64,000 nt of DNA, from IMG/VR virus record IMGVR_UViG_3300009108_000480. One strand, given 5' to 3'. The stretch comes from a virus (lineage: Duplodnaviria; Caudoviricetes). Of this stretch, positions 1-64,000 are shown piece by piece; within the stretch, counting starts at the first letter, position 1, and every line of letters starts with the position of its first letter. The notes under the pieces are model-generated. The model was not told the origin of the DNA, did no database searches, and was given only the letters and a program-made list of their open reading frames with translations. Position numbers and translations under genes: made by a program.

Positions 1-3000
1 GACGATATCCAGTATATGGTTCATATATAATATCAGAGAACACTGTTGTATTATCAAACAATAATATATGTTCTTTTTGAACTGTGTTTAATGCTATATT
101 ATAAAGTCCAATATCAGGATCTTTAATCGAAATTTCAAAATTCTTCCCTAACCTTTTAGTACTAACATTTACAATATCAATTTTTCTTCCACCTGCATCT
201 AACAAAGAATAATCTCCTGCTAGGTTTTTTAATTTTCCAACAATTGAATTCTCTGTGTTAAGCTGAAATCCGTTTGCTCCTGGAGATATTGTAATTGCTG
301 AACCCGGTGCCCAAGGTTGCGTTGTCCAAAATAAAAATTCTTTAACTGACAATCTCCAATTTAATACTTCTTTTATTTCATTTGAAAATTTATCATAAAC
401 AAAACCTTTAGATTCTAACCATTTTCCATATCCCATTAAAAAATCTACAACTTGTTGAATTGTATCAAATACATGACCATATGGAATAACTTGTGTTGTT
501 GTTTGATAATTCTGATAAATTATTGCTTCTGCATCTGATACAATAACTTTTTGACCTGTTATGCTTTTTATAGGATAATAAAAATTAAAATATGGTTTTG
601 TAGTAGAATATCCTAATACTTTCCACCCACCTAATAATGTTGATCCATCAATTGATGTGTCTGTATTCTTTTCAATTAACACTCCTGAATAATTAAAACT
701 GTTTACAGGATTTGACGTTCTAAATAATATTTTATAGTTTTCATCTGGTATAAATTTAGAACCTGATGTTGATCCTGGTGAAACTGAATCAGTTAAAACT
801 TTTATATTTTCTTTATCAGTAAAGCCACCTAACTTATAAGCTAATTGAATATCTAATTGTTTTAATTTATTATAAAAGAAAGTTAATGGATCTAGATTTT
901 TAAATATTAAATAATTTACTACAAATGGTTGATATCCCGCTGTTGTATATCTTGTTACAACTCCTGTTTGAATATTTGTAGAAGTTTCTAAATGATAGTT
1001 TGCTGTACTTAATTGTTGTATAATATTTGTATCTTTACTAATTAAATTATTTGAAATATTTTTAGTTAATCTACTATTATCAAAAAATAAATTAAAAAAT
1101 TTCGCTGGTTTAGTAAGAGCCAATGTTTTTATTACAGAAAAAGGATATGCACTTGATCTTCTCCAACTAGTTTCTGCTGGACCTTGGTCTCCAAACTTCC
1201 ATGCTTGGTTTCTGTTTGGCACATCAAATGTATTAATTAATTTTGCGGCGATCGGATCTAATAAATTTCCTGACGTATCTACTGGAATATATGATGCAAT
1301 ACTTGATTTACCATATCTACCTAAATGCCCTGCAACTGCGTCCCATAGTATTGTGTTACCTGATGTATATGGTGCCAAACCATATGTACTTTCCCAAGTA
1401 CTAGGTTTTTCTGAATATCCTAATATCTCCCACGGTCTTATATGTGGACTATCTGTATCATAAAAATATTTGTATATGCCTCTCCAGTGGCCTGGCAATT
1501 TAGCATCGTTTATTCTATCTGTTGATGCTGAATAATTATATGTAAACGGTGATCCTTCAACAAACGTTGTATTATTAATATATTGCACACCATTTCTGCC
1601 TGCCCATATATAAAAATCCGAACCCATTACATCATTTATTTCTGTTAATGTATATTCTGTTGACTTAAATGCTGACGGAACAACATCACCTATATCTAAT
1701 AATGTAGAATCATATTGTGTTTTAATATTATTATAAATTCTTTTTTCAAGTTCTAATATTAAATTGTCTCTTTCGTCTCCGTATGCTTTAATAAATGAAC
1801 CGTCGTGTTTTCTAATCATAGTTTGACTTATAAGATAAGTGTCGTCTGTAAATAATTCGGGTTTAAATTTTGGATACAATCCTAATTTAGTTGGTGTTGG
1901 AGGAATAAAACTTCCAGTTGTATCACTGTAATCTCTAATTTTAATAATATCTCCTGCAACAAGTGTAGATATGATATTAATACTATCATCGGTTGTACTA
2001 ACAGTATATTCTGTACCTAAAATCAACTGTACATCATTTTTATAAACATATACCGCTCTATTATTTGTTTCAGTCATTGTATGCACTGAATCAATTGCAT
2101 ATTCAGTTTCAGATGCATCTTGTACAGTATAAGTTCTTAATGAATAATTTTCTCCTACTCCAATCATATCTTCATAAAAGAAAGGAAATGTTGACCCACG
2201 TCCTTGATTTATTGCTATAATGATTTCATCAACTCTATCCGCGGCAATCCCTTCATATGCTGTACCAAGTCCATATGTTAAAAATGAATTATAAAATTTT
2301 TCATACTCTTGATTACAATAATCTATTGCAATTAATACATTTGCTTCTTGGTCTATTAATCCAAATACAGCAGGTAATAATGTTCCTTCGTGCTGAACTA
2401 TTAATCCTCCATTCAACGTTGCATCAGGATTATCTCTGAGCGATGAAGAACCTGGTATACTTCCTGTTATATCTGTATTCTTATCAAAAATATCTTTTAC
2501 GTGTCCAAGTATCTGTCCATATGTAAATGTACCTTTTTGTATATTCAATGGATTAACAGATAAATTTTCTGGTATTTGGTATATACCTTTATTTGAAACT
2601 TTTTTAGTTGCTGAATATCCTACTAATTTAATTTGATCATCTACTTTTAATTCTTTTACAAATTGAATATATTTGTTTACTGTTCCATTAACTATTGTAT
2701 AATCTGTTGTTAAATTTTTTCTTATACCATTTACAGTTACTGAAATTTCTAAATCAGTAAGAGAAATAGAATTTTTATAAAAATCAATTTGAAACAATTG
2801 TTTTTCTGTTTTGTCTACTATAAATGTTCTAACTACTCGTTGTTTACTTTCGTTGGTTCTTTTTACCCAAGCACTTTTTGAATTATGTGTTGTTAGACTA
2901 GTAGTATAATGCAAATGACCTTCAGAAAGATTTTTAGTTATAATATTATTATCCGTTCTATATGTAAATGTTCCTGCTGTATGATCTGATTCAAAAACTA

Positions 3001-4897
3001 TATCACCAATATTATTAATTGTATTATATTTTACTTTTATACCTAATACTGTATCTGTAGTTGCTGTTGTTGACGTTTTATAAGCAAAAACATTTGCTCC
3101 ACTAAAAGTCGAATTTGGATACGTTGTTGTATCATCAAATGATATATGATCATTATCCCACATACCAAACAGCGGTGCTTGATTTACTTTAATTTTTGTC
3201 TGCCCTGTTTTCCAAGTAGTTGTTGACTTATCATAATAATAAGTTTTACCTTGGTTTGCTGTTCCAAATTCAATAAAAATTGATTCGTTATCTGCAGGTA
3301 CGGCATCTGTAGCTTCGGTAAGATTAATTACTGACGTTGAGTCTCCGGCTTGTACAAAATTAATTACGTAAATTTTATTTTTTACAAGTGTATCGGTGTC
3401 TGCAGAAAATACTACTCTCATTCCATCTGCTACTGCTAATCCATCTATAATATAACCTGTTTGTGCAACTACATTAGAAAATGCATCAGTTGTAACTGTG
3501 TCAAATAATGTTACAGATGTTTTTGCCACAGTACCATGATTATATAAAGCAAGTCCCGAATCAAATTCTATAATTGGCCTTTTAGCTCTATCAGTTTCTA
3601 ATAAATTAGGTGTATAACCATTAGCATCTGCTGTTTCGTCAATTACAGATTTATGAAACCATCTATTATATCTTGACCAAGCATTTTGGTCTCTTGAATC
3701 TCTTTTAATTGTAATATAATCTTTTGTTTCCGGACGATAAAATGCTTTTGCATAAGGTCTAGAATCATACGCAATACTATCAAATAAAATAGTTGTTTCT
3801 GTAGCATATGATTCGGGAGTTATTAAATCTTCTATATTTGTAAATGTAATTGAATCTCCAACTCCTTCAACATAATATTCTTTACCTGCATATGTGCTAT
3901 CAGTAACATTAGATTCAAATTTAATTTTCATTCCATTTGATAAATTTAATGTTCTTAACGCATAATTTTTTGTACCTAAAATATCATTAGCAACGTCAAT
4001 TTTTGTTGTTGAACTTATCGTTCCAACAGTAAAAATTCCATACATACTATCATGATTGCCACATTGATAATAAAGTACATCTGGTGCCGTAGTTGGTACT
4101 GTAAAAGTAACTATACCCGAATCTGTTGCTGGGTTTATTACACCTGTTGTATATAAAGTAGAAGTTGATCCATCTTCTGCAACACCTTGACGATATGGTT
4201 CTGTCATTATATGGAATGGATGGCCTTTTGCGTCTACTTTAAATTTATAAGTATTACCTCTATATAATTTTATTTGAGGATTTCTTTCACTTTCTTTTGT
4301 TCCAAACTTCCATGCTCTTGTCGTACTTCCATCATCTGGCCATGCTGTTACATCAATTTCAACTAACGCCGTTGGTCCTACTGAATCTAATGTTATAGAA
4401 TTTGGACCTTCGGGCAACCAATAATATTCTCTATAATTGATTAACTTATCTAAATCAATGGCCGGGTTCCAAGAGTATATAACTTCTTTGTTTAGTCTAT
4501 CATGATTATCTACATTACCTCCAAAATATTTTATTTGATTAATATAATCATCATAGGTACCTGAAAATTTTACTTGGTCTTCTGGATTAACTGATGTTGT
4601 GTCTTTATCTGTGTAAGTTACTGCAGGCTCTAATTGATATGCCATTCTATCTCTATTAGTTGCAGACAGATATGTGTCAGTTATTTGTCTTGTATAAGCA
4701 TCTTGTCTACCAATATATCCATCTAATCTTTGTAATGCACCTTTTTGAATTAATGGATCAATAGTACTTGATAAAAATCTTGTGTTGCTATCTGTTCTAT
4801 AGAATACAGGTAAGTGTGCGATTGATCTGCGTAACTCAATTCCATCTTGAGTTACAACTTCTTGAACTGATTGTGAATTGGTTGCTTTATCTACCAT
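1..4897 (-). CDS. Very large virion/baseplate structural protein, 3'-truncated by the window edge (>1630 aa)
   Basis: Absent from the ORF track because it has no stop in the window. ATG at 4897-4895 overlaps the TAA of the gp6-like gene (TAATG) and reads MVDKATNSQSVQEVVTQDGIELRRSIAHLPVFYRTDSNTRFL. The same frame is open at the window edge (FDNTTVFSDIIYEPYTGYR). Only the ends were translated by hand. Confidence 0.75.
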   Translation of the reverse strand, partial: MVDKATNSQSVQEVVTQDGIELRRSIAHLPVFYRTDSNTRFLSSTIDPLIQKGALQRLDGYIGRQDAYTRQITDTYLSATNRDRMAYQLEPAVTYTDKDTTSVNPEDQVKFSGTYDDYINQIKYFGGNVDNHDRLNKEVIYSWNPAIDLDKLINYREYYWLPEGPNSITLDSVGPTALVEIDVTAWPDDGSTTRAWKFGTKESERNPQIKLYRGNTYKFKVDAKGHPFHIMTEPYRQGVAEDGSTSTLYTTGVINPATDSGIVTFTVPTTAPDVLYYQCGNHDSMYGIFTVGTISSTTKIDVANDILGTKNYALRTLNLSNGMKIKFESNVTDSTYAGKEYYVEGVGDSITFTNIEDLITPESYATETTILFDSIAYDSRPYAKAFYRPETKDYITIKRDSRDQNAWSRYNRWFHKSVIDETADANGYTPNLLETDRAKRPIIEFDSGLALYNHGTVAKTSVTLFDTVTTDAFSNVVAQTGYIIDGLAVADGMRVVFSADTDTLVKNKIYVINFVQAGDSTSVINLTEATDAVPADNESIFIEFGTANQGKTYYYDKSTTTWKTGQTKIKVNQAPLFGMWDNDHISFDDTTTYPNSTFSGANVFAYKTSTTATTDTVLGIKVKYNTINNIGDIVFESDHTAGTFTYRTDNNIITKNLSEGHLHYTTSLTTHNSKSAWVKRTNESKQRVVRTFIVDKTEKQLFQIDFYKNSISLTDLEISVTVNGIRKNLTTDYTIVNGTVNKYIQFVKELKVDDQIKLVGYSATKKVSNKGIYQIPENLSVNPLNIQKGTFTYGQILGHVKDIFDKNTDITGSIPGSSSLRDNPDATLNGGLIVQHEGTLLPAVFGLIDQEANVLIAIDYCNQEYEKFYNSFLTYGLGTAYEGIAADRVDEIIIAINQGRGSTFPFFYEDMIGVGENYSLRTYTVQDASETEYAIDSVHTMTETNNRAVYVYKNDVQLILGTEYTVSTTDDSINIISTLVAGDIIKIRDYSDTTGSFIPPTPTKLGLYPKFKPELFTDDTYLISQTMIRKHDGSFIKAYGDERDNLILELEKRIYNNIKTQYDSTLLDIGDVVPSAFKSTEYTLTEINDVMGSDFYIWAGRNGVQYINNTTFVEGSPFTYNYSASTDRINDAKLPGHWRGIYKYFYDTDSPHIRPWEILGYSEKPSTWESTYGLAPYTSGNTILWDAVAGHLGRYGKSSIASYIPVDTSGNLLDPIAAKLINTFDVPNRNQAWKFGDQGPAETSWRRSSAYPFSVIKTLALTKPAKFFNLFFDNSRLTKNISNNLISKDTNIIQQLSTANYHLETSTNIQTGVVTRYTTAGYQPFVVNYLIFKNLDPLTFFYNKLKQLDIQLAYKLGGFTDKENIKVLTDSVSPGSTSGSKFIPDENYKILFRTSNPVNSFNYSGVLIEKNTDTSIDGSTLLGGWKVLGYSTTKPYFNFYYPIKSITGQKVIVSDAEAIIYQNYQTTTQVIPYGHVFDTIQQVVDFLMGYGKWLESKGFVYDKFSNEIKEVLNWRLSVKEFLFWTTQPWAPGSAITISPGANGFQLNTENSIVGKLKNLAGDYSLLDAGGRKIDIVNVSTKRLGKNFEISIKDPDIGLYNIALNTVQKEHILLFDNTTVFSDIIYEPYTGYR

Positions 4898-7800
4898 TAG
4901 TATCCTGCTCCACTACTGCCGGTGGATGCTCCCGATCCTGCTGTTGTAGTGGTGCCTGATACTGCTGAAGATGTTGATGTTGTAGTTGTTGTGGAAGTTG
5001 ACGTTACTACTGTACCCGATGCTAATAACTGATTGGCACCTAATGCACTTATAATTGTAACATCATCAACGGTGGCCCCACTGATAAAAATTTCGTCTGC
5101 CGCACAAGCAACCTGGAACAACGATCCAAAAACTTGTCCTGATTGATTTGGCACAATGACTACTGTTAATAAGTCTGGTGCTAGTTCATTATGTATATAA
5201 GCGGCTAATTCTGTAAAATAAAATGTGTCTCCAAAATCCCAATTGTCTAATGCAAAAAATTCATTTATTGCTAATATTACTCTCGTTTGGATAACTGCAT
5301 TTGTAACATTGGTATTTTGATTTTTTACAACTTTAAATGTTGCTTGTAATTCTTCATCTGCACTTGTACCAAATAATATTTTATATTTTACAGGATGATA
5401 TATTATTTGATCGGACATTGATTTTAATGGGTTAAGTATACCTGAATAATTTATTCTTAATTGATCTGAAGTACTTGCCACTGGTCTAGCTCCGCCATCT
5501 TGTAACCATATTCTATACAAGTTATCATACGATCTTTCTAACATATACACATCAACAATATTTGATACTGAAGGATCTATTCTAGTTTCTTGTCCTGCAT
5601 TATGCTTATATTGAAAGGTTAAAGACGATCTTCCACGTCTTCCATAATAATCTGTTGTTGTTGTTAATGTATTTGTTGAAGAACTATATTTTTTAACTAC
5701 GTTTTCTGCATCATCATAAAAATAAAATAATTGTTCATCAGCATATGTTGTACTTGATAATGTTATATCTGTTTCATTTTTTGACACAACAAAATTTGTT
5801 GCGGCATAAGGTTTATATCTTGAAATATTATCATATGAAATGTATTTTTGATAAAATATAAATTTAGCTGTTGGATTTGTATCTGGTTCTACTACTATAT
5901 CAAATATATCTGGATTATCTACAATACCATCATCATCGTCGTCATAAAAACCAACTTTTACTTTTCGATTATCTTGAAATCCATCTGCTTCAGTTACTGT
6001 ATCAACCACTTGCCAATTAATCGGATATCCAATTGAATTTCCTGTTGAAACAATTGAATTTGTTTTTAAAATTTTAATTGTATCTTTTACAGATTTTCCT
6101 GTTTTATAATCATAAATTTTTTCTTGTACATCATAGTGAAATTTGTTTTGTCCTTCTGATTCAAAAATATAATCTAAACTTCTGTACGTTACTGTATAAG
6201 TGTTACCATCGTTTGTAAATTTAAACCACCAACTTGCATCTAAATTTGTACCTGTAGTTGATCCTGTATTAGATAAACTGAATACTGAACTTGCAGATAT
6301 ATTTGTTGACGTTATTACTTTCCATACCTCATTATCAACATCATATCTCAATCCAAATTCTTCATATGCTTCAGTTCGATCAATTATATCAGTTTTTAAT
6401 GTGTTACTAAATGTTGTAGTAAATGCAGGAATTATAGCATTTAATACAGAACCATTAGGAATAATATCATTAAGTGTGATTGGTCCTACTCCTGTTTCTA
6501 AATTACCTAATCCTCCATTAGCACCATCACCTTCAACTGCACCAAGTTTTACCCAACTTCTATCTTCGGCATTATCGGTTCCTGCTGTTACTAAAGAATT
6601 GTTTAAAAATTCTCTTGTATCTGGGGATGTAAATTTTATTATTGACCCAACTGTTGCATATTTTAAATTAGACGTTGCATATGTTCCAGTAACTAAAGGT
6701 CCTACACCGTTAAAATATCCTGTATTAGTATTAGTTCCAGTTGTAGTTGAAACCCATGTTGCTGTTAAAGAACTTAAATCTTTTGTTCCATATTTCAAAT
6801 AATAAAAATGTCTTGCATATGCATTTTTTAATTTTGCTTCTACAAATGAATTTATTGTACTTAAAATTGTTTGACGATTTGTAAAAGTAAAAGTAAAAGT
6901 GTTTATTTTTTCTTCTCTATAAAGTATTCCGTCATCTGCAAATACAGATACATTTGAATACGCTCCGGTAGGATCTAAAATTTCTTTTGCTCTGGATATT
7001 CCTGATGCCGCTCTATTTACTGATCTTACTTTTATAATTTCTTGTGATGCTGACAAAGGCATAACTTGATAATCTTCTGCTGTTATCATTCTATTTTGTG
7101 CATAATAAACCTGTGGTGCTTTTTCTCTAATTGATGCATTTGATTCAGTTGCTGATGCATTATACACACTTGCTTTTAAACTCATTGTTAATGTAAGAGT
7201 TTGCTGTGCTCCGTTGGCATCTACATAAGGAATTCCTACTTGAATATTTTGCATTTCGGTTGGTTGAATAGAAAAGGTAGCATTATCACTAACTCTAAAA
7301 TATGTTCTAAATGCTCCTATTGGTAAGTTAGAAAAATTTCCATCGCCAAATACAAGATCTATTGCGTCATTATTTTTTGTTACTACATTGTAAATATTTC
7401 TTTCTGCTTTTGATAACGAATTATATATTGCATTATTTCCTGTTAATGACGGAACTTTTTTCCATTCTTCAAAAATTTGACCGAACTGATCTAATTTATA
7501 CAACCAAACATCACTATTATTAATGTTAGCAGTGTTAATTGATTGCACATAATTTGTAGTACTTTGACTTACTGTAAATTCAGTTTGGTGCATTAATCCT
7601 TGTTTAAATAAAAGAAAAAATCCTGTATTATTAGATGTGTCACCTGATCCATCTGTTCTGTATGTAAAAGTAAGACCTGATCCTGGAAGAGGATCTTGTT
7701 CGTATATTGATTCTGAATTTTCTATTGTTGATGGTACTATCTCAAACCCTCGACTTACTCCTCCTATACTTTTTCTAAAAGTAAAAATTGGTAAGTCTAA

Positions 7801-8379
7801 TTGATTTGTACTTAAAGTGTAAACTTCTGTTTTAATTCCGCCAACTGTTCCGGACTCTCTTGGTTTTCCAATACGTTGTCCTGCTGTATTGGCCGCATTA
7901 AGTATAGAAGTAAATTGTTCTCTATAATTTGAATTGGCACTATCATTCCATATTACAGTTGCATTTGCAAGATTTGATCCTGTTGAATCAATAACATCTT
8001 GCGTTGTTGATATTGAATCAACTTTAAGTAATCCTGTAGCTGGTTTATTTCTTTTAGCATTATAATTAATTAATCTTGCTAGTGTTAATACCGAATTTCG
8101 TCTTTCTGCTGTTTCTAAAAAATTTTCTCTGGCATTTAAATCAACTCTAAAAGATAAAGCCTGAGCAATATAGGCAATTAAATCAATAAGTGCTACATAC
8201 TCTGAACTTTCTACAAAGTCATTAAAGTCATCTGGATAATTTTCTCGTAGATATGCCACCATTGTTCTACGAAGTGTTTCGAAATCATATGATTTAAAGT
8301 CTGCTTGTTGGAAAGATTGATAGATCTTTCTCCAATCTTCTGCAACTAATAATCTATTTTGTCGTTCTGTTGTGGCCAT
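4897..8379 (-). CDS. gp6: Baseplate wedge subunit, T4 gp6-like (1160 aa)
   Basis: N-terminal DFETLR/YLRENYPDDFNDFVESSEY/FLETAERRNSV and RMITAEDY motifs typical of gp6/baseplate J proteins; next to a gp25-like gene. Confidence 0.75.
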   Translation of the reverse strand: MATTERQNRLLVAEDWRKIYQSFQQADFKSYDFETLRRTMVAYLRENYPDDFNDFVESSEYVALIDLIAYIAQALSFRVDLNARENFLETAERRNSVLTLARLINYNAKRNKPATGLLKVDSISTTQDVIDSTGSNLANATVIWNDSANSNYREQFTSILNAANTAGQRIGKPRESGTVGGIKTEVYTLSTNQLDLPIFTFRKSIGGVSRGFEIVPSTIENSESIYEQDPLPGSGLTFTYRTDGSGDTSNNTGFFLLFKQGLMHQTEFTVSQSTTNYVQSINTANINNSDVWLYKLDQFGQIFEEWKKVPSLTGNNAIYNSLSKAERNIYNVVTKNNDAIDLVFGDGNFSNLPIGAFRTYFRVSDNATFSIQPTEMQNIQVGIPYVDANGAQQTLTLTMSLKASVYNASATESNASIREKAPQVYYAQNRMITAEDYQVMPLSASQEIIKVRSVNRAASGISRAKEILDPTGAYSNVSVFADDGILYREEKINTFTFTFTNRQTILSTINSFVEAKLKNAYARHFYYLKYGTKDLSSLTATWVSTTTGTNTNTGYFNGVGPLVTGTYATSNLKYATVGSIIKFTSPDTREFLNNSLVTAGTDNAEDRSWVKLGAVEGDGANGGLGNLETGVGPITLNDIIPNGSVLNAIIPAFTTTFSNTLKTDIIDRTEAYEEFGLRYDVDNEVWKVITSTNISASSVFSLSNTGSTTGTNLDASWWFKFTNDGNTYTVTYRSLDYIFESEGQNKFHYDVQEKIYDYKTGKSVKDTIKILKTNSIVSTGNSIGYPINWQVVDTVTEADGFQDNRKVKVGFYDDDDDGIVDNPDIFDIVVEPDTNPTAKFIFYQKYISYDNISRYKPYAATNFVVSKNETDITLSSTTYADEQLFYFYDDAENVVKKYSSSTNTLTTTTDYYGRRGRSSLTFQYKHNAGQETRIDPSVSNIVDVYMLERSYDNLYRIWLQDGGARPVASTSDQLRINYSGILNPLKSMSDQIIYHPVKYKILFGTSADEELQATFKVVKNQNTNVTNAVIQTRVILAINEFFALDNWDFGDTFYFTELAAYIHNELAPDLLTVVIVPNQSGQVFGSLFQVACAADEIFISGATVDDVTIISALGANQLLASGTVVTSTSTTTTTSTSSAVSGTTTTAGSGASTGSSGAGY

Positions 8380-8395
8380 AATGCGTTTACTTCAA

Positions 8396-8403
8396 TATTT
8401 ATA
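8396..8403 (-). promoter_or_regulatory. T4-type late promoter TATAAATA for the gp6-like gene
   Basis: Exact TATAAATA on the minus strand, 16 nt upstream of the ATG at 8379. Confidence 0.7.
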
Positions 8404-8423
8404 GCATTAATTATATGCATATA

Positions 8424-8813
8424 TTAAGATAAGCGTAATAATGAATTTTCATCGAATTCGAATCTTAATTTTTCAGTAATGTTTAATGGTACGTATGTAA
8501 TTGTAGCCTGTATAGCAATACCATGTTCTGCTTCAGCTAACAATATTTCTTCAGTGCTTATACGTGGATCAGCATTTAAATTTGCTGTTACATCATCTAC
8601 TATTGCTTTTTTAAGCGGTTCTGTTAACGGTTCAAATATACAATCATAGATTATTGTACCAAATTCTGGATTTTCTACTCTTTCACCTTTTCTTACAGAT
8701 AAACGATTAATTAAATCTTGTTTTGCACATTCAAAATCATAAAGTTTAAAGTTCTTTTTATCTGCACGAGAACTAAAACCTTTAAATGTTATACTTTTAT
8801 CTCCATATGCCAT
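8424..8813 (-). CDS. gp25: Baseplate wedge subunit, gp25-like (GPW/gp25 family)
   Basis: KQDLINRLSVRKGERVENPEFGTIIYDCIFEP matches the gp25 family pattern; 129 aa. Confidence 0.8.
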   Translation of the reverse strand: MAYGDKSITFKGFSSRADKKNFKLYDFECAKQDLINRLSVRKGERVENPEFGTIIYDCIFEPLTEPLKKAIVDDVTANLNADPRISTEEILLAEAEHGIAIQATITYVPLNITEKLRFEFDENSLLRLS

Positions 8814-11461
8814 TAATGTAATCTCCTAAATTCTACGTCTACTTTACTATAATCTACTATATAAAAACCTGTATCTGTCATTTCTTTTGCCCATGGAACT
8901 TCTTGTGCTATTACACCTTGATACATTCCATCTAAGTGTTTATATTTAAATGAATAAATGTTGGTACCTAACTGTGACTTACCAATTAATTGTATATCTT
9001 CTTTTAACCGTACATCACTAAAAAATTTCGTTATATGACCTATACCTGCTGATGCCCAATTTCCTACTTTAGCAAAATTAGTCGCTATCTTAGCCATAAA
9101 AGCTCCTTGTACAGGAGTTCCGGTACCATGTAACGATTTTCCTATATAACCTGATCTTCCTATTCCAAATTTTTGAGCTAACGAAGTTATTTGTGTTACT
9201 CCTGTAATATTTCCTGCCATAACATTTTTATAAACGTTTGTCACAGCACCAGCATCTTTGAAAATTGAACCAACTGATGACGCTGAAATTACTCCTGTTA
9301 TTTTGTCATTAACTATATTAGTCACGTATGATGTAGCTAAAGATTTTGCATTATCTTTTACGTATTGTAGCTCGTTTATTTTGCCGTGTACTGATTGTCC
9401 TATTGAAAACAATTGTCCAGTTTGATTAACAAATATATTATCTTTAAATAAATTTGTTGCTTTACCAGATACTGATTCAATAACTTGATTTGTTAAAGTA
9501 TTTGTAAAATTATTTTTAATAGTATTTTTAGTATCACTTAATGAGAAATTTTGAATTTTATTAGATATACTTTTTGCCGTGTCCCAACGATCTCCAGTTT
9601 GACTTACAACATTAAAAGTTTTGTCATATTTTGTTCCGTAAGTTTCTAATAATTGTTTAGCTTTTTTAACACTAGTTGAATTTCCCATTTCTTTTTTTAA
9701 ATATCTTTCTGCGTCTGCCTGCCATTGTCCTAATCTAATAGATTCTATACTTGAAGTTCTATTTCTTTGTTCTACAAATTCTACTGTTCCTGGTGTTGAA
9801 CTTAATCTAGACCACATTTTTGTATCCATTTTGTCATCATCTATTTGAGACGGTACTACTCCTTGACTTGAAAATCCAGAAAATCTTGGCATTGGTTCAT
9901 GTGTAACAAGTCTATGTACAGTGGTTTTTGTTTTTCTTGTAAAAGATTGTAAAGGTTCTAAACCTTTCTTAGACAATTCAACATCACCTTCTTCTCTTGG
10001 CAACATTCCTGTTTGTTCTTTACTCAACCAAGTTGGTCCCCAAGATGAACTTGCACCTATTGAATTAAGGTGTACTTGTGATCCTGCTAAATGAACTGGG
10101 CCGCCTGCGCCATGTAATTGCTGATTGTCTGAATATGATAGAATTCCTGACTTACCATATGTCATAACAGGACCTTGTTGTGAAGATGTAAAAACTCCTT
10201 TATCTCCCATATGCATCTGATAATCTGCAGATGTAATAATTTGTCCAGGAGATGCTGGAATTTTTACATCACCTTTGGCTTTATGTCCTTTTGTAACTGC
10301 AATATCGGTATCTTTATAAAGTACTTCATCCGTTCCTGTGGCCGCCATTCTAATTTCATTTCCAGCACTCATATTAATATTTGCATCACTATGTAAATTA
10401 AAATCACCTTCTGTTCTTAAATTAATTCCTCCAACACCAGAATAAACGTCAATTCTACCTTCTTTGTTCATTTCAATCCAAGCATTACCTGAACCATTAG
10501 CAATATAAACAACACCATCGGTGTCGTGCATTAAAAGTTGATGTCCTGATGCTGTTCTTAATCTTACTAATTGATTATCTCCGGCGGCATCTCCGTCATC
10601 CATTGTAAAAACATGACCGGGATCTCTATCTGTTGGAATATATGCAGACCGACTTTCTTCAGTAACTAATATTGGTAATTTCCTACTGTCTGCTCTAATT
10701 CTACCTGGTGTGTTTATTCCAAATACTGCACTAGGAGCCTCTCTTTGTGCTGATGATGATGTTGTACCTCTAATACTATCTTGTACTAAACCTTGTTTCT
10801 TTAATAGTTCTGCACTTCTATCATTGACTGGTAATGTATAAGTGCTATAAGTTCCAATTTTTGCATTTGTATACATTACTCTATTAACTTCTCCGGCTGG
10901 TACATAATTTGTACCATAATCTTGTTTGGCTTCTTTTTTTGTTATTATATTTCGTCCTGCAGTTTTTTCTTGTACTCCTGTTTCAGGATTCAATATAAGA
11001 CCACTCCCTGTTTCTTCTGCTCCTGATTGTTCTGATGCCGCTAAACCCGGAACTTGATGGTTTGTTTGTGGTTGTTGTACACACCCTATCCAATATGCAT
11101 TTTCTTCTGTTTGGATTCCTTGTGCAAATATCACCATTACTGCTGTATCAATATCAGGTGGTACTGCCCACATACCATAAGAGTGAGAATTTGTTTTATA
11201 ATCATATGCATTTGTTGAACTAACTGCCTGTGGACTTTTAGAACCATAAAAAGGTGAAAGATAGCTACACCACATTAACTGACTAAAAATTGGATCGTCT
11301 GTACCAGTTCTTGCAGGAATATTCACACCTAATCTACCCATTTTTAATGGATCGTCGTTGCTTTTTACTATCCCTATATACGGTCCAGGACTTCGTTCGA
11401 CATATGACTTTAAGTCAGTTTTTTGATTTATACTAGATACGTCACCTCTATGATCTGTCAT
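8813..11461 (-). CDS. gp5: Baseplate central spike, gp5/VgrG-like, with C-terminal peptidase S74-like chaperone domain
   Basis: N-terminal OB-fold-like GIVKSNDDPLKMGRLGV/GMWAVPPD; GHVFTMDD/RLRTASGHQLLMHD beta-helix region; C-terminal FSDVRLKEDI...YQGVIAQEV. Confidence 0.7.
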   Translation of the reverse strand: MTDHRGDVSSINQKTDLKSYVERSPGPYIGIVKSNDDPLKMGRLGVNIPARTGTDDPIFSQLMWCSYLSPFYGSKSPQAVSSTNAYDYKTNSHSYGMWAVPPDIDTAVMVIFAQGIQTEENAYWIGCVQQPQTNHQVPGLAASEQSGAEETGSGLILNPETGVQEKTAGRNIITKKEAKQDYGTNYVPAGEVNRVMYTNAKIGTYSTYTLPVNDRSAELLKKQGLVQDSIRGTTSSSAQREAPSAVFGINTPGRIRADSRKLPILVTEESRSAYIPTDRDPGHVFTMDDGDAAGDNQLVRLRTASGHQLLMHDTDGVVYIANGSGNAWIEMNKEGRIDVYSGVGGINLRTEGDFNLHSDANINMSAGNEIRMAATGTDEVLYKDTDIAVTKGHKAKGDVKIPASPGQIITSADYQMHMGDKGVFTSSQQGPVMTYGKSGILSYSDNQQLHGAGGPVHLAGSQVHLNSIGASSSWGPTWLSKEQTGMLPREEGDVELSKKGLEPLQSFTRKTKTTVHRLVTHEPMPRFSGFSSQGVVPSQIDDDKMDTKMWSRLSSTPGTVEFVEQRNRTSSIESIRLGQWQADAERYLKKEMGNSTSVKKAKQLLETYGTKYDKTFNVVSQTGDRWDTAKSISNKIQNFSLSDTKNTIKNNFTNTLTNQVIESVSGKATNLFKDNIFVNQTGQLFSIGQSVHGKINELQYVKDNAKSLATSYVTNIVNDKITGVISASSVGSIFKDAGAVTNVYKNVMAGNITGVTQITSLAQKFGIGRSGYIGKSLHGTGTPVQGAFMAKIATNFAKVGNWASAGIGHITKFFSDVRLKEDIQLIGKSQLGTNIYSFKYKHLDGMYQGVIAQEVPWAKEMTDTGFYIVDYSKVDVEFRRLH

Positions 11462-11464
11462 TTT

Positions 11465-20622: not shown

Positions 20623-20841
20623 CTAGAAAAAAGGTTGACCGGTTTTTTTGGTAGTTTCCATGTTTTCTTTTACCAATTGAGCCACTATTTGCCGTTCTGT
20701 GGGGGACATTGCCGCGGCTTCTGAATACGTAACTCCTCCACGCATAAACCAACATACTTTAAAAAGATCATGTCGTAATGCTTTAGTTTCATCTTCCATC
20801 TTTTTTAATGTGATAATAATGTCAGATTCCGATTGTGACAA
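20623..20841 (-). CDS. gp51: gp51-like baseplate/tail assembly chaperone; possibly expressed as a -1 frameshift extension of the gp26-like gene
   Basis: CWFMRGGVTYSEA..MSPTER pattern; only a TTG start with no SD; the frame is open through the upstream slippery site. Confidence 0.6.
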   Translation of the reverse strand: MSQSESDIIITLKKMEDETKALRHDLFKVCWFMRGGVTYSEAAAMSPTERQIVAQLVKENMETTKKTGQPFF

Positions 20842-20846
20842 TAATG

Positions 20847-21701
20847 TTATACGAAAAAATTTGCAGTATCAAATGTTACCGGCACTTCATAAGTGACAGG
20901 AGCGCCTTTTTTGATCTGCTCATCGGTTGCTTTCAATTTAATAGGTTTAACTGCACCTTGAGATCTTAATTCAATCAATTTATCTTGTAATTCTTTTATT
21001 AGTACTGCATTTGCGTTTTCTACAAACTCTTTTATTTGTGCCGGATCTGTAACTTCAGCACCTTCAGTTGTTGTTATTTTAGAAATATTTTTTAATAATA
21101 TGGTATGGCTTAATTCTGTTAATGCTTTGAAACTTTCATTAAATCTTTTTACTTTCTCTTCCGGTGCCATGTCTGTATTTTGTACTGTTGAATATAATTT
21201 TTGTTGAGTAAATGTTTTAAGAGCAGTAGTAGTCATGTCTTTATATGTTAAAGGCCTTACTGCAATTTTTAATCCATCTTTTAATTCAATATCATTGTTT
21301 ACCTCCGTAGTTTTAATTTGCTCTAACAATGCTGGTAAGTTTAATGTATGCGATGCTTTTTCGGTTGTTCCAGGAACATTAAAATTAATATCCATAGTTT
21401 CACCATATGTGGCAATACGTATTGCTATTAATATTGTATCTAAATCATAATTGCTTATTTGCCATGCATCTTTAATTTCTGGAATACAACTCTGGATTAC
21501 ATCTACCATGCCTTGACCATTCATTAATGCATCTGGTGTTTTAAATATAATTTCATCGCGAGCAGTCATTGGTTGTACACCTACCTCTCCTGTTTGAGAT
21601 GGTATTAATATGTGTGGAGGATAATTTCCACCCGAAGGTAACGTAACAAATACAGCAGGCTGTCTAAAATACTTGTTTAATGGGTTTGCGTTTTCTGGCA
21701 T
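20847..21701 (-). CDS. gp26: Baseplate hub assembly protein, gp26-like
   Basis: VQPMTARDEI..KTPDAL/DLDTILIAIRIATYG motif; adjacent to the tape measure-like gene. Confidence 0.7.
   Translation of the reverse strand: MPENANPLNKYFRQPAVFVTLPSGGNYPPHILIPSQTGEVGVQPMTARDEIIFKTPDALMNGQGMVDVIQSCIPEIKDAWQISNYDLDTILIAIRIATYGETMDINFNVPGTTEKASHTLNLPALLEQIKTTEVNNDIELKDGLKIAVRPLTYKDMTTTALKTFTQQKLYSTVQNTDMAPEEKVKRFNESFKALTELSHTILLKNISKITTTEGAEVTDPAQIKEFVENANAVLIKELQDKLIELRSQGAVKPIKLKATDEQIKKGAPVTYEVPVTFDTANFFV
20853..20859 (-). promoter_or_regulatory. Slippery heptamer T TTT TTC (candidate -1 frameshift site)
   Basis: X XXY YYZ heptamer in the gp26-like frame, one codon before its TAA; the -1 frame is the gp51-like ORF. 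Confidence 0.6.
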
Positions 21702-21711
21702 TTTTTATATC

Positions 21712-21752
21712 TATAAATATACATTAATTGCGTATATATGTCTATATTTATA
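21712..21752. promoter_or_regulatory. Crossed divergent late promoters
   Basis: TATAAATA on + at 21712-21719 (toward the tape measure gene) and on - at 21745-21752 (toward the gp26-like gene). Confidence 0.65.
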
Positions 21753-21782
21753 TGCGTACATAATGATAGGAATTAAAACCAT

Positions 21783-23921
21783 ATGGCGGAATTTAGTACA
21801 GATGAAATAGGCAAATTAGCCGAGGCAATGGCGAAGGCCGTTGAAGGTAAAACAACCCGTGAAGAAAAACGAGCGGCTATAGAAGAACTTGCCCAAACAA
21901 AAGAAGGTAATAAATTACATCGGTTGAGTAATAAAGAACAACAAACTCTTTTAAAACAACTTAAAGCATTAATAAAAACTTATCCTGAATTAGCTAAAGA
22001 TACAAAAGCAATTTCTGAAAGATTTTCTGATCTTGAAGACAATTTAAGAGCAGTTAGATCTAGTTTAAGAGGATTTGGTTCAGCCGCATATACAGGTACA
22101 GGATCAATAAGTGAATTTACTGAAAATTTACGAGGTAGCAGTGAAGTTTTAAATTTTGTTGCAGACCTTGGTAAAACATTTGACATTAATGCTGAAACAT
22201 TTCGAGGATTAGCTGAAGTTGGTGGTAACTTTAATCAATCTATTGTAGAAATGAGAAGAGCCGCGGCATCTGCCGCTTTGCCACTGGACGATTTTGCCGC
22301 CCTAGTTAGAGATAATGCAACAACACTAGCCGCTCTGTATGGTTCAACTACAAGAGGTGCTATGGGTATTGCTGGATTGTCAGAAGCATTAAGAACTGAA
22401 GCTACACCAGAATTAGCTAGTTTAGGTTTTACAGTTGATGAAATAAACGAAACACTATTAGCAAATTTAGATAGACAAAGAAGAACAGGTATTTTTGATA
22501 GATTAACTGACAAGCAAAGAATTGAAAGTGCTGGACAGTTTGCAAAAGAACTTGATAGATTAGCAAAACTTACAGGTCAACAAAGAGCAGAACTTCGTGC
22601 TCAACTTGACCAACAAGCCGCTAATGCTAGATTTGCCGCTTTTATAAGAACACAAGACGATGACACTCAAAGAAGGTTGTCAGGATTTGCCGCAACAATA
22701 GGAGCAGTGTCTCCAATGTTAAGTGAAGGTATGCAAGACATAATTGCTAATGCCGGAGTACCTGTAACTGAAGCTGGTATGCAACTTGTACAGAACTTTC
22801 CAGAAATGCAAAGTGTTGTTAGGTCATTAATTGCTGGAACAATAAACTCTGAGCAGGCTTTAATGCAAATGAGAGACCTTTCAGTTAAATCATTAGATAG
22901 ATTTAGTGCGGCGGCGGCGACAGGACAAGTAGAATTCTTAAATTTAACACCTGGTATTGTTAACTTGGCTGGATTAACATTAGAATATGGCAAAGTACTT
23001 GATGAACAAGGTAACGTTGTAGCAGGTGGTACATCTGCATTAATGCAATTTCAAGAAAATGCAAAAAGATTATCAGCGGCAACACAAAGTTTAGAAACAG
23101 GATTTTATAGTATGTTAGGTTCGTTGGGTGGAGAAGGAACTACTAGTGTAGTAGGTGCTATAGGAAAAATGTCTGACAATTTTGTTAAAGGTACATCAGA
23201 TTTTACAAAAGCATTATTATATGGTACAAAAACTCTTACAGGAATGGGATTAAATTTATTAAAAAATACACTACCAACATATATGGCAGTTTATAAAGGA
23301 ACTAGAGATGCAAATCTAGTATCTGGTGGTGGTGGAATGTTTGGTGGCTTTGGAAAAAAAGCAGGCGGATTTGCAAAAGGTGTTGGAAGAAAACTTCCTA
23401 TGCTTGGAGCAATTGGAACAGCAGGCATGAGCATCCATGGAATAGTTGATGATGACCCAACAAACGATAAGTCATCATGGGCAGGTATAGCCGGATCAGT
23501 ACTTGGAGGAATAGCTGGAGCTATGTTAGGTGGACCAATGGGAGCAATGGTTGGTGCAACATTAGGAAACATGGCTGGATCAACTGTTGGTGGAATGTTT
23601 AGTGGTGATGGTAAAGCAATCGGTGGGGATATGACTGCTGGAAAATCATACATAGTAGGTGAAGGTGGACCAGAATTGGTAGAACCATCTGTGGCAAGTA
23701 CGGTTACATCAAACGCAAACCTATCTAACGCATTAGACTTTACACCATTAGATAATAAACTAGCCAGCGTGGTAACAGAATTAATCACTACAAATAAAAG
23801 TCTCAAAGAAATGGGAGAAGGCGTAAATATGCTTGTAGGCGTTAATAGCAAGATTTTGCGATCTAGCGAAGGTCAGTTAAGAGTACAAAGAAATGTGACT
23901 GGCAATGTTCTTTCAGCATAA
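21783..23921 (+). CDS. Tape measure-like protein (712 aa)
   Basis: Long Ala/Leu/Gln-rich helical sequence, Gly-rich hydrophobic segment and the GG....G.SYIVGEGGPEL motif common in tape measure proteins. Confidence 0.7.
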   Translation: MAEFSTDEIGKLAEAMAKAVEGKTTREEKRAAIEELAQTKEGNKLHRLSNKEQQTLLKQLKALIKTYPELAKDTKAISERFSDLEDNLRAVRSSLRGFGSAAYTGTGSISEFTENLRGSSEVLNFVADLGKTFDINAETFRGLAEVGGNFNQSIVEMRRAAASAALPLDDFAALVRDNATTLAALYGSTTRGAMGIAGLSEALRTEATPELASLGFTVDEINETLLANLDRQRRTGIFDRLTDKQRIESAGQFAKELDRLAKLTGQQRAELRAQLDQQAANARFAAFIRTQDDDTQRRLSGFAATIGAVSPMLSEGMQDIIANAGVPVTEAGMQLVQNFPEMQSVVRSLIAGTINSEQALMQMRDLSVKSLDRFSAAAATGQVEFLNLTPGIVNLAGLTLEYGKVLDEQGNVVAGGTSALMQFQENAKRLSAATQSLETGFYSMLGSLGGEGTTSVVGAIGKMSDNFVKGTSDFTKALLYGTKTLTGMGLNLLKNTLPTYMAVYKGTRDANLVSGGGGMFGGFGKKAGGFAKGVGRKLPMLGAIGTAGMSIHGIVDDDPTNDKSSWAGIAGSVLGGIAGAMLGGPMGAMVGATLGNMAGSTVGGMFSGDGKAIGGDMTAGKSYIVGEGGPELVEPSVASTVTSNANLSNALDFTPLDNKLASVVTELITTNKSLKEMGEGVNMLVGVNSKILRSSEGQLRVQRNVTGNVLSA

Positions 23922-23926
23922 ATGTC

Positions 23927-23955
23927 TTGCTGTTTACCTTAAAAAAGTGTAATAT
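23927..23955 (+). promoter_or_regulatory. Weak sigma70-like promoter candidate before the portal gene
   Basis: TTGCTG-17 nt-TAATAT, 5 nt before the ATG at 23961. Confidence 0.25.
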
Positions 23956-23960
23956 AAACT

Positions 23961-25691
23961 ATGGCTTGGAAAAAATATTTTAAAGATGCGAACTTATCTC
24001 CAATTTCTGGAGAAAGAGTGCCTAACTTTGCAAAAAGAAACTATTCATCATATCTACCTGATGTTTATACAGGACATCCAAATAGAATACAAAGATATTT
24101 TCAATATGACCAAATGGATTCAGATAGTGAAATTAATGCGGCACTAGATATCCTAGCAGAATTTTCAACACAACAAAATAAAGAAAACGAAACACCATTT
24201 GATATAGTGTTTAAAGATGAAACAACTGAACACGAAGTTAAACTTTTAAAGAAAGCACTTCAACAATGGACTTTAGCAAACAAATTTAATAAAAGAATTT
24301 TTAGAATATTTAGAAATGCTCTAAAATATGGAGATTGTTTCTTTGTAAGAGACCCAGAAACACACAAATGGTTATATATGGATCCATCAAAAATTGACAG
24401 AATTATTGTTAATGAATCTGAAGGCAAAAAACCCGAACAATATGTTATAAGAGATATTAATCCAAACTTACAAAAACTATCTGTAACATCAATAACACCA
24501 AATCAAACTTATGGAGGTGGTGGAACCACTGGTGGTGGTACTGCAGGATACTCACAAAGTTATGCAGGTGCTGGCAGAGGTTCTGATATGTCGGGTTTTG
24601 CTGGAGCAACAGGTGGACGTTTCTACAGAACAATGAATCAATATGCCATTAATTCTGAACACGTTATTCATATGTCAATGTCAGATGGCTTAGACAACTT
24701 ATTTCCTTTTGGACAATCAGTTTTAGAACAAGTTTTCAAAGTTTACAAACAAAAAGAATTATTAGAAGACGCAATTATCATTTACAGGGTTCAAAGAGCA
24801 CCTGAAAGAAGAGTATTTTATATTGACGTAGGTAATATGCCAACACACTTGGCCATGCAATTCGTTGAAAGAGTTAAAAATGAAATTAATCAAAGAAGAA
24901 TTCCAAGCACATCAGGTGGTGTCAACTATATTGATGCAACATATAATCCTATGAGCATTAATGAAGATTATTTCTTTCCGCAAACAGCAGAAGGAAGAGG
25001 ATCTAAAGTTGATACACTACCGGGTGGTACTAATTTAGGTGAGATAGACGATTTAAGATTTTTTACAAACAAATTGTTTAGAGGATTAAGAATTCCAAGT
25101 TCTTATTTGCCAACTGGACCAGATGATTCACAACAACAATACAATGACGGTAGAGTGGGTACTGCGTACATACAAGAATTAAGATTTAACAAATATTGTG
25201 CTAGACTACAAGCACTTTTAAACACATCATTTGATTTAGAATTCAAATATTGGATAAAAGGTAAAGGATATAACATTGACAATGGAATGTTTGAACTTAA
25301 ATTAAATCCACCACAAAACTTTGCGGCATATAGACAAACTGAAATGGATCAATCACGTGTACAAACATTTACACAGATAGCAGAACTACCTTATATGTCT
25401 AAAAGATTTGCGTTAAGCAGATATTTGGGATTAAGTGAAGAAGAAATGGCAAGAAATGCTGATCTTTGGGCAGAAGAAAATGCTGTACCTAAGAAAAAAC
25501 AAAGTAAACAAACACAATTACGATCAGGCGGAGTAACTCAAGCAGGTGTTACATCAGATTTAGACCAGTTTGAAGAACCAACAGCTGAACCCGAAGTACC
25601 AGGACCGGGACAACCAGGACCAGGAGCACCAGGAACAGTACCTGGCGGTGGCGGAACAGTACCTGGAGGTACCGGAGGTGGAACCGTTTAA
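23961..25691 (+). CDS. gp20: Portal protein, gp20-like
   Basis: LLEDAIIIYRVQRAPERRVFYIDVGNMP, EDYFFP, TLPGGTNLGEIDD are gp20 signatures; Pro/Gly-rich tail. Confidence 0.95.
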   Translation: MAWKKYFKDANLSPISGERVPNFAKRNYSSYLPDVYTGHPNRIQRYFQYDQMDSDSEINAALDILAEFSTQQNKENETPFDIVFKDETTEHEVKLLKKALQQWTLANKFNKRIFRIFRNALKYGDCFFVRDPETHKWLYMDPSKIDRIIVNESEGKKPEQYVIRDINPNLQKLSVTSITPNQTYGGGGTTGGGTAGYSQSYAGAGRGSDMSGFAGATGGRFYRTMNQYAINSEHVIHMSMSDGLDNLFPFGQSVLEQVFKVYKQKELLEDAIIIYRVQRAPERRVFYIDVGNMPTHLAMQFVERVKNEINQRRIPSTSGGVNYIDATYNPMSINEDYFFPQTAEGRGSKVDTLPGGTNLGEIDDLRFFTNKLFRGLRIPSSYLPTGPDDSQQQYNDGRVGTAYIQELRFNKYCARLQALLNTSFDLEFKYWIKGKGYNIDNGMFELKLNPPQNFAAYRQTEMDQSRVQTFTQIAELPYMSKRFALSRYLGLSEEEMARNADLWAEENAVPKKKQSKQTQLRSGGVTQAGVTSDLDQFEEPTAEPEVPGPGQPGPGAPGTVPGGGGTVPGGTGGGTV

Positions 25692-25706
25692 AGGTTAAAT
25701 ACTGAT

Positions 25707-25946
25707 ATGAAACTATTAGAATTCTTTACATATACAGGAGACGGGTTTGAACAAGATGCAACATACGAACCTGAAAACGATATTTCTGTATTAGATAAAG
25801 ATGATACTAGAAAAACACGACTTTCTCTTAAAGATATCAATTCTATGAGATTAGCATCTGAAGAACACGACGAACAACAAAAAGATGAAGCAGAATTTGT
25901 TCAAAAAATGTATGCTCAACCACAAGCAGACGATTTAGCAATCTAA
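25707..25946 (+). CDS. Small acidic head-region protein
   Basis: 79-aa ORF right after the portal gene with its own TAAATA (25696-25701). Confidence 0.65.
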   Translation: MKLLEFFTYTGDGFEQDATYEPENDISVLDKDDTRKTRLSLKDINSMRLASEEHDEQQKDEAEFVQKMYAQPQADDLAI

Positions 25947-25988
25947 TTTAACACATCCTTTAGTAAAACAGAATAATTAATATAAATC

Positions 25989-26615
25989 ATGAGTGATATA
26001 GCATTTGTATTAGGTAATGGAGAGTCTCGAAAAGGAATCCAAATAGAAGATTTAAAAAAACACGGTACGGTGTTTGCCTGTAATGCTGTATATCGTACTG
26101 ATCGTCCAGACTTTTTGGTTGCAGTAGATCCTAAAATGTTATTAGAAATAGGTGAGACCGACTATGTTAAAAATAATCAAGTATGGTCTAATTATAATGT
26201 ACAATATGAAAAAAATCAAAAAATATTAGATCATGTAAAATGGTTTCAACCAAGTCTAGGATGGAGTTCTGGGCCAACAACATTAAGATTAGCTTGTGAA
26301 AAAAAATTTAAAACAATATATTTGTTAGGATTTGACTATGCAGGATTTAATGACGATAAAAAAGGAGCAAGTAAACGATTTAATAACTTGTTTAAAGACA
26401 CTCGTAACTATAAAAAAAGCACAGACGAAGCTACATTTTATGGCAATTGGATGAGTCAAACGAAAAGGTGCCTACAAGATTATAAAGATACGAAATTCCT
26501 CCGTGTGATACCTAGAGACTGGTTTTCTCCTAAGGATTTAACCTGGAATGAGAATTTAAGTAACGTTATAATCACTGATTTTTTAGCTAATTTTAACCTT
26601 AAACTAAAAAACTAA
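25989..26615 (+). CDS. Hypothetical enzyme, MptE/DUF115-like or glycosyltransferase-like
   Basis: AFVLGNGESR, ACNAVYR, D.LVAVD, IYLLGFD motifs. Confidence 0.5.
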   Translation: MSDIAFVLGNGESRKGIQIEDLKKHGTVFACNAVYRTDRPDFLVAVDPKMLLEIGETDYVKNNQVWSNYNVQYEKNQKILDHVKWFQPSLGWSSGPTTLRLACEKKFKTIYLLGFDYAGFNDDKKGASKRFNNLFKDTRNYKKSTDEATFYGNWMSQTKRCLQDYKDTKFLRVIPRDWFSPKDLTWNENLSNVIITDFLANFNLKLKN

Positions 26616-26721
26616 TCAAAATAGCGGTTTTTGTCAAATATAGGTACCTTTTTTCCATTGTTGAAGTAAATACAAACACTTATAAGCAAAAACTTGCCAA
26701 TTAACAAGGAGCACGTGTAAT

Positions 26722-27762
26722 ATGACACAACCAACGAATAAGTTTGAACAGTTGTTAGAGCTTTTAATTAATGAAGAAAATGATAAAGCGGAACAACTAT
26801 TTCATGAAATAGTAGTAGAAAAGTCTAGAGACATCTACGAAGGTTTAGCAGATGAACAAACTGCTACAACAGAAACTAAAGACGAAGCTAAAGACGAAGC
26901 TAAAGAAGACGACAAGAAAGACGAATCAGTAGTTAAAGAAACTGAAAAGTCTGACGAAAAAGCAGAAGACAAAAAAGAAGAAGCGGTTAAAGAAACTGAA
27001 GGCGAAACAGTTGAAGATAAAGACATAAAAGACGAAGGTGTCTTTACTAAACCAGCACCAACACAAGTTGCACCTCAAAAGTCTGACGAAGAATCAATTG
27101 AAGAAATTGGTGGCGATGCTACTGACGAATTAATTAAAGATATCACAGGCGATGAAGAAGGTGAAGCAGATGCGGCGGCTGACGAATTAGGTCAGGACAT
27201 GGGCGCGGATGCTGAAAACGGTGAAAACGGTGAAGATGGATCTGTAGAAGACAGAGTTGTCGATTTAGAAGATGCTTTAGATGAACTAAAAGCGGAATTT
27301 GAAGCGATGCTGGCGGCACAAAATGGAGATGGAGAAGCAGAAGAAGAATCTGCAGTACCATCAACAGCGGCACCAGTTATTCCAGCAGAAACAAAACCAG
27401 AATTGTCTAGATTTGAAGGCAAAGACGCTAAAGAAGATAAGAAAGACGCTAAAGAAGAAAAGAAAGAAACTGTGAAAGAATATAAAAATCCAGTTAAAGC
27501 GGATATGAGCGGCGGAGACGACAAATCAGCAAAATCACCAGTAAACACAAAAGTTAAAAGTGCAGGTGGCACAACGGCTAATATAGCAAAAGGTGGAGGA
27601 GACGAAAAAGGTCGTCCGGCACCAACTGCAGAAAAAATAGCTAGTAGCTTTGAGAATACTGGAGGAAAAGCAAAATCAACTTCTTTCAAAAAGAAAGAAA
27701 CAGCTGATCTTAAAGATGGTTCTGACAAATCTGCAAAATCTCCAGTTAACACAAAAGCGTAA
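26722..27762 (+). CDS. Acidic prohead core protein
   Basis: Very D/E/K-rich; directly upstream of the prohead protease; TAAATA at 26667-26672 and SD AAGGAG; internal repeat DKSAKSPVNTK twice. Confidence 0.65.
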   Translation: MTQPTNKFEQLLELLINEENDKAEQLFHEIVVEKSRDIYEGLADEQTATTETKDEAKDEAKEDDKKDESVVKETEKSDEKAEDKKEEAVKETEGETVEDKDIKDEGVFTKPAPTQVAPQKSDEESIEEIGGDATDELIKDITGDEEGEADAAADELGQDMGADAENGENGEDGSVEDRVVDLEDALDELKAEFEAMLAAQNGDGEAEEESAVPSTAAPVIPAETKPELSRFEGKDAKEDKKDAKEEKKETVKEYKNPVKADMSGGDDKSAKSPVNTKVKSAGGTTANIAKGGGDEKGRPAPTAEKIASSFENTGGKAKSTSFKKKETADLKDGSDKSAKSPVNTKA

Positions 27763-27787
27763 CTGTTAGATTTAAGGAATTATCAGT

Positions 27788-28417
27788 ATGTCACTTTATC
27801 TTAGAGAACATTTAACCTATGATCAGGCTCGAATACAGGTCTTGCACGAAGGCAACCAAGGCAAGGATTTATTCATGAAGGGAATCTGTATTCAAGGCGG
27901 CATTAAAAATGCCAATGAAAGAGTTTATCCTGTGCAAGAAATTGCAAAGGCAACTAAAACTCTTAATGATCAGATTAGTTCAGGTTATAGTGTACTTGGA
28001 GAAGTAGATCATCCAGATGATTTAAAAATTAATTTGGACCGTGTGTCCCATATGTTAACAGAAATGTGGATGGACGGACCAAATGGATATGGTAAAATGA
28101 AAATTTTACCGACACCGATGGGCCAACTTGTCAAAACTATGTTGGAATCAGGAGTAAAACTAGGCGTCAGTTCTCGTGGCTCTGGTAATATATCAGAGTA
28201 CGGTAACGGCGAAGTTTCAGACTTCGAAATCATAACAGTTGATGTTGTGGCCCAACCTTCGGCACCGGGTGCTTACCCAACGCCAATATATGAACATCTT
28301 TTGAATACAAAAGGTGGATTAAAGGCGAAAGGTCTGGCCGCTGAAGTTAGAAATGACACAAGAGCACAAAAATACCTAAATGAGGTATTAACTAACATAA
28401 TAAAGGACCTAAAATAA
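27788..28417 (+). CDS. gp21: Prohead protease, gp21-like
   Basis: N.NERVYP, LGEVDHPD, LGVSSRGSG, D.VAQPSAPGA motifs. Confidence 0.95.
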   Translation: MSLYLREHLTYDQARIQVLHEGNQGKDLFMKGICIQGGIKNANERVYPVQEIAKATKTLNDQISSGYSVLGEVDHPDDLKINLDRVSHMLTEMWMDGPNGYGKMKILPTPMGQLVKTMLESGVKLGVSSRGSGNISEYGNGEVSDFEIITVDVVAQPSAPGAYPTPIYEHLLNTKGGLKAKGLAAEVRNDTRAQKYLNEVLTNIIKDLK

Positions 28418-29484
28418 TGTTTGATATATCAAAACTAGCTGAATCAGGAGCAATTTCGGAAGATGTGCAAAAAAGCATCCAAGAAGCTTGGGATTCAAAA
28501 GTTAAAGAAAACAAAGAAACTGTAGGTGCTGAGTTAAGAGAAGAATTTGCTAAAAGATACGAGCATGACAAAGGAAACATGATCGAAGCAATCGATAAAA
28601 TGATGACTGAAAAGTTATCTGAAGAAATTAGCAAATTTATCGAAGATAGAAAAGCACTAGCACAGGAAAAAATATCCTACAAAGAAAACGTAGGCAAACA
28701 TTCAGCGAAACTTCAAGAATTTATAATGAAGAAACTTGCTGAAGAGTTAAAAGAACTACATAGCGACCGTAAAGGTGTTCATGAAAACTTTAGTAAATTA
28801 GAAGAGTTCGTTGTAAACGCACTTGCTAAGGAAATTAAAGAATTCCATGAAGACAAGAAAGGCGTTGTGGAAACGAAAGTTAAATTAGTAGCCGAAGCTA
28901 AAGCACAAATGGCTAAACTAAAAGAAGCTTTCATACAAAAATCTGCTAAAGTTGTAGAATCTGCAGTTAATAAAAAACTTGCTGAAGAATTAAGCACGTT
29001 GAAAGACGATATTACTACTGCAAGAACTGTAAACTTTGGCAAAAAAATATTCGAAGCGTTTGCTTCTGAGTATCAGAACTCATATTTAAATGAGAAATCT
29101 GAAACTGCGAAGCTATTAAAGATAGTTGATGAAACTACTCTTAAGTTAAAAGACGCTGAGAAGGCCGTCAATGAAAAAGACGCGGTGATTGAGTCGAAGA
29201 ATGCTGAGTCCAAAAGACAAGCAGACTTGATGGAACGCAAGGAAACGATGGCTGAATTGCTCAAACCATTGAGCAAACAAAAGGGTGAAGTAATGAGTCA
29301 ACTGTTAGAATCAGTTCAAACAGCGAACCTTCAAACTTCATTCGACAAGTATCTACCTCACGTGATGAACGATAAACCAATAGCGACTATCAAAACTGCA
29401 AAAGTTATGACAGAAGCAAAAGGTGAAAGATCACAAAGGGAAGATGCAGACTTAACAGATATTCGTAAATTAGCGGGTATTTAA
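28417..29484 (+). CDS. gp22: Prohead scaffolding protein, gp22-like
   Basis: Coiled-coil E/K-rich protein between protease and capsid genes. Confidence 0.8.
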   Translation: MFDISKLAESGAISEDVQKSIQEAWDSKVKENKETVGAELREEFAKRYEHDKGNMIEAIDKMMTEKLSEEISKFIEDRKALAQEKISYKENVGKHSAKLQEFIMKKLAEELKELHSDRKGVHENFSKLEEFVVNALAKEIKEFHEDKKGVVETKVKLVAEAKAQMAKLKEAFIQKSAKVVESAVNKKLAEELSTLKDDITTARTVNFGKKIFEAFASEYQNSYLNEKSETAKLLKIVDETTLKLKDAEKAVNEKDAVIESKNAESKRQADLMERKETMAELLKPLSKQKGEVMSQLLESVQTANLQTSFDKYLPHVMNDKPIATIKTAKVMTEAKGERSQREDADLTDIRKLAGI

Positions 29485-29511
29485 CTATAAACTAAAAGGG
29501 GAAAGATACAA

Positions 29512-30681
29512 ATGTCAGAAATATTTGAATCTAAATGGGGTGAAACTAAATCAGCCCTAACTGAAGGTTTAGAAGGCAACAAGAAAAAAGTGATGGGTGT
29601 CATTTTAGAAAATACTAAAAGATACTTGTCAGAACAAGCTACTGCAGGTGCTACATCTGCCGGTAACGTTGCTACACTAAACAGAGTGATTCTTCCAGTA
29701 ATTAGACGGGTTATGCCGACTGTTATAGCTAACGAAATCGTTGGTGTACAGCCGATGACTGGTCCAGTTGGACAGATTCACACCTTGAGAATAAGATATG
29801 CAGATGCGGCAGGCGGAACAACGGCTGGCGAAGAAGCATTATCACCTTTCAAAATTGCGAGAGCATACTCTGGTAATGAAACTGAAGCTACACCTAAAGC
29901 GGCAACAACAGCGTCGAAAGAAGGTACAGCTGGTAACAGACTATCAATCCAGATCTTGAAACAACCGGTTGAAGCTAAATCTAGAAAACTATCAGCTAGA
30001 TGGACGTTTGAAGCGGCTCAAGATGCTCAAGCACAACAAGGTATAGACGTAGAAGCAGAAATAATGGCGGCTTTGGCTCAAGAAATTACAGCTGAAATCG
30101 ACCAAGAAGTTATTGGATCATTAAGAACATTGGCTGGAACAGCCGCTGAAACTTATGACCAATCAGCTGTTTCTGGTACTGCAACTTTTGTTGGTGACGA
30201 ACACGCGGCTTTGGCTGTGTTAATCAACAGAGTGGCAAACTTAATTGCAACAAGAACACGTAGAGGAGCTGGAAACTGGTCAGTAGTTTCTCCAACTGCT
30301 TTAACGATTCTTCAATCTGCAACAACATCAGCATTTGCTAGATCAACTGAAGGTACTTTCGAAGCACCTACTAACACAAAATTTGTTGGTACGTTAAACG
30401 CTTCAATGAGAGTATACGTTGACGCATATGCAGTTGATGGTACATCAGTACTAGTTGGCTATAAAGGAGCAAGTGAGGCAGACGCACCAGCGTTCTATTG
30501 TCCTTACATTCCTTTAATGTCTTCAGGAGTTGTACTTGATCCAGCTACTTTCGAACCAGTTGTTGGCTTTTTAACAAGATATGGATATGTAGAGTTAACA
30601 AACACTGCATCTTCACTTGGTAATGCGGCTGACTACGTAGGTTTAGTAGCGATCACTTCAGCAAACTTAAAATTTAAGTAA
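29512..30681 (+). CDS. gp23: Major capsid protein, gp23-like (389 aa)
   Basis: VGVQPMTGPVGQIHTLR, AKSRKLSARWTFEAAQD, FYCPYIPL, F.TRYG motifs. Confidence 0.97.
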   Translation: MSEIFESKWGETKSALTEGLEGNKKKVMGVILENTKRYLSEQATAGATSAGNVATLNRVILPVIRRVMPTVIANEIVGVQPMTGPVGQIHTLRIRYADAAGGTTAGEEALSPFKIARAYSGNETEATPKAATTASKEGTAGNRLSIQILKQPVEAKSRKLSARWTFEAAQDAQAQQGIDVEAEIMAALAQEITAEIDQEVIGSLRTLAGTAAETYDQSAVSGTATFVGDEHAALAVLINRVANLIATRTRRGAGNWSVVSPTALTILQSATTSAFARSTEGTFEAPTNTKFVGTLNASMRVYVDAYAVDGTSVLVGYKGASEADAPAFYCPYIPLMSSGVVLDPATFEPVVGFLTRYGYVELTNTASSLGNAADYVGLVAITSANLKFK

Positions 30682-30713
30682 TCTTTTTATAGATTATTTT
30701 GAATCTTAGAGAA

Positions 30714-30738
30714 AGGCGGCTTCGGTCGCCTTTTTCTT
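30714..30738 (+). terminator. Intrinsic terminator with UUCG loop after the capsid gene
   Basis: AGGCGGC-TTCG-GTCGCCT followed by a T-run. Confidence 0.85.
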
Positions 30739-30762
30739 TGGCCGAATTTTCAGACTTTAAAT

Positions 30763-31344
30763 ATGAATATGCGATATTGTTTTCATCATATACCAAAAAC
30801 AGGTGGCAGTACATTAAAAGCAAGATTAAATCATCGAGCATCAATTGGACAAATAGATAAATTTTCATATGCAATAGGACATAATATAAGTGTATCCACA
30901 CCTGGTAAGCACTATACATTATTAAGAAATCCTTTACACAGAGATATATCACATTTCAATTATGATTTTAATAAAAAAGAAAGCATAGCAAACACATTTG
31001 AAGAAAGTTGTAATAAAATGCATGGCAATTTTATGGTACTTTGGTTATATTCAAACTATCTAAAACAGTCAACTAACATACCAATTGAAGAAAAATATAA
31101 ACAAGTACAAACAATACTAAAAAATAATTTTTTAAAAATTTTTAATGCTGATAAATTTGAAAACTCATGGAAAGAAATTACAAAAATATTAAACATCGAT
31201 GTTGAACCAAGACTAAATTCCAATATATCTAATATAGATTATAACAAAATTGCAAAATATGAAAATTTATCTAACAAATTTAAAAAATGGCACAAACAAT
31301 ATAACCAGTATGATTATCTTCTTCATGAAGAATTTTGTATGTAG
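30763..31344 (+). CDS. Sulfotransferase family protein (true start probably ATG 30769)
   Basis: 5'-PSB motif HIPKTGGSTL and 3'-PB-like TLLRNPLHRDISHFNY. Confidence 0.7.
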   Translation: MNMRYCFHHIPKTGGSTLKARLNHRASIGQIDKFSYAIGHNISVSTPGKHYTLLRNPLHRDISHFNYDFNKKESIANTFEESCNKMHGNFMVLWLYSNYLKQSTNIPIEEKYKQVQTILKNNFLKIFNADKFENSWKEITKILNIDVEPRLNSNISNIDYNKIAKYENLSNKFKKWHKQYNQYDYLLHEEFCM

Positions 31345-31463
31345 TTAAAGATTTTTTTCACTTCGAACGACTTACAATCCAAATAGCGTAATATAACTTT
31401 AACAATTGTCTTTCTAAATAATTCTAAGATTCGATAGAATCTTATTATCAAGGGAGGTCCAAT

Positions 31464-31697
31464 ATGGATATCATGGTAAAGGTAAAAGGATGGGCAAAAG
31501 GATTAGCTGATGTAGGCGTAAGTCTAATAGCATTAGGAATCGTTTTAGAAATTCTTTTTAATGGTCAAGGTGTTCCGTTCTGGCCACATATTTCTGTAAT
31601 AGGAAATGTTCAGGGCGTACTTGCTGGCTTTTCAGATCAAGGTTTGGTCGGATTAGTAGCAATTTGGATTTTATATCATATCTACAATCGAAAATAA
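31464..31697 (+). CDS. Small membrane protein (77 aa, two hydrophobic segments)
   Basis: SD GGGAGG; hydrophobic VGVSLIALGIVLEILF and GLVGLVAIWILYHIY; own TAAATA upstream and terminator downstream. Confidence 0.75.
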   Translation: MDIMVKVKGWAKGLADVGVSLIALGIVLEILFNGQGVPFWPHISVIGNVQGVLAGFSDQGLVGLVAIWILYHIYNRK

Positions 31698-31727
31698 TAT
31701 AATAATCTAGAAATACGTTAACCTCAG

Positions 31728-31769
31728 AGAGTGGTGTAACTACTTTTAATTTTACACCACTCTTTTTTT
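31728..31769 (+). terminator. Intrinsic terminator
   Basis: AGAGTGGTGTAA/TTACACCACTCT 12-bp stem followed by a T-run. Confidence 0.8.
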
Positions 31770-31791
31770 ATTTTTTTTCATAAATATATAC

Positions 31792-31872
31792 AGTTCAAAC
31801 AGAGCTCCACTCAAGTGGAGACTTATGCGGAATTAACCGCGTAGCGAGTAGAACTCGCATTAGGCTCTGAAC
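31792..31872 (+). ncRNA. Candidate cis-regulatory four-way-junction RNA leader
   Basis: Closing stem CAGAG/CTCTG encloses CTCCAC/GTGGAG, GCGG/CCGC and GCGAGT/ACTCGC; starts about 5 nt after TAAATA (31781-31786) and ends next to the SD AGGAG. Confidence 0.6.
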
Positions 31873-31884
31873 AGGAGAAAACAA

Positions 31885-32301
31885 ATGGGAAGACCAATCA
31901 AAAAAAGTAAATTTGTATCAAGTTTTGGTGGCACAACAGCGGCTAAAATTGCAGTAACTGGATATCGACCAAGTGGTGGATCTTTAGTTAGCTCATCTAT
32001 TGCATACATTGTATCTCAAAGAGGATCTAAATTATTCAAGATTCACTTAGAAGATTCAACTGAAGCAATTTATGAATTAAAAGCAGTAGCACCAGCATCG
32101 TTGGCAAATACATCCAACCAATTTTGTGTACAAATTACGCTAGATGACTCAACTGTGGCTTATGTAGAGAAATTCTACAATAACACAGTTCACTATGTTA
32201 CGGCGGCAGGCGCGGCTGGAACAGTTCCTTACACATTAGGAACTGATATCTCTGGCTCAATTGCGGCAGGTAAAGGTAATATAGACATAGTATCTGAGTA
32301 A
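31885..32301 (+). CDS. Probable virion structural protein (138 aa)
   Basis: Late promoter, SD AGGAG, Thr/Ser/Ala-rich, own terminator. Confidence 0.7.
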   Translation: MGRPIKKSKFVSSFGGTTAAKIAVTGYRPSGGSLVSSSIAYIVSQRGSKLFKIHLEDSTEAIYELKAVAPASLANTSNQFCVQITLDDSTVAYVEKFYNNTVHYVTAAGAAGTVPYTLGTDISGSIAAGKGNIDIVSE

Positions 32302-32332
32302 TAGTCACTAGACACGTGCTTATAAGAATATT

Positions 32333-32358
32333 GGGGGAGTTTAGGCTCCCCCTTTCTT
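32333..32358 (+). terminator. Intrinsic terminator
   Basis: GGGGGAG...CTCCCCC stem followed by TTTCTTT. Confidence 0.75.
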
Positions 32359-32376
32359 TATATAAATAATACTAAC

Positions 32377-33090
32377 ATGGCAAAAACTTTACGTACATCA
32401 GGTGATTACACCATTAAAACTGGCACAGGTGCTAGTGGGTCAAATTACGTTAATCTTGACTCAAGTAATACAAGAGTTATGGGTAATTTAATTGTTGATG
32501 GTACACGAACTGAATTGAATACATCAACTTTAAGCGTTGAAGATTCCTCATTACTTTTAAACAGAAATGCCTCAGGTGCTGATATTGACTCTGGTGTAAT
32601 GATAGAGCGAGATGGTTCTAATAATGCGGCATTCTACTGGAACGAAGGTGATGATACTTGGAGAGCAGTTACAACTTCGTCAGGACCAACAGCAACAGCA
32701 ATTGCCGATACAGCATTAGCAAAAATTCAGGTGGCGGAACCAGCGGCAAATTCAGATGCGGCTACAAAAAATTATGTAGATACCACAGCTAGTGGAGCCA
32801 TATTATCAGGTTCAACAAACAATCAGGTTACAACTGTAACAGGTGCGAATGCTATAACTGGTGAAGCAAATTTAACATTTGACGGAACAACTTTAGGGGT
32901 AACAGGTGTTATTGATGCTGATTATGTAAGAATTTTTGATAATGAAATTACAACAAATGCCACAGATGCCAATTTAGAAATTTCAGCTAATGGCTCTGGA
33001 AATGTGGTAATTAATGGCATCAATTTTTTGACATCTGGAGAAATGATAAGTAAGAGTAAGGCTACGGCATTAGCGATAGCATTAGGATAA
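32377..33090 (+). CDS. Fibre-like virion protein
   Basis: Shares GNLIVDGTRTELNTSTLSVED with ORF 42062 and AEPAA.SDA.TK.YVD with ORF 35378. Confidence 0.65.
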   Translation: MAKTLRTSGDYTIKTGTGASGSNYVNLDSSNTRVMGNLIVDGTRTELNTSTLSVEDSSLLLNRNASGADIDSGVMIERDGSNNAAFYWNEGDDTWRAVTTSSGPTATAIADTALAKIQVAEPAANSDAATKNYVDTTASGAILSGSTNNQVTTVTGANAITGEANLTFDGTTLGVTGVIDADYVRIFDNEITTNATDANLEISANGSGNVVINGINFLTSGEMISKSKATALAIALG

Positions 33091-33095
33091 AAAGT

Positions 33096-33413
33096 ATGGC
33101 AATAACAAATTTTCAAGTAGGAACCAGCGTTACAGCGGCTTTCACTGCTTCGGCGGCAGGAGGAACTGCGATTACAGTAATTTATATTACTAATAAAACT
33201 GACGGTGACGGAACAGTAGACGTTTACGTTACTCCAACTGGTGTATCAGCTACTGCAAATCATTTAGTATATTCACAATTAACTATTAAAGCTAGAGACA
33301 CTTACATACTTGATACAGAAAAAATGATTTTAGAAAATGGTGCAAAAATTTGGATTGCGGCACCAGATTCGGCGGCACAATTCAACGCAACAATCTCAAC
33401 TATAGAGTTATAA
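33096..33413 (+). CDS. Small beta-rich virion protein (105 aa)
   Basis: Co-oriented with fibre genes; Thr/Ala-rich. Confidence 0.65.
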   Translation: MAITNFQVGTSVTAAFTASAAGGTAITVIYITNKTDGDGTVDVYVTPTGVSATANHLVYSQLTIKARDTYILDTEKMILENGAKIWIAAPDSAAQFNATISTIEL

Positions 33414-33417
33414 TACC

Positions 33418-33885
33418 ATGGGTAGGTTTGCTAAAAATCCAGTAATAGGCGACAATGCTGTTGGAGTTACTATTCCAAATGTAACAACTACACAAAGACC
33501 TGCAGGTGTTAATGGACAATTAGTTTACAACACAACAACATCAACATATCAATCTTATATTGGTTCAGCATGGTACAATATGTCAACTGCGGCTGGCGAA
33601 AAAACAATTACAATAGATAAATTTCAAGGTGACGGAACAACTGTAACTTTTGGTGCAGGAGCAGGTAATACATTAGACGGATCTACTGGAGCAAGTTTTA
33701 CTCAAACTGTAAATAATGCAACAGATATTGTGGTTTTTGTTGGAGGTGTTTATCAAGTACCGACAACAAACTATACAGTATCAGGACAACAAATAACTTT
33801 TGGTTCTGCTCCACCGGCAAACGATGGTGCAACAAATGGTCATATAATTTCTATTATCCACGGATTACACAAATTAGGCGAGTAA
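33418..33885 (+). CDS. Fibre-associated virion protein (155 aa)
   Basis: TTTQRPAG and FQGDGTTVTF/VFVGGVYQ.P..NYT modules shared with ORFs 38329 and 40334. Confidence 0.65.
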   Translation: MGRFAKNPVIGDNAVGVTIPNVTTTQRPAGVNGQLVYNTTTSTYQSYIGSAWYNMSTAAGEKTITIDKFQGDGTTVTFGAGAGNTLDGSTGASFTQTVNNATDIVVFVGGVYQVPTTNYTVSGQQITFGSAPPANDGATNGHIISIIHGLHKLGE

Positions 33886-33886
33886 T

Positions 33887-34444
33887 ATGCCTACATTTCC
33901 TAACGGGCATTTCAATTGGCTTTGGCCTTACGTATCAACACAAACATTAAGAACTGCAATAGACATAGGCGGCCACTTAGGAAACTGGACATTAAATTGG
34001 CACCATAGAGTAAAAAAAATTGAAATATTTGAACCTAATCCCGATGTACTACCTAAACTCAAAAAAAATACTAATACATTAAAAAATTGCACTGTACATG
34101 AAGTTGCTTTAGGTGATACTCCTGGAAAAGTTTCTATGCAATATGAAACTCATCTAGGCACCTACCATATAAAAGATCATAATGGTTCTATTAATTTACA
34201 AACACTTGACAGTTATAATTTTCAAAACGTAGATATTATAAAAATAGATGTTGAAGGATTTGAAGTACCTGTGTTGGAAGGTGCAAAAGAAACAATTCTT
34301 TCTAACAAACCATGGATACAGATTGAAGCAAATCATACTGGAGAACGTTACGGTAGACCTAAAAAGAAAATACTTGAAAAGTTAACGGAATTTGGAATGA
34401 AACGAATTGCTAAAGAGTGGCCTGATCAAATTTGGAAATTTTAA
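33887..34444 (+). CDS. FkbM-family SAM-dependent methyltransferase
   Basis: IDIGGHLG, IFEP and IKIDVEGFE..VLEGA motifs. Confidence 0.85.
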   Translation: MPTFPNGHFNWLWPYVSTQTLRTAIDIGGHLGNWTLNWHHRVKKIEIFEPNPDVLPKLKKNTNTLKNCTVHEVALGDTPGKVSMQYETHLGTYHIKDHNGSINLQTLDSYNFQNVDIIKIDVEGFEVPVLEGAKETILSNKPWIQIEANHTGERYGRPKKKILEKLTEFGMKRIAKEWPDQIWKF

Positions 34445-34447
34445 ATT

Positions 34448-35314
34448 TTATTGAATAATTCCAAAAGGACGCCAGTTACCTGGTTTTCCACCATTAACAC
34501 ATACCCAACCAACTGGTTTATTAATTGAGGGCTTTTCATTCCACACAATTGATCCTGTGTTCCAACGACCTTCGCGAGGATGTTTCTCTCCTGCGGCAAA
34601 TGTTCTTTCAGCAAATTTAATATTGCCATCAACTTCTAATGCTTCTCCTGGATATTTGACACCAACACCAAGTTGACCATACACAGATAATTTAACAGGC
34701 TTACCTGTTTCTGATCCAACTACTACATCACCATTAGCACGACAAGTTAATCTTGGCGTAAAATCTGTACCAATAGCAAATGCAACGTGAGTATGTGTTC
34801 CAACAAATGCATTCGCTTCTTGCATAGTTGTAAGAATTTCATAACCACCTGAATTTACTGAAAAGTCTGCCGATGGTGCAGTTGTGTTTACTCCTACTCT
34901 TCCATCTGCAACATATAAAACATTTCTTACTTGTAAATTTTTAAGTATACCTAACTCTTGCAAATAACTTTTTCTAACAGATTTTCCTAACGATTCTTTC
35001 CAAATTACTTCATTATGATTAACCATAATTGCATCTTGTACATTTAATTTTGGAACTGATGCTTGTACATATTGTAAATTTTCTACCTTTACTGTACCTT
35101 TAATGTGTAAATCTTTTGCAACTTCAACATAGTCGTCTTTAACTATAATTTGTGTTTCATTTGATTCATCTTTAATACCTGTTGATGTAAAGTTTGTAAT
35201 TGTTCCCCCATCAATAACATCACCTGATACAGAATTTTTTTTGAAATCAACTTGTGATACTCTTACCGTAGATTCAGAAACTTTTTCAATTTTATTAAGG
35301 GGTAATAGTGTCAT
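34448..35314 (-). CDS. Fibre-like structural protein (288 aa)
   Basis: RVGVNTTAP and LGVGVKYP...LEVDGNIKF fibre-type repeats; TAAATA at 35323-35328. Confidence 0.6.
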   Translation of the reverse strand: MTLLPLNKIEKVSESTVRVSQVDFKKNSVSGDVIDGGTITNFTSTGIKDESNETQIIVKDDYVEVAKDLHIKGTVKVENLQYVQASVPKLNVQDAIMVNHNEVIWKESLGKSVRKSYLQELGILKNLQVRNVLYVADGRVGVNTTAPSADFSVNSGGYEILTTMQEANAFVGTHTHVAFAIGTDFTPRLTCRANGDVVVGSETGKPVKLSVYGQLGVGVKYPGEALEVDGNIKFAERTFAAGEKHPREGRWNTGSIVWNEKPSINKPVGWVCVNGGKPGNWRPFGIIQ

Positions 35315-35377
35315 ATAATGATTATTTAGTGCGGGTTATCTACCGTACGAATAATTGGTAAATATTGATGTAGTATT

Positions 35378-38329
35378 ATGGCAATAACAAAGATAGCAGG
35401 AGAATTATTAGAATCTAATCTAATCCGTTCTACGGATCTAACATTTAATACAGATTTATTAGTGGTAGATGTAGCTAACGGTAGGATTGGTATAGGTACG
35501 GCTAGTCCTGGTAATTTTAAATTAGACGTTACTGGTAATGCTAGAATCACAGGTGACCTTACAGTTGAAGGTACAACAACCACAGTAGACTCACAAAATT
35601 TATCTATAGAAGACAACATGATTGTCTTAAACAGTTCAGGATCAATAGGACATAATTCAGGAGTAATGATTAACAGAGGTGGAGCAGGCAATAATGCAGT
35701 AATGTATTGGGATGAATCTATAGACAAATTTAAATTTGGAACAACAACAGCTGATGGTTCTACAACAGACGATTTTGCATCAGCACTAGCAAAATTACAA
35801 ATTGGTGAACCAGCGGCAGATTCAGATGCATCAACTAAAAAATATGTAGATGATTCAATTACAACAGTAAGTTCATCTATACCATCATCGGGTGGAGCTT
35901 TAACTTTAGGCCTACCAACAGATTCAAGTTTTGGTGATGGCTCATTTACACTTAACAATGCTGGTACAGTTGTAGATGCAATTGATGATTTAAATGAAGT
36001 AACAGAAAATATTAGATTAAATTATTATGTAAAAAGTGTAACGTTTACAGCAGATACAACAGCGGCTGGTTCAGGTACAACAATAACATTAACAATTTCA
36101 ACAGTAGGTGGAGGTGCAGACAGATATACAATTACTTGGGGTGACGGAAATACAACAACAGGTACATCTGATTCAACACCATCTCACACTTATACAGCAA
36201 CTGGTACCATGTCGGTTACTGTAAAAGCATATGCCAACGGTGCAGTAACAGATTCATCAGGATCACACGCATCATCTACAAGATCAAATTATATTACAAT
36301 TTACACAGCAACACCTGTTGTAGATTTTGAATTATATGATGTTAGTTCAGGTGGTTCAGCATTAACCGGAAACAATTTATGGGTAGTTGAAGGACAAACA
36401 AGATACATGAAAAATTTAACAACAAATACTTTAGCAGGTGCGGCCACAGTAGCATACGATATGACATGGGGTGACGGTACTGCAGATGAAACTATTGGAG
36501 ACGGTGCAGTTGCAGGTGGATCGCAAGAAGATAGTGGAACATATCTATCACATACTTGGGGAGCAGGTACACATAGCAGTACAGGACAAGACACATTAAT
36601 ATTAGAATTAGATACACACAGTACAGCCAATCCAGCAGATATTCCAGCAACAGAAACAAAATCTAACTTTTTAAAAGTTTATGATGACGCTCCTTCGGCG
36701 CCAAATCATTTAGGTTCAAAAACAATAGCCATGAACGCAACAACAGGAACAAGTCCAAAACTTTGTTCTGGATTTAGTGAAAACGTATCAGGCTCTCCAA
36801 CTTATTCAGCAGGAGATTCTGTTAACAGAATTACAACAGTTGATCCTGTTAGAACTGCATCACAATCAACTTATTGTTACAATGCCGCGGCCGGCACATT
36901 AACAGCATACGTAAACGGAAGTGCTGATGGAGCCATTTCATTAGGTGCTGGTGACCAAAGTGGTACAGCAACAAGTTTAACAATAGAATCAGAAAGTGAT
37001 TATAATTTATTAGATGCAACAGGAGCCGCTACTTCTTTTGCAACAAGCATTTATTATCCAAATCTTTATAGTGGATTTAAAGCTATTGTTAGTAAAGCAA
37101 CAAGCGGAATTAGTACAGGTGTAAACAGTTTTCAATTACAACACACATTAGGTAATACAAACGTTTTAGAATTTGTAAAAGATAATGTAACTGCAACACC
37201 TACTTCATCAATTGGAACCGTTTCACAAAGTGCGGCAGGAAATTTAAAATATGTTTCTGGAATCCCATATTACAATGATGGTTCACCTAGTTTATCGGTA
37301 GCAGGATCAACAATTACAAACTTTACAGGACAATGTTATCAAGACACATCGTCACCAGTTGAAATAGATCCAGGTACTAACTTAGAAAGTACATCTGGAC
37401 ACGTTATTGCCAATTTAGATTTTACATATGCAACTATTGGTGACGGTTCAACTACTGTTCCAGCAGTAAATCTTGGAGTAGGTAGTGCATACACACTTGC
37501 CACTCTTACAGTACCTCTTTTAAGTACTCAAAGACGTTCAATTCAACAAATTAAAATGAGAGCAAAGAACTGTAATGGAAATGGTTCTTATTCAGAAAGT
37601 TCAACAAAAATTCAAATGTATAGCAATACCCGTTTAGCACTAGACAACGAAAGTGCTGAAGGTTCACAAGCGGGAGTTATAGCAGTATCAGATTCTTTAG
37701 GGGCAACGTTTGATGACGATGCCGTTAGAATTGCAGGGTTCGGTGCCTTGTCAAGTGACAATCCATCACTATTTGATTCATCTAATGCCAATTACTACAC
37801 AGATTCAGCATGGTCTGGAGCGGTTACTGTGGCGGGCACCAACGAAGCAATATCAAGATTTGGAACAATTAAACACTTTACAACAGATTTAAGTAGTGGT
37901 TATCTTCCAGCCGGACCGGACTTAAATACCGGCAGGTCAGGAGCTCAGTATTATACTTTTGCATTTAGACGAGCAACAGTTTCACAATTTTCAATTACAA
38001 TGTCAGGCAAAGTATCTGGTATGTGGATTAATCTTCCAGGTGCTTCAACTGACACAACAGCATCTCCAACTAATGGTTGGTTAGATTGTTCAACACAATA
38101 CAATGGTTCTGGAGTTCCAGGAACAGGTGTAGGAGGAAACGGAAGTGCTGGAGTGGCAAAAACAGGTGGCGATAGAGTAGTTGATAATACAACTTATTCA
38201 TCAGAACAATTTACATTTACACTTGGTACAGAAAGTATGTCTAATTCAACAGGTAACAATTGTTTAGTAAGAATTTTATTAAATTCTGGCGATAGCATAA
38301 CAGCATTGTCAGTAGGAGTAGCAGAATAA
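35378..38329 (+). CDS. Large fibre/spike protein with PKD-like domains (983 aa)
   Basis: Shared fibre N-terminus; two TWGDG motifs with PSHTY/LSHTW (PKD-like); Thr/Ser/Gly-rich. Confidence 0.7.
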   Translation: MAITKIAGELLESNLIRSTDLTFNTDLLVVDVANGRIGIGTASPGNFKLDVTGNARITGDLTVEGTTTTVDSQNLSIEDNMIVLNSSGSIGHNSGVMINRGGAGNNAVMYWDESIDKFKFGTTTADGSTTDDFASALAKLQIGEPAADSDASTKKYVDDSITTVSSSIPSSGGALTLGLPTDSSFGDGSFTLNNAGTVVDAIDDLNEVTENIRLNYYVKSVTFTADTTAAGSGTTITLTISTVGGGADRYTITWGDGNTTTGTSDSTPSHTYTATGTMSVTVKAYANGAVTDSSGSHASSTRSNYITIYTATPVVDFELYDVSSGGSALTGNNLWVVEGQTRYMKNLTTNTLAGAATVAYDMTWGDGTADETIGDGAVAGGSQEDSGTYLSHTWGAGTHSSTGQDTLILELDTHSTANPADIPATETKSNFLKVYDDAPSAPNHLGSKTIAMNATTGTSPKLCSGFSENVSGSPTYSAGDSVNRITTVDPVRTASQSTYCYNAAAGTLTAYVNGSADGAISLGAGDQSGTATSLTIESESDYNLLDATGAATSFATSIYYPNLYSGFKAIVSKATSGISTGVNSFQLQHTLGNTNVLEFVKDNVTATPTSSIGTVSQSAAGNLKYVSGIPYYNDGSPSLSVAGSTITNFTGQCYQDTSSPVEIDPGTNLESTSGHVIANLDFTYATIGDGSTTVPAVNLGVGSAYTLATLTVPLLSTQRRSIQQIKMRAKNCNGNGSYSESSTKIQMYSNTRLALDNESAEGSQAGVIAVSDSLGATFDDDAVRIAGFGALSSDNPSLFDSSNANYYTDSAWSGAVTVAGTNEAISRFGTIKHFTTDLSSGYLPAGPDLNTGRSGAQYYTFAFRRATVSQFSITMSGKVSGMWINLPGASTDTTASPTNGWLDCSTQYNGSGVPGTGVGGNGSAGVAKTGGDRVVDNTTYSSEQFTFTLGTESMSNSTGNNCLVRILLNSGDSITALSVGVAE

Positions 38330-39357
38330 TGGCAATAACAGACGCAAAAAAAGTAGATTATCTTTGGAAGAAATTAGGTTATGGTACAACTAAAACTGAC
38401 ACCAATGCTAATAAGGCGGCACCTAATGAAGCCATTGCATCTCCATTATTATTAAGAGGTGATAAAGTTTGGAACCAAGCAAACGGAATTCCAACAACAA
38501 TGCCAGGATCAAGTGCAGATGTTGTAACAGTTTATCCTACAGGTACTCCAACTGAAGCAACAGAAGATAATACAGCAACAGCAAGTAGATCATGGAAAAC
38601 AAATTTAACAGATTGGATTCCACCAGAATTTGGTGCAACATATGGAGTTATAGTTTATATTCACACATCATCTGATGCGGGTAATGCCGCTTCGGGTGGA
38701 ACTAGAGTATTTGCCGCAGGTTCAGGTAACAATGATGAATTCTTTTTTGATTATCAATCTGGTGTATTGCACTTTATCGGTACTAACTTACCTAACGGTG
38801 TTTCGTTTTCAGGCAAATCAGTTTATGTTTCTGGTGCAAGATATACAGGAACAATTGGTGTTGCAAGTTTAAAAGCAGATACAGGTAATTTTACACTTTC
38901 AGGATCTACAATAAACCAAGATGTTACAAATGCTGATTTTACATTAGGTACATCAGGTACAGGAAAATATCTATTCAGCTCTGATACTGGTATTGTTTTA
39001 CCTACAGGTACTACTGCACAACGTCCAACAGCTGAACAAGGTGTAATGAGATTCAATACTACAACTGGAAAATATGAAGTATCTCAAGATGGTTCTACTT
39101 GGACAAATTTAAAAACAGATCAAACTGAACAAGATATTACAAAAGATGTAATAACTGGCGATGGCTCAACTACTAGTTTCGCAACAATGACTAAATCGCC
39201 TGCAGATGCTAAAAATATTATTGTCTATATGGATGGTGTAATGCAAGAAGCCACACAAAATTATACTATAAGTGGTAACACTCTTACATTTGGTGAAGCA
39301 CCACACGCCTCAGCACGAATAGTTGTAATGCATGGATTTGCAGAAGAACCTGTTTAA
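38329..39357 (+). CDS. Fibre-associated virion protein (342 aa)
   Basis: TAATG coupling; LPTGTTAQRP and GDGSTTSF/VYMDGVMQ modules. Confidence 0.7.
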   Translation: MAITDAKKVDYLWKKLGYGTTKTDTNANKAAPNEAIASPLLLRGDKVWNQANGIPTTMPGSSADVVTVYPTGTPTEATEDNTATASRSWKTNLTDWIPPEFGATYGVIVYIHTSSDAGNAASGGTRVFAAGSGNNDEFFFDYQSGVLHFIGTNLPNGVSFSGKSVYVSGARYTGTIGVASLKADTGNFTLSGSTINQDVTNADFTLGTSGTGKYLFSSDTGIVLPTGTTAQRPTAEQGVMRFNTTTGKYEVSQDGSTWTNLKTDQTEQDITKDVITGDGSTTSFATMTKSPADAKNIIVYMDGVMQEATQNYTISGNTLTFGEAPHASARIVVMHGFAEEPV

Positions 39358-39719
39358 TCTATTGTAACACCAGTTGATGTATAAACAACATTAAAATTTT
39401 GTAATTGTCCAGTAATAATATTCATTATATCTAATTCTGCAACAATTTCCCACTCAAATTCGGGTTGCCTTATAATAAAATCATAAACATCTTGACCTGA
39501 TTCAAACCAAAGTCTAATACCTGTCATTGAATGATTATTATCAATATAAAAAGATTTACGACAAACAATTTTTAATACGTTCGAAACTTTTTCTCTAAAA
39601 CGATTCATTTGTTCTACAAGATCTGGACGTTCTGTTAACGTTTCTACTGAACGATTACGACATATAGCCGGCCATCTTAATTTTAAACTATATTTGTAAA
39701 ATTTATTTTCTGGCATCAA
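39354..39719 (-). CDS. Hypothetical protein (121 aa)
   Basis: ORF overlapping the upstream minus-strand gene; no motif recognised. Confidence 0.55.
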   Translation of the reverse strand: MMPENKFYKYSLKLRWPAICRNRSVETLTERPDLVEQMNRFREKVSNVLKIVCRKSFYIDNNHSMTGIRLWFESGQDVYDFIIRQPEFEWEIVAELDIMNIITGQLQNFNVVYTSTGVTID

Positions 39720-40239
39720 TTACTTCCTGATATTTTATATACGTATCACAAAAACAATTGTCTAACTCATCTAATTTCTTTATACGTGGACTACAAATAT
39801 TTGCAAATCTTATGTCTGGATTGGATATTATAATACTTTTTAATCTTGTAAGTTCTATTGGATTATTCAAATCATAACCTAATAAAAATATAACTTTTGG
39901 TTTAAGATATACTGCTAACATTAATGATAAGCATTGTGGAGTACAATTATTGGGATTAATTTCTAATGTTTTTATACCAGGAAACTCGGGTAAACAAGTT
40001 ACTTCATTAAAAAATATATATTTCTTAAACAGCTCTTCTGGAACAAGTATGTTAGTACCTTGAAAATTAGCCGAATTTAACATATCTTGTAAAATTGTCT
40101 CTGAATTACAGGTTGCATATGCAAAATTAATACTTTTATTACTATTAGCTGATGCTATTACAGGGCCTATATGCATGGATTCATGCAAATCAAAGCCAAT
40201 TGGCAGATTTCCAACGATTGTTACGTAATTATTTTTCAT
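39703..40239 (-). CDS. Hypothetical protein, distantly like ORF 25989
   Basis: N-terminal TIVGN and KVIFLLGYD motif; TAAATA at 40250-40255. Confidence 0.55.
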   Translation of the reverse strand: MKNNYVTIVGNLPIGFDLHESMHIGPVIASANSNKSINFAYATCNSETILQDMLNSANFQGTNILVPEELFKKYIFFNEVTCLPEFPGIKTLEINPNNCTPQCLSLMLAVYLKPKVIFLLGYDLNNPIELTRLKSIIISNPDIRFANICSPRIKKLDELDNCFCDTYIKYQEVIDARK

Positions 40240-40333
40240 TATGTTAAGGTATTTAACGACACGATTATAGACAAATCAAATAAATATCAATAGTTTTGCA
40301 AAAACAATTATCGATAATTAAGGGGAAAACAAC

Positions 40334-41935
40334 ATGGCAATAGGAAGAATAACAGGGCAAATGCTTTCAGCTAACTTGGCACGGTCAGGTACTGATTTAG
40401 CATTTGAAACAAATTTATTAGCCTTAGACGTCAGTAATAGTAGAGTTGGTATAGGAACAGCCAGTCCGGCAACTACATTACACATTTCGGCTACAGACGC
40501 AGTTAGAATAGCATCAGGTACAACAGCACAAAGACCTGGTTCACCAGCACACGGTGATCTAAGATACAACTCAACACTTGCAACAATTGAAGGATATTCA
40601 AACAGTGCTTGGGCTAACTTGGCATCTGGTTCAACAATTCAAGATGCTGACGAAGACACAAAAATACAAGTTGAAGAAAGTTCAGACGAAGATTTAATCA
40701 GAATGGATATAGCAGGTTCTGAAATTTTACAAGTAGGCGCTTCTGGTTTAACATTCACAGCAGGTGGAGTTGTAGGTAACTTAACAGTTTCAGGTAACTT
40801 AACAGTTTCAGGAACTACATCAACACTTTCAACTACAAACACAGTTATCGCAGATAACATTATAGAATTAAACACCGGTATATCAGCTAGTACAAACGAC
40901 GCAGGTATTATCGTAGAACGTGGTTCTACAGGTGATAATGCGACATTGACTTGGGATGAATCAGCAGACCAGTGGGTAGTTGGAACAACAACTGCCACAG
41001 GTGCAGATAAATCAGGTGGAATATCAGTAACAACAGGAAATATGTTATTGACTAACACTGGTGGAGCAAGTTGGACAACGGCTTGTGTATTCAATGATGC
41101 ATCAAGTAACGATTTAGACTTTAGAATGGAAAGTGCGGCAAACACACACGCTTTCTTTTTAGATGGATCAGCAAATGCAATTGGTATTAACAACAGTGCA
41201 CCAGTTTATGAATTGGATGGCGGTGGTTCTACTAACGCATGGAGATTCCCAGTAGGTAATACTTCACAAAGACCAACAGGTGCAACAGGTGTTATAAGAT
41301 TTAACAGTGAAACTGGAGCATACGAAGGTTGCACAGACGGATCAACATACGTATCACTAGCAACATCTAGTTCTACAGCACCAACTATATCTAAAGTATC
41401 AGCAACTGGAGACGGATCAACAACAACATTCGCACTTTTTAGTACAGCGCCGGCGGCGGTGGCTAACGTGCTTGTGTTCATTGATAACGTTTATCAAGAA
41501 CCAACTGAAAACTATACAGTATCAAGCACAAATATAACATTTACTTCGGCTCCGCACAGTGCGGCTAGAATATTTGCTATAACTGGCTTTGACAATACTG
41601 CATTAGTAACAGGTGGAATTGCTAGAACAGAAACAAGTTCAGTTAACTTTACATCATCTGCAACTAACATTTTAACATTTAACGGGTCAACTTACAGGTC
41701 AGCAGAATTATTCATTACTTTGCAAGATTCTGCAAATACTGAATATGCTTGTATGAAAGCTAACGTGGCTCACAATGGTTCAACAGCATTCGGAAACGTA
41801 TATGGTGTTGTAAACACTGGATCAAGTGATTTAGGAACACTTACATTTGTTTATAACTCGGGTACAGTTGAAATTAAAGCAGTATCAAGTGGTGGCGTAA
41901 CAGCGGCTACTGTACAATACTCATTAATGGCGTAA
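40334..41935 (+). CDS. Tail fibre-like protein (533 aa)
   Basis: Shared N-terminus MAIGRI.G..L..NL.R.GTDLAFETNLL; mosaic of fibre modules. Confidence 0.75.
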   Translation: MAIGRITGQMLSANLARSGTDLAFETNLLALDVSNSRVGIGTASPATTLHISATDAVRIASGTTAQRPGSPAHGDLRYNSTLATIEGYSNSAWANLASGSTIQDADEDTKIQVEESSDEDLIRMDIAGSEILQVGASGLTFTAGGVVGNLTVSGNLTVSGTTSTLSTTNTVIADNIIELNTGISASTNDAGIIVERGSTGDNATLTWDESADQWVVGTTTATGADKSGGISVTTGNMLLTNTGGASWTTACVFNDASSNDLDFRMESAANTHAFFLDGSANAIGINNSAPVYELDGGGSTNAWRFPVGNTSQRPTGATGVIRFNSETGAYEGCTDGSTYVSLATSSSTAPTISKVSATGDGSTTTFALFSTAPAAVANVLVFIDNVYQEPTENYTVSSTNITFTSAPHSAARIFAITGFDNTALVTGGIARTETSSVNFTSSATNILTFNGSTYRSAELFITLQDSANTEYACMKANVAHNGSTAFGNVYGVVNTGSSDLGTLTFVYNSGTVEIKAVSSGGVTAATVQYSLMA

Positions 41936-41970
41936 TTAGTATAGTATAATATAACCTTATAGATAATTTT

Positions 41971-42012
41971 AAACGCTCTAACGATAAATATTGTTGTTAG
42001 AGCGTTTTTTTT
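41971..42012 (+). terminator. Intrinsic terminator whose loop contains a TAAATA late promoter
   Basis: AAACGCTCTAAC/GTTAGAGCGTTT 12-bp stem plus T-run; TAAATA at 41985-41990 in the loop. Confidence 0.7.
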
Positions 42013-42061
42013 ACGACTAAAATCTCTAACACTTTAATAATATCATGCGGGAGAATGAACC

Positions 42062-43072
42062 ATGACAACACGTAACTTTAGAGTTAACACTGGATTAGAA
42101 GTAGGTGATATAGTAATATCAGCTAGTGCTAATACCATTACTGGCGGATCAACAGCGGCACCTAGTGCTGACGGTCAGTTTGCCAATAAAAAATATGTTG
42201 ATGACGGTCTAGCAGGCCTTTCACAGACATCGATTAGTTCAGGAACAACTAACATAACTGTGGCTTCAACAACTGCAACTACTACAATTAGTGGTAGTGC
42301 GGCCTTAACAATTGACGGTACTAATACAAGAGTACACGGTAACTTAATTGTTGACGGTACAAGAACTGAGTTGAACACATCAACACTATCAGTTGAAGAT
42401 AATATCATTGAAGTAAACAGAGGAATATCATCTAATAGTGGTATGCCAACTTACTCAGGTATTAAAGTAAACAGAGGCGAAACATCAACAGCAACAGAAG
42501 AAGATTTATTCTGGGTATGGGATGAAGCATTTGCAGATGACGGTACAACTACTTACGGTAACGCAGGTGGTGCCTTTACAGCATTGAGATCTGCTACGGC
42601 GGCTCCAACAGCAACAGAGGCTAATTTAGTCGATATACGATGTAACGTAATACACGCGACATCAACTTCGGCTCAATACGCGGACGTTGCCGAGCGTTTC
42701 GAAGCAGACGCTCCTATGGCAGAAGGTGCAGTAGTAGAAATCGGTGGTGGAGAAGAAATCACCGAAGTATCAACTGAACTTTCAGAAAATGTTTTTGGTG
42801 TAATTTCAACTAAACCAGCATATGCCATGAACGCAGGTGCAGGTAACAGTGATTCACATCCGTTTGTTGCAATGACAGGAAGAAGTCCTGTTAGAGTAAC
42901 AGGTCTTGTTGAAAAAGGACAAAGACTAGTTTCCAGTTCAATTAAAGGTACTGCAAGAGCAGTAGCTAATGGTGAAACAATTACTCCTTTCCATGTAATC
43001 GGAAGAGCTTTAGAAAGCAAATCTGATGCAGGTATTGGATTGGTAAATTGTGCAGTGAGAACTAACAACTAA
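42062..43072 (+). CDS. Tail fibre with C-terminal peptidase G2-like (IMC) autocleaving chaperone domain
   Basis: YADVAERF...FGVIST.P...VAMTGR.PVRV.G.VEKGQRLVSS..KG motif. Confidence 0.7.
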   Translation: MTTRNFRVNTGLEVGDIVISASANTITGGSTAAPSADGQFANKKYVDDGLAGLSQTSISSGTTNITVASTTATTTISGSAALTIDGTNTRVHGNLIVDGTRTELNTSTLSVEDNIIEVNRGISSNSGMPTYSGIKVNRGETSTATEEDLFWVWDEAFADDGTTTYGNAGGAFTALRSATAAPTATEANLVDIRCNVIHATSTSAQYADVAERFEADAPMAEGAVVEIGGGEEITEVSTELSENVFGVISTKPAYAMNAGAGNSDSHPFVAMTGRSPVRVTGLVEKGQRLVSSSIKGTARAVANGETITPFHVIGRALESKSDAGIGLVNCAVRTNN

Positions 43073-43100
43073 TAAATACTAATACTTTTTAGTAAAATTA

Positions 43101-43128
43101 AAGGCGGTCTTCGGATCGCCTTTTTTTT
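43101..43128 (+). terminator. Intrinsic terminator with UUCG loop
   Basis: AGGCGGTC-TTCG-GATCGCCT plus T-run; closely resembles the terminator at 30714. Confidence 0.85.
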
Positions 43129-43224
43129 ATCCCGATAAATACAATTACTGCTGTCAGTCGGCAATGTAAACGAGACTGTGTGTAATGTATTGTTACACTA
43201 ACATATTAAAGGAGACCTAGAGTT

Positions 43225-46200
43225 ATGGCTATAGGCCGTATATCTGGATCAGTACTAAAGTCTAACCTTACAAGGAATGGTACCGATCTGGCTTTTGAAA
43301 CAAATCTACTTTATCTTGACGTCACGAATAATCGTGTAGGTATAGGTACTTCTTCCCCATCAACAACATTAGACATAAACGGAACAGTAAACGCAACAAC
43401 AGTAACAGCAGGCACACTAACAGCTTCTGGTACAGGTACGGATGCATTATTAACATTAACTACTACAGAAGCAAGTGCATCAGCAAGTCCAATTATAGCA
43501 TTAAAAAGAAATAGCGGAAGTCCAGCAGGCTCAGACAATTTAGGAACAATAAAATTTTTAGGTGAAAATGCGGCTGATCAAGAAGTTGAGTATGGAAATA
43601 TAACCTCTAAAATTTTTAGTACAACTGACGGATCTGAAGCTGGAAAAATACAAGTTCAGGTAATGAGCTCTGGTGCTCTTACAAATTCTATGCGTTTTGA
43701 ACCAGAAGGAATATTTTTAAACACATCAAACACTATTATTTTTGAAGGTGCAACTGCTGACAATTACGAAACTACATTAACAGTTGTAGACCCAACTGCA
43801 GATAGAACAGTATCTTTACCCAATGCAACAGGTACAGTTGCGGTTTATGCCAGCGACGGAAGTAATGGACAAGTATTACAAACTGATGGAAGTGGAACAT
43901 TATCATTTGCAGAAGCAGGTGGTGGTGGCGGTGGAAACAACACAGCAGTAAAACAATTTAATTATTATAAACTTACAACAACATCAGCAGTTATAGATGA
44001 ATTTGATATAGGAGAATTTAGAGGTGCTGTTTATGATATAGGTATAGAAGAAACTACTAATAATTTTATTGGACACGTAAAAGTTTCTGTTGTACATAAT
44101 GACTCAACTCCTTATGTTACAGTATATAATGTTAACGAAGACAGTACAAGAATAGTAGATTTTACTGTGGCAATATCAGGAGATATGTTACAATTATCTG
44201 CGGCAACTAATAGTTCTTCACACACAAATTTAAGAATACACAGAATTGCATTAGGAGACCATCATGAGACAGTTGCAAATACAAACTCAAAAATTATTGC
44301 AACAAGTACAGCAATAGGTTCTACTGCAACTACATTAGATCAATTTACAAAAACAGATATACAAGGTGCAAAATATATTATATTAATAAAAGATTCAACA
44401 CAAGGTGACTACCAAATTTCAGAAATGAGTATGACTCATAATGGAACAACAGTTTTCTTTGATGATTATGCAAAAGTATCAACTAGAAGTGCTTATGGAT
44501 ATACTTTTACAGCAACAATTTCATCAGCAACAGTAACATTATCAGGAGCATCAACAGTTGGTACAACTGGTACTGCAATATTATATAGACAAGATTTAGG
44601 ATCTAAAACAAAATTAGGCGAAGTAGATAATCATTTATACGGTAAAAAAAGTGATATGGATTCTACTGTTGAAACAGTAGATTCATTTGATGTATTCAAA
44701 TACAAAACTGCAAGATATTTTATAAATGTAGGAAATTCTGGAAGTACTGAATATCAGAATTCTGAGATTGTTATGACTGTTAATGCGGCAGGTACTGATA
44801 CAACAATATCTGAAAGTGTAATATACACAGGAAATAATACTCTTACAACATTTTCAGCAGATGTTTCTGGAGGCAAAGCAAGATTAAGAGCATCTAGTTC
44901 TACTAATAGTGTAATTTATTTTGCAAGATTAGGAATGGAAGCCGATAATATTTACAGAGCAAACGCACAAACATCAGATGATTTATATATTACACACAAT
45001 AATATTAATTTAACAGCTGAAATGCTTGACTTATCTGGCGCTACAGGATCATTAAAACTACCTTCTGGTACAACTGCACAACGTTCAACAGGTGCCGTTG
45101 GTATGTTAAGATATAACACAACAACAAGTACGTACGAAAGATATGACACTAGTGGTTGGACAGCAATTACAACAACTTCTTCAACTTCAGATTTAAGTGA
45201 TACAACAACAGGAAATAAAACTTCTGTTGGTACATCTGCAACAAACATTGATACATTTGCTTCAAGTTCTTTTGATTCAGCATTTTATCTTGCAGTAACA
45301 AGAGACGAAATTAATGATGAAACTGCCACAGATCAAATAAGTTTAGTACACAATAATACAACGGCATTTGTTGCATCTGGTGGTGGTGTGCGATCAGGAG
45401 ATAATGATCATATAACATATACAGCAGACATTAGTGCTAGTACAGTAAGATTAAGAGGTACAGGTTCAAGTGATGTAAACTCTATAAAATATTTTAGAAT
45501 TGCGATGGGTGACAGTACAAGTGCTACGTCATCAGGTAACACTGCAATTGTATTAAACACAGATGTTGATAGTGCTGTAGAAAATATAGATACATGGGCT
45601 CATGCTTCTTACAGAGGTGCAAAATATTATATTAGTGCAAACAATTCATCAAAAACTGAATTACAAAATATAGAATGTTCAGTTGTTCACAACGGAACAA
45701 CCGCCTTTATTGCAACATACAACGACGTATACACTGGTAATAATGCCTTGATAACATTGACAGCAGATATTAGTGGAAGTGATGTAAGATTACGTGCAAC
45801 AGGAAATGAACCAAATACTGCTGTTAAGATGTTTAGAATTTTATTAGGAGATTCAGAATCAGACACAACTGGTGACAACACAAAAGTTGTTGGTGCAGTA
45901 ACAGTATCATCGTCTGCAACAGCAATAGACACTTTTTCAAGTGACTCATACACAGGTGCTCATTATCTTGTAGTTGGTTATAACTCTGGTGAGTCTGGTA
46001 CACCAGCATCAGTTTCAGAAGTATATGTAGTACACGACGGAACAACTGCTTACGTAAGTTCAGGACCAATTGTATCATCAAAAGGCACAGACCAATTAAC
46101 ATTTACAGCGGCATTATCAGGTACAACTGTAACATTAAACGCATTGAGTACAAGTGGAGGTTCTACAACTGTTAATGCTTTTAGAACACATATACAAAGA

Positions 46201-46785
46201 ACAGCGGCAGGTGCCTCAACATCATTACAAGTTTTAACAAGTAATGATCAAACAATCACAGGTGATAAAACTTTTGCGGATAATGCCAAAGTTATGTTGG
46301 GTACTGGAGAAGATTTAAAAATATATCACTCAGGTAGCCACAGTATTATCCAAGATTCTGGTGCAGGTAACTTAAAAATCAGAGCTAGTATTACACAAAT
46401 AATGGGTACTAGTAATGACGAAAACCATGCAGTCTTTACTGAGGATGGTTCAGTAGAACTTTATCATAATGGTACAAAGATGATTGAAACATCATCCACT
46501 GGTGTTGCATTAAGTGGTGTTATGGCAATGGCTGTTGAATCAGGTGATCCATCAACTGTGGCAAACAATGCTCACATATATGCTAAAGACGATACGGCAA
46601 GTGCTGAAGTATATGTAAGAGACGAAGCAGGTAACGTTACAAAACTTTCACCGCACAATAAACAAGGTGAATGGGAATATTTCTCAAGAAATACAATAAC
46701 AGGTAAAACTGTTAGAGTTAATATGGAAGAAATGATTAAAGATATTGAAAAATTAACAGGTAAAAAATATATTAAGGAGGAATAA
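43225..46785 (+). CDS. Long fibre protein with six ~110-aa repeated domains (1186 aa)
   Basis: Shared fibre N-terminus; repeats ID.F....Y.GA.Y....V.HNGTT.F....AD.SG..VRL; TAAATA at 43136-43141; SD AGGAG. Confidence 0.75.
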   Translation: MAIGRISGSVLKSNLTRNGTDLAFETNLLYLDVTNNRVGIGTSSPSTTLDINGTVNATTVTAGTLTASGTGTDALLTLTTTEASASASPIIALKRNSGSPAGSDNLGTIKFLGENAADQEVEYGNITSKIFSTTDGSEAGKIQVQVMSSGALTNSMRFEPEGIFLNTSNTIIFEGATADNYETTLTVVDPTADRTVSLPNATGTVAVYASDGSNGQVLQTDGSGTLSFAEAGGGGGGNNTAVKQFNYYKLTTTSAVIDEFDIGEFRGAVYDIGIEETTNNFIGHVKVSVVHNDSTPYVTVYNVNEDSTRIVDFTVAISGDMLQLSAATNSSSHTNLRIHRIALGDHHETVANTNSKIIATSTAIGSTATTLDQFTKTDIQGAKYIILIKDSTQGDYQISEMSMTHNGTTVFFDDYAKVSTRSAYGYTFTATISSATVTLSGASTVGTTGTAILYRQDLGSKTKLGEVDNHLYGKKSDMDSTVETVDSFDVFKYKTARYFINVGNSGSTEYQNSEIVMTVNAAGTDTTISESVIYTGNNTLTTFSADVSGGKARLRASSSTNSVIYFARLGMEADNIYRANAQTSDDLYITHNNINLTAEMLDLSGATGSLKLPSGTTAQRSTGAVGMLRYNTTTSTYERYDTSGWTAITTTSSTSDLSDTTTGNKTSVGTSATNIDTFASSSFDSAFYLAVTRDEINDETATDQISLVHNNTTAFVASGGGVRSGDNDHITYTADISASTVRLRGTGSSDVNSIKYFRIAMGDSTSATSSGNTAIVLNTDVDSAVENIDTWAHASYRGAKYYISANNSSKTELQNIECSVVHNGTTAFIATYNDVYTGNNALITLTADISGSDVRLRATGNEPNTAVKMFRILLGDSESDTTGDNTKVVGAVTVSSSATAIDTFSSDSYTGAHYLVVGYNSGESGTPASVSEVYVVHDGTTAYVSSGPIVSSKGTDQLTFTAALSGTTVTLNALSTSGGSTTVNAFRTHIQRTAAGASTSLQVLTSNDQTITGDKTFADNAKVMLGTGEDLKIYHSGSHSIIQDSGAGNLKIRASITQIMGTSNDENHAVFTEDGSVELYHNGTKMIETSSTGVALSGVMAMAVESGDPSTVANNAHIYAKDDTASAEVYVRDEAGNVTKLSPHNKQGEWEYFSRNTITGKTVRVNMEEMIKDIEKLTGKKYIKEE

Positions 46786-47420
46786 TGCCAAAACGATATA
46801 GTTTAATGAAAGTAGAAGACGAAGATACTGAGGGTAAAACAGTAACGGATAAAGATCCTGACTTTCACAAAAAACAAATATTTCATAAAGTACAAATTAA
46901 AAATCGTTCTACTAGTGAAAATGCATTATTACTTTCTACAATTGACGATGGATCAGCAAGTGGTCCTTTACTTACATTAGAAAGATTTTCCGACAGTCCA
47001 GCAAAAAGTGATATATTAGGAAAAATACAATTTAAAGGTAAAAATTCAGAGGGCACTTTAATACGTTATGCAAGTATTGATACTAAAATTAGAGATCCAA
47101 ATGTTGGTACAGACGATTCTGCTTTACAGTTTACTGTAAGAGTTGGTGGACAACATAAGTCAATGTTAATTGTACAAAACGATGGAGTACTTGTTCACGT
47201 AGATAAACCGTTAATGTTACAGGCACAAGGTTATAAAAAAATTAGATTATTTGGTAGAAAGGCTACTGGAAGAAGAGATATTGATTTTCCAGATCAAGCC
47301 GGAACTGTAATGGTTAATGAATCAGGAAAAGTTATGGCAACCGACTTACCAACAAGCGATCCTAACAACGAAGGTCAACTCTGGAACGATAGCGGCACAG
47401 TAAAAATTAGTGCAGGGTAA
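46785..47420 (+). CDS. Charged paralogue of a module of the long fibre (211 aa)
   Basis: SASGPLLTLERFSDSPAKSDILGKIQFKGKN resembles SASPIIALKRNSGSPAGSDNLGTIKFLGEN in ORF 43225. Confidence 0.7.
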   Translation: MPKRYSLMKVEDEDTEGKTVTDKDPDFHKKQIFHKVQIKNRSTSENALLLSTIDDGSASGPLLTLERFSDSPAKSDILGKIQFKGKNSEGTLIRYASIDTKIRDPNVGTDDSALQFTVRVGGQHKSMLIVQNDGVLVHVDKPLMLQAQGYKKIRLFGRKATGRRDIDFPDQAGTVMVNESGKVMATDLPTSDPNNEGQLWNDSGTVKISAG

Positions 47421-47422
47421 TT

Positions 47423-47488
47423 ATGCGTTGGGTTTATTTTTTATTAGTATTGTTTGTTATTATGGCAGTCACTTTTGCTAACATTTAA
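47423..47488 (+). CDS. Unannotated 21-aa hydrophobic microprotein MRWVYFLLVLFVIMAVTFANI
   Basis: Starts 2 nt after the previous stop; single transmembrane-like helix. Confidence 0.5.
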   Translation: MRWVYFLLVLFVIMAVTFANI

Positions 47489-47568
47489 ATAGCATTTCCG
47501 TAGAAAGATAAAACAACCATAGCAATTATAAAAAGTGCCATTAAAAAAATAACTAATTTTCTTATCAT
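47485..47568 (-). CDS. Unannotated 27-aa hydrophobic microprotein MIRKLVIFLMALFIIAMVVLSFYGNAI
   Basis: ATGA overlap with the stop of ORF 47565-48329; basic N-terminus plus transmembrane-like helix. Confidence 0.55.
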   Translation of the reverse strand: MIRKLVIFLMALFIIAMVVLSFYGNAI

Positions 47569-48329
47569 TGAATCGACTTTACTATTTTACACATATCTTC
47601 ATTAAATTTTTTATCAATAACGTGACCTTGTACACCTTTTGTATAATTGTTTAAGAAATTATTAAAATTATTAATTAAAACTTTGTCTTTTATTGATTTG
47701 GGTATTAAATTTTTATTGTCAAAAATAAAATAATCATTAATATTATTTTTCACAGACAAATAATGTAATTTTTCAACAATTTTTTTGTAATGTTTTTCTA
47801 AATAATTTTCTTTAACAATTAACTTTTTATATCTTTTTTTAATTAGATCTATTTCTTTTTGATAAAAATTTTTACTAAACATAAAATTACTGTTACGTTC
47901 AATATCTGTAGGAAGTACATTAATTCTACCATATTTTTTATTAAATTTTAAAAACATTCTACTAAAAGTAGGCAACTGATGAATAACAAGCAATTTAGGT
48001 AATGTGTTCTGTTTCAAAAAATTTGAATATGATAATAACGATCTACCTACTGATGCTCCGATTACTGACAAATTTATTACAGGTATTCCTGTTTGTTTTT
48101 GAAGCAGTGCAGGCCAACTACTTTCTCTTTCTTCTTCATGCCATTTTTTGTTGGCTGTATCGTGTAAATCTTTGAAGTTAATTTTTCCTAATGAAAAATT
48201 ATTTTTGTACCATTTTAAAATTTCAAATTGACGTTGTTTATCGTTTTTAAAAATACCCAACAAGTGGTCGTTCATTTCACAACCTGTTGAATGGGAGCAA
48301 CCAGTTACAACAATTTTTTCATATGGCAT
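47565..48329 (-). CDS. SGNH/GDSL-like hydrolase-fold protein
   Basis: IVVTGCSHSTG block I-like motif, SWPALL, INLSVIGAS, C-terminal GH. Confidence 0.5.
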   Translation of the reverse strand: MPYEKIVVTGCSHSTGCEMNDHLLGIFKNDKQRQFEILKWYKNNFSLGKINFKDLHDTANKKWHEEERESSWPALLQKQTGIPVINLSVIGASVGRSLLSYSNFLKQNTLPKLLVIHQLPTFSRMFLKFNKKYGRINVLPTDIERNSNFMFSKNFYQKEIDLIKKRYKKLIVKENYLEKHYKKIVEKLHYLSVKNNINDYFIFDNKNLIPKSIKDKVLINNFNNFLNNYTKGVQGHVIDKKFNEDMCKIVKSIQ

Positions 48330-48330
48330 T

Positions 48331-48759
48331 TTAAGTTATTAAATCTAAAATAGTTTGGAGTTTACCTTTAATTGCTTTATTATTGAGCGTATTTCGTAAC
48401 CCTGCGTGTAAATTTTTTGGCCAACACTCAAAATTACACCAACAATATCCTGAATGCTCTTTATTTAATTTTGCTACAAATTCATTTTCAACTGCAATAA
48501 GATATGTATTAAAATAAAACTGTTGATCATTTGATGTAAACAATTCTAATGGAATTACTTTTTTAAATGTAGGTGGGTGACCAATTTCTTCTGTAATTTC
48601 TCTTTTTAAACCTTCAAATGCAGATTCAGTATAACGTGCTCGTCCACCAACTAAACCCCACATACCCCTAGTTTTAAAATCGGTTCTTTGTAATAAAAGA
48701 AAACGTTTAGTTGACGTTGCATAGAATAACGCACCTGAACAAATAATATTCTTTTCCAT
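48331..48759 (-). CDS. Nudix hydrolase
   Basis: Complete Nudix box G-x5-E-x7-REITEEIG. Confidence 0.9.
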   Translation of the reverse strand: MEKNIICSGALFYATSTKRFLLLQRTDFKTRGMWGLVGGRARYTESAFEGLKREITEEIGHPPTFKKVIPLELFTSNDQQFYFNTYLIAVENEFVAKLNKEHSGYCWCNFECWPKNLHAGLRNTLNNKAIKGKLQTILDLIT

Positions 48760-48764
48760 AACTT

Positions 48765-48793
48765 ATTATAACAATTTAACTTAAATTAATCAA
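48765..48793 (-). promoter_or_regulatory. Sigma70 promoter for the Nudix operon
   Basis: TTGATT-17 nt-TATAAT with extended -10 TG; 5 nt from the ATG. Confidence 0.7.
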
Positions 48794-50235
48794 GGAGTTG
48801 TTGCATCTGCACTAGGATCATAACCAGTATTTCCGCCACCATCTATTATAATAGACCATTTACCAGCAGTATAAATTCCTTCATATGATTTTACCCATTC
48901 CGTACCATTAAAACGATATTGAATTCCGGTGTTTACATTAGTAACATAATGTTGCGTTGAATCTGGATTTGATGAATCAAAAACTTTTAACCATTTGCTT
49001 TGAGAAGTATTATATTCAATAATATCACCTACTGAAGCAATTAATGTTCCCCAAGTTGAACTTTGTACTGTTGCAGTAGAGTCACCTATCTCATCTATAA
49101 TTAAATATCTATCACCGTTTGCTGGAGTGGGTGGAGCAAATGTTGTAGGATTAATAATTTTTAAAACCGACGTTAATGTATTTGCAGGAATTGTATCAGT
49201 ATCAATATTAAACAATAATATTGTATCGTCTAGTGTTGTAGTTGCAATAGTACCAATTATTTCACTTCCTGTAGGTAGTGTTAATCTTATTTGAGATAAA
49301 CCATTTGTAACCGTACCATATTGATCTAACAAAACTTTCCAGTTAACAGCAGGACCAAAAGTTTCAAATGGATCAAAATTTGTTGGGGCATTAGCACCTG
49401 AATAGTATCCATCTCCGCCCGATGTTACACTCGTACCTGTACTTCCTAACAATCTTAATTGATTTCCAGTAACTAATAATCCATAATTGTTTGGTGTTAT
49501 ATAACTTTTTGAAATCATAGAACCATCGATTAATCCTTTTACAATTCCGCCATCATCGTCATAAACGCTCATAATAATTTTTTGTATTACACCTAATTTT
49601 GATACTTTAACAGGTGGAGATAACCATATAGGAATAGAAAATTGTAATGTTGCAATATCAATTTCAGTATCTGCGCCAATTGGAATTGTTCTTGAACTAA
49701 ACGTTGTGCTTGTTAATTCAACATAACTTAAACTAGTCCAATCTATATAATTGTCTGTTTTTTGTATTTCAAAATCTGGATTAAAAAGATATAATATTTG
49801 TTCCATTATTTGTAATTTTTGATCTGTATTAGTTGTCCAAATATCTGCTGACACCTCTAATCTAAAAGGAGATGGCATTACTTTTTCAACTGTATAACCA
49901 GCACCTAATTGGTTATCATATTGTTTTGTAACTTCGTTATAATTTCGTTCTTTTAAATGTTGCTTTTGAATATGATAAGGATTTTGCATTCTATCTCTTT
50001 CATAATTTAATTCTCTTACATAACAAGCAATTCTTGGTGCATATTGTAATGCGTTTTCAGAATTATTTCTAATAATATTTGCAACTTGTCTAGTTGGATC
50101 TCCATATACAACCGGTACCGCTCTTAAAGTAACTGTATCATCTTTAGCTCTTCCTGTTTCCACCGAAAAATTACTCAAAATACGAATAAATTGAGTTATA
50201 AATTTTCTTATTTGTCCGTCGTAAAAATGTAACAT
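48790..50235 (-). CDS. gp15: Tail terminator/sheath stabiliser, gp15-like, with C-terminal extension
   Basis: HFYDGQIRKFITQF, VPVVYG, QIMEQILYLFNP motifs; adjacent to neck genes. Confidence 0.7.
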   Translation of the reverse strand: MLHFYDGQIRKFITQFIRILSNFSVETGRAKDDTVTLRAVPVVYGDPTRQVANIIRNNSENALQYAPRIACYVRELNYERDRMQNPYHIQKQHLKERNYNEVTKQYDNQLGAGYTVEKVMPSPFRLEVSADIWTTNTDQKLQIMEQILYLFNPDFEIQKTDNYIDWTSLSYVELTSTTFSSRTIPIGADTEIDIATLQFSIPIWLSPPVKVSKLGVIQKIIMSVYDDDGGIVKGLIDGSMISKSYITPNNYGLLVTGNQLRLLGSTGTSVTSGGDGYYSGANAPTNFDPFETFGPAVNWKVLLDQYGTVTNGLSQIRLTLPTGSEIIGTIATTTLDDTILLFNIDTDTIPANTLTSVLKIINPTTFAPPTPANGDRYLIIDEIGDSTATVQSSTWGTLIASVGDIIEYNTSQSKWLKVFDSSNPDSTQHYVTNVNTGIQYRFNGTEWVKSYEGIYTAGKWSIIIDGGGNTGYDPSADATTP

Positions 50236-51395
50236 TAATTGTCAGCCTTTGGTTTTAATGCATCTGTTAATGATTGCCGCTGTTCTACTGTTAATCCATT
50301 TATTGTAGTTGAGCTTGACTGATTAACAAATTTAGTTTTCCAATTAGCTCTAGTATCTGTATTTGTTGTAGTTAACCTAACTGAATCTTCAATCTTAACC
50401 CATCTGATTCCGTCAAAACGAAATAATCTATTTGGTAAAAAGTCTGTTCTTAAAAAATAATCACCATCGGCATAATTGTCTGGAAATGCTGTTCCAAATC
50501 CTGCTGGATGTCCGTTTGGTGCAACACCATCACCTCCCACATAAAAACCATAATGTGAACCTGCAGGTGTATCTACTACTGCATTTATTGGTTTATCTGA
50601 GATTCTTTCTGTTGAATTTACATTATCGGTTCTAACATTTCCTCGTTCATCAATTGGTGTAACATAATATTGTTTAAAATTAAATCCTGATTTAGGTGAA
50701 TCTGCTTCTGCTTGTGCAACTATTTGATCACTAATTTCTTTTTCTTTATTATATGTACTCATGTAACTTGCAAGAGAACCTGTATTAGTTGCATCACCAA
50801 TTATATCTCTAAATTCTTGTGAATCTACTAACGTTTTCATTTTTAATCTTAATAAATGTGGCCACCAAGTTTGTGAAAATCCTTCTGCCGCTCTGTTTAC
50901 ATCTTCTATTACATAATATCTTTTTAATGCAATTGGAATAGATGCATCTAACGAAAAATCTTCTTTCATGTGTGGAAATTCAATAACATCACCTGACATT
51001 GGTTTTCTACCTATTCTTTCAACAACATCATTCATATGCACAGTTAAAAATATAGTATCATTTTGTAAAAACATACCAAATTGTGAAAGATTAAAATCTA
51101 TATCTTGCACATTATAAATTCCACGAAACGTATAGATATCTGATGAGTATTTTCTATCTCTATTTTCTAAAAATAATAAGTCTTGTATAGTAGTTTCGTT
51201 AATATTGCTCTGAGCACGTTGTGGTTGGGATGGTGATGGTGCACCATCTTTAGTCTCATCACTTTGATCATATGGTCCTAAATATTTGTGGAAATGTAAA
51301 TCAGTGCCTCCAACCGTAAACATCTCTTTAATAGTACGATCAAAGAATTTATAATCATTTCCTTTTTCTGGTTTATATAGTGACAATCTTGGCAT
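50235..51395 (-). CDS. gp14: Neck protein, gp14-like
   Basis: LSQFGMF.NDT.F.T, P.SGDVIEFPH patterns; divergent from the gp13-like gene. Confidence 0.65.
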   Translation of the reverse strand: MPRLSLYKPEKGNDYKFFDRTIKEMFTVGGTDLHFHKYLGPYDQSDETKDGAPSPSQPQRAQSNINETTIQDLLFLENRDRKYSSDIYTFRGIYNVQDIDFNLSQFGMFLQNDTIFLTVHMNDVVERIGRKPMSGDVIEFPHMKEDFSLDASIPIALKRYYVIEDVNRAAEGFSQTWWPHLLRLKMKTLVDSQEFRDIIGDATNTGSLASYMSTYNKEKEISDQIVAQAEADSPKSGFNFKQYYVTPIDERGNVRTDNVNSTERISDKPINAVVDTPAGSHYGFYVGGDGVAPNGHPAGFGTAFPDNYADGDYFLRTDFLPNRLFRFDGIRWVKIEDSVRLTTTNTDTRANWKTKFVNQSSSTTINGLTVEQRQSLTDALKPKADN

Positions 51396-51402
51396 ATACC
51401 TA

Positions 51403-51432
51403 TATTTATAGATAGTAAAAGAACTATAAATA
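51403..51432. promoter_or_regulatory. Back-to-back late promoters for the neck genes
   Basis: TATAAATA on - (51403-51410) and on + (51425-51432). Confidence 0.8.
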
Positions 51433-52199
51433 TGAGTATGTCAGAACTACAAACAGGTCAACAAGAAGTATTTGAGTACGTTAAAGCAAATCTCGGCGAG
51501 GGAATGATTGACGTTGAATTAGACCCTAAACACTACCAAATAGCACTCGAAAGAGCAATTAATAGATATAGACAGCGTTCTTCAAACGCAGTTGAGGAAT
51601 CTTATGCTTTTTTAGTACTTAAAGAAAATCAAAATACTTACATTTTACCTGACGAAGTAATTAATGTTAGAAAATTATTTCGTAGAACGGTTGGCTCTCG
51701 TACAGAAGGTGGCGAAGGTGGAACACTTTTTGAACCGTTTAATCTTGCATATACTAACACATACTTGTTAAGAGCGGGAGCAACTGGAGGTCTTGCAACT
51801 TACTATGCTTTTGCATCTTATCAAGAATTAATTGGAAAACTATTTGGAAGTTTTATTCAATTTCATTTTGACGTAGCAACTAAAAAACTTACAATTACAC
51901 AAAGACCACGTGCAGATAACGAAAGTGTTTTAATGCATACTGACAACTTTAGACCGGATATAACACTCTTTAAAGACATCTATTCAAAACCATGGATTAG
52001 AGATTACACACTAGCAATATGCAAAGTAATGTTAGGTGAAGCAAGAGGTAAATTTAATACTATTGCTGGTCCACAAGGTGGTACATCACTTAATGGTGCT
52101 GATCTAAAACAAGGCGGATTAGCTGATATGGAAAAACTTGACCAAGAAATTAACAATTTCGCAGAAGGTGGCACACCACATAGTTTTGTTATAGGTTAA
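51432..52199 (+). CDS. gp13: Neck protein, gp13-like (true start probably ATG 51438)
   Basis: LGEGMIDVELD, W..DYTLA..K..LGEARGKF..IAGPQGG.SLNG motifs. Confidence 0.85.
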   Translation: MSMSELQTGQQEVFEYVKANLGEGMIDVELDPKHYQIALERAINRYRQRSSNAVEESYAFLVLKENQNTYILPDEVINVRKLFRRTVGSRTEGGEGGTLFEPFNLAYTNTYLLRAGATGGLATYYAFASYQELIGKLFGSFIQFHFDVATKKLTITQRPRADNESVLMHTDNFRPDITLFKDIYSKPWIRDYTLAICKVMLGEARGKFNTIAGPQGGTSLNGADLKQGGLADMEKLDQEINNFAEGGTPHSFVIG

Positions 52200-52231
52200 T
52201 TCATTATCAATTCATTTTAAATACCGATACT

Positions 52232-52432
52232 ATGCCGAAGATAAAAGTAGAAGTTACACCCGATAAACGTTATCGAAGTTATAAAGATTTATCTTATACC
52301 GAACTAAAAGAGTTGGTAAAAAGTTTAGAGTCTGACTCCAAACGAGCCAAACAAAATCCAACATTACGAAACCAAATTCTTGGTGCTGTTATTGAAGCAA
52401 AAACAGAGATTGCAAAACGTATTATAAAATAG
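52232..52432 (+). CDS. Small basic hypothetical protein (66 aa)
   Basis: Own TAAATA at 52218-52223. Confidence 0.6.
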   Translation: MPKIKVEVTPDKRYRSYKDLSYTELKELVKSLESDSKRAKQNPTLRNQILGAVIEAKTEIAKRIIK

Positions 52433-52438
52433 TATAAT
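52410..52438 (+). promoter_or_regulatory. Sigma70 promoter for the dNMP kinase gene
   Basis: TTGCAA-17 nt-TATAAT; 6 nt from the ATG at 52445. Confidence 0.7.
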
Positions 52439-52444
52439 CATTTA

Positions 52445-53041
52445 ATGTTAATAGGATTAGTAGGACCAATTAATTCTGGCAAGGATACCGTTGCAGATAG
52501 ATTAGTGATAAAACATGGTTATAAAAGAGATAGTTTTGCAAAAAGTTTAAAAGATGCAGTTAGCTCAATGTTTAATTGGGACAGAGAAATGTTAGAAGGT
52601 AATACTGAATCTAGTAGACATTGGCGAGAACAACCTGATAAATTTTGGAGTGAAAAAATGGGTAAAGAAGTTACACCAAGAATAATATTACAGCAATTTG
52701 GTACTGAAATTATGCGTGGTCAAATGTATGATGGGATATGGGTTGATTCTGTTATTGGAAGATACAAAGGTGAAAAAACTGTTATTTCTGATACACGATT
52801 TCAAAACGAAATTAAAACTATTAAAGCACATGGTGGTGTAATTGTTCTTGTAAAAAGAGAAGAAATACCTACTAGAGAAGAAATGCAAAAACAAGGCGCA
52901 CACCAATCTGAATGGGATTGGATTGGGTCTGATTTTGATTATATTATTGATAATACAAGTAGTTTAGAAGGATTAAATGCTCATATAGATCATTTTATTG
53001 ATCAGCTACAAGGTCACCCATCTTCCAACGTAACTTCCTAA
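52445..53041 (+). CDS. gp1: Deoxynucleoside monophosphate kinase (T4 gp1-like)
   Basis: P-loop G..NSGKDTVA, FAKSLKDAV, PRIILQQFGTE, ISDTRFQNE. Confidence 0.9.
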   Translation: MLIGLVGPINSGKDTVADRLVIKHGYKRDSFAKSLKDAVSSMFNWDREMLEGNTESSRHWREQPDKFWSEKMGKEVTPRIILQQFGTEIMRGQMYDGIWVDSVIGRYKGEKTVISDTRFQNEIKTIKAHGGVIVLVKREEIPTREEMQKQGAHQSEWDWIGSDFDYIIDNTSSLEGLNAHIDHFIDQLQGHPSSNVTS

Positions 53042-53396
53042 CACTAGCTAATCGTTGACAGTTAGCACATACCGTTTTTAAATTGTGAAAAGCACAGTTA
53101 TTTTTATTACCATCTACAAAAAACACATCTAGTTGTAAAGGTTCTTGTGCTTTAAATCCACATAATTCACAGTTACTTCTCTTTCTATAACCTGAACGTT
53201 GTAATGGCGTTACACCACCTATACGAAGCTTTTTCTTTTTTCGAATACAAGTATCACATAAACTACGCCAATAAACTTTTTTTCCTCGTCTATAACCCAT
53301 AGCTCTAACTTTTACTTTACACTGTTTACATAACGGCCTGGTGCCTATAAATGGTTTAATAGATCTTAACATTTGGTACCTATATATAATATACAA
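52995..53396 (-). CDS. Zinc-finger HNH-like protein with altered catalytic motif (start probably ATG 53372)
   Basis: CKQC, CDTC, CELC, VDGNKNN...NL.TVCANC; F and Q where HNH families usually have His. Confidence 0.65.
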   Translation of the reverse strand: MYIIYRYQMLRSIKPFIGTRPLCKQCKVKVRAMGYRRGKKVYWRSLCDTCIRKKKKLRIGGVTPLQRSGYRKRSNCELCGFKAQEPLQLDVFFVDGNKNNCAFHNLKTVCANCQRLASVRKLRWKMGDLVADQ

Positions 53397-53427
53397 TTGT
53401 ATTTACGTAACCTATATAGGTACCAAA
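53372..53427. repeat. 15-bp perfect inverted repeat with 26-nt spacer
   Basis: TTTGGTACCTATATA (53372-53386) / TATATAGGTACCAAA (53413-53427). Confidence 0.85.
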
Positions 53428-53508
53428 ATTAGTAAAATAAAGTCATATTTTACGTAAGATGTAATAAATAGTTCTAGTAATACACGACTTGCAAGGAGAA
53501 TTGATAAT

Positions 53509-56500
53509 ATGGCATTAACATCACCAGGAGTAGAAGTTTCAGTAATAAATGAAAGTTTCTATGTACCATCAGATGCGGGTACAACACCACTTTTTATAGT
53601 AGCATCAGGACAAGATAAAGCACCAGGATCAGGATCAGGCACGGCGGATGGAACAACAACTGCCAATGCCAACACTGCTTATCTAATTTCATCTCAAAGA
53701 GAATTAACAGAAACCTTTGGCGATCCAAAATTTTATACAGACTCTTCATCTAATCCATTACATGGATATGAATTAAATGAATGGGGACTACAAGCGGCAT
53801 ATTCTTTCTTAGGACTTGCCAACAGAGCATACGTATTACGAGCAAATGTAAACTTAACAGATTTAATCGGAAGTGCAACATCACCAACTGCAAACCCATC
53901 AGATGGAACATATTGGTTTGACCTTGCAACTTCTAGTTTTGGACTATTTGAATGGTCACAAACAAATCAAAAATTTACAGCAAAAACACCAATTTTAATT
54001 ACATCAGTATCTGACCTAGTTGAAAACTCTAGCACAGGTGCACCTAAAACTTCAGTAGGTTCACAAGGTGATTATGCTATAAACACAACACACGTTTCAA
54101 ACAAAATTTATTATAAAAATGCCTCAAATACTTGGGTTCATCTAGGATCAAATGCATGGCATAATTCACATCCAGTAGTTTCAGTTGCATCAGGAACAAC
54201 TGTTACAGGTGGACAAACAATGTCAATTAACGGTATTACTGTAACACCTGGTGGAACAGCATTATCCGATGTTGCAACAGCTATCAACACTGCTAATGCA
54301 GGTGGAGTTACTGCAAGTGTAAACGGCACAACAGGTAACTTAGAAATATTCCACAATGGTGGAGCATTTGGTGATTCAACTGCAGGTTTCAATACAATTA
54401 GATTTGAAGAAGGAAATGGAGTATTAGCGGCTTTAGGAATTACAGCGGCAACATACAAAGGTCCAAGATTCCAACAATCAGCACACACTAGCAGACCAAC
54501 TTGGAAAACCGCAGATCAAAACAGACCTAATGGTTCTGTTTGGGCTAAAACAACATCAGCAAATAGTGGAGCAAACATGATTGCTAAACTTTACAGCACA
54601 TCAAGTGGGGCTTTTGCAAGTGTAAGTGCACCATTATACGCAAACAATCATTCAGCAATTTACAATATAGATCCAACAAACGGTGGAACAACTATTGCAG
54701 TTGGATCACTTTATACACAGTACAACATAACTGAACAAAGTGTAGATGGACAAGCAGATAATACACCAAATGTAGGTGATTCACAATTATTTAGATATGA
54801 AGGTGGAACAACTAGTATTCAATCTAGAAATACTAATCCAAGTACCACAGCAGGTGAAACATTTACAGTTAGAGAATCATTAAAAAACCAAGAAGCATTA
54901 GATACTGCTAAAACAGTTACTATGGTTTCTGGAGATGGTTCAACACTAGGTGATGCAGATGACTTTATAACAGCATTTGCGGCGGCTGGTTTTACAAACT
55001 TAACAGCAACAAAAATTACAGAAGGTGAATACACGGGTGCAATTAAAATTACACACGCATTAGGTGGTGATTTTAGAATGAATAACACATCAGGTACTCC
55101 ATTAGATGATGTTGGTTTTGGTACAGGTTCAGCACACGCATACGGAACTTATACTGCAAACAGTACAACTTTAATTGATAACTTATATGTTACACCAACG
55201 GGTGATTCAGAAGATTCAACTGTAGGTAATGAAGTAATGGCTTCTAATTGGAAGAGATTATCTTACACAGCATCTATAAATTCACCAAGTAATGAACCAA
55301 CAGATGGTACATTATGGTATGACACAAACATTGATTCAGCAGATATCATGACACATAACGGAACGACTTGGAAAGGATATGCAACTGTATATACATTAAC
55401 TGATCCAAATGGTCCTCAATTTTCAGCAACAGCACCAACTACACAATCAGATGGTACTGGTCTTGTTGATAATGACTTATGGATTGATACAAGCGATTTA
55501 GAAAATTATCCAAAACTTTACAAATATAACACTTCAGCAACATTAAGTTCAACTAATACATCTAATAATGTAGCAGTTACAACAACTGGTGCGGCGTGGG
55601 TACTAGTAGACAAAGCAGATCAAACAACAGAAGATGGTATTGTTTTTGCAGATGCTAGATGGCAAACAAGTACAGAAAAAAATGCAAATAATAGTACACA
55701 GGCGGGAACAGCATCTTCAATTAAAAATTTATTAAGTGATAATTTCTTAGATCCAGATGCTCCAAATCCAGCTTTATATCCACAAGGTATAATGTTATGG
55801 AATACAAGACGTTCTGGTTACAATGTTAAGGAATACAAAAACAGCTATATAACAACTACAAAATATCCAAGTTCAGGATCAAATGGATTAGGTAACATTA
55901 GATACAACAACGAATCAGTTGCAGGTTACTTTCCTGATAGATGGATTACAAAATCAACTAACAAACCTGATGGCTCTGGATGTTTTGGAAGAAAAGCACA
56001 AAGACAAGTTGTTATAAAACAATTAAAATCTGAAATAGATACTAACCAAGCAATAAGAGAAGATCAAAGAGGATTTAACGTAATTGCTTGTCCTGGTTAT
56101 CCAGAAGCGATACAAAATATGATCAACTTAAACATTGATCGAAACTATACAGCATTTGTAATTGGTGATTCTCCAATGAGATTAGAAGGTACAGCAACAG
56201 CAATTCAAGATTGGGCAAATAATACTGCAGGAGCTACTGATAACGGTGAAGACGGATTAATAAGTGCAAGTGATTACTTGGGTGTATTTTATCCATCAGG
56301 ATATAGTACAGACAATTCAGGTAACAAAATTGTTGTCCCATCATCACATATGATGATTAGAACATTAGCGAACAACGATAATCTTTCATATCCATGGTTT
56401 GCACCAGCAGGTACAAGACGTGGTGTAGTAGACAATGCAACAGCAGTTGGATATATTGACACAAGTTCAGGTGAATTTAAAACAATATCTGTTACAGAGT

Positions 56501-56934
56501 CAATAAGAGATTCGATGCATACAGTCAAAGTTAATCCAATTACTTTCTTCTCAGGAGCAGGAATTGTTAACTTTGGTAACTTAACAAAAACATCAGCAAG
56601 TTCGGCATTAGATAGAATCAATGTTTCTAGATTAGCAGTGTATCTAAGAAGTCAATTAGACGCAATTGCTAAACCATTTATTTTTGAACCAAATGATGAA
56701 TTAACTAGAAACGAAATTAAAGGTGCAATCGAATCATTCTGTTTAGAACTAGTTGGACAAAGAGCATTATATGACTTCTTAGTAGTTTGTGATGAAACAA
56801 ATAACACAGCAACAAGAATAGACAGAAACGAATTGTATGTTGATATAGCAATTGAACCAGTTAAATCAGTTGAATTTATTTACATACCTTTAAGAATCAA
56901 AAACACAGGAGAAATAGCAAAATTAGGGAACTAA
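53509..56934 (+). CDS. gp18: Tail sheath protein, gp18-like, enlarged (1141 aa)
   Basis: SPGVEVSVINES start; PWFAPAGTRRG, ALDRINVSRL, FEPNDE.TR, CDETNNT, DIAIEPVKSVEFIYI; TAAATA at 53465-53470; SD AGGAG. Confidence 0.95.
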   Translation: MALTSPGVEVSVINESFYVPSDAGTTPLFIVASGQDKAPGSGSGTADGTTTANANTAYLISSQRELTETFGDPKFYTDSSSNPLHGYELNEWGLQAAYSFLGLANRAYVLRANVNLTDLIGSATSPTANPSDGTYWFDLATSSFGLFEWSQTNQKFTAKTPILITSVSDLVENSSTGAPKTSVGSQGDYAINTTHVSNKIYYKNASNTWVHLGSNAWHNSHPVVSVASGTTVTGGQTMSINGITVTPGGTALSDVATAINTANAGGVTASVNGTTGNLEIFHNGGAFGDSTAGFNTIRFEEGNGVLAALGITAATYKGPRFQQSAHTSRPTWKTADQNRPNGSVWAKTTSANSGANMIAKLYSTSSGAFASVSAPLYANNHSAIYNIDPTNGGTTIAVGSLYTQYNITEQSVDGQADNTPNVGDSQLFRYEGGTTSIQSRNTNPSTTAGETFTVRESLKNQEALDTAKTVTMVSGDGSTLGDADDFITAFAAAGFTNLTATKITEGEYTGAIKITHALGGDFRMNNTSGTPLDDVGFGTGSAHAYGTYTANSTTLIDNLYVTPTGDSEDSTVGNEVMASNWKRLSYTASINSPSNEPTDGTLWYDTNIDSADIMTHNGTTWKGYATVYTLTDPNGPQFSATAPTTQSDGTGLVDNDLWIDTSDLENYPKLYKYNTSATLSSTNTSNNVAVTTTGAAWVLVDKADQTTEDGIVFADARWQTSTEKNANNSTQAGTASSIKNLLSDNFLDPDAPNPALYPQGIMLWNTRRSGYNVKEYKNSYITTTKYPSSGSNGLGNIRYNNESVAGYFPDRWITKSTNKPDGSGCFGRKAQRQVVIKQLKSEIDTNQAIREDQRGFNVIACPGYPEAIQNMINLNIDRNYTAFVIGDSPMRLEGTATAIQDWANNTAGATDNGEDGLISASDYLGVFYPSGYSTDNSGNKIVVPSSHMMIRTLANNDNLSYPWFAPAGTRRGVVDNATAVGYIDTSSGEFKTISVTESIRDSMHTVKVNPITFFSGAGIVNFGNLTKTSASSALDRINVSRLAVYLRSQLDAIAKPFIFEPNDELTRNEIKGAIESFCLELVGQRALYDFLVVCDETNNTATRIDRNELYVDIAIEPVKSVEFIYIPLRIKNTGEIAKLGN

Positions 56935-56964
56935 TTTTTGGATAAATATTAGGAGATAAAAATT

Positions 56965-57591
56965 ATGGCAATATCAACACTTTCAAAATTTACAGTACCT
57001 TTAGCAAACGATCAAAGTTCAGCATCACAAGGCTTATTGATGCCAAAACTACAATATCGTTTTAGATGTATCCTAGAAAATTTTGGAGTATCAACACCAA
57101 GATCAGAAATTACAAAACAAGTAATGGATGTTACAAGACCAAACTTAACTTTTGATAACGTAACATTAGATGTTTACAACTCAAGAGTTTATATGGCAGG
57201 TAAACACGTTTGGGATCCAATTACAATTACAATAAGAGATGACGTTAATAATTCAGTTACTAAACTTGTTGGCGAACAAATTCAAAAACAATTTGATTTC
57301 TTTGAACAATCAAGTGCGGCATCTGGTATTGATTACAAATTTACAACTAGAATTGAAATGCTTGACGGTGGAGGTGGATCATCTACACCAAACGTATTAG
57401 AAACATTTGAATTATATGGTGCGTATGTTGAAAACGTAAACTATAATACACTAGCATATGCAACTTCTGATCCAGCAACAATTACAATGTCTATAAGATA
57501 CGACAACTGTATACAAACACCACAAGGTACAGGAATTGGTACAGCAGTATCAAGAACAATCGGTACACTAGCAACAGGTGGTGGACAATAA
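56965..57591 (+). CDS. gp19: Tail tube protein, gp19-like
   Basis: Directly after the sheath gene; YMAGKHVWDPITITIRDD pattern; TAAATA and SD AGGAG. Confidence 0.85.
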   Translation: MAISTLSKFTVPLANDQSSASQGLLMPKLQYRFRCILENFGVSTPRSEITKQVMDVTRPNLTFDNVTLDVYNSRVYMAGKHVWDPITITIRDDVNNSVTKLVGEQIQKQFDFFEQSSAASGIDYKFTTRIEMLDGGGGSSTPNVLETFELYGAYVENVNYNTLAYATSDPATITMSIRYDNCIQTPQGTGIGTAVSRTIGTLATGGGQ

Positions 57592-57616
57592 AATTTAACT
57601 TGCAATTATAATGAAA

Positions 57617-57642
57617 GAAGCGCCTTTAACGGCGCTTTTTTT
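57617..57642 (+). terminator. Intrinsic terminator after the tube gene
   Basis: AAGCGCC-TTTAAC-GGCGCTT plus T-run. Confidence 0.8.
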
Positions 57643-57662
57643 ATGGCTATAAATACAAGGGT

Positions 57663-59045
57663 ATGCCAAGTATTAATAGTTTTCTTAAAGGATTTCAAGA
57701 CGGCCTTCCAGGAATGAAGGATTTCCGTCATGCTTCACGATTATATATTGACGATCATTTTAAACTTGCACCAAAACAAAAATTTCTCTTTCATGTAGTA
57801 TTAACACTTAATGACGTTGTAACTCAAAGAAAATTTACTCCTAATGAATTAATAGAATTGAATATGCTAGTAAAAAGCTGTGAACTTCCTCGTTACAATA
57901 TGAACATAGAGGAAAAAACTCAATATAATAAAAAAATGTATACAGCAACACGTATCGCATATGATCCTATAAACATTACATTTCATGATGATCATGCTGA
58001 TACTGTAAATGCTTTTTGGAAAAAATATTATGAATATAATGTTGCAGATTCAGTACATCTTAATGAAGAACTTGCAGAAAAATATGCTAAAGATGATTAT
58101 TATACAACAAATAGAAAAACTACAAAGTGGGGTTTAGATACTCCTAAACAAAGTAAACTTCCATTTATAAAAAATATTGAAATTTTTGTATTACACAAAC
58201 AAAGATTTACATCATTTAGATTGATTAATCCTGTTATTGGTTCATTTAATCATGACAATTTAGACCAAGCAGATGGAACTGGTATTATGCAAAATACAAT
58301 GCAAGTTTTATATGAAACTGTAAGATACAAAGCAGGAGTGGTTGGAAAATCGGCAATAACAGGATGGGCTACATTACACTATGATAATGAGCCTTCACCT
58401 TTAAGTGTATTAGGTAAAGGTACAAATTCTCTTTTTGGTCCTGGGGGTGTTGTGGATGGCATTGGTTCTGTAATAGGTATGGCTAGAGAAGGAAATATTT
58501 TAGGTGCAATTATTGGTGCGTCAAACACATATAATAATGCTAAAAAAATGAAAAAATCAGCGGTCAAAGAAGAATTAAAAGGAATTGTTAAAGAAGGTGT
58601 TTTAGAAGTTGGCAAACAAGCAGGTACAATTACAAATCCTGTTGGTTCTTTTGCAGTTGGCGCCGTGGCGGCAACAGCACTAACTCTTGCAACTGCAAAA
58701 GGTACAGTCGATAATAAAAATCGACAAAATACAACAGTAATATCGGCTCCACAATTAGATACTGTAAATTTTCTTACACCAGATGAATCTTATACTCTTA
58801 TAACAACAAACACAACCGTAAGAGATGCAATCGCGGCAGGTATATATTATAAAGACATTGGTTCTCGAAAAGGTTTAACAGTAGCAGAAAGTGACATAGA
58901 ATATTCAGGCTCTCTTGATACAACAAAAACAGTATATAGAGCTAAAGCAAATACAGATATTCGTAAACTTGTAACAGAAGGATATATAAAAATTAATAGA
59001 GATACACAAAACGTATCTATTATAACTGAAAAGGCAAACTTATAA
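57663..59045 (+). CDS. Second tube-fold protein (tube initiator-like) with C-terminal extension
   Basis: P.QKFLFHV, LVKSCELP.Y, YDPINITFHDD, NTMQVLYE; TATAAATA at 57648-57655. Confidence 0.6.
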   Translation: MPSINSFLKGFQDGLPGMKDFRHASRLYIDDHFKLAPKQKFLFHVVLTLNDVVTQRKFTPNELIELNMLVKSCELPRYNMNIEEKTQYNKKMYTATRIAYDPINITFHDDHADTVNAFWKKYYEYNVADSVHLNEELAEKYAKDDYYTTNRKTTKWGLDTPKQSKLPFIKNIEIFVLHKQRFTSFRLINPVIGSFNHDNLDQADGTGIMQNTMQVLYETVRYKAGVVGKSAITGWATLHYDNEPSPLSVLGKGTNSLFGPGGVVDGIGSVIGMAREGNILGAIIGASNTYNNAKKMKKSAVKEELKGIVKEGVLEVGKQAGTITNPVGSFAVGAVAATALTLATAKGTVDNKNRQNTTVISAPQLDTVNFLTPDESYTLITTNTTVRDAIAAGIYYKDIGSRKGLTVAESDIEYSGSLDTTKTVYRAKANTDIRKLVTEGYIKINRDTQNVSIITEKANL

Positions 59046-59422
59046 TGGCAAATTCTTATACAAACCTACCTCCTAAAGATAAAAATCAGTTAGATAAAAC
59101 AATTGAAAAATTAACTACATCAAATTATCAAGAAGAATTTCAATTTAACGTTGGTGAATATGACGCGGCAATTGCCTTTTTTGTTAAAAGAGGATTTTCA
59201 AGAAGTGCGGCCGAAACAACTGCTTATATAATTTTACAACAAGCAAAAATAGATTCGGTAAGTCCTCAACAAATTTTAGATCAACTTACAGTCTCCTCTC
59301 CAGCTCAACTTTCTGAATTAATAACAATTATATTAAATGCCAATAGATATAAATCAAGTAGATTAGGAGTAAGGCAAACTCGTACAACGAAAGATACTGT
59401 GTCTAGAAACATTCTAGACTAA
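59045..59422 (+). CDS. Hypothetical protein (125 aa)
   Basis: TAATG-coupled ORF in the tail operon. Confidence 0.65.
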   Translation: MANSYTNLPPKDKNQLDKTIEKLTTSNYQEEFQFNVGEYDAAIAFFVKRGFSRSAAETTAYIILQQAKIDSVSPQQILDQLTVSSPAQLSELITIILNANRYKSSRLGVRQTRTTKDTVSRNILD

Positions 59423-59862
59423 TGATACCAAGATTTGCTAAAGGAAAATTTTCATTAAAAAATCCAGAAAAATATGTTGGACTAAAAACGCCAACTTATA
59501 GAAGTAGTTGGGAACACGGATTTATGAGATTATGTGATGAACATCCTAACGTATATAAATGGGCTAGTGAATCAATAAAAATACCTTATAGGCACCCATT
59601 AACAGGCAAGTATACAATCTATGTACCGGATTTTTTCATTGTTTACATGGACAAAGAAGGGCGTAAACACGCCGAAATGGTTGAAGTTAAGCCATTGTCC
59701 CAGACTTCTCTAGAATCTGCTGGTAAAAGTATGGGCAAAAAGAAACAAGTTATAATTAATCGTGCTAAATGGGAGGCCGCTTCTGCCTATGCTCGACAAA
59801 ATAAAATGATATTTAGAGTAGTATCAGAAGACCAATTATTCCATCAAGGTACACGTAAATAA
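59422..59862 (+). CDS. gp4: Head completion nuclease, gp4-like
   Basis: KNPEKYVG...YRSSWE.GFM..CD....KWASE...Y.PDF...EVKP. Confidence 0.9.
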   Translation: MIPRFAKGKFSLKNPEKYVGLKTPTYRSSWEHGFMRLCDEHPNVYKWASESIKIPYRHPLTGKYTIYVPDFFIVYMDKEGRKHAEMVEVKPLSQTSLESAGKSMGKKKQVIINRAKWEAASAYARQNKMIFRVVSEDQLFHQGTRK

Positions 59863-59867
59863 TCAAA

Positions 59868-60416
59868 ATGACTAAAAAGTTAGAAGACATATTAAATTTA
59901 CCAAACGTTAAAGAAGCATTTGCTAAAGTAGATGCAAAAGAAAAAGAAAAAGAAACTAAACAAATAAATGGTACTGTACCTAAAAATGTCGATCCAATTA
60001 CTGCAAAAAATTTAGAAAAAACATATGCTGAATTTGATAAAATTGCGGCCTCATTACCTCAAGTAAAAGGACTAGGAGAACTGTCAGATTTAGAATTAGA
60101 TAAATTAGCAACCGAGGCAGAAGAATCATATAAGAATTTAATGGACTTGGGTATGAACGTAGACTCACGTTATTCAGGACGTATTTTTGAGGTTGCAAGT
60201 ACTATGTTACGTAATGCCATAGATGCAAAAGGCTCTAAAATAGACAAAAAACTAAAAATGGTGGAATTACAACTTAAAAAGCTAAAAATAGACAAAACAG
60301 GTAAAGACGACTTGGGTACTATTGAAGAAAGTGACGGATTTGTTATATCAGATCGTAACGAATTAATGAAGAAGTTGCTTAAAACAGATGACGCCAAGAG
60401 TGAAGATAAAGACTAA
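59868..60416 (+). CDS. Candidate terminase small subunit
   Basis: Helical protein with R.FEVASTMLRNAID..K..LQ.KK pattern reminiscent of gp16-type TerS; near gp4 and TerL. Confidence 0.4.
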   Translation: MTKKLEDILNLPNVKEAFAKVDAKEKEKETKQINGTVPKNVDPITAKNLEKTYAEFDKIAASLPQVKGLGELSDLELDKLATEAEESYKNLMDLGMNVDSRYSGRIFEVASTMLRNAIDAKGSKIDKKLKMVELQLKKLKIDKTGKDDLGTIEESDGFVISDRNELMKKLLKTDDAKSEDKD

Positions 60417-60427
60417 ATAGTACTAAT

Positions 60428-61027
60428 ATGAGCACGTTTACAAAATATCTAACAGAATCAGTTAAGACCTATGAATATAAAATCAAAATAGCGGGTGATA
60501 TTGAAAAAGGCTTCGCTAATCGTTTGGAAACTGCTTGTCAAAAATTTGAAATACAAAAATTATCAGCAGGAAAGAAAACTCCAATACAATCGCTACCTTT
60601 AGACTTTCCAACAATAAAAAATGAATCTGTTACAATTTTCGATCTTCAAACTTCTTATCCAGTTGCAGTAAATGAATTAAGAGAATATATTGCTGATTAT
60701 ATGAGAATTTCTCCAGCTTGTGTAGTTGTAAGAAAACCAGGAGAACCATCAGAAGAATATCAAGAAACAATTGCAAATGCAACTAAATCAGAATACAAAA
60801 ATAAACTTCATGACATAGAATATAAAGACGCACCTAAAGTAAATGCAGAAGATTTTCATTCTACGAAAGCAAACATGAGTTTGTTAAAAGAATTATTAAA
60901 AGACAGAGATCTTAATAAGGAAGAAACTCCAAAAGAAAAAGAAAATATTACAACTAAAGAAGACTCACCAGCAGATTCTCCATTTACAAAAACAACAAAT
61001 CCACATCCGGATCCAAAGAGAAAATAA
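60428..61027 (+). CDS. Hypothetical late protein (199 aa)
   Basis: TAAATA at 60414-60419; no motif recognised. Confidence 0.7.
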   Translation: MSTFTKYLTESVKTYEYKIKIAGDIEKGFANRLETACQKFEIQKLSAGKKTPIQSLPLDFPTIKNESVTIFDLQTSYPVAVNELREYIADYMRISPACVVVRKPGEPSEEYQETIANATKSEYKNKLHDIEYKDAPKVNAEDFHSTKANMSLLKELLKDRDLNKEETPKEKENITTKEDSPADSPFTKTTNPHPDPKRK

Positions 61028-61029
61028 TT

Positions 61030-61098
61030 ATGCCTTGTAATAATCCAAATTGTCAGTGTGAAAATTGTACTTGTGAAAATTGTACTTGCAGAGAATAA
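61030..61098 (+). CDS. Unannotated 22-aa Cys-rich microprotein MPCNNPNCQCENCTCENCTCRE, metallothionein-like
   Basis: 7 Cys with three C-x-C motifs; fits between flanking genes with 2-nt and 3-nt gaps; contains a 15-nt tandem duplication. Confidence 0.65.
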   Translation: MPCNNPNCQCENCTCENCTCRE

Positions 61099-61101
61099 AT
61101 T

Positions 61102-62595
61102 ATGGAAATGGTTGACGTTTTACAAAAACTAAAAGAAATTACTAACAAATCTCCAGAAGTTGCAAAAGCAATTAAAAGTGTAGAATCAACAACTAATCCA
61201 AAAACCGAAGTTGCACCTCCAGGAAGAGAAAAACAAGTAAAAGCATTAAAAGGAAAAGTAGACAATCCTTATGCAGTTGCTTGGTCATCTTATAATAAAT
61301 CTAAAGGCAAAAAAGAATCAATAAAAGAAGGCGGAATGTCAGACGTACATATTGGTGCACAAGAAAAAGTTGGTGAATATGTTGATCAAGACGGCAATCT
61401 TTCGGCACCTAAACAAGATGTATTACAATCATTAGAACAACAAAGAGCATCAGCTCCTTTTCCAGAATCATATGAAATTGAAACTGCAATAAAAATGGTA
61501 CAAGATGATTTTGATGACAACGGTCAAGCAAAAGCAGAATATGAACCTGATCCAGAAGACAATATTCCACACGATGTAGATACACAAATGAATATGGACG
61601 CACCAGCAGAAGAACAACCAATAAAAGAAGCACCAAATCCTAAAAGAGAAGCTATACAAACTCTTGAAGCATTAAGAGATATGGTTATGGAATTACCTAT
61701 ATCCGATGATGCTAAAACTTCGGCCCATACAGCATTAGATCAAGTGTCAGACGATATCATGATGGACACAGCTACTGATGAAGAAGCAACTGCAGAAGAA
61801 CCAAAAATTGAAGAAGATACTCTTAATATAAATGGAATGACAACTGAAGAAGATGTTATTAGCATGATTCAAGATACTATAAGTGCTGGAAAAGGTGACG
61901 ATGCAAAAGATTACCTAGAACAGTTTAAACAGTATCTATTTGTAAAATCAGGTGGACGAGCGGAGTCAAAAGAACTAAATACAGAAACAATGAAAAAAGA
62001 AGATAAAAAACCCCTTAAAGAAGCAATTACAATGTCTGCAGACACACCTCAAGAAGCAGGTATGTTAATGCAAATTTTAAAACTTGCAGGTGTACAACAA
62101 GTAACACCTGATATGATTGGTGCAGAAGAACCAACAGCAGATGTACCAACTAATGATGCCGATCACGATCATAACAACGACGGCGAACAAGATCACGCAC
62201 CACAAGATTGTAATGTTTGCTCTGGTGACGATGCAATTGGCTCACAAGGAATGGGTAATATGAGAGATATAATCTCTAAAAATGATAATGATGAACAAGC
62301 AGAAGAAACTTGGGATAATGCACCAGATGAAAAAGTTGACGACCTTGACACATTAGTGAACGTTCATTCAGGTGGCTTAAACAAACAAAAACAACAAGTA
62401 AGAAAAGAATATCCAGGTGACAATCCACTTGCCGCCGAAGATAAAATTAGCGAAGAAGATTTAGCCAATAGTTTAAGAACACAATACGAAGGCTTTAAAA
62501 AATCTTACCAAGAAGCAACAAAAGTTGCTGAAACAAAAGCAGAACCAAAAGAAGAAGAAGAAGTAAAGAAAGAAGCTGTTGCTGACAAAAAATAA
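61102..62595 (+). CDS. Large acidic protein, possibly internal/prohead core (497 aa)
   Basis: Very D/E-rich, low complexity; NPYAVAWSSYNK motif. Confidence 0.65.
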   Translation: MEMVDVLQKLKEITNKSPEVAKAIKSVESTTNPKTEVAPPGREKQVKALKGKVDNPYAVAWSSYNKSKGKKESIKEGGMSDVHIGAQEKVGEYVDQDGNLSAPKQDVLQSLEQQRASAPFPESYEIETAIKMVQDDFDDNGQAKAEYEPDPEDNIPHDVDTQMNMDAPAEEQPIKEAPNPKREAIQTLEALRDMVMELPISDDAKTSAHTALDQVSDDIMMDTATDEEATAEEPKIEEDTLNINGMTTEEDVISMIQDTISAGKGDDAKDYLEQFKQYLFVKSGGRAESKELNTETMKKEDKKPLKEAITMSADTPQEAGMLMQILKLAGVQQVTPDMIGAEEPTADVPTNDADHDHNNDGEQDHAPQDCNVCSGDDAIGSQGMGNMRDIISKNDNDEQAEETWDNAPDEKVDDLDTLVNVHSGGLNKQKQQVRKEYPGDNPLAAEDKISEEDLANSLRTQYEGFKKSYQEATKVAETKAEPKEEEEVKKEAVADKK

Positions 62596-62607
62596 AAACA
62601 ATCAAAT

Positions 62608-62826
62608 ATGAGCATAAACGGAAAAGTAAAATGGTATAATGGAACCAAAGGATTTGGTTTTATTGCCAGAGAAGACAACGAAAAAGATGTATTTGTTCAC
62701 AGAACGGCTCTTCAAGCCGCAGGTATACCCAACCTGAGAGAAGGTGAACAATTAACATTTGATGTAGATATAGCGGCAAAAGGACCTTGCGCCGTTAATT
62801 TACAAAAACCTGACATAAACAGTTAG
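62608..62826 (+). CDS. csp: Cold-shock domain protein (CspA family)
   Basis: GKVKWYN..KGFGFI (RNP1) and DVFVH (RNP2), G..A.NL; 72 aa. Confidence 0.92.
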   Translation: MSINGKVKWYNGTKGFGFIAREDNEKDVFVHRTALQAAGIPNLREGEQLTFDVDIAAKGPCAVNLQKPDINS

Positions 62827-62861
62827 TTTTCTTAACATAAAATAGCCTTAAATACAACACT

Positions 62862-64000
62862 ATGGCGTATGTATCGTTAGACAGTGAACAGGTAAAACGT
62901 GCCCATAAAAAGCACAAATATACCAAAGAACAAGTCTTACAACTCGAACAGTGTATGAACACAAAGACTGGACCGTTGTATTTCATGGAAACATTTATGA
63001 GAATACAACATCCAACTAAAGGTGAAATGGCTTTTCATCCTTATTCTTTTCAAAAAAGATTAATTGAATCATATAACAATTATCGATTTTCTGTATCAAT
63101 GCTACCACGACAAACAGGTAAAACAACCTGTGCGGCAGGATATATTATTTGGTATGCTATGTTCCATCCAGATTCATCTATATTAATTGCGGCACACAAA
63201 TACGCAGGTGCGTCTGACATTATGTCACGTGTAAGATTTTCATACGAAATGTTACCTGAATGGATTAAAGCTGGAGTAACGCAATACAATAGAAATTCTA
63301 TAGAATTTGACAATGGTTCAAAAATAATAGCAACTACTACAACTGAAAATACTGGGCGGGGTATGTCTTTAACAATGATATATTGTGATGAGTTTGCATT
63401 CGTGCAACCACCAGATAAAGCAAAAGAATTTTGGACGTCACTATCTCCTACCTTGTCAACAGGAGGTAAGTGTATGATTACATCAACTCCAAACTCTGAT
63501 GAAGATCAATTTGCGTTAATTTGGAAAGAAGCTAATAAAAAATTCGATGAATACGGCAATGATAAAATTGTAGGAACTAATGGCTTCTATGCCATGAAAG
63601 CTCACTGGTCAGAACATCCTGAACGAGATGATAAGTGGGCAGAAACTGAAAAAGCAAGAATAGGTGAGGAAAGATTTAGACGAGAACACGAATGTGAGTT
63701 TATAATCTTTGATGAAACATTAATTAACTCTACAACATTAGCAGAAATGGAAGGTACTCTTCCTATAGAAAGTACAGGACAGGTACGTTGGTATAAAAGA
63801 CCCACACCAGGACATACATATATGGTATCATTAGATCCAAGCATGGGTACAGGTGGCGACTATGCGGCTATACAAGTATTTGAATTGCCAACATTTGAGC
63901 AAGTTGCAGAATGGCGTCATAATGAAACACCAATGAATCAGCAAATTAGAATATTACAAGGAATTACCAAACATATACATGACACTATAATAGAGAAAGA
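62862..64000 (+). CDS. gp17: Terminase large subunit, gp17-like, 3'-truncated by the window edge
   Basis: Absent from the ORF track. ATG 62862 reads MAYVSLDSEQVKRAHKK; Walker A LPRQTGKTT, Walker B IYCDEFAF, ITSTPN, nuclease aspartate in SLDPSMGTGGDY; TAAATA at 62849-62854. Confidence 0.95.
   Translation, partial: MAYVSLDSEQVKRAHKKHKYTKEQVLQLEQCMNTKTGPLYFMETFMRIQHPTKGEMAFHPYSFQKRLIESYNNYRFSVSMLPRQTGKTTCAAGYIIWYAMFHPDSSILIAAHKYAGASDIMSRVRFSYEMLPEWIKAGVTQYNRNSIEFDNGSKIIATTTTENTGRGMSLTMIYCDEFAFVQPPDKAKEFWTSLSPTLSTGGKCMITSTPNSDEDQFALIWKEANKKFDEYGNDKIVGTNGFYAMKAHWSEHPERDDKWAETEKARIGEERFRREHECEFIIFDETLINSTTLAEMEGTLPIESTGQVRWYKRPTPGHTYMVSLDPSMGTGGDYAAIQVFELPTFEQVAEWRHNETPMNQQIRILQGITKHIHDTIIEK

Follow-up and report, generated by a model that had tools for sequence, protein, structure and literature searches.

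In the translational operators of phage T4 (the gene 32 leader and the RegA and gp43 sites) and in ribosomal-protein leaders, protein occupancy near the SD sequence limits initiation. The ompA leader is a 5'-terminal stem-loop that stabilizes its mRNA, and stabilizers of this type need no conserved sequence. Freshwater-2 RNA (RF02980), whose Rfam type is Cis-reg, is to our knowledge one of many catalogued RNA motifs without a known function. It reportedly originated from the 2017 screen by Weinberg and colleagues, and we take it to have been found only in uncultured aquatic sequence. Its consensus consists of three hairpins followed by an unpaired tail ending in AAGGAGAAAAcAAAUG, and the model begins at hairpin 1 without a closing stem. 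The article on that screen (Weinberg et al. 2017, PMC5737381) does not mention the motif in its main text. A search of one literature collection returned no RNA paper on freshwater-2, and we found no description of a phage setting, a late-promoter box or an MGRP start for it.

We analyzed a stretch of 64,000 nucleotides (the window; IMG/VR record IMGVR_UViG_3300009108_000480), in which a preliminary description had proposed a structured leader RNA abutting the ribosome binding site of a virion gene. An Rfam covariance-model scan, which that description had named as a check, matched RF02980 to positions 31805-31887 (+) with 74.0 bits, compared with a gathering score (cut-off) of 49.9, and an E value of 1e-11. 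The match spanned the full model, positions 1-84 of 84, and was the sole above-threshold Rfam match in the whole window; in the region 31600-32000, other Rfam families gave only sub-threshold chance matches. The alignment to the consensus contained no non-standard pair, and the hallmarks of the family were present, namely three consecutive hairpins, the conserved UUAUGC..GCGUAG and a 7-nt loop ending in UAGAAC. The model ends in a conserved SD and AUG, matched here by AGGAGAAAACAAAUG (31873-31887), which opens a 138-aa ORF. We consider the identity as a freshwater-2 leader, together with the anatomy of 31792-31887 given below, to be nearly certain. The folded stretch is a further copy of an already catalogued motif and not a new kind of element; its lineage-specific closing helix, late-promoter setting and MGRP gene family are useful context for that motif. 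It shares with freshwater-2 the same three hairpins, the CUUAUGC, GCGUAG and UAGAAC bases and the AAGGAGAAAACAAAUG tail. It differs from the Rfam model, which has no closing helix, in that the window and 21 other leaders of its lineage pair the 5' leader with the linker.

All helices listed in the preliminary description were present in the sequence at 31781-31887, and its three hairpins were reproduced in the minimum-energy fold by RNAfold. The four-way junction was both the minimum-energy and the centroid structure. The leader folded at -31.9 kcal/mol, compared with -18.4 +/- 2.9 kcal/mol in 200 dinucleotide shuffles (z -4.6), none of which was as good (0/200). The GC-rich pairing in an AT-rich genome, which had also been pointed out, was borne out by a G+C content of 47% in the RF02980 match versus 33.6% in the window. 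According to the pair probabilities, the 5' leader (31793-31805, +) consists of GUU, an unpaired CAAA and CAGAGC at 31800-31805. The latter forms the closing stem with GCUCUG (31864-31869, +), and its six pairs had ensemble probabilities of 0.6-0.9. GUU at 31793-31795 optionally pairs with AAC at 31870-31872 (+) as an extension of this stem, with a probability of 0.45.

Hairpin 1 (31806-31819, +) is formed by UCCAC (31806-31810) and GUGGA (31815-31819) with the loop UCAA, and hairpin 2 (31824-31843, +) by UAUGCGG (31824-31830) and CCGCGUA (31837-31843) with the loop AAUUAA. Hairpin 3 (31844-31858, +) pairs GCGAGU (31844-31849) with ACUCGC (31853-31858); its core is GCGA/UCGC around the conserved loop GUAGAAC, to which two extra local pairs may be added. 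C31805 can pair with either G31820 or G31864, and the preliminary description had therefore counted this base twice. The linker and 3' arm (31859-31872, +) comprise AUUAG, GCUCUG and AAC. Directly after AAC comes the SD AGGAG (31873-31877), followed by an A-rich spacer and the AUG at 31885. The reading as a structured leader that abuts a ribosome binding site, where a late head-module transcript is predicted to begin, is supported. This segment from SD to start (31873-31887, +) lies within the Rfam consensus, and the SD bases were unpaired with a probability of 0.7-0.99 in the RNAfold ensemble.

A T4-type late-promoter-like box, CATAAATA, is located at 31779-31786 (+). By analogy with T4, we set the +1 position six bases after the box; thus, the late transcript is predicted to start at ~31792. 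The box matches the T4 late promoter TATAAATA at 7/8 positions and is spaced as expected relative to the conserved first bases of the leader; full TATAAATA boxes precede other genes of the window, and promoter activity at this box is predicted. Elsewhere in the window, boxes of the form (T/G/A)ATAAATA directly precede start codons. TATAAATA-type boxes were located directly upstream of start codons on both strands at 8403, 14997, 21712, 32361, 51410, 51425, 56941 and 57648. The boxes of the window fit T4-style late promoters throughout the structural region.

Upstream of the box, a terminator-like hairpin composed of AGAGUGGUGUAA and UUACACCACUCU and followed by a U-rich tract (31728-31778, +) was recognized in the sequence after the 77-aa ORF. 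This hairpin folds long in the read-through fold; with a loop larger than 8 nt, it escaped a simple terminator scan. The terminator scan yielded a terminator-like hairpin at 32333-32352 (+), 3' of the 138-aa gene, and the next late-promoter box, TATAAATA, follows at ~32361 (+). The 138-aa gene is surrounded by terminator-like hairpins and late boxes and therefore appears to be a self-contained late unit. Contigs from RNA libraries covered 31810-31903 and 31937-32124, which is a weak sign of transcription; such contigs cannot show transcript ends. One metatranscriptome contig (run X18) was identical to the window over 31810-31903, that is, over the leader and the first six codons, and then diverged, resembling the gene of a sister lineage. 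In this contig, the leader either is better conserved than the gene or was exchanged between lineages.

The gene behind the leader (31885-32301, +) encodes a 138-aa protein of the MGRP family that is predicted to be all-beta. Marine and freshwater samples contain more than 1000 unnamed members of the product family. Across lineages, the family members associated with the motif are 17-30% identical to the 138-aa protein; despite this, they share an N-terminal MGRPxxK..FG and an IVxQRGxxKF block. The M-G-R-P start was present behind more than 90% of 278 distinct leaders (loci L001-L383; 31885-31896 in the window). Arg was encoded by AGA, CGT, CGC or CGA and Pro by all four of its codons, and this synonymous variation indicates that MGRP is conserved at the protein level. 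MGRPxxK..FG could tag the protein for assembly, bind RNA as an arm or signal processing.

The AlphaFold model of the 138-aa protein was all-beta with a pLDDT of 87, and its only matches were unnamed proteins, from uncultured phages and from the jumbo phages Atu_ph07 and fHe-Yen9-03/04. Foldseek found no match to the model in the PDB at E <= 0.001. VIA-align against the PDB returned only generic small barrels (SH3/KOW/Tudor-like) with Z ~5, a weak indication from the model that the product may contain small SH3/KOW/Tudor-like barrels. Searches of Pfam and PHROGs with the 138-aa protein and ten family members, and an ESM Atlas feature search with the 138-aa protein, gave no usable match.

Portal, head maturation protease and Gp23-type major capsid genes are located just upstream of the leader gene. 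Cultured jumbo phages of the PA5oct, GAP32 and Phosso kind have major capsid proteins that share 68-74% identity with the one encoded here, and the source of the window is an uncultured marine T4-like jumbo phage. The position after the capsid gene, the late-promoter box and the flanking terminator-like hairpins suggest that the 138-aa product is an abundant virion protein. Two small ORFs lie between the capsid gene and the leader, one of 193 aa (30763-31344, +) and a hydrophobic one of 77 aa (31464-31697, +); neither had a Pfam or PHROG match. Further downstream, an ORF at 33418-33885 (+) starts with MGRF(AKNP..), 4 nt past the stop of the preceding ORF. It has no leader, its PHROG matches are weak and tail-fibre-like, and a relationship to the MGRP family is improbable. 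In one relative (L117:863-1579, -), a typical freshwater-2 leader precedes a 239-aa protein that starts with MATKK instead of MGRP. The L117 leader is close to that of L123, which has an MGRP gene; L117 looks like a gene replacement or deletion behind the leader.

Relatives of the leader were collected by pattern scans of IMG/VR and metagenome contigs and by a protein-guided scan. The survey yielded 358 copies with 278 distinct leaders, all of which were on uncultured viral (IMG/VR), metagenome or MAG contigs. Against GenBank phage records, blastn with the leader (50,697 records) gave only chance matches, and tblastn with the 138-aa protein and a 453-aa family member found none. A scan of 185,579 species genomes gave 69 pattern matches, 5 of which were true copies, all on MAG contigs; the other 64 had no promoter box, SD or AUGG and were rejected as chance matches. 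The true copies (L415, L417, L421, L436 and L444) were found under the MAG labels Rhizobium, Crocinitomicaceae, Vampirovibrionales, Candidatus Pelagibacter TMED203 and Rickettsiales MED657, and these five contigs are probably mis-binned phage DNA. L444 carries the closing stem of the window lineage.

The arrangement seen in the window recurs in nearly all relatives. A NNTAAATA box lies 5-6 nt before a conserved GU(U)C, followed by hairpin 1, (G)ACUUAUGC with hairpin 2, hairpin 3 with the loop (N)UAGAAC, the linker, GGAGAAAACAA and AUG; GGAGAAAACAA followed by ATG is the form most often seen in the family. Hairpin 1 varies in sequence while its pairing is kept: at least 4 bp were present in 260/278 leaders, with 113 different arm pairs. 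Hairpin 2 is conserved in sequence, as six of its seven pairs are invariant, and the seventh is always Watson-Crick (G-C in 131 leaders, U-A in 118 and A-U in 29). Hairpin 3 showed 40 arm combinations across the family with double-sided changes at 4/4 pairs, and its 7-nt loop is conserved in sequence. Comparison of these sequences indicates that the core of three hairpins (P1-P3) is well supported by covariation.

The closing stem behaved differently from this core. CAGAGC/GCUCUG was present in the window lineage only, which a targeted scan raised to 22 distinct leaders. Both arms were invariant in all of these; therefore, the stem shows conservation but no covariation. Among the same 22 leaders, hairpin 1, hairpin 3 and the linker tail varied. 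We aligned 79 leaders of the window lineage and its sister lineages. The closing-stem columns were paired in all rows of the window type, whereas the sister rows had no contiguous helix, and 57% of the cells were paired overall; we therefore rejected the closing stem as a feature of the family. In the nearest sub-lineage (L453, L456, L457 and L462), the linker is GGCUCCAU and the two outer closing pairs are lost without compensation. Covariation analysis thus gave strong support for hairpins 1-3 and none for the closing stem. The four-way junction claimed in the preliminary description holds for the window lineage alone; as a family feature it fails.

In the sister lineages, a 5'-terminal GUUCAA pairs with UUGGAC in the linker, and a CUCC:GGAG hairpin involving the SD follows directly. 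This short helix, GU(U)CAA/UUGG(A)C, was 96% paired, yet it is mostly conserved in sequence. U-A and U.G alternate in it, and in several lineages the fifth pair alternates between A-U and G-C or G.U. A U-A pair has become C-G once, and one deletion (GUCAA with UUGGC) is paired. The inner part of the helix was broken in ~56 leaders with AUAGGAC. An extended 7-nt helix, GUCAGAU/AUCGGAC, which occurs in some lineages, was rejected, as the ~56 leaders with AUAGGAC carry G.A or A.A mismatches in it. The leader-linker duplex energy was -4.43 kcal/mol for cognate pairs versus -4.14 kcal/mol for permuted ones, and 3/2000 permutations were as low; this cognate excess is small, and few independent lineages stand behind it. 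For the long-linker class, the comparison of sequences gives the short 5'-3' helix modest support.

In the window, two G.U pairs and a C.A weaken the place that corresponds to the short helix, which is replaced by the stem particular to this lineage. We estimated at a few percent the chance that, in a single sequence, a 13-nt leader and a 19-nt linker share a perfect 6-nt complement. In approximately half of the family, the linker measures just 5-12 nt and leaves no space for a closing helix. A 5'-3' closing helix is plausible as a lineage-variable feature of the long-linker forms; on this comparison, the closing stem of the window is a lineage add-on and the three-hairpin array the defining core.

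We propose that freshwater-2 is a protein-recognized leader at the 5' end of the mRNA that sets translation, mRNA stability or both, and we assign this reading a probability of roughly 35-40%. Protein- or ligand-sensing translational control, the role suggested in the preliminary description, is likewise hypothetical. Positions 31792-31887 form the 5' untranslated leader of a predicted one-gene late mRNA, and the three-hairpin core would be the recognition site for a protein. The binder may be the gene's own product, acting through small beta-barrels and its basic N-terminus, or a different factor from phage or host. Once bound, the protein would set the frequency at which ribosomes start, the core being 5-25 nt from the SD, and in some lineages a paired 5' end may also slow decay that starts at this end. 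In the window lineage, the first bases of the predicted transcript pair with the linker before the SD (CAGAGC/GCUCUG) and close the hairpins into the four-way junction. A recognized site is favored over mere structure because sequence conservation of six of the seven P2 pairs and of the P3 loop extends across proteins that are only 17-30% identical, because the SD is predicted to be free and because the element ends 5-25 nt from it. Against this reading, the fold match of the 138-aa protein is generic (Z ~5), and the 5' end is paired just in the long-linker half of the family. Alternatively, the conservation of sequence in the helices could reflect a compact tertiary fold or binding of a small ligand.

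The proposal resembles the T4 operators and ribosomal-protein leaders in that a structured, sequence-conserved site lies near the SD of a phage gene or a highly expressed gene. However, freshwater-2 matches these systems in neither sequence nor structure, and no protein is known to bind it. Moreover, the element in the window lies at the predicted 5' end, unlike those sites, and is common to a family of paralogous genes. A narrower form of the proposal, in which the freshwater-2 core is the operator of a feedback loop and the closing stem is its ON state in the window lineage, seems improbable to us. MGRP virion proteins would then bind their own leader through the conserved basic N-terminus and small beta-barrels. 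The closing stem would be the ON state because it consumes the CUCU that can pair with the SD in the sister lineages. The leader before the MATKK protein in L117 argues against strict self-regulation.

The proposed protein site was weighed against a passive role, in which a stable 5' fold shields the late mRNA from nucleases with 5'-end entry (RNase E/RNase J type) and keeps the SD exposed while sensing nothing. We regard this as somewhat less probable than the protein site. In its favor, the predicted transcript start coincides with the beginning of the element, the long-linker lineages have their first bases paired and the SD is predicted to be free. A highly made protein would also be expected to have such a self-contained head-module unit, with promoter and terminator of its own, and the L117 leader precedes a gene outside the MGRP family. 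Such a role would resemble the ompA-type stabilizers, in which pairing starts from or beside the first transcribed base (predicted here) of a highly expressed mRNA. However, any stable hairpin would protect, whereas freshwater-2 is strongly conserved in sequence, with six P2 pairs and the P3 loop retained over very divergent phages. In addition, ~8-10 bases are unpaired at the predicted 5' end of the short-linker members, that is, in half of the family. A riboswitch that senses a metabolite or an ion and gates translation of the late virion gene is less likely than a protein-recognized leader, and we hold it to be very unlikely. The multi-helix junction beside the SD and the conserved unpaired or junction bases (ACUUAUGC, GCGUAG and UAGAAC) would suit such a switch. 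In the window, the closing stem occupies the CUCU that could otherwise pair with GGAG of the SD; the two pairings are mutually exclusive in this lineage and could form an expression platform. Nevertheless, no alternative pairing that could serve as a platform was common to the family, and the short-linker members have none. The SD is also predicted to be open without a ligand, the controlled genes form a paralogous virion-module family with no metabolic link, and Rfam gives the family no type beyond Cis-reg.

A leader that inhibits itself by pairing CCC[A/G] in the loop of hairpin 2 with UGGG of AUGGG at the start codon has, in our view, slightly poorer prospects than the riboswitch. CCC[A/G] occurs in this loop in 135/278 leaders and in 73% of the short-linker class, and the complementarity between loop and start exceeds that of shuffled loops. 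Possible compensatory changes were found in L048 (loop GCCA with an AUGGCA start) and L015 (CCAU with AUGG). However, only 3-4 pairs would form, and 66 leaders contain neither CCC nor CCA. In the window, the loop AAUUAA matches the start region over 3 bases at best, so a start-codon pseudoknot is impossible there, and the pairing is absent from the window lineage. Finally, it is highly improbable that the conserved stretch acts other than as a folded leader RNA, either as a signal at the DNA level (a recombination cassette, or a part of the late promoter on its downstream side) or as a tRNA-like cloverleaf. Such roles would agree with the fixed distance to the promoter box and with the outline, in which three hairpins on a closing stem resemble a cloverleaf. 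Compensatory changes preserve the pairing of P1, P2 and P3, which points to RNA, and this covariation largely refutes both the DNA-level and the tRNA-like readings. Also against these readings, five large phage contigs yielded a single copy each. As for tRNA or tmRNA, ARAGORN found 0 genes in the window, and the 6-bp stem with a 4-nt loop, the 7-bp stem with a 6-nt loop and the 4-6-bp stem are unlike tRNA arms.

Hundreds of relatives place freshwater-2 where late mRNAs of uncultured T4-like phages, marine and freshwater, are predicted to start. Its setting is nearly constant, with a T4-type late-promoter box on one side and a strong ribosome binding site on the other, before one family of small proteins, and this narrows the candidate roles of the motif to protein binding, protection of the 5' end and translation. 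The closing helix is lineage-variable and does not define the motif, which is relevant to the design of constructs and to an extension of the Rfam model. If the feedback loop were true, it would constitute an autoregulation circuit for phage structural genes resembling that of ribosomal proteins.

Follow-up and report, generated by a model that had tools for sequence, protein, structure and literature searches.

A seven-cysteine micro-gene at a gene junction of a marine jumbo-type phage and its unannotated family of putative metallothionein-like peptides

The micro-gene and its place in the late structural module

The window, i.e. the whole stretch of 64,000 nucleotides that was analysed (IMG/VR record IMGVR_UViG_3300009108_000480), is part of a marine phage of the T4-like or jumbo type. 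Its T4-type large terminase, which starts at position 62862 and was identified by a profile match, resembles its counterparts in the jumbo phages PA5oct, CBB and GAP32. Profile matches also identified a tail-tube homologue (57663-59045) and a gp4-type head-closure protein with a TnsA-like endonuclease fold (59422-59862). These genes are followed on the plus strand by a late gene for a virion structural protein of 199 aa (60428..61027; phrog_14802, E 1.3e-9), which shares 30-32% identity with annotated virion structural proteins of the three jumbo phages mentioned above. Only 2 nt separate its stop codon TAA (61025-61027) from the ATG of the micro-gene that is the subject of this study (61030..61098, plus strand). 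The micro-gene comprises 22 codons from ATG to TAA and encodes MPCNNPNCQCENCTCENCTCRE, one complete CxNPNC-type Cys7 module. It is followed on the same strand by a late gene for an acidic protein of 497 aa (61102..62595; 22% Asp plus Glu), which had no match in Pfam or PHROGs, and by a gene for a cold-shock-domain protein of 72 aa (62608-62826; PF00313, E 3e-21) located directly before the large terminase gene. A scan of the neighbours in the window against Pfam and PHROGs revealed neither a metal gene nor a maturase beside the micro-gene.

The encoded peptide is of unusual composition. Seven of its 22 residues (32%) are cysteines, six of which form three CxC pairs (C8-Q-C10, C13-T-C15 and C18-T-C20), and it is devoid of Phe, Trp, Tyr and His, with the initiator methionine as the sole hydrophobic residue. 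The core follows directly upon the dipeptide M-P, i.e. there is no leader, and a signal peptide for an oxidising compartment is absent. The 69-nt open reading frame (ORF) occupies a gap of 74 nt on the coding strand between the upstream stop (61027) and the downstream start (61102). Within the frame lies an exact tandem duplication of 15 nt (61057..61086, plus strand; TGTGAAAATTGTACT twice), which encodes CENCT twice and for which no match was obtained in 100 shuffles. The cysteine content, the three CxC pairs, the lack of aromatic residues, the nearly filled gap and the duplication had all been pointed out in a previous sequence-only reading of this locus, and direct reading of the DNA confirmed each of them. 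MPCNNPNCQCENCTCENCTCRE thus shows several of the traits by which metallothioneins are operationally defined: a low molecular mass, a cysteine content of about 15-35% arranged as CxC or CxxC motifs, a scarcity or lack of aromatic side chains, and the absence of a hydrophobic core.

We asked how exceptional such a composition is in this genome. When all six frames of the window were read, 383 ORFs of 15-40 aa that begin with ATG were obtained, of which the micro-gene was the only one with at least 25% cysteine, and shuffled windows contained on average 0.1 ORFs that were as rich in cysteine. Hence, shuffling yields a similarly cysteine-rich ORF about once per ten windows, and off-frame cysteine-rich stretches are common in this AT-rich genome. 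Both observations would be expected if the frame was a chance opening in a non-coding insertion or part of a structured RNA. The cysteine composition is consequently suggestive, but alone not decisive, and it is the conservation described below that settles the reality of the micro-gene. Regarding an RNA element, the fold z-score of +1.74 gave no predicted structure for the micro-gene region and Rfam returned no match, and this possibility was rejected.

The last codons of the micro-gene might serve a second purpose. The junction AGA GAA TAA ATT ATG (61090..61104, plus strand) consists of the last two codons, the stop codon, a 3-nt spacer and the next start codon, and it places the purine-rich run AGAGAA (GGAGAA in other alleles) 7-12 nt before the ATG of the acidic gene. 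We infer that this run doubles as a Shine-Dalgarno-like element for the next gene.

Presence, absence and conservation of the cassette in related phages

A search with the 199-aa protein yielded 56 related IMG/VR loci. At about 50 of these loci, the two flanking genes are only 2-4 nt apart (TAA, 2-4 nt, ATG), and the gap of 74 nt is present in this set exclusively in the window and in locus L001, where it contains the same ORF. The micro-gene and its ATT spacer consequently form a cassette of 72 nt (61030..61101, plus strand), which is missing from most relatives and represents a presence/absence polymorphism located exactly at the stop/start junction. Pattern scans provided further carriers, namely L059 and L061-L064 from the viral collection and ten metagenome contigs; the pattern used for the metagenomes fixed the first ten codons only and left the second half free.

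In total, six alleles of the micro-gene were found at this site on 17 contigs. All 16 contigs that reach the end of the frame carry 22 intact codons, whereas the seventeenth is cut by the contig end. The allele of L058 differs from that of the window by four substitutions, all of which are synonymous, and the remaining alleles carry synonymous changes plus E16V, R21G and E22K. All Cys, Asn, Pro and Thr positions are unchanged in every allele at this site. A chance open frame is contradicted by these data, since every full-length copy is intact and all changes are either synonymous or conservative, and it is also at odds with the clear homologues that exist across prokaryotes (see below). Taking the composition and the conservation together, we regard a chance frame or a structured RNA as an almost negligible explanation of the locus.

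The nucleotide identity of the ORF between carriers amounts to 94-97%, compared to 79-88% over the 700 nt upstream and 61-77% over the 700 nt downstream, a pattern that strong constraint and a recent exchange of the cassette between phages could each explain. In a tree of the upstream protein, the carriers fell into two separate sub-clades of one well-supported clade, with a non-carrier near each of them, so that the cassette must have been gained or lost at least twice. Such a distribution fits an exchange by recombination among related phages, and equally a repeated loss of the cassette. The relatives of the 497-aa protein (L002-L056) range in length from 273 to 497 aa due to a variable middle part, while the N-terminus (MEMIDVL) and the C-terminal part are conserved. 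While the acidic protein of the window resembles its counterpart in L003, the upstream gene places L003 together with the L059 carriers, which indicates recombination breakpoints around this junction.

The variable part of the acidic protein also bears on a link that the sequence-only reading had drawn between the micro-gene and a patch of His and Cys residues (DHDHNNDG...CNVC) carried by the following protein. This patch does exist, at about residues 352-380 of the protein encoded at 61102-62595. However, it is common to the window and L003 only; L003 is devoid of the micro-gene, and the carriers L062 and L063 contain a different, shorter segment in place of the patch. The patch is therefore neither conserved nor does it co-vary with the micro-gene, and we abandoned the proposed link.

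R21G is the sole recurrent amino-acid polymorphism and it is located in the purine-rich run, where the underlying change from AGA to GGA would convert AGAGAA to GGAGAA; its effect may thus be to adjust the ribosome site of the next gene and not the peptide. Together with the purine-rich last codons and the position of the frame, which is wedged between translationally coupled genes, this polymorphism would suit a regulatory leader ORF, in which the run of cysteine codons senses the supply of Cys-tRNA and sets the translation of the 497-aa gene, while the peptide itself is irrelevant. Short cysteine-dense ORFs of this kind are found in mycobacteria, where polycysteine leaders located upstream of genes for cysteine metabolism act as cysteine-responsive attenuators through their codon content. 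However, the 497-aa protein contains only two cysteines and many of its homologues contain none, which leaves cysteine sensing without an evident logic, and the roughly 50 relatives mentioned above do without the micro-gene.

The CxNPNC-type Cys7 family and its genomic neighbourhoods

To define the family, two degenerate DNA patterns, encoding CENCTCENCTC and NPNC-x-C-x2-CTC, were scanned against a collection with one genome per prokaryotic species and against IMG/VR. The first pattern was found in 8 genome stretches and 8 viral contigs, the second in at least 120 genome stretches and 31 viral contigs. Among the matches listed, short ORFs with the arrangement C-x-N-P-N-C-x-C-x2-C-x-C were present at 101 bacterial or archaeal loci and at about 30 viral ones. 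The carriers include Mycobacterium, Mycolicibacterium, Gordonia, Kocuria, Acidimicrobiia and Thermoleophilia, many Chitinophagaceae, Mucilaginibacter, Flavobacterium agri, Winogradskyella and Mariniflexile, as well as alphaproteobacterial metagenome-assembled genomes (MAGs), Fimbriimonadaceae and Patescibacteria. Marine members belong to Dehalococcoidia/SAR202, Verrucomicrobiota and Neomarinimicrobiota, and archaeal members were found in MAGs of Nitrosopumilales and Thaumarchaeota. Judged by its residues, MPCNNPNCQCENCTCENCTCRE is the bare core module and the smallest form of this family, for which the consensus C-x-N-P-N-C-x-C-x2-C-T-C-x2/3-C-x-C can be written.

An alignment of 50 short members (A2) revealed the invariant positions C3, N5, P6, N7, C8, C10, C13, T14, C15, C18 and C20 (numbering of the window peptide), of which those from N5 to C15 were imposed by the search patterns, so that their conservation is partly circular. 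The window peptide agrees with every invariant column. The final CxC pair, which was not imposed, is kept in 18 of 19 viral sequences, and it follows after a spacer of two or three residues in the bacterial members. Furthermore, TGT and TGC are both used at every cysteine position, and all four proline and all four threonine codons occur, in genomes that span 28-70% GC. Since such varied codons encode conserved residues across this range, selection acts at the level of the peptide. The conservation of cysteines, which the sequence-only reading had proposed to examine, holds in all alleles at the phage site and in A2 alike. From these data we conclude with high confidence that the frame at 61030-61098 is a true gene, that it codes for a protein and that it belongs to the Cys7 family, and the metallothionein traits noted earlier are those of a genuine micro-gene under selection.

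The same data argue against the leader ORF introduced above. In contrast to the mycobacterial polycysteine leaders, non-cysteine residues (N-P-N and T) are conserved here across phyla and over the whole range of GC contents, which is not the behaviour of an attenuator, and the contexts vary: the same peptide is also encoded at operon ends and by lone genes. A leader function is consequently a highly improbable explanation, and the reading of the frame as a gene that is selected for its peptide is the one we follow below.

The CENCT units differ by one to three synonymous changes in bacteria and in phage L057, and they are exact copies of each other in the lineage of the window and in L060, which carries three units. 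Because the bacterial and L057 units differ synonymously, the arrangement CENCTCENCTC with two units is old and shared with bacteria rather than a private slip of this phage. Variation in repeat number, which had been put forward as a further check, thus exists between members of the family, which carry one to three units, and is lacking in the phage lineage, in which the frame always comprises 22 codons. In phage L057 (IMGVR_UViG_3300032006_000918), an ORF on the minus strand (3110-3235, reverse complement) encodes MAELKEEWKCENCTCENCTCTEENKCENCECMNTDVS, which contains CENCTCENCTC without the C-x-N-P-N-C head and suggests that the repeat unit can exist alone.

Compared to the phage core, the cellular versions carry an added N-terminal tail of 5-20 residues, extra CxC pairs or a second module. 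The viral members comprise 19-31 residues, and nearly all of them are preceded by an AGGAG-type site 6-9 nt before the ATG. They are encoded on the same strand as their neighbours, from which they are separated by 0-14 nt, and the neighbours of the other viral members differ from the genes in the window. By these features, the viral members have the appearance of genes and are cassette-like in their behaviour. The ribosome site in the window itself (AGAGAA) is a weak one.

Several proteins with related motifs were observed beside the short members. A Tenericutes MAG (L175, CANPIX010000014.1) encodes on the minus strand (1563-1901, reverse complement) a protein of 112 aa with a 4Fe-4S ferredoxin-like CxxCxxC start and an acidic, cysteine-rich tail containing C-D-N-P-N-C-T-C-D-P-C-T-C, which looks like a natural fusion of a ferredoxin to a micro-metallothionein-like module; L162 contains a partial copy of such a protein, cut by the contig end. 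The archaeal loci L171 (Thaumarchaeota UBA223) and L181 (Nitrosopumilales MAG) share C-S-N-P-N-C-K-C-T-N-C-T-C-D..., are both cut by the locus end, and the copy in L181 starts with M-D-P-N-C-S, like vertebrate metallothioneins. In the library of representative proteins, P0011 (213 aa) and P0029 (207 aa) contain 3-6 tandem units of the type C-x-C-(D/N)-P-C-T-C-D-P-C-x-C, with a hydrophobic stretch resembling a membrane anchor at the C-terminal end of P0011, and these two proteins may represent relatives of the repeat unit from eukaryotes or protists. An ORF of 43 aa in Okeania and related cyanobacteria (L100, L117, L118, L131, L137, L170 and L185; MIKFLPFATTIFSIDRG.SINPNCLCVYCTCPT...) is hydrophobic and was excluded as a chance match to the pattern; it recurs in several contigs and may belong to a repeat element.

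The family seems to be unannotated and largely omitted by current annotation. Six members had no match at E up to 10 in Pfam-A or NCBIfam, including PF02069 (Metallothio_Pro) and the metallothionein models, and the window peptide had none in PHROGs or Pfam at E up to 0.01. Seven peptides of the family from RefSeq (NZ_) genomes are absent from a collection of 15 billion proteins, a family profile retrieved only 24 proteins at E up to 0.001 from 1.84 billion representatives, and a homologue search with a two-module relative of 54 aa returned only seven unnamed proteins. Against cultured phages, tblastn with the 22-aa peptide gave no match, which is probably due to masking of the query by the low-complexity filter, and blastn gave only chance AT-rich matches. 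A match in Pelagibacter phage HTVC008M was discarded as a different protein outside the NPNC family; this hypothetical protein (AGE60383.1; L215:1420-1542, record 30276-30398) has 40 aa with seven cysteines and three histidines in the arrangement CxxC ... CxxCxC. Literature queries with motif strings (e.g. NPNCTC, CENCTC) and with metallothionein plus phage returned no description of the family.

Next to the cellular homologues, genes related to metals were found in some lineages. In Parafilimonas, the peptide gene is located between a gene for a CDF cation-efflux protein and one for a heavy-metal-binding HMBD protein, after which an HMA-bearing TonB-dependent receptor is encoded. In a MAG of Actinomycetota, a two-module version is encoded directly downstream of an HMA-bearing P-type ATPase on the same strand. 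To obtain a broader picture, 150 immediately flanking proteins from about 80 of the 101 loci were surveyed on the basis of alignment A1. The raw counts amount to 11 PepSY_TM proteins, 11 AraC regulators, 8 ECF sigma factors, 3 Caa3_CtaG/CopD proteins (counted after removal of most mycobacterial duplicates), 3 BlaI/CopY-type and 2 CsoR-type proteins and 2 CDF proteins.

A recurrent actinobacterial order is PepSY_TM, peptide, BlaI/CopY-type repressor, in which the genes are co-directional with overlapping stop and start codons, and which probably constitutes a three-gene operon. In Mycobacterium and other Actinomycetota MAGs (L080, L097, L111, L119, L180 and L187), two-module versions of 50-57 aa start within a few nt of the stop codon of a PepSY_TM protein of roughly 510 aa, or overlap it, and a repressor of the BlaI/CopY family comes next in at least three of these six loci. 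In fast-growing mycobacteria (Mycolicibacterium), a version of 36 aa is arranged tail-to-tail with a CtaG-domain protein of 667 aa, which equals Rv0102/MSMEG_4702 in length and architecture. The latter was implicated in copper uptake in 2024 (PMC11413399). The mycobacterial adjacency is convergent rather than operonic, and it may reflect plain synteny. The neighbours of the marine members (SAR202, Verrucomicrobiota and Neomarinimicrobiota) were uninformative, and the Kocuria and flavobacterial loci showed no clear relation to metals. The metal link is thus real in some lineages, while the picture for the family as a whole is patchy. The metallothionein interpretation offered by the sequence-only reading accordingly gains from those cellular homologues that lie beside metal-efflux or sensor genes, but draws nothing from the marine and several other loci.

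The neighbourhoods also bear on a thiol or redox function. Short cysteine-rich peptides are typical substrates of radical SAM maturases, and MPCNNPNCQCENCTCENCTCRE could accordingly be the precursor of a modified, RiPP-like peptide with cross-links introduced by a radical SAM or another maturase, or alternatively a sacrificial reductant or a disulfide-bonded peptide. However, a RiPP precursor would be expected to carry a leader in front of its core, which this peptide lacks, and there is likewise no signal peptide that would direct it to an oxidising compartment. Apart from the missing maturase beside the phage gene, no radical SAM family occurred among the 25 most frequent neighbour families of the homologues (150 flanking proteins). 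We therefore consider a redox peptide or a modified-peptide precursor to be very unlikely.

Likeness to known metal-binding peptides and a possible role in infection

The best functional analogue that we can name would be the fungal seven-cysteine copper-thionein. Fungal copper-thioneins of family 8 (Neurospora crassa or Agaricus bisporus type) comprise 25-26 residues with seven cysteines and bind a Cu(I)6 cluster. The sequence-only reading had stressed that the phage peptide is much shorter than bacterial metallothioneins, which is true, but its size and cysteine count equal those of these fungal proteins. Both share the size class, seven cysteines in three CxC pairs plus a lone cysteine and a single domain, and both lack aromatic residues and histidine. 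However, the order of the motifs is mirrored, as the lone cysteine comes first in MPCNNPNCQCENCTCENCTCRE and last in the fungal proteins, the spacers of the phage peptide abound in Asn, Glu and Thr where the fungal ones abound in Gly and Ser, and the invariant N-P-N turn of the Cys7 family is missing from the fungal copper-thioneins. A search of the PDB sequences at E up to 10 returned no fungal metallothionein.

The only metallothioneins touched by the family profile were the beta domains of vertebrate metallothioneins (PDB 2mhu and 2mrb; PF00131), i.e. MT-2 of rabbit and human, with a non-significant E of 6.4. The segments P-N-C-x-C ... C-T-C ... C-x-C can be aligned, and both families start with (D/N)-P-N-C-x-C, but the vertebrate domain contains nine cysteines with longer spacers instead of seven, and Pfam gave no match. 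This likeness is most probably convergent. Bacterial SmtA/BmtA (PF02069) and MymT are, at 50-56 residues, cytosolic cysteine-rich metal buffers of prokaryotes that often adjoin metal sensors or exporters. In contrast to SmtA, which has a zinc-finger-like fold with histidine ligands and aromatic residues, MPCNNPNCQCENCTCENCTCRE contains no histidine and is less than half as long.

A search of the PDB sequences with the single peptide gave no match, whereas the top match of the family profile was the zinc-binding turn C-T-N-P-N-C of a WRKY DNA-binding domain, at a non-significant E of 0.29. This match is consistent with the main rival of a metal buffer, a structural zinc micro-domain in which one or two Zn(II) shape a knuckle or a binuclear cluster that binds a phage or host protein or nucleic acid, e.g. 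as an inhibitor or assembly cofactor. The N-P-N residues and the threonine are as invariant as the cysteines, an invariance that would sooner be expected of a defined fold than of a classical metallothionein, and the gene lies in a late structural module adjoining a virion protein. However, the members in other phages occur in quite different neighbourhoods, and the bacterial members are free-standing beside metal transporters or sensors, both of which speak against a partner that is tied to this junction. In addition, the modules have been duplicated or lengthened by CxC pairs, as in metallothioneins. Weighing these points, we regard a structural zinc micro-domain as rather unlikely.

We consider it probable that MPCNNPNCQCENCTCENCTCRE is metallothionein-like and adopts its fold around a metal-thiolate cluster. 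This reading is based on the lack of a hydrophobic core, the share of one third of cysteines and the multiplication of modules or their extension by CxC pairs; a polar peptide of this kind could presumably fold only around metal ions. As for the metal, copper is slightly favoured by the CsoR, CopY-type, CopD/CtaG and P1B-ATPase neighbours of the cellular homologues, and the CDF neighbour points to zinc or cadmium. Translation of the frame, binding of metal, the identity of the metal and the benefit to the phage are what we infer from comparisons of this kind.

A mechanism can be sketched on this basis. In this uncultured marine phage of the T4-like jumbo type, the late gene would have been acquired as a self-contained cassette of 72 nt, placed where two tightly coupled genes of the structural module meet stop to start, and its translation is probably coupled to that of the upstream gene (TAA, 2 nt, ATG). 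By analogy with the seven-cysteine copper-thioneins of fungi, the seven thiolates of the peptide would accommodate about 4-6 Cu(I) or 2-3 Zn(II)/Cd(II), and the peptide could buffer or sequester copper or zinc in the infected cell while late genes are expressed. We can only speculate that such buffering late in infection is what the phage gains. Iron-sulfur enzymes are classical targets of Cu(I) toxicity. As a tentative hypothesis, which we hold with less confidence than the metallothionein-like nature of the peptide, phages of the ocean might carry and exchange a mobile micro-metallothionein cassette of about 70 nt, an auxiliary gene with which they would control copper or zinc in the infected cell, for example by shielding such enzymes from Cu(I) late in infection.

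If these proposals are true, MPCNNPNCQCENCTCENCTCRE would be the shortest metallothionein of the prokaryote type known, and it would come from a large family that annotation has missed across bacteria and archaea. The 22-residue peptide with its seven cysteines can be synthesised chemically and would represent a minimal model of a metal-thiolate cluster, and cultured carriers such as Segetibacter koreensis DSM 18137, Flavobacterium agri, Mycolicibacterium species and Winogradskyella undariae are available for genetics. Provided that the peptides bind metal, mycobacteria, Chitinophagaceae, SAR202, ammonia-oxidising archaea and other groups would harbour a hidden metallothionein family, and metal buffering would join the host processes that are reprogrammed by marine phages, by means of a gene of 69 nt that slots into a junction between two others.
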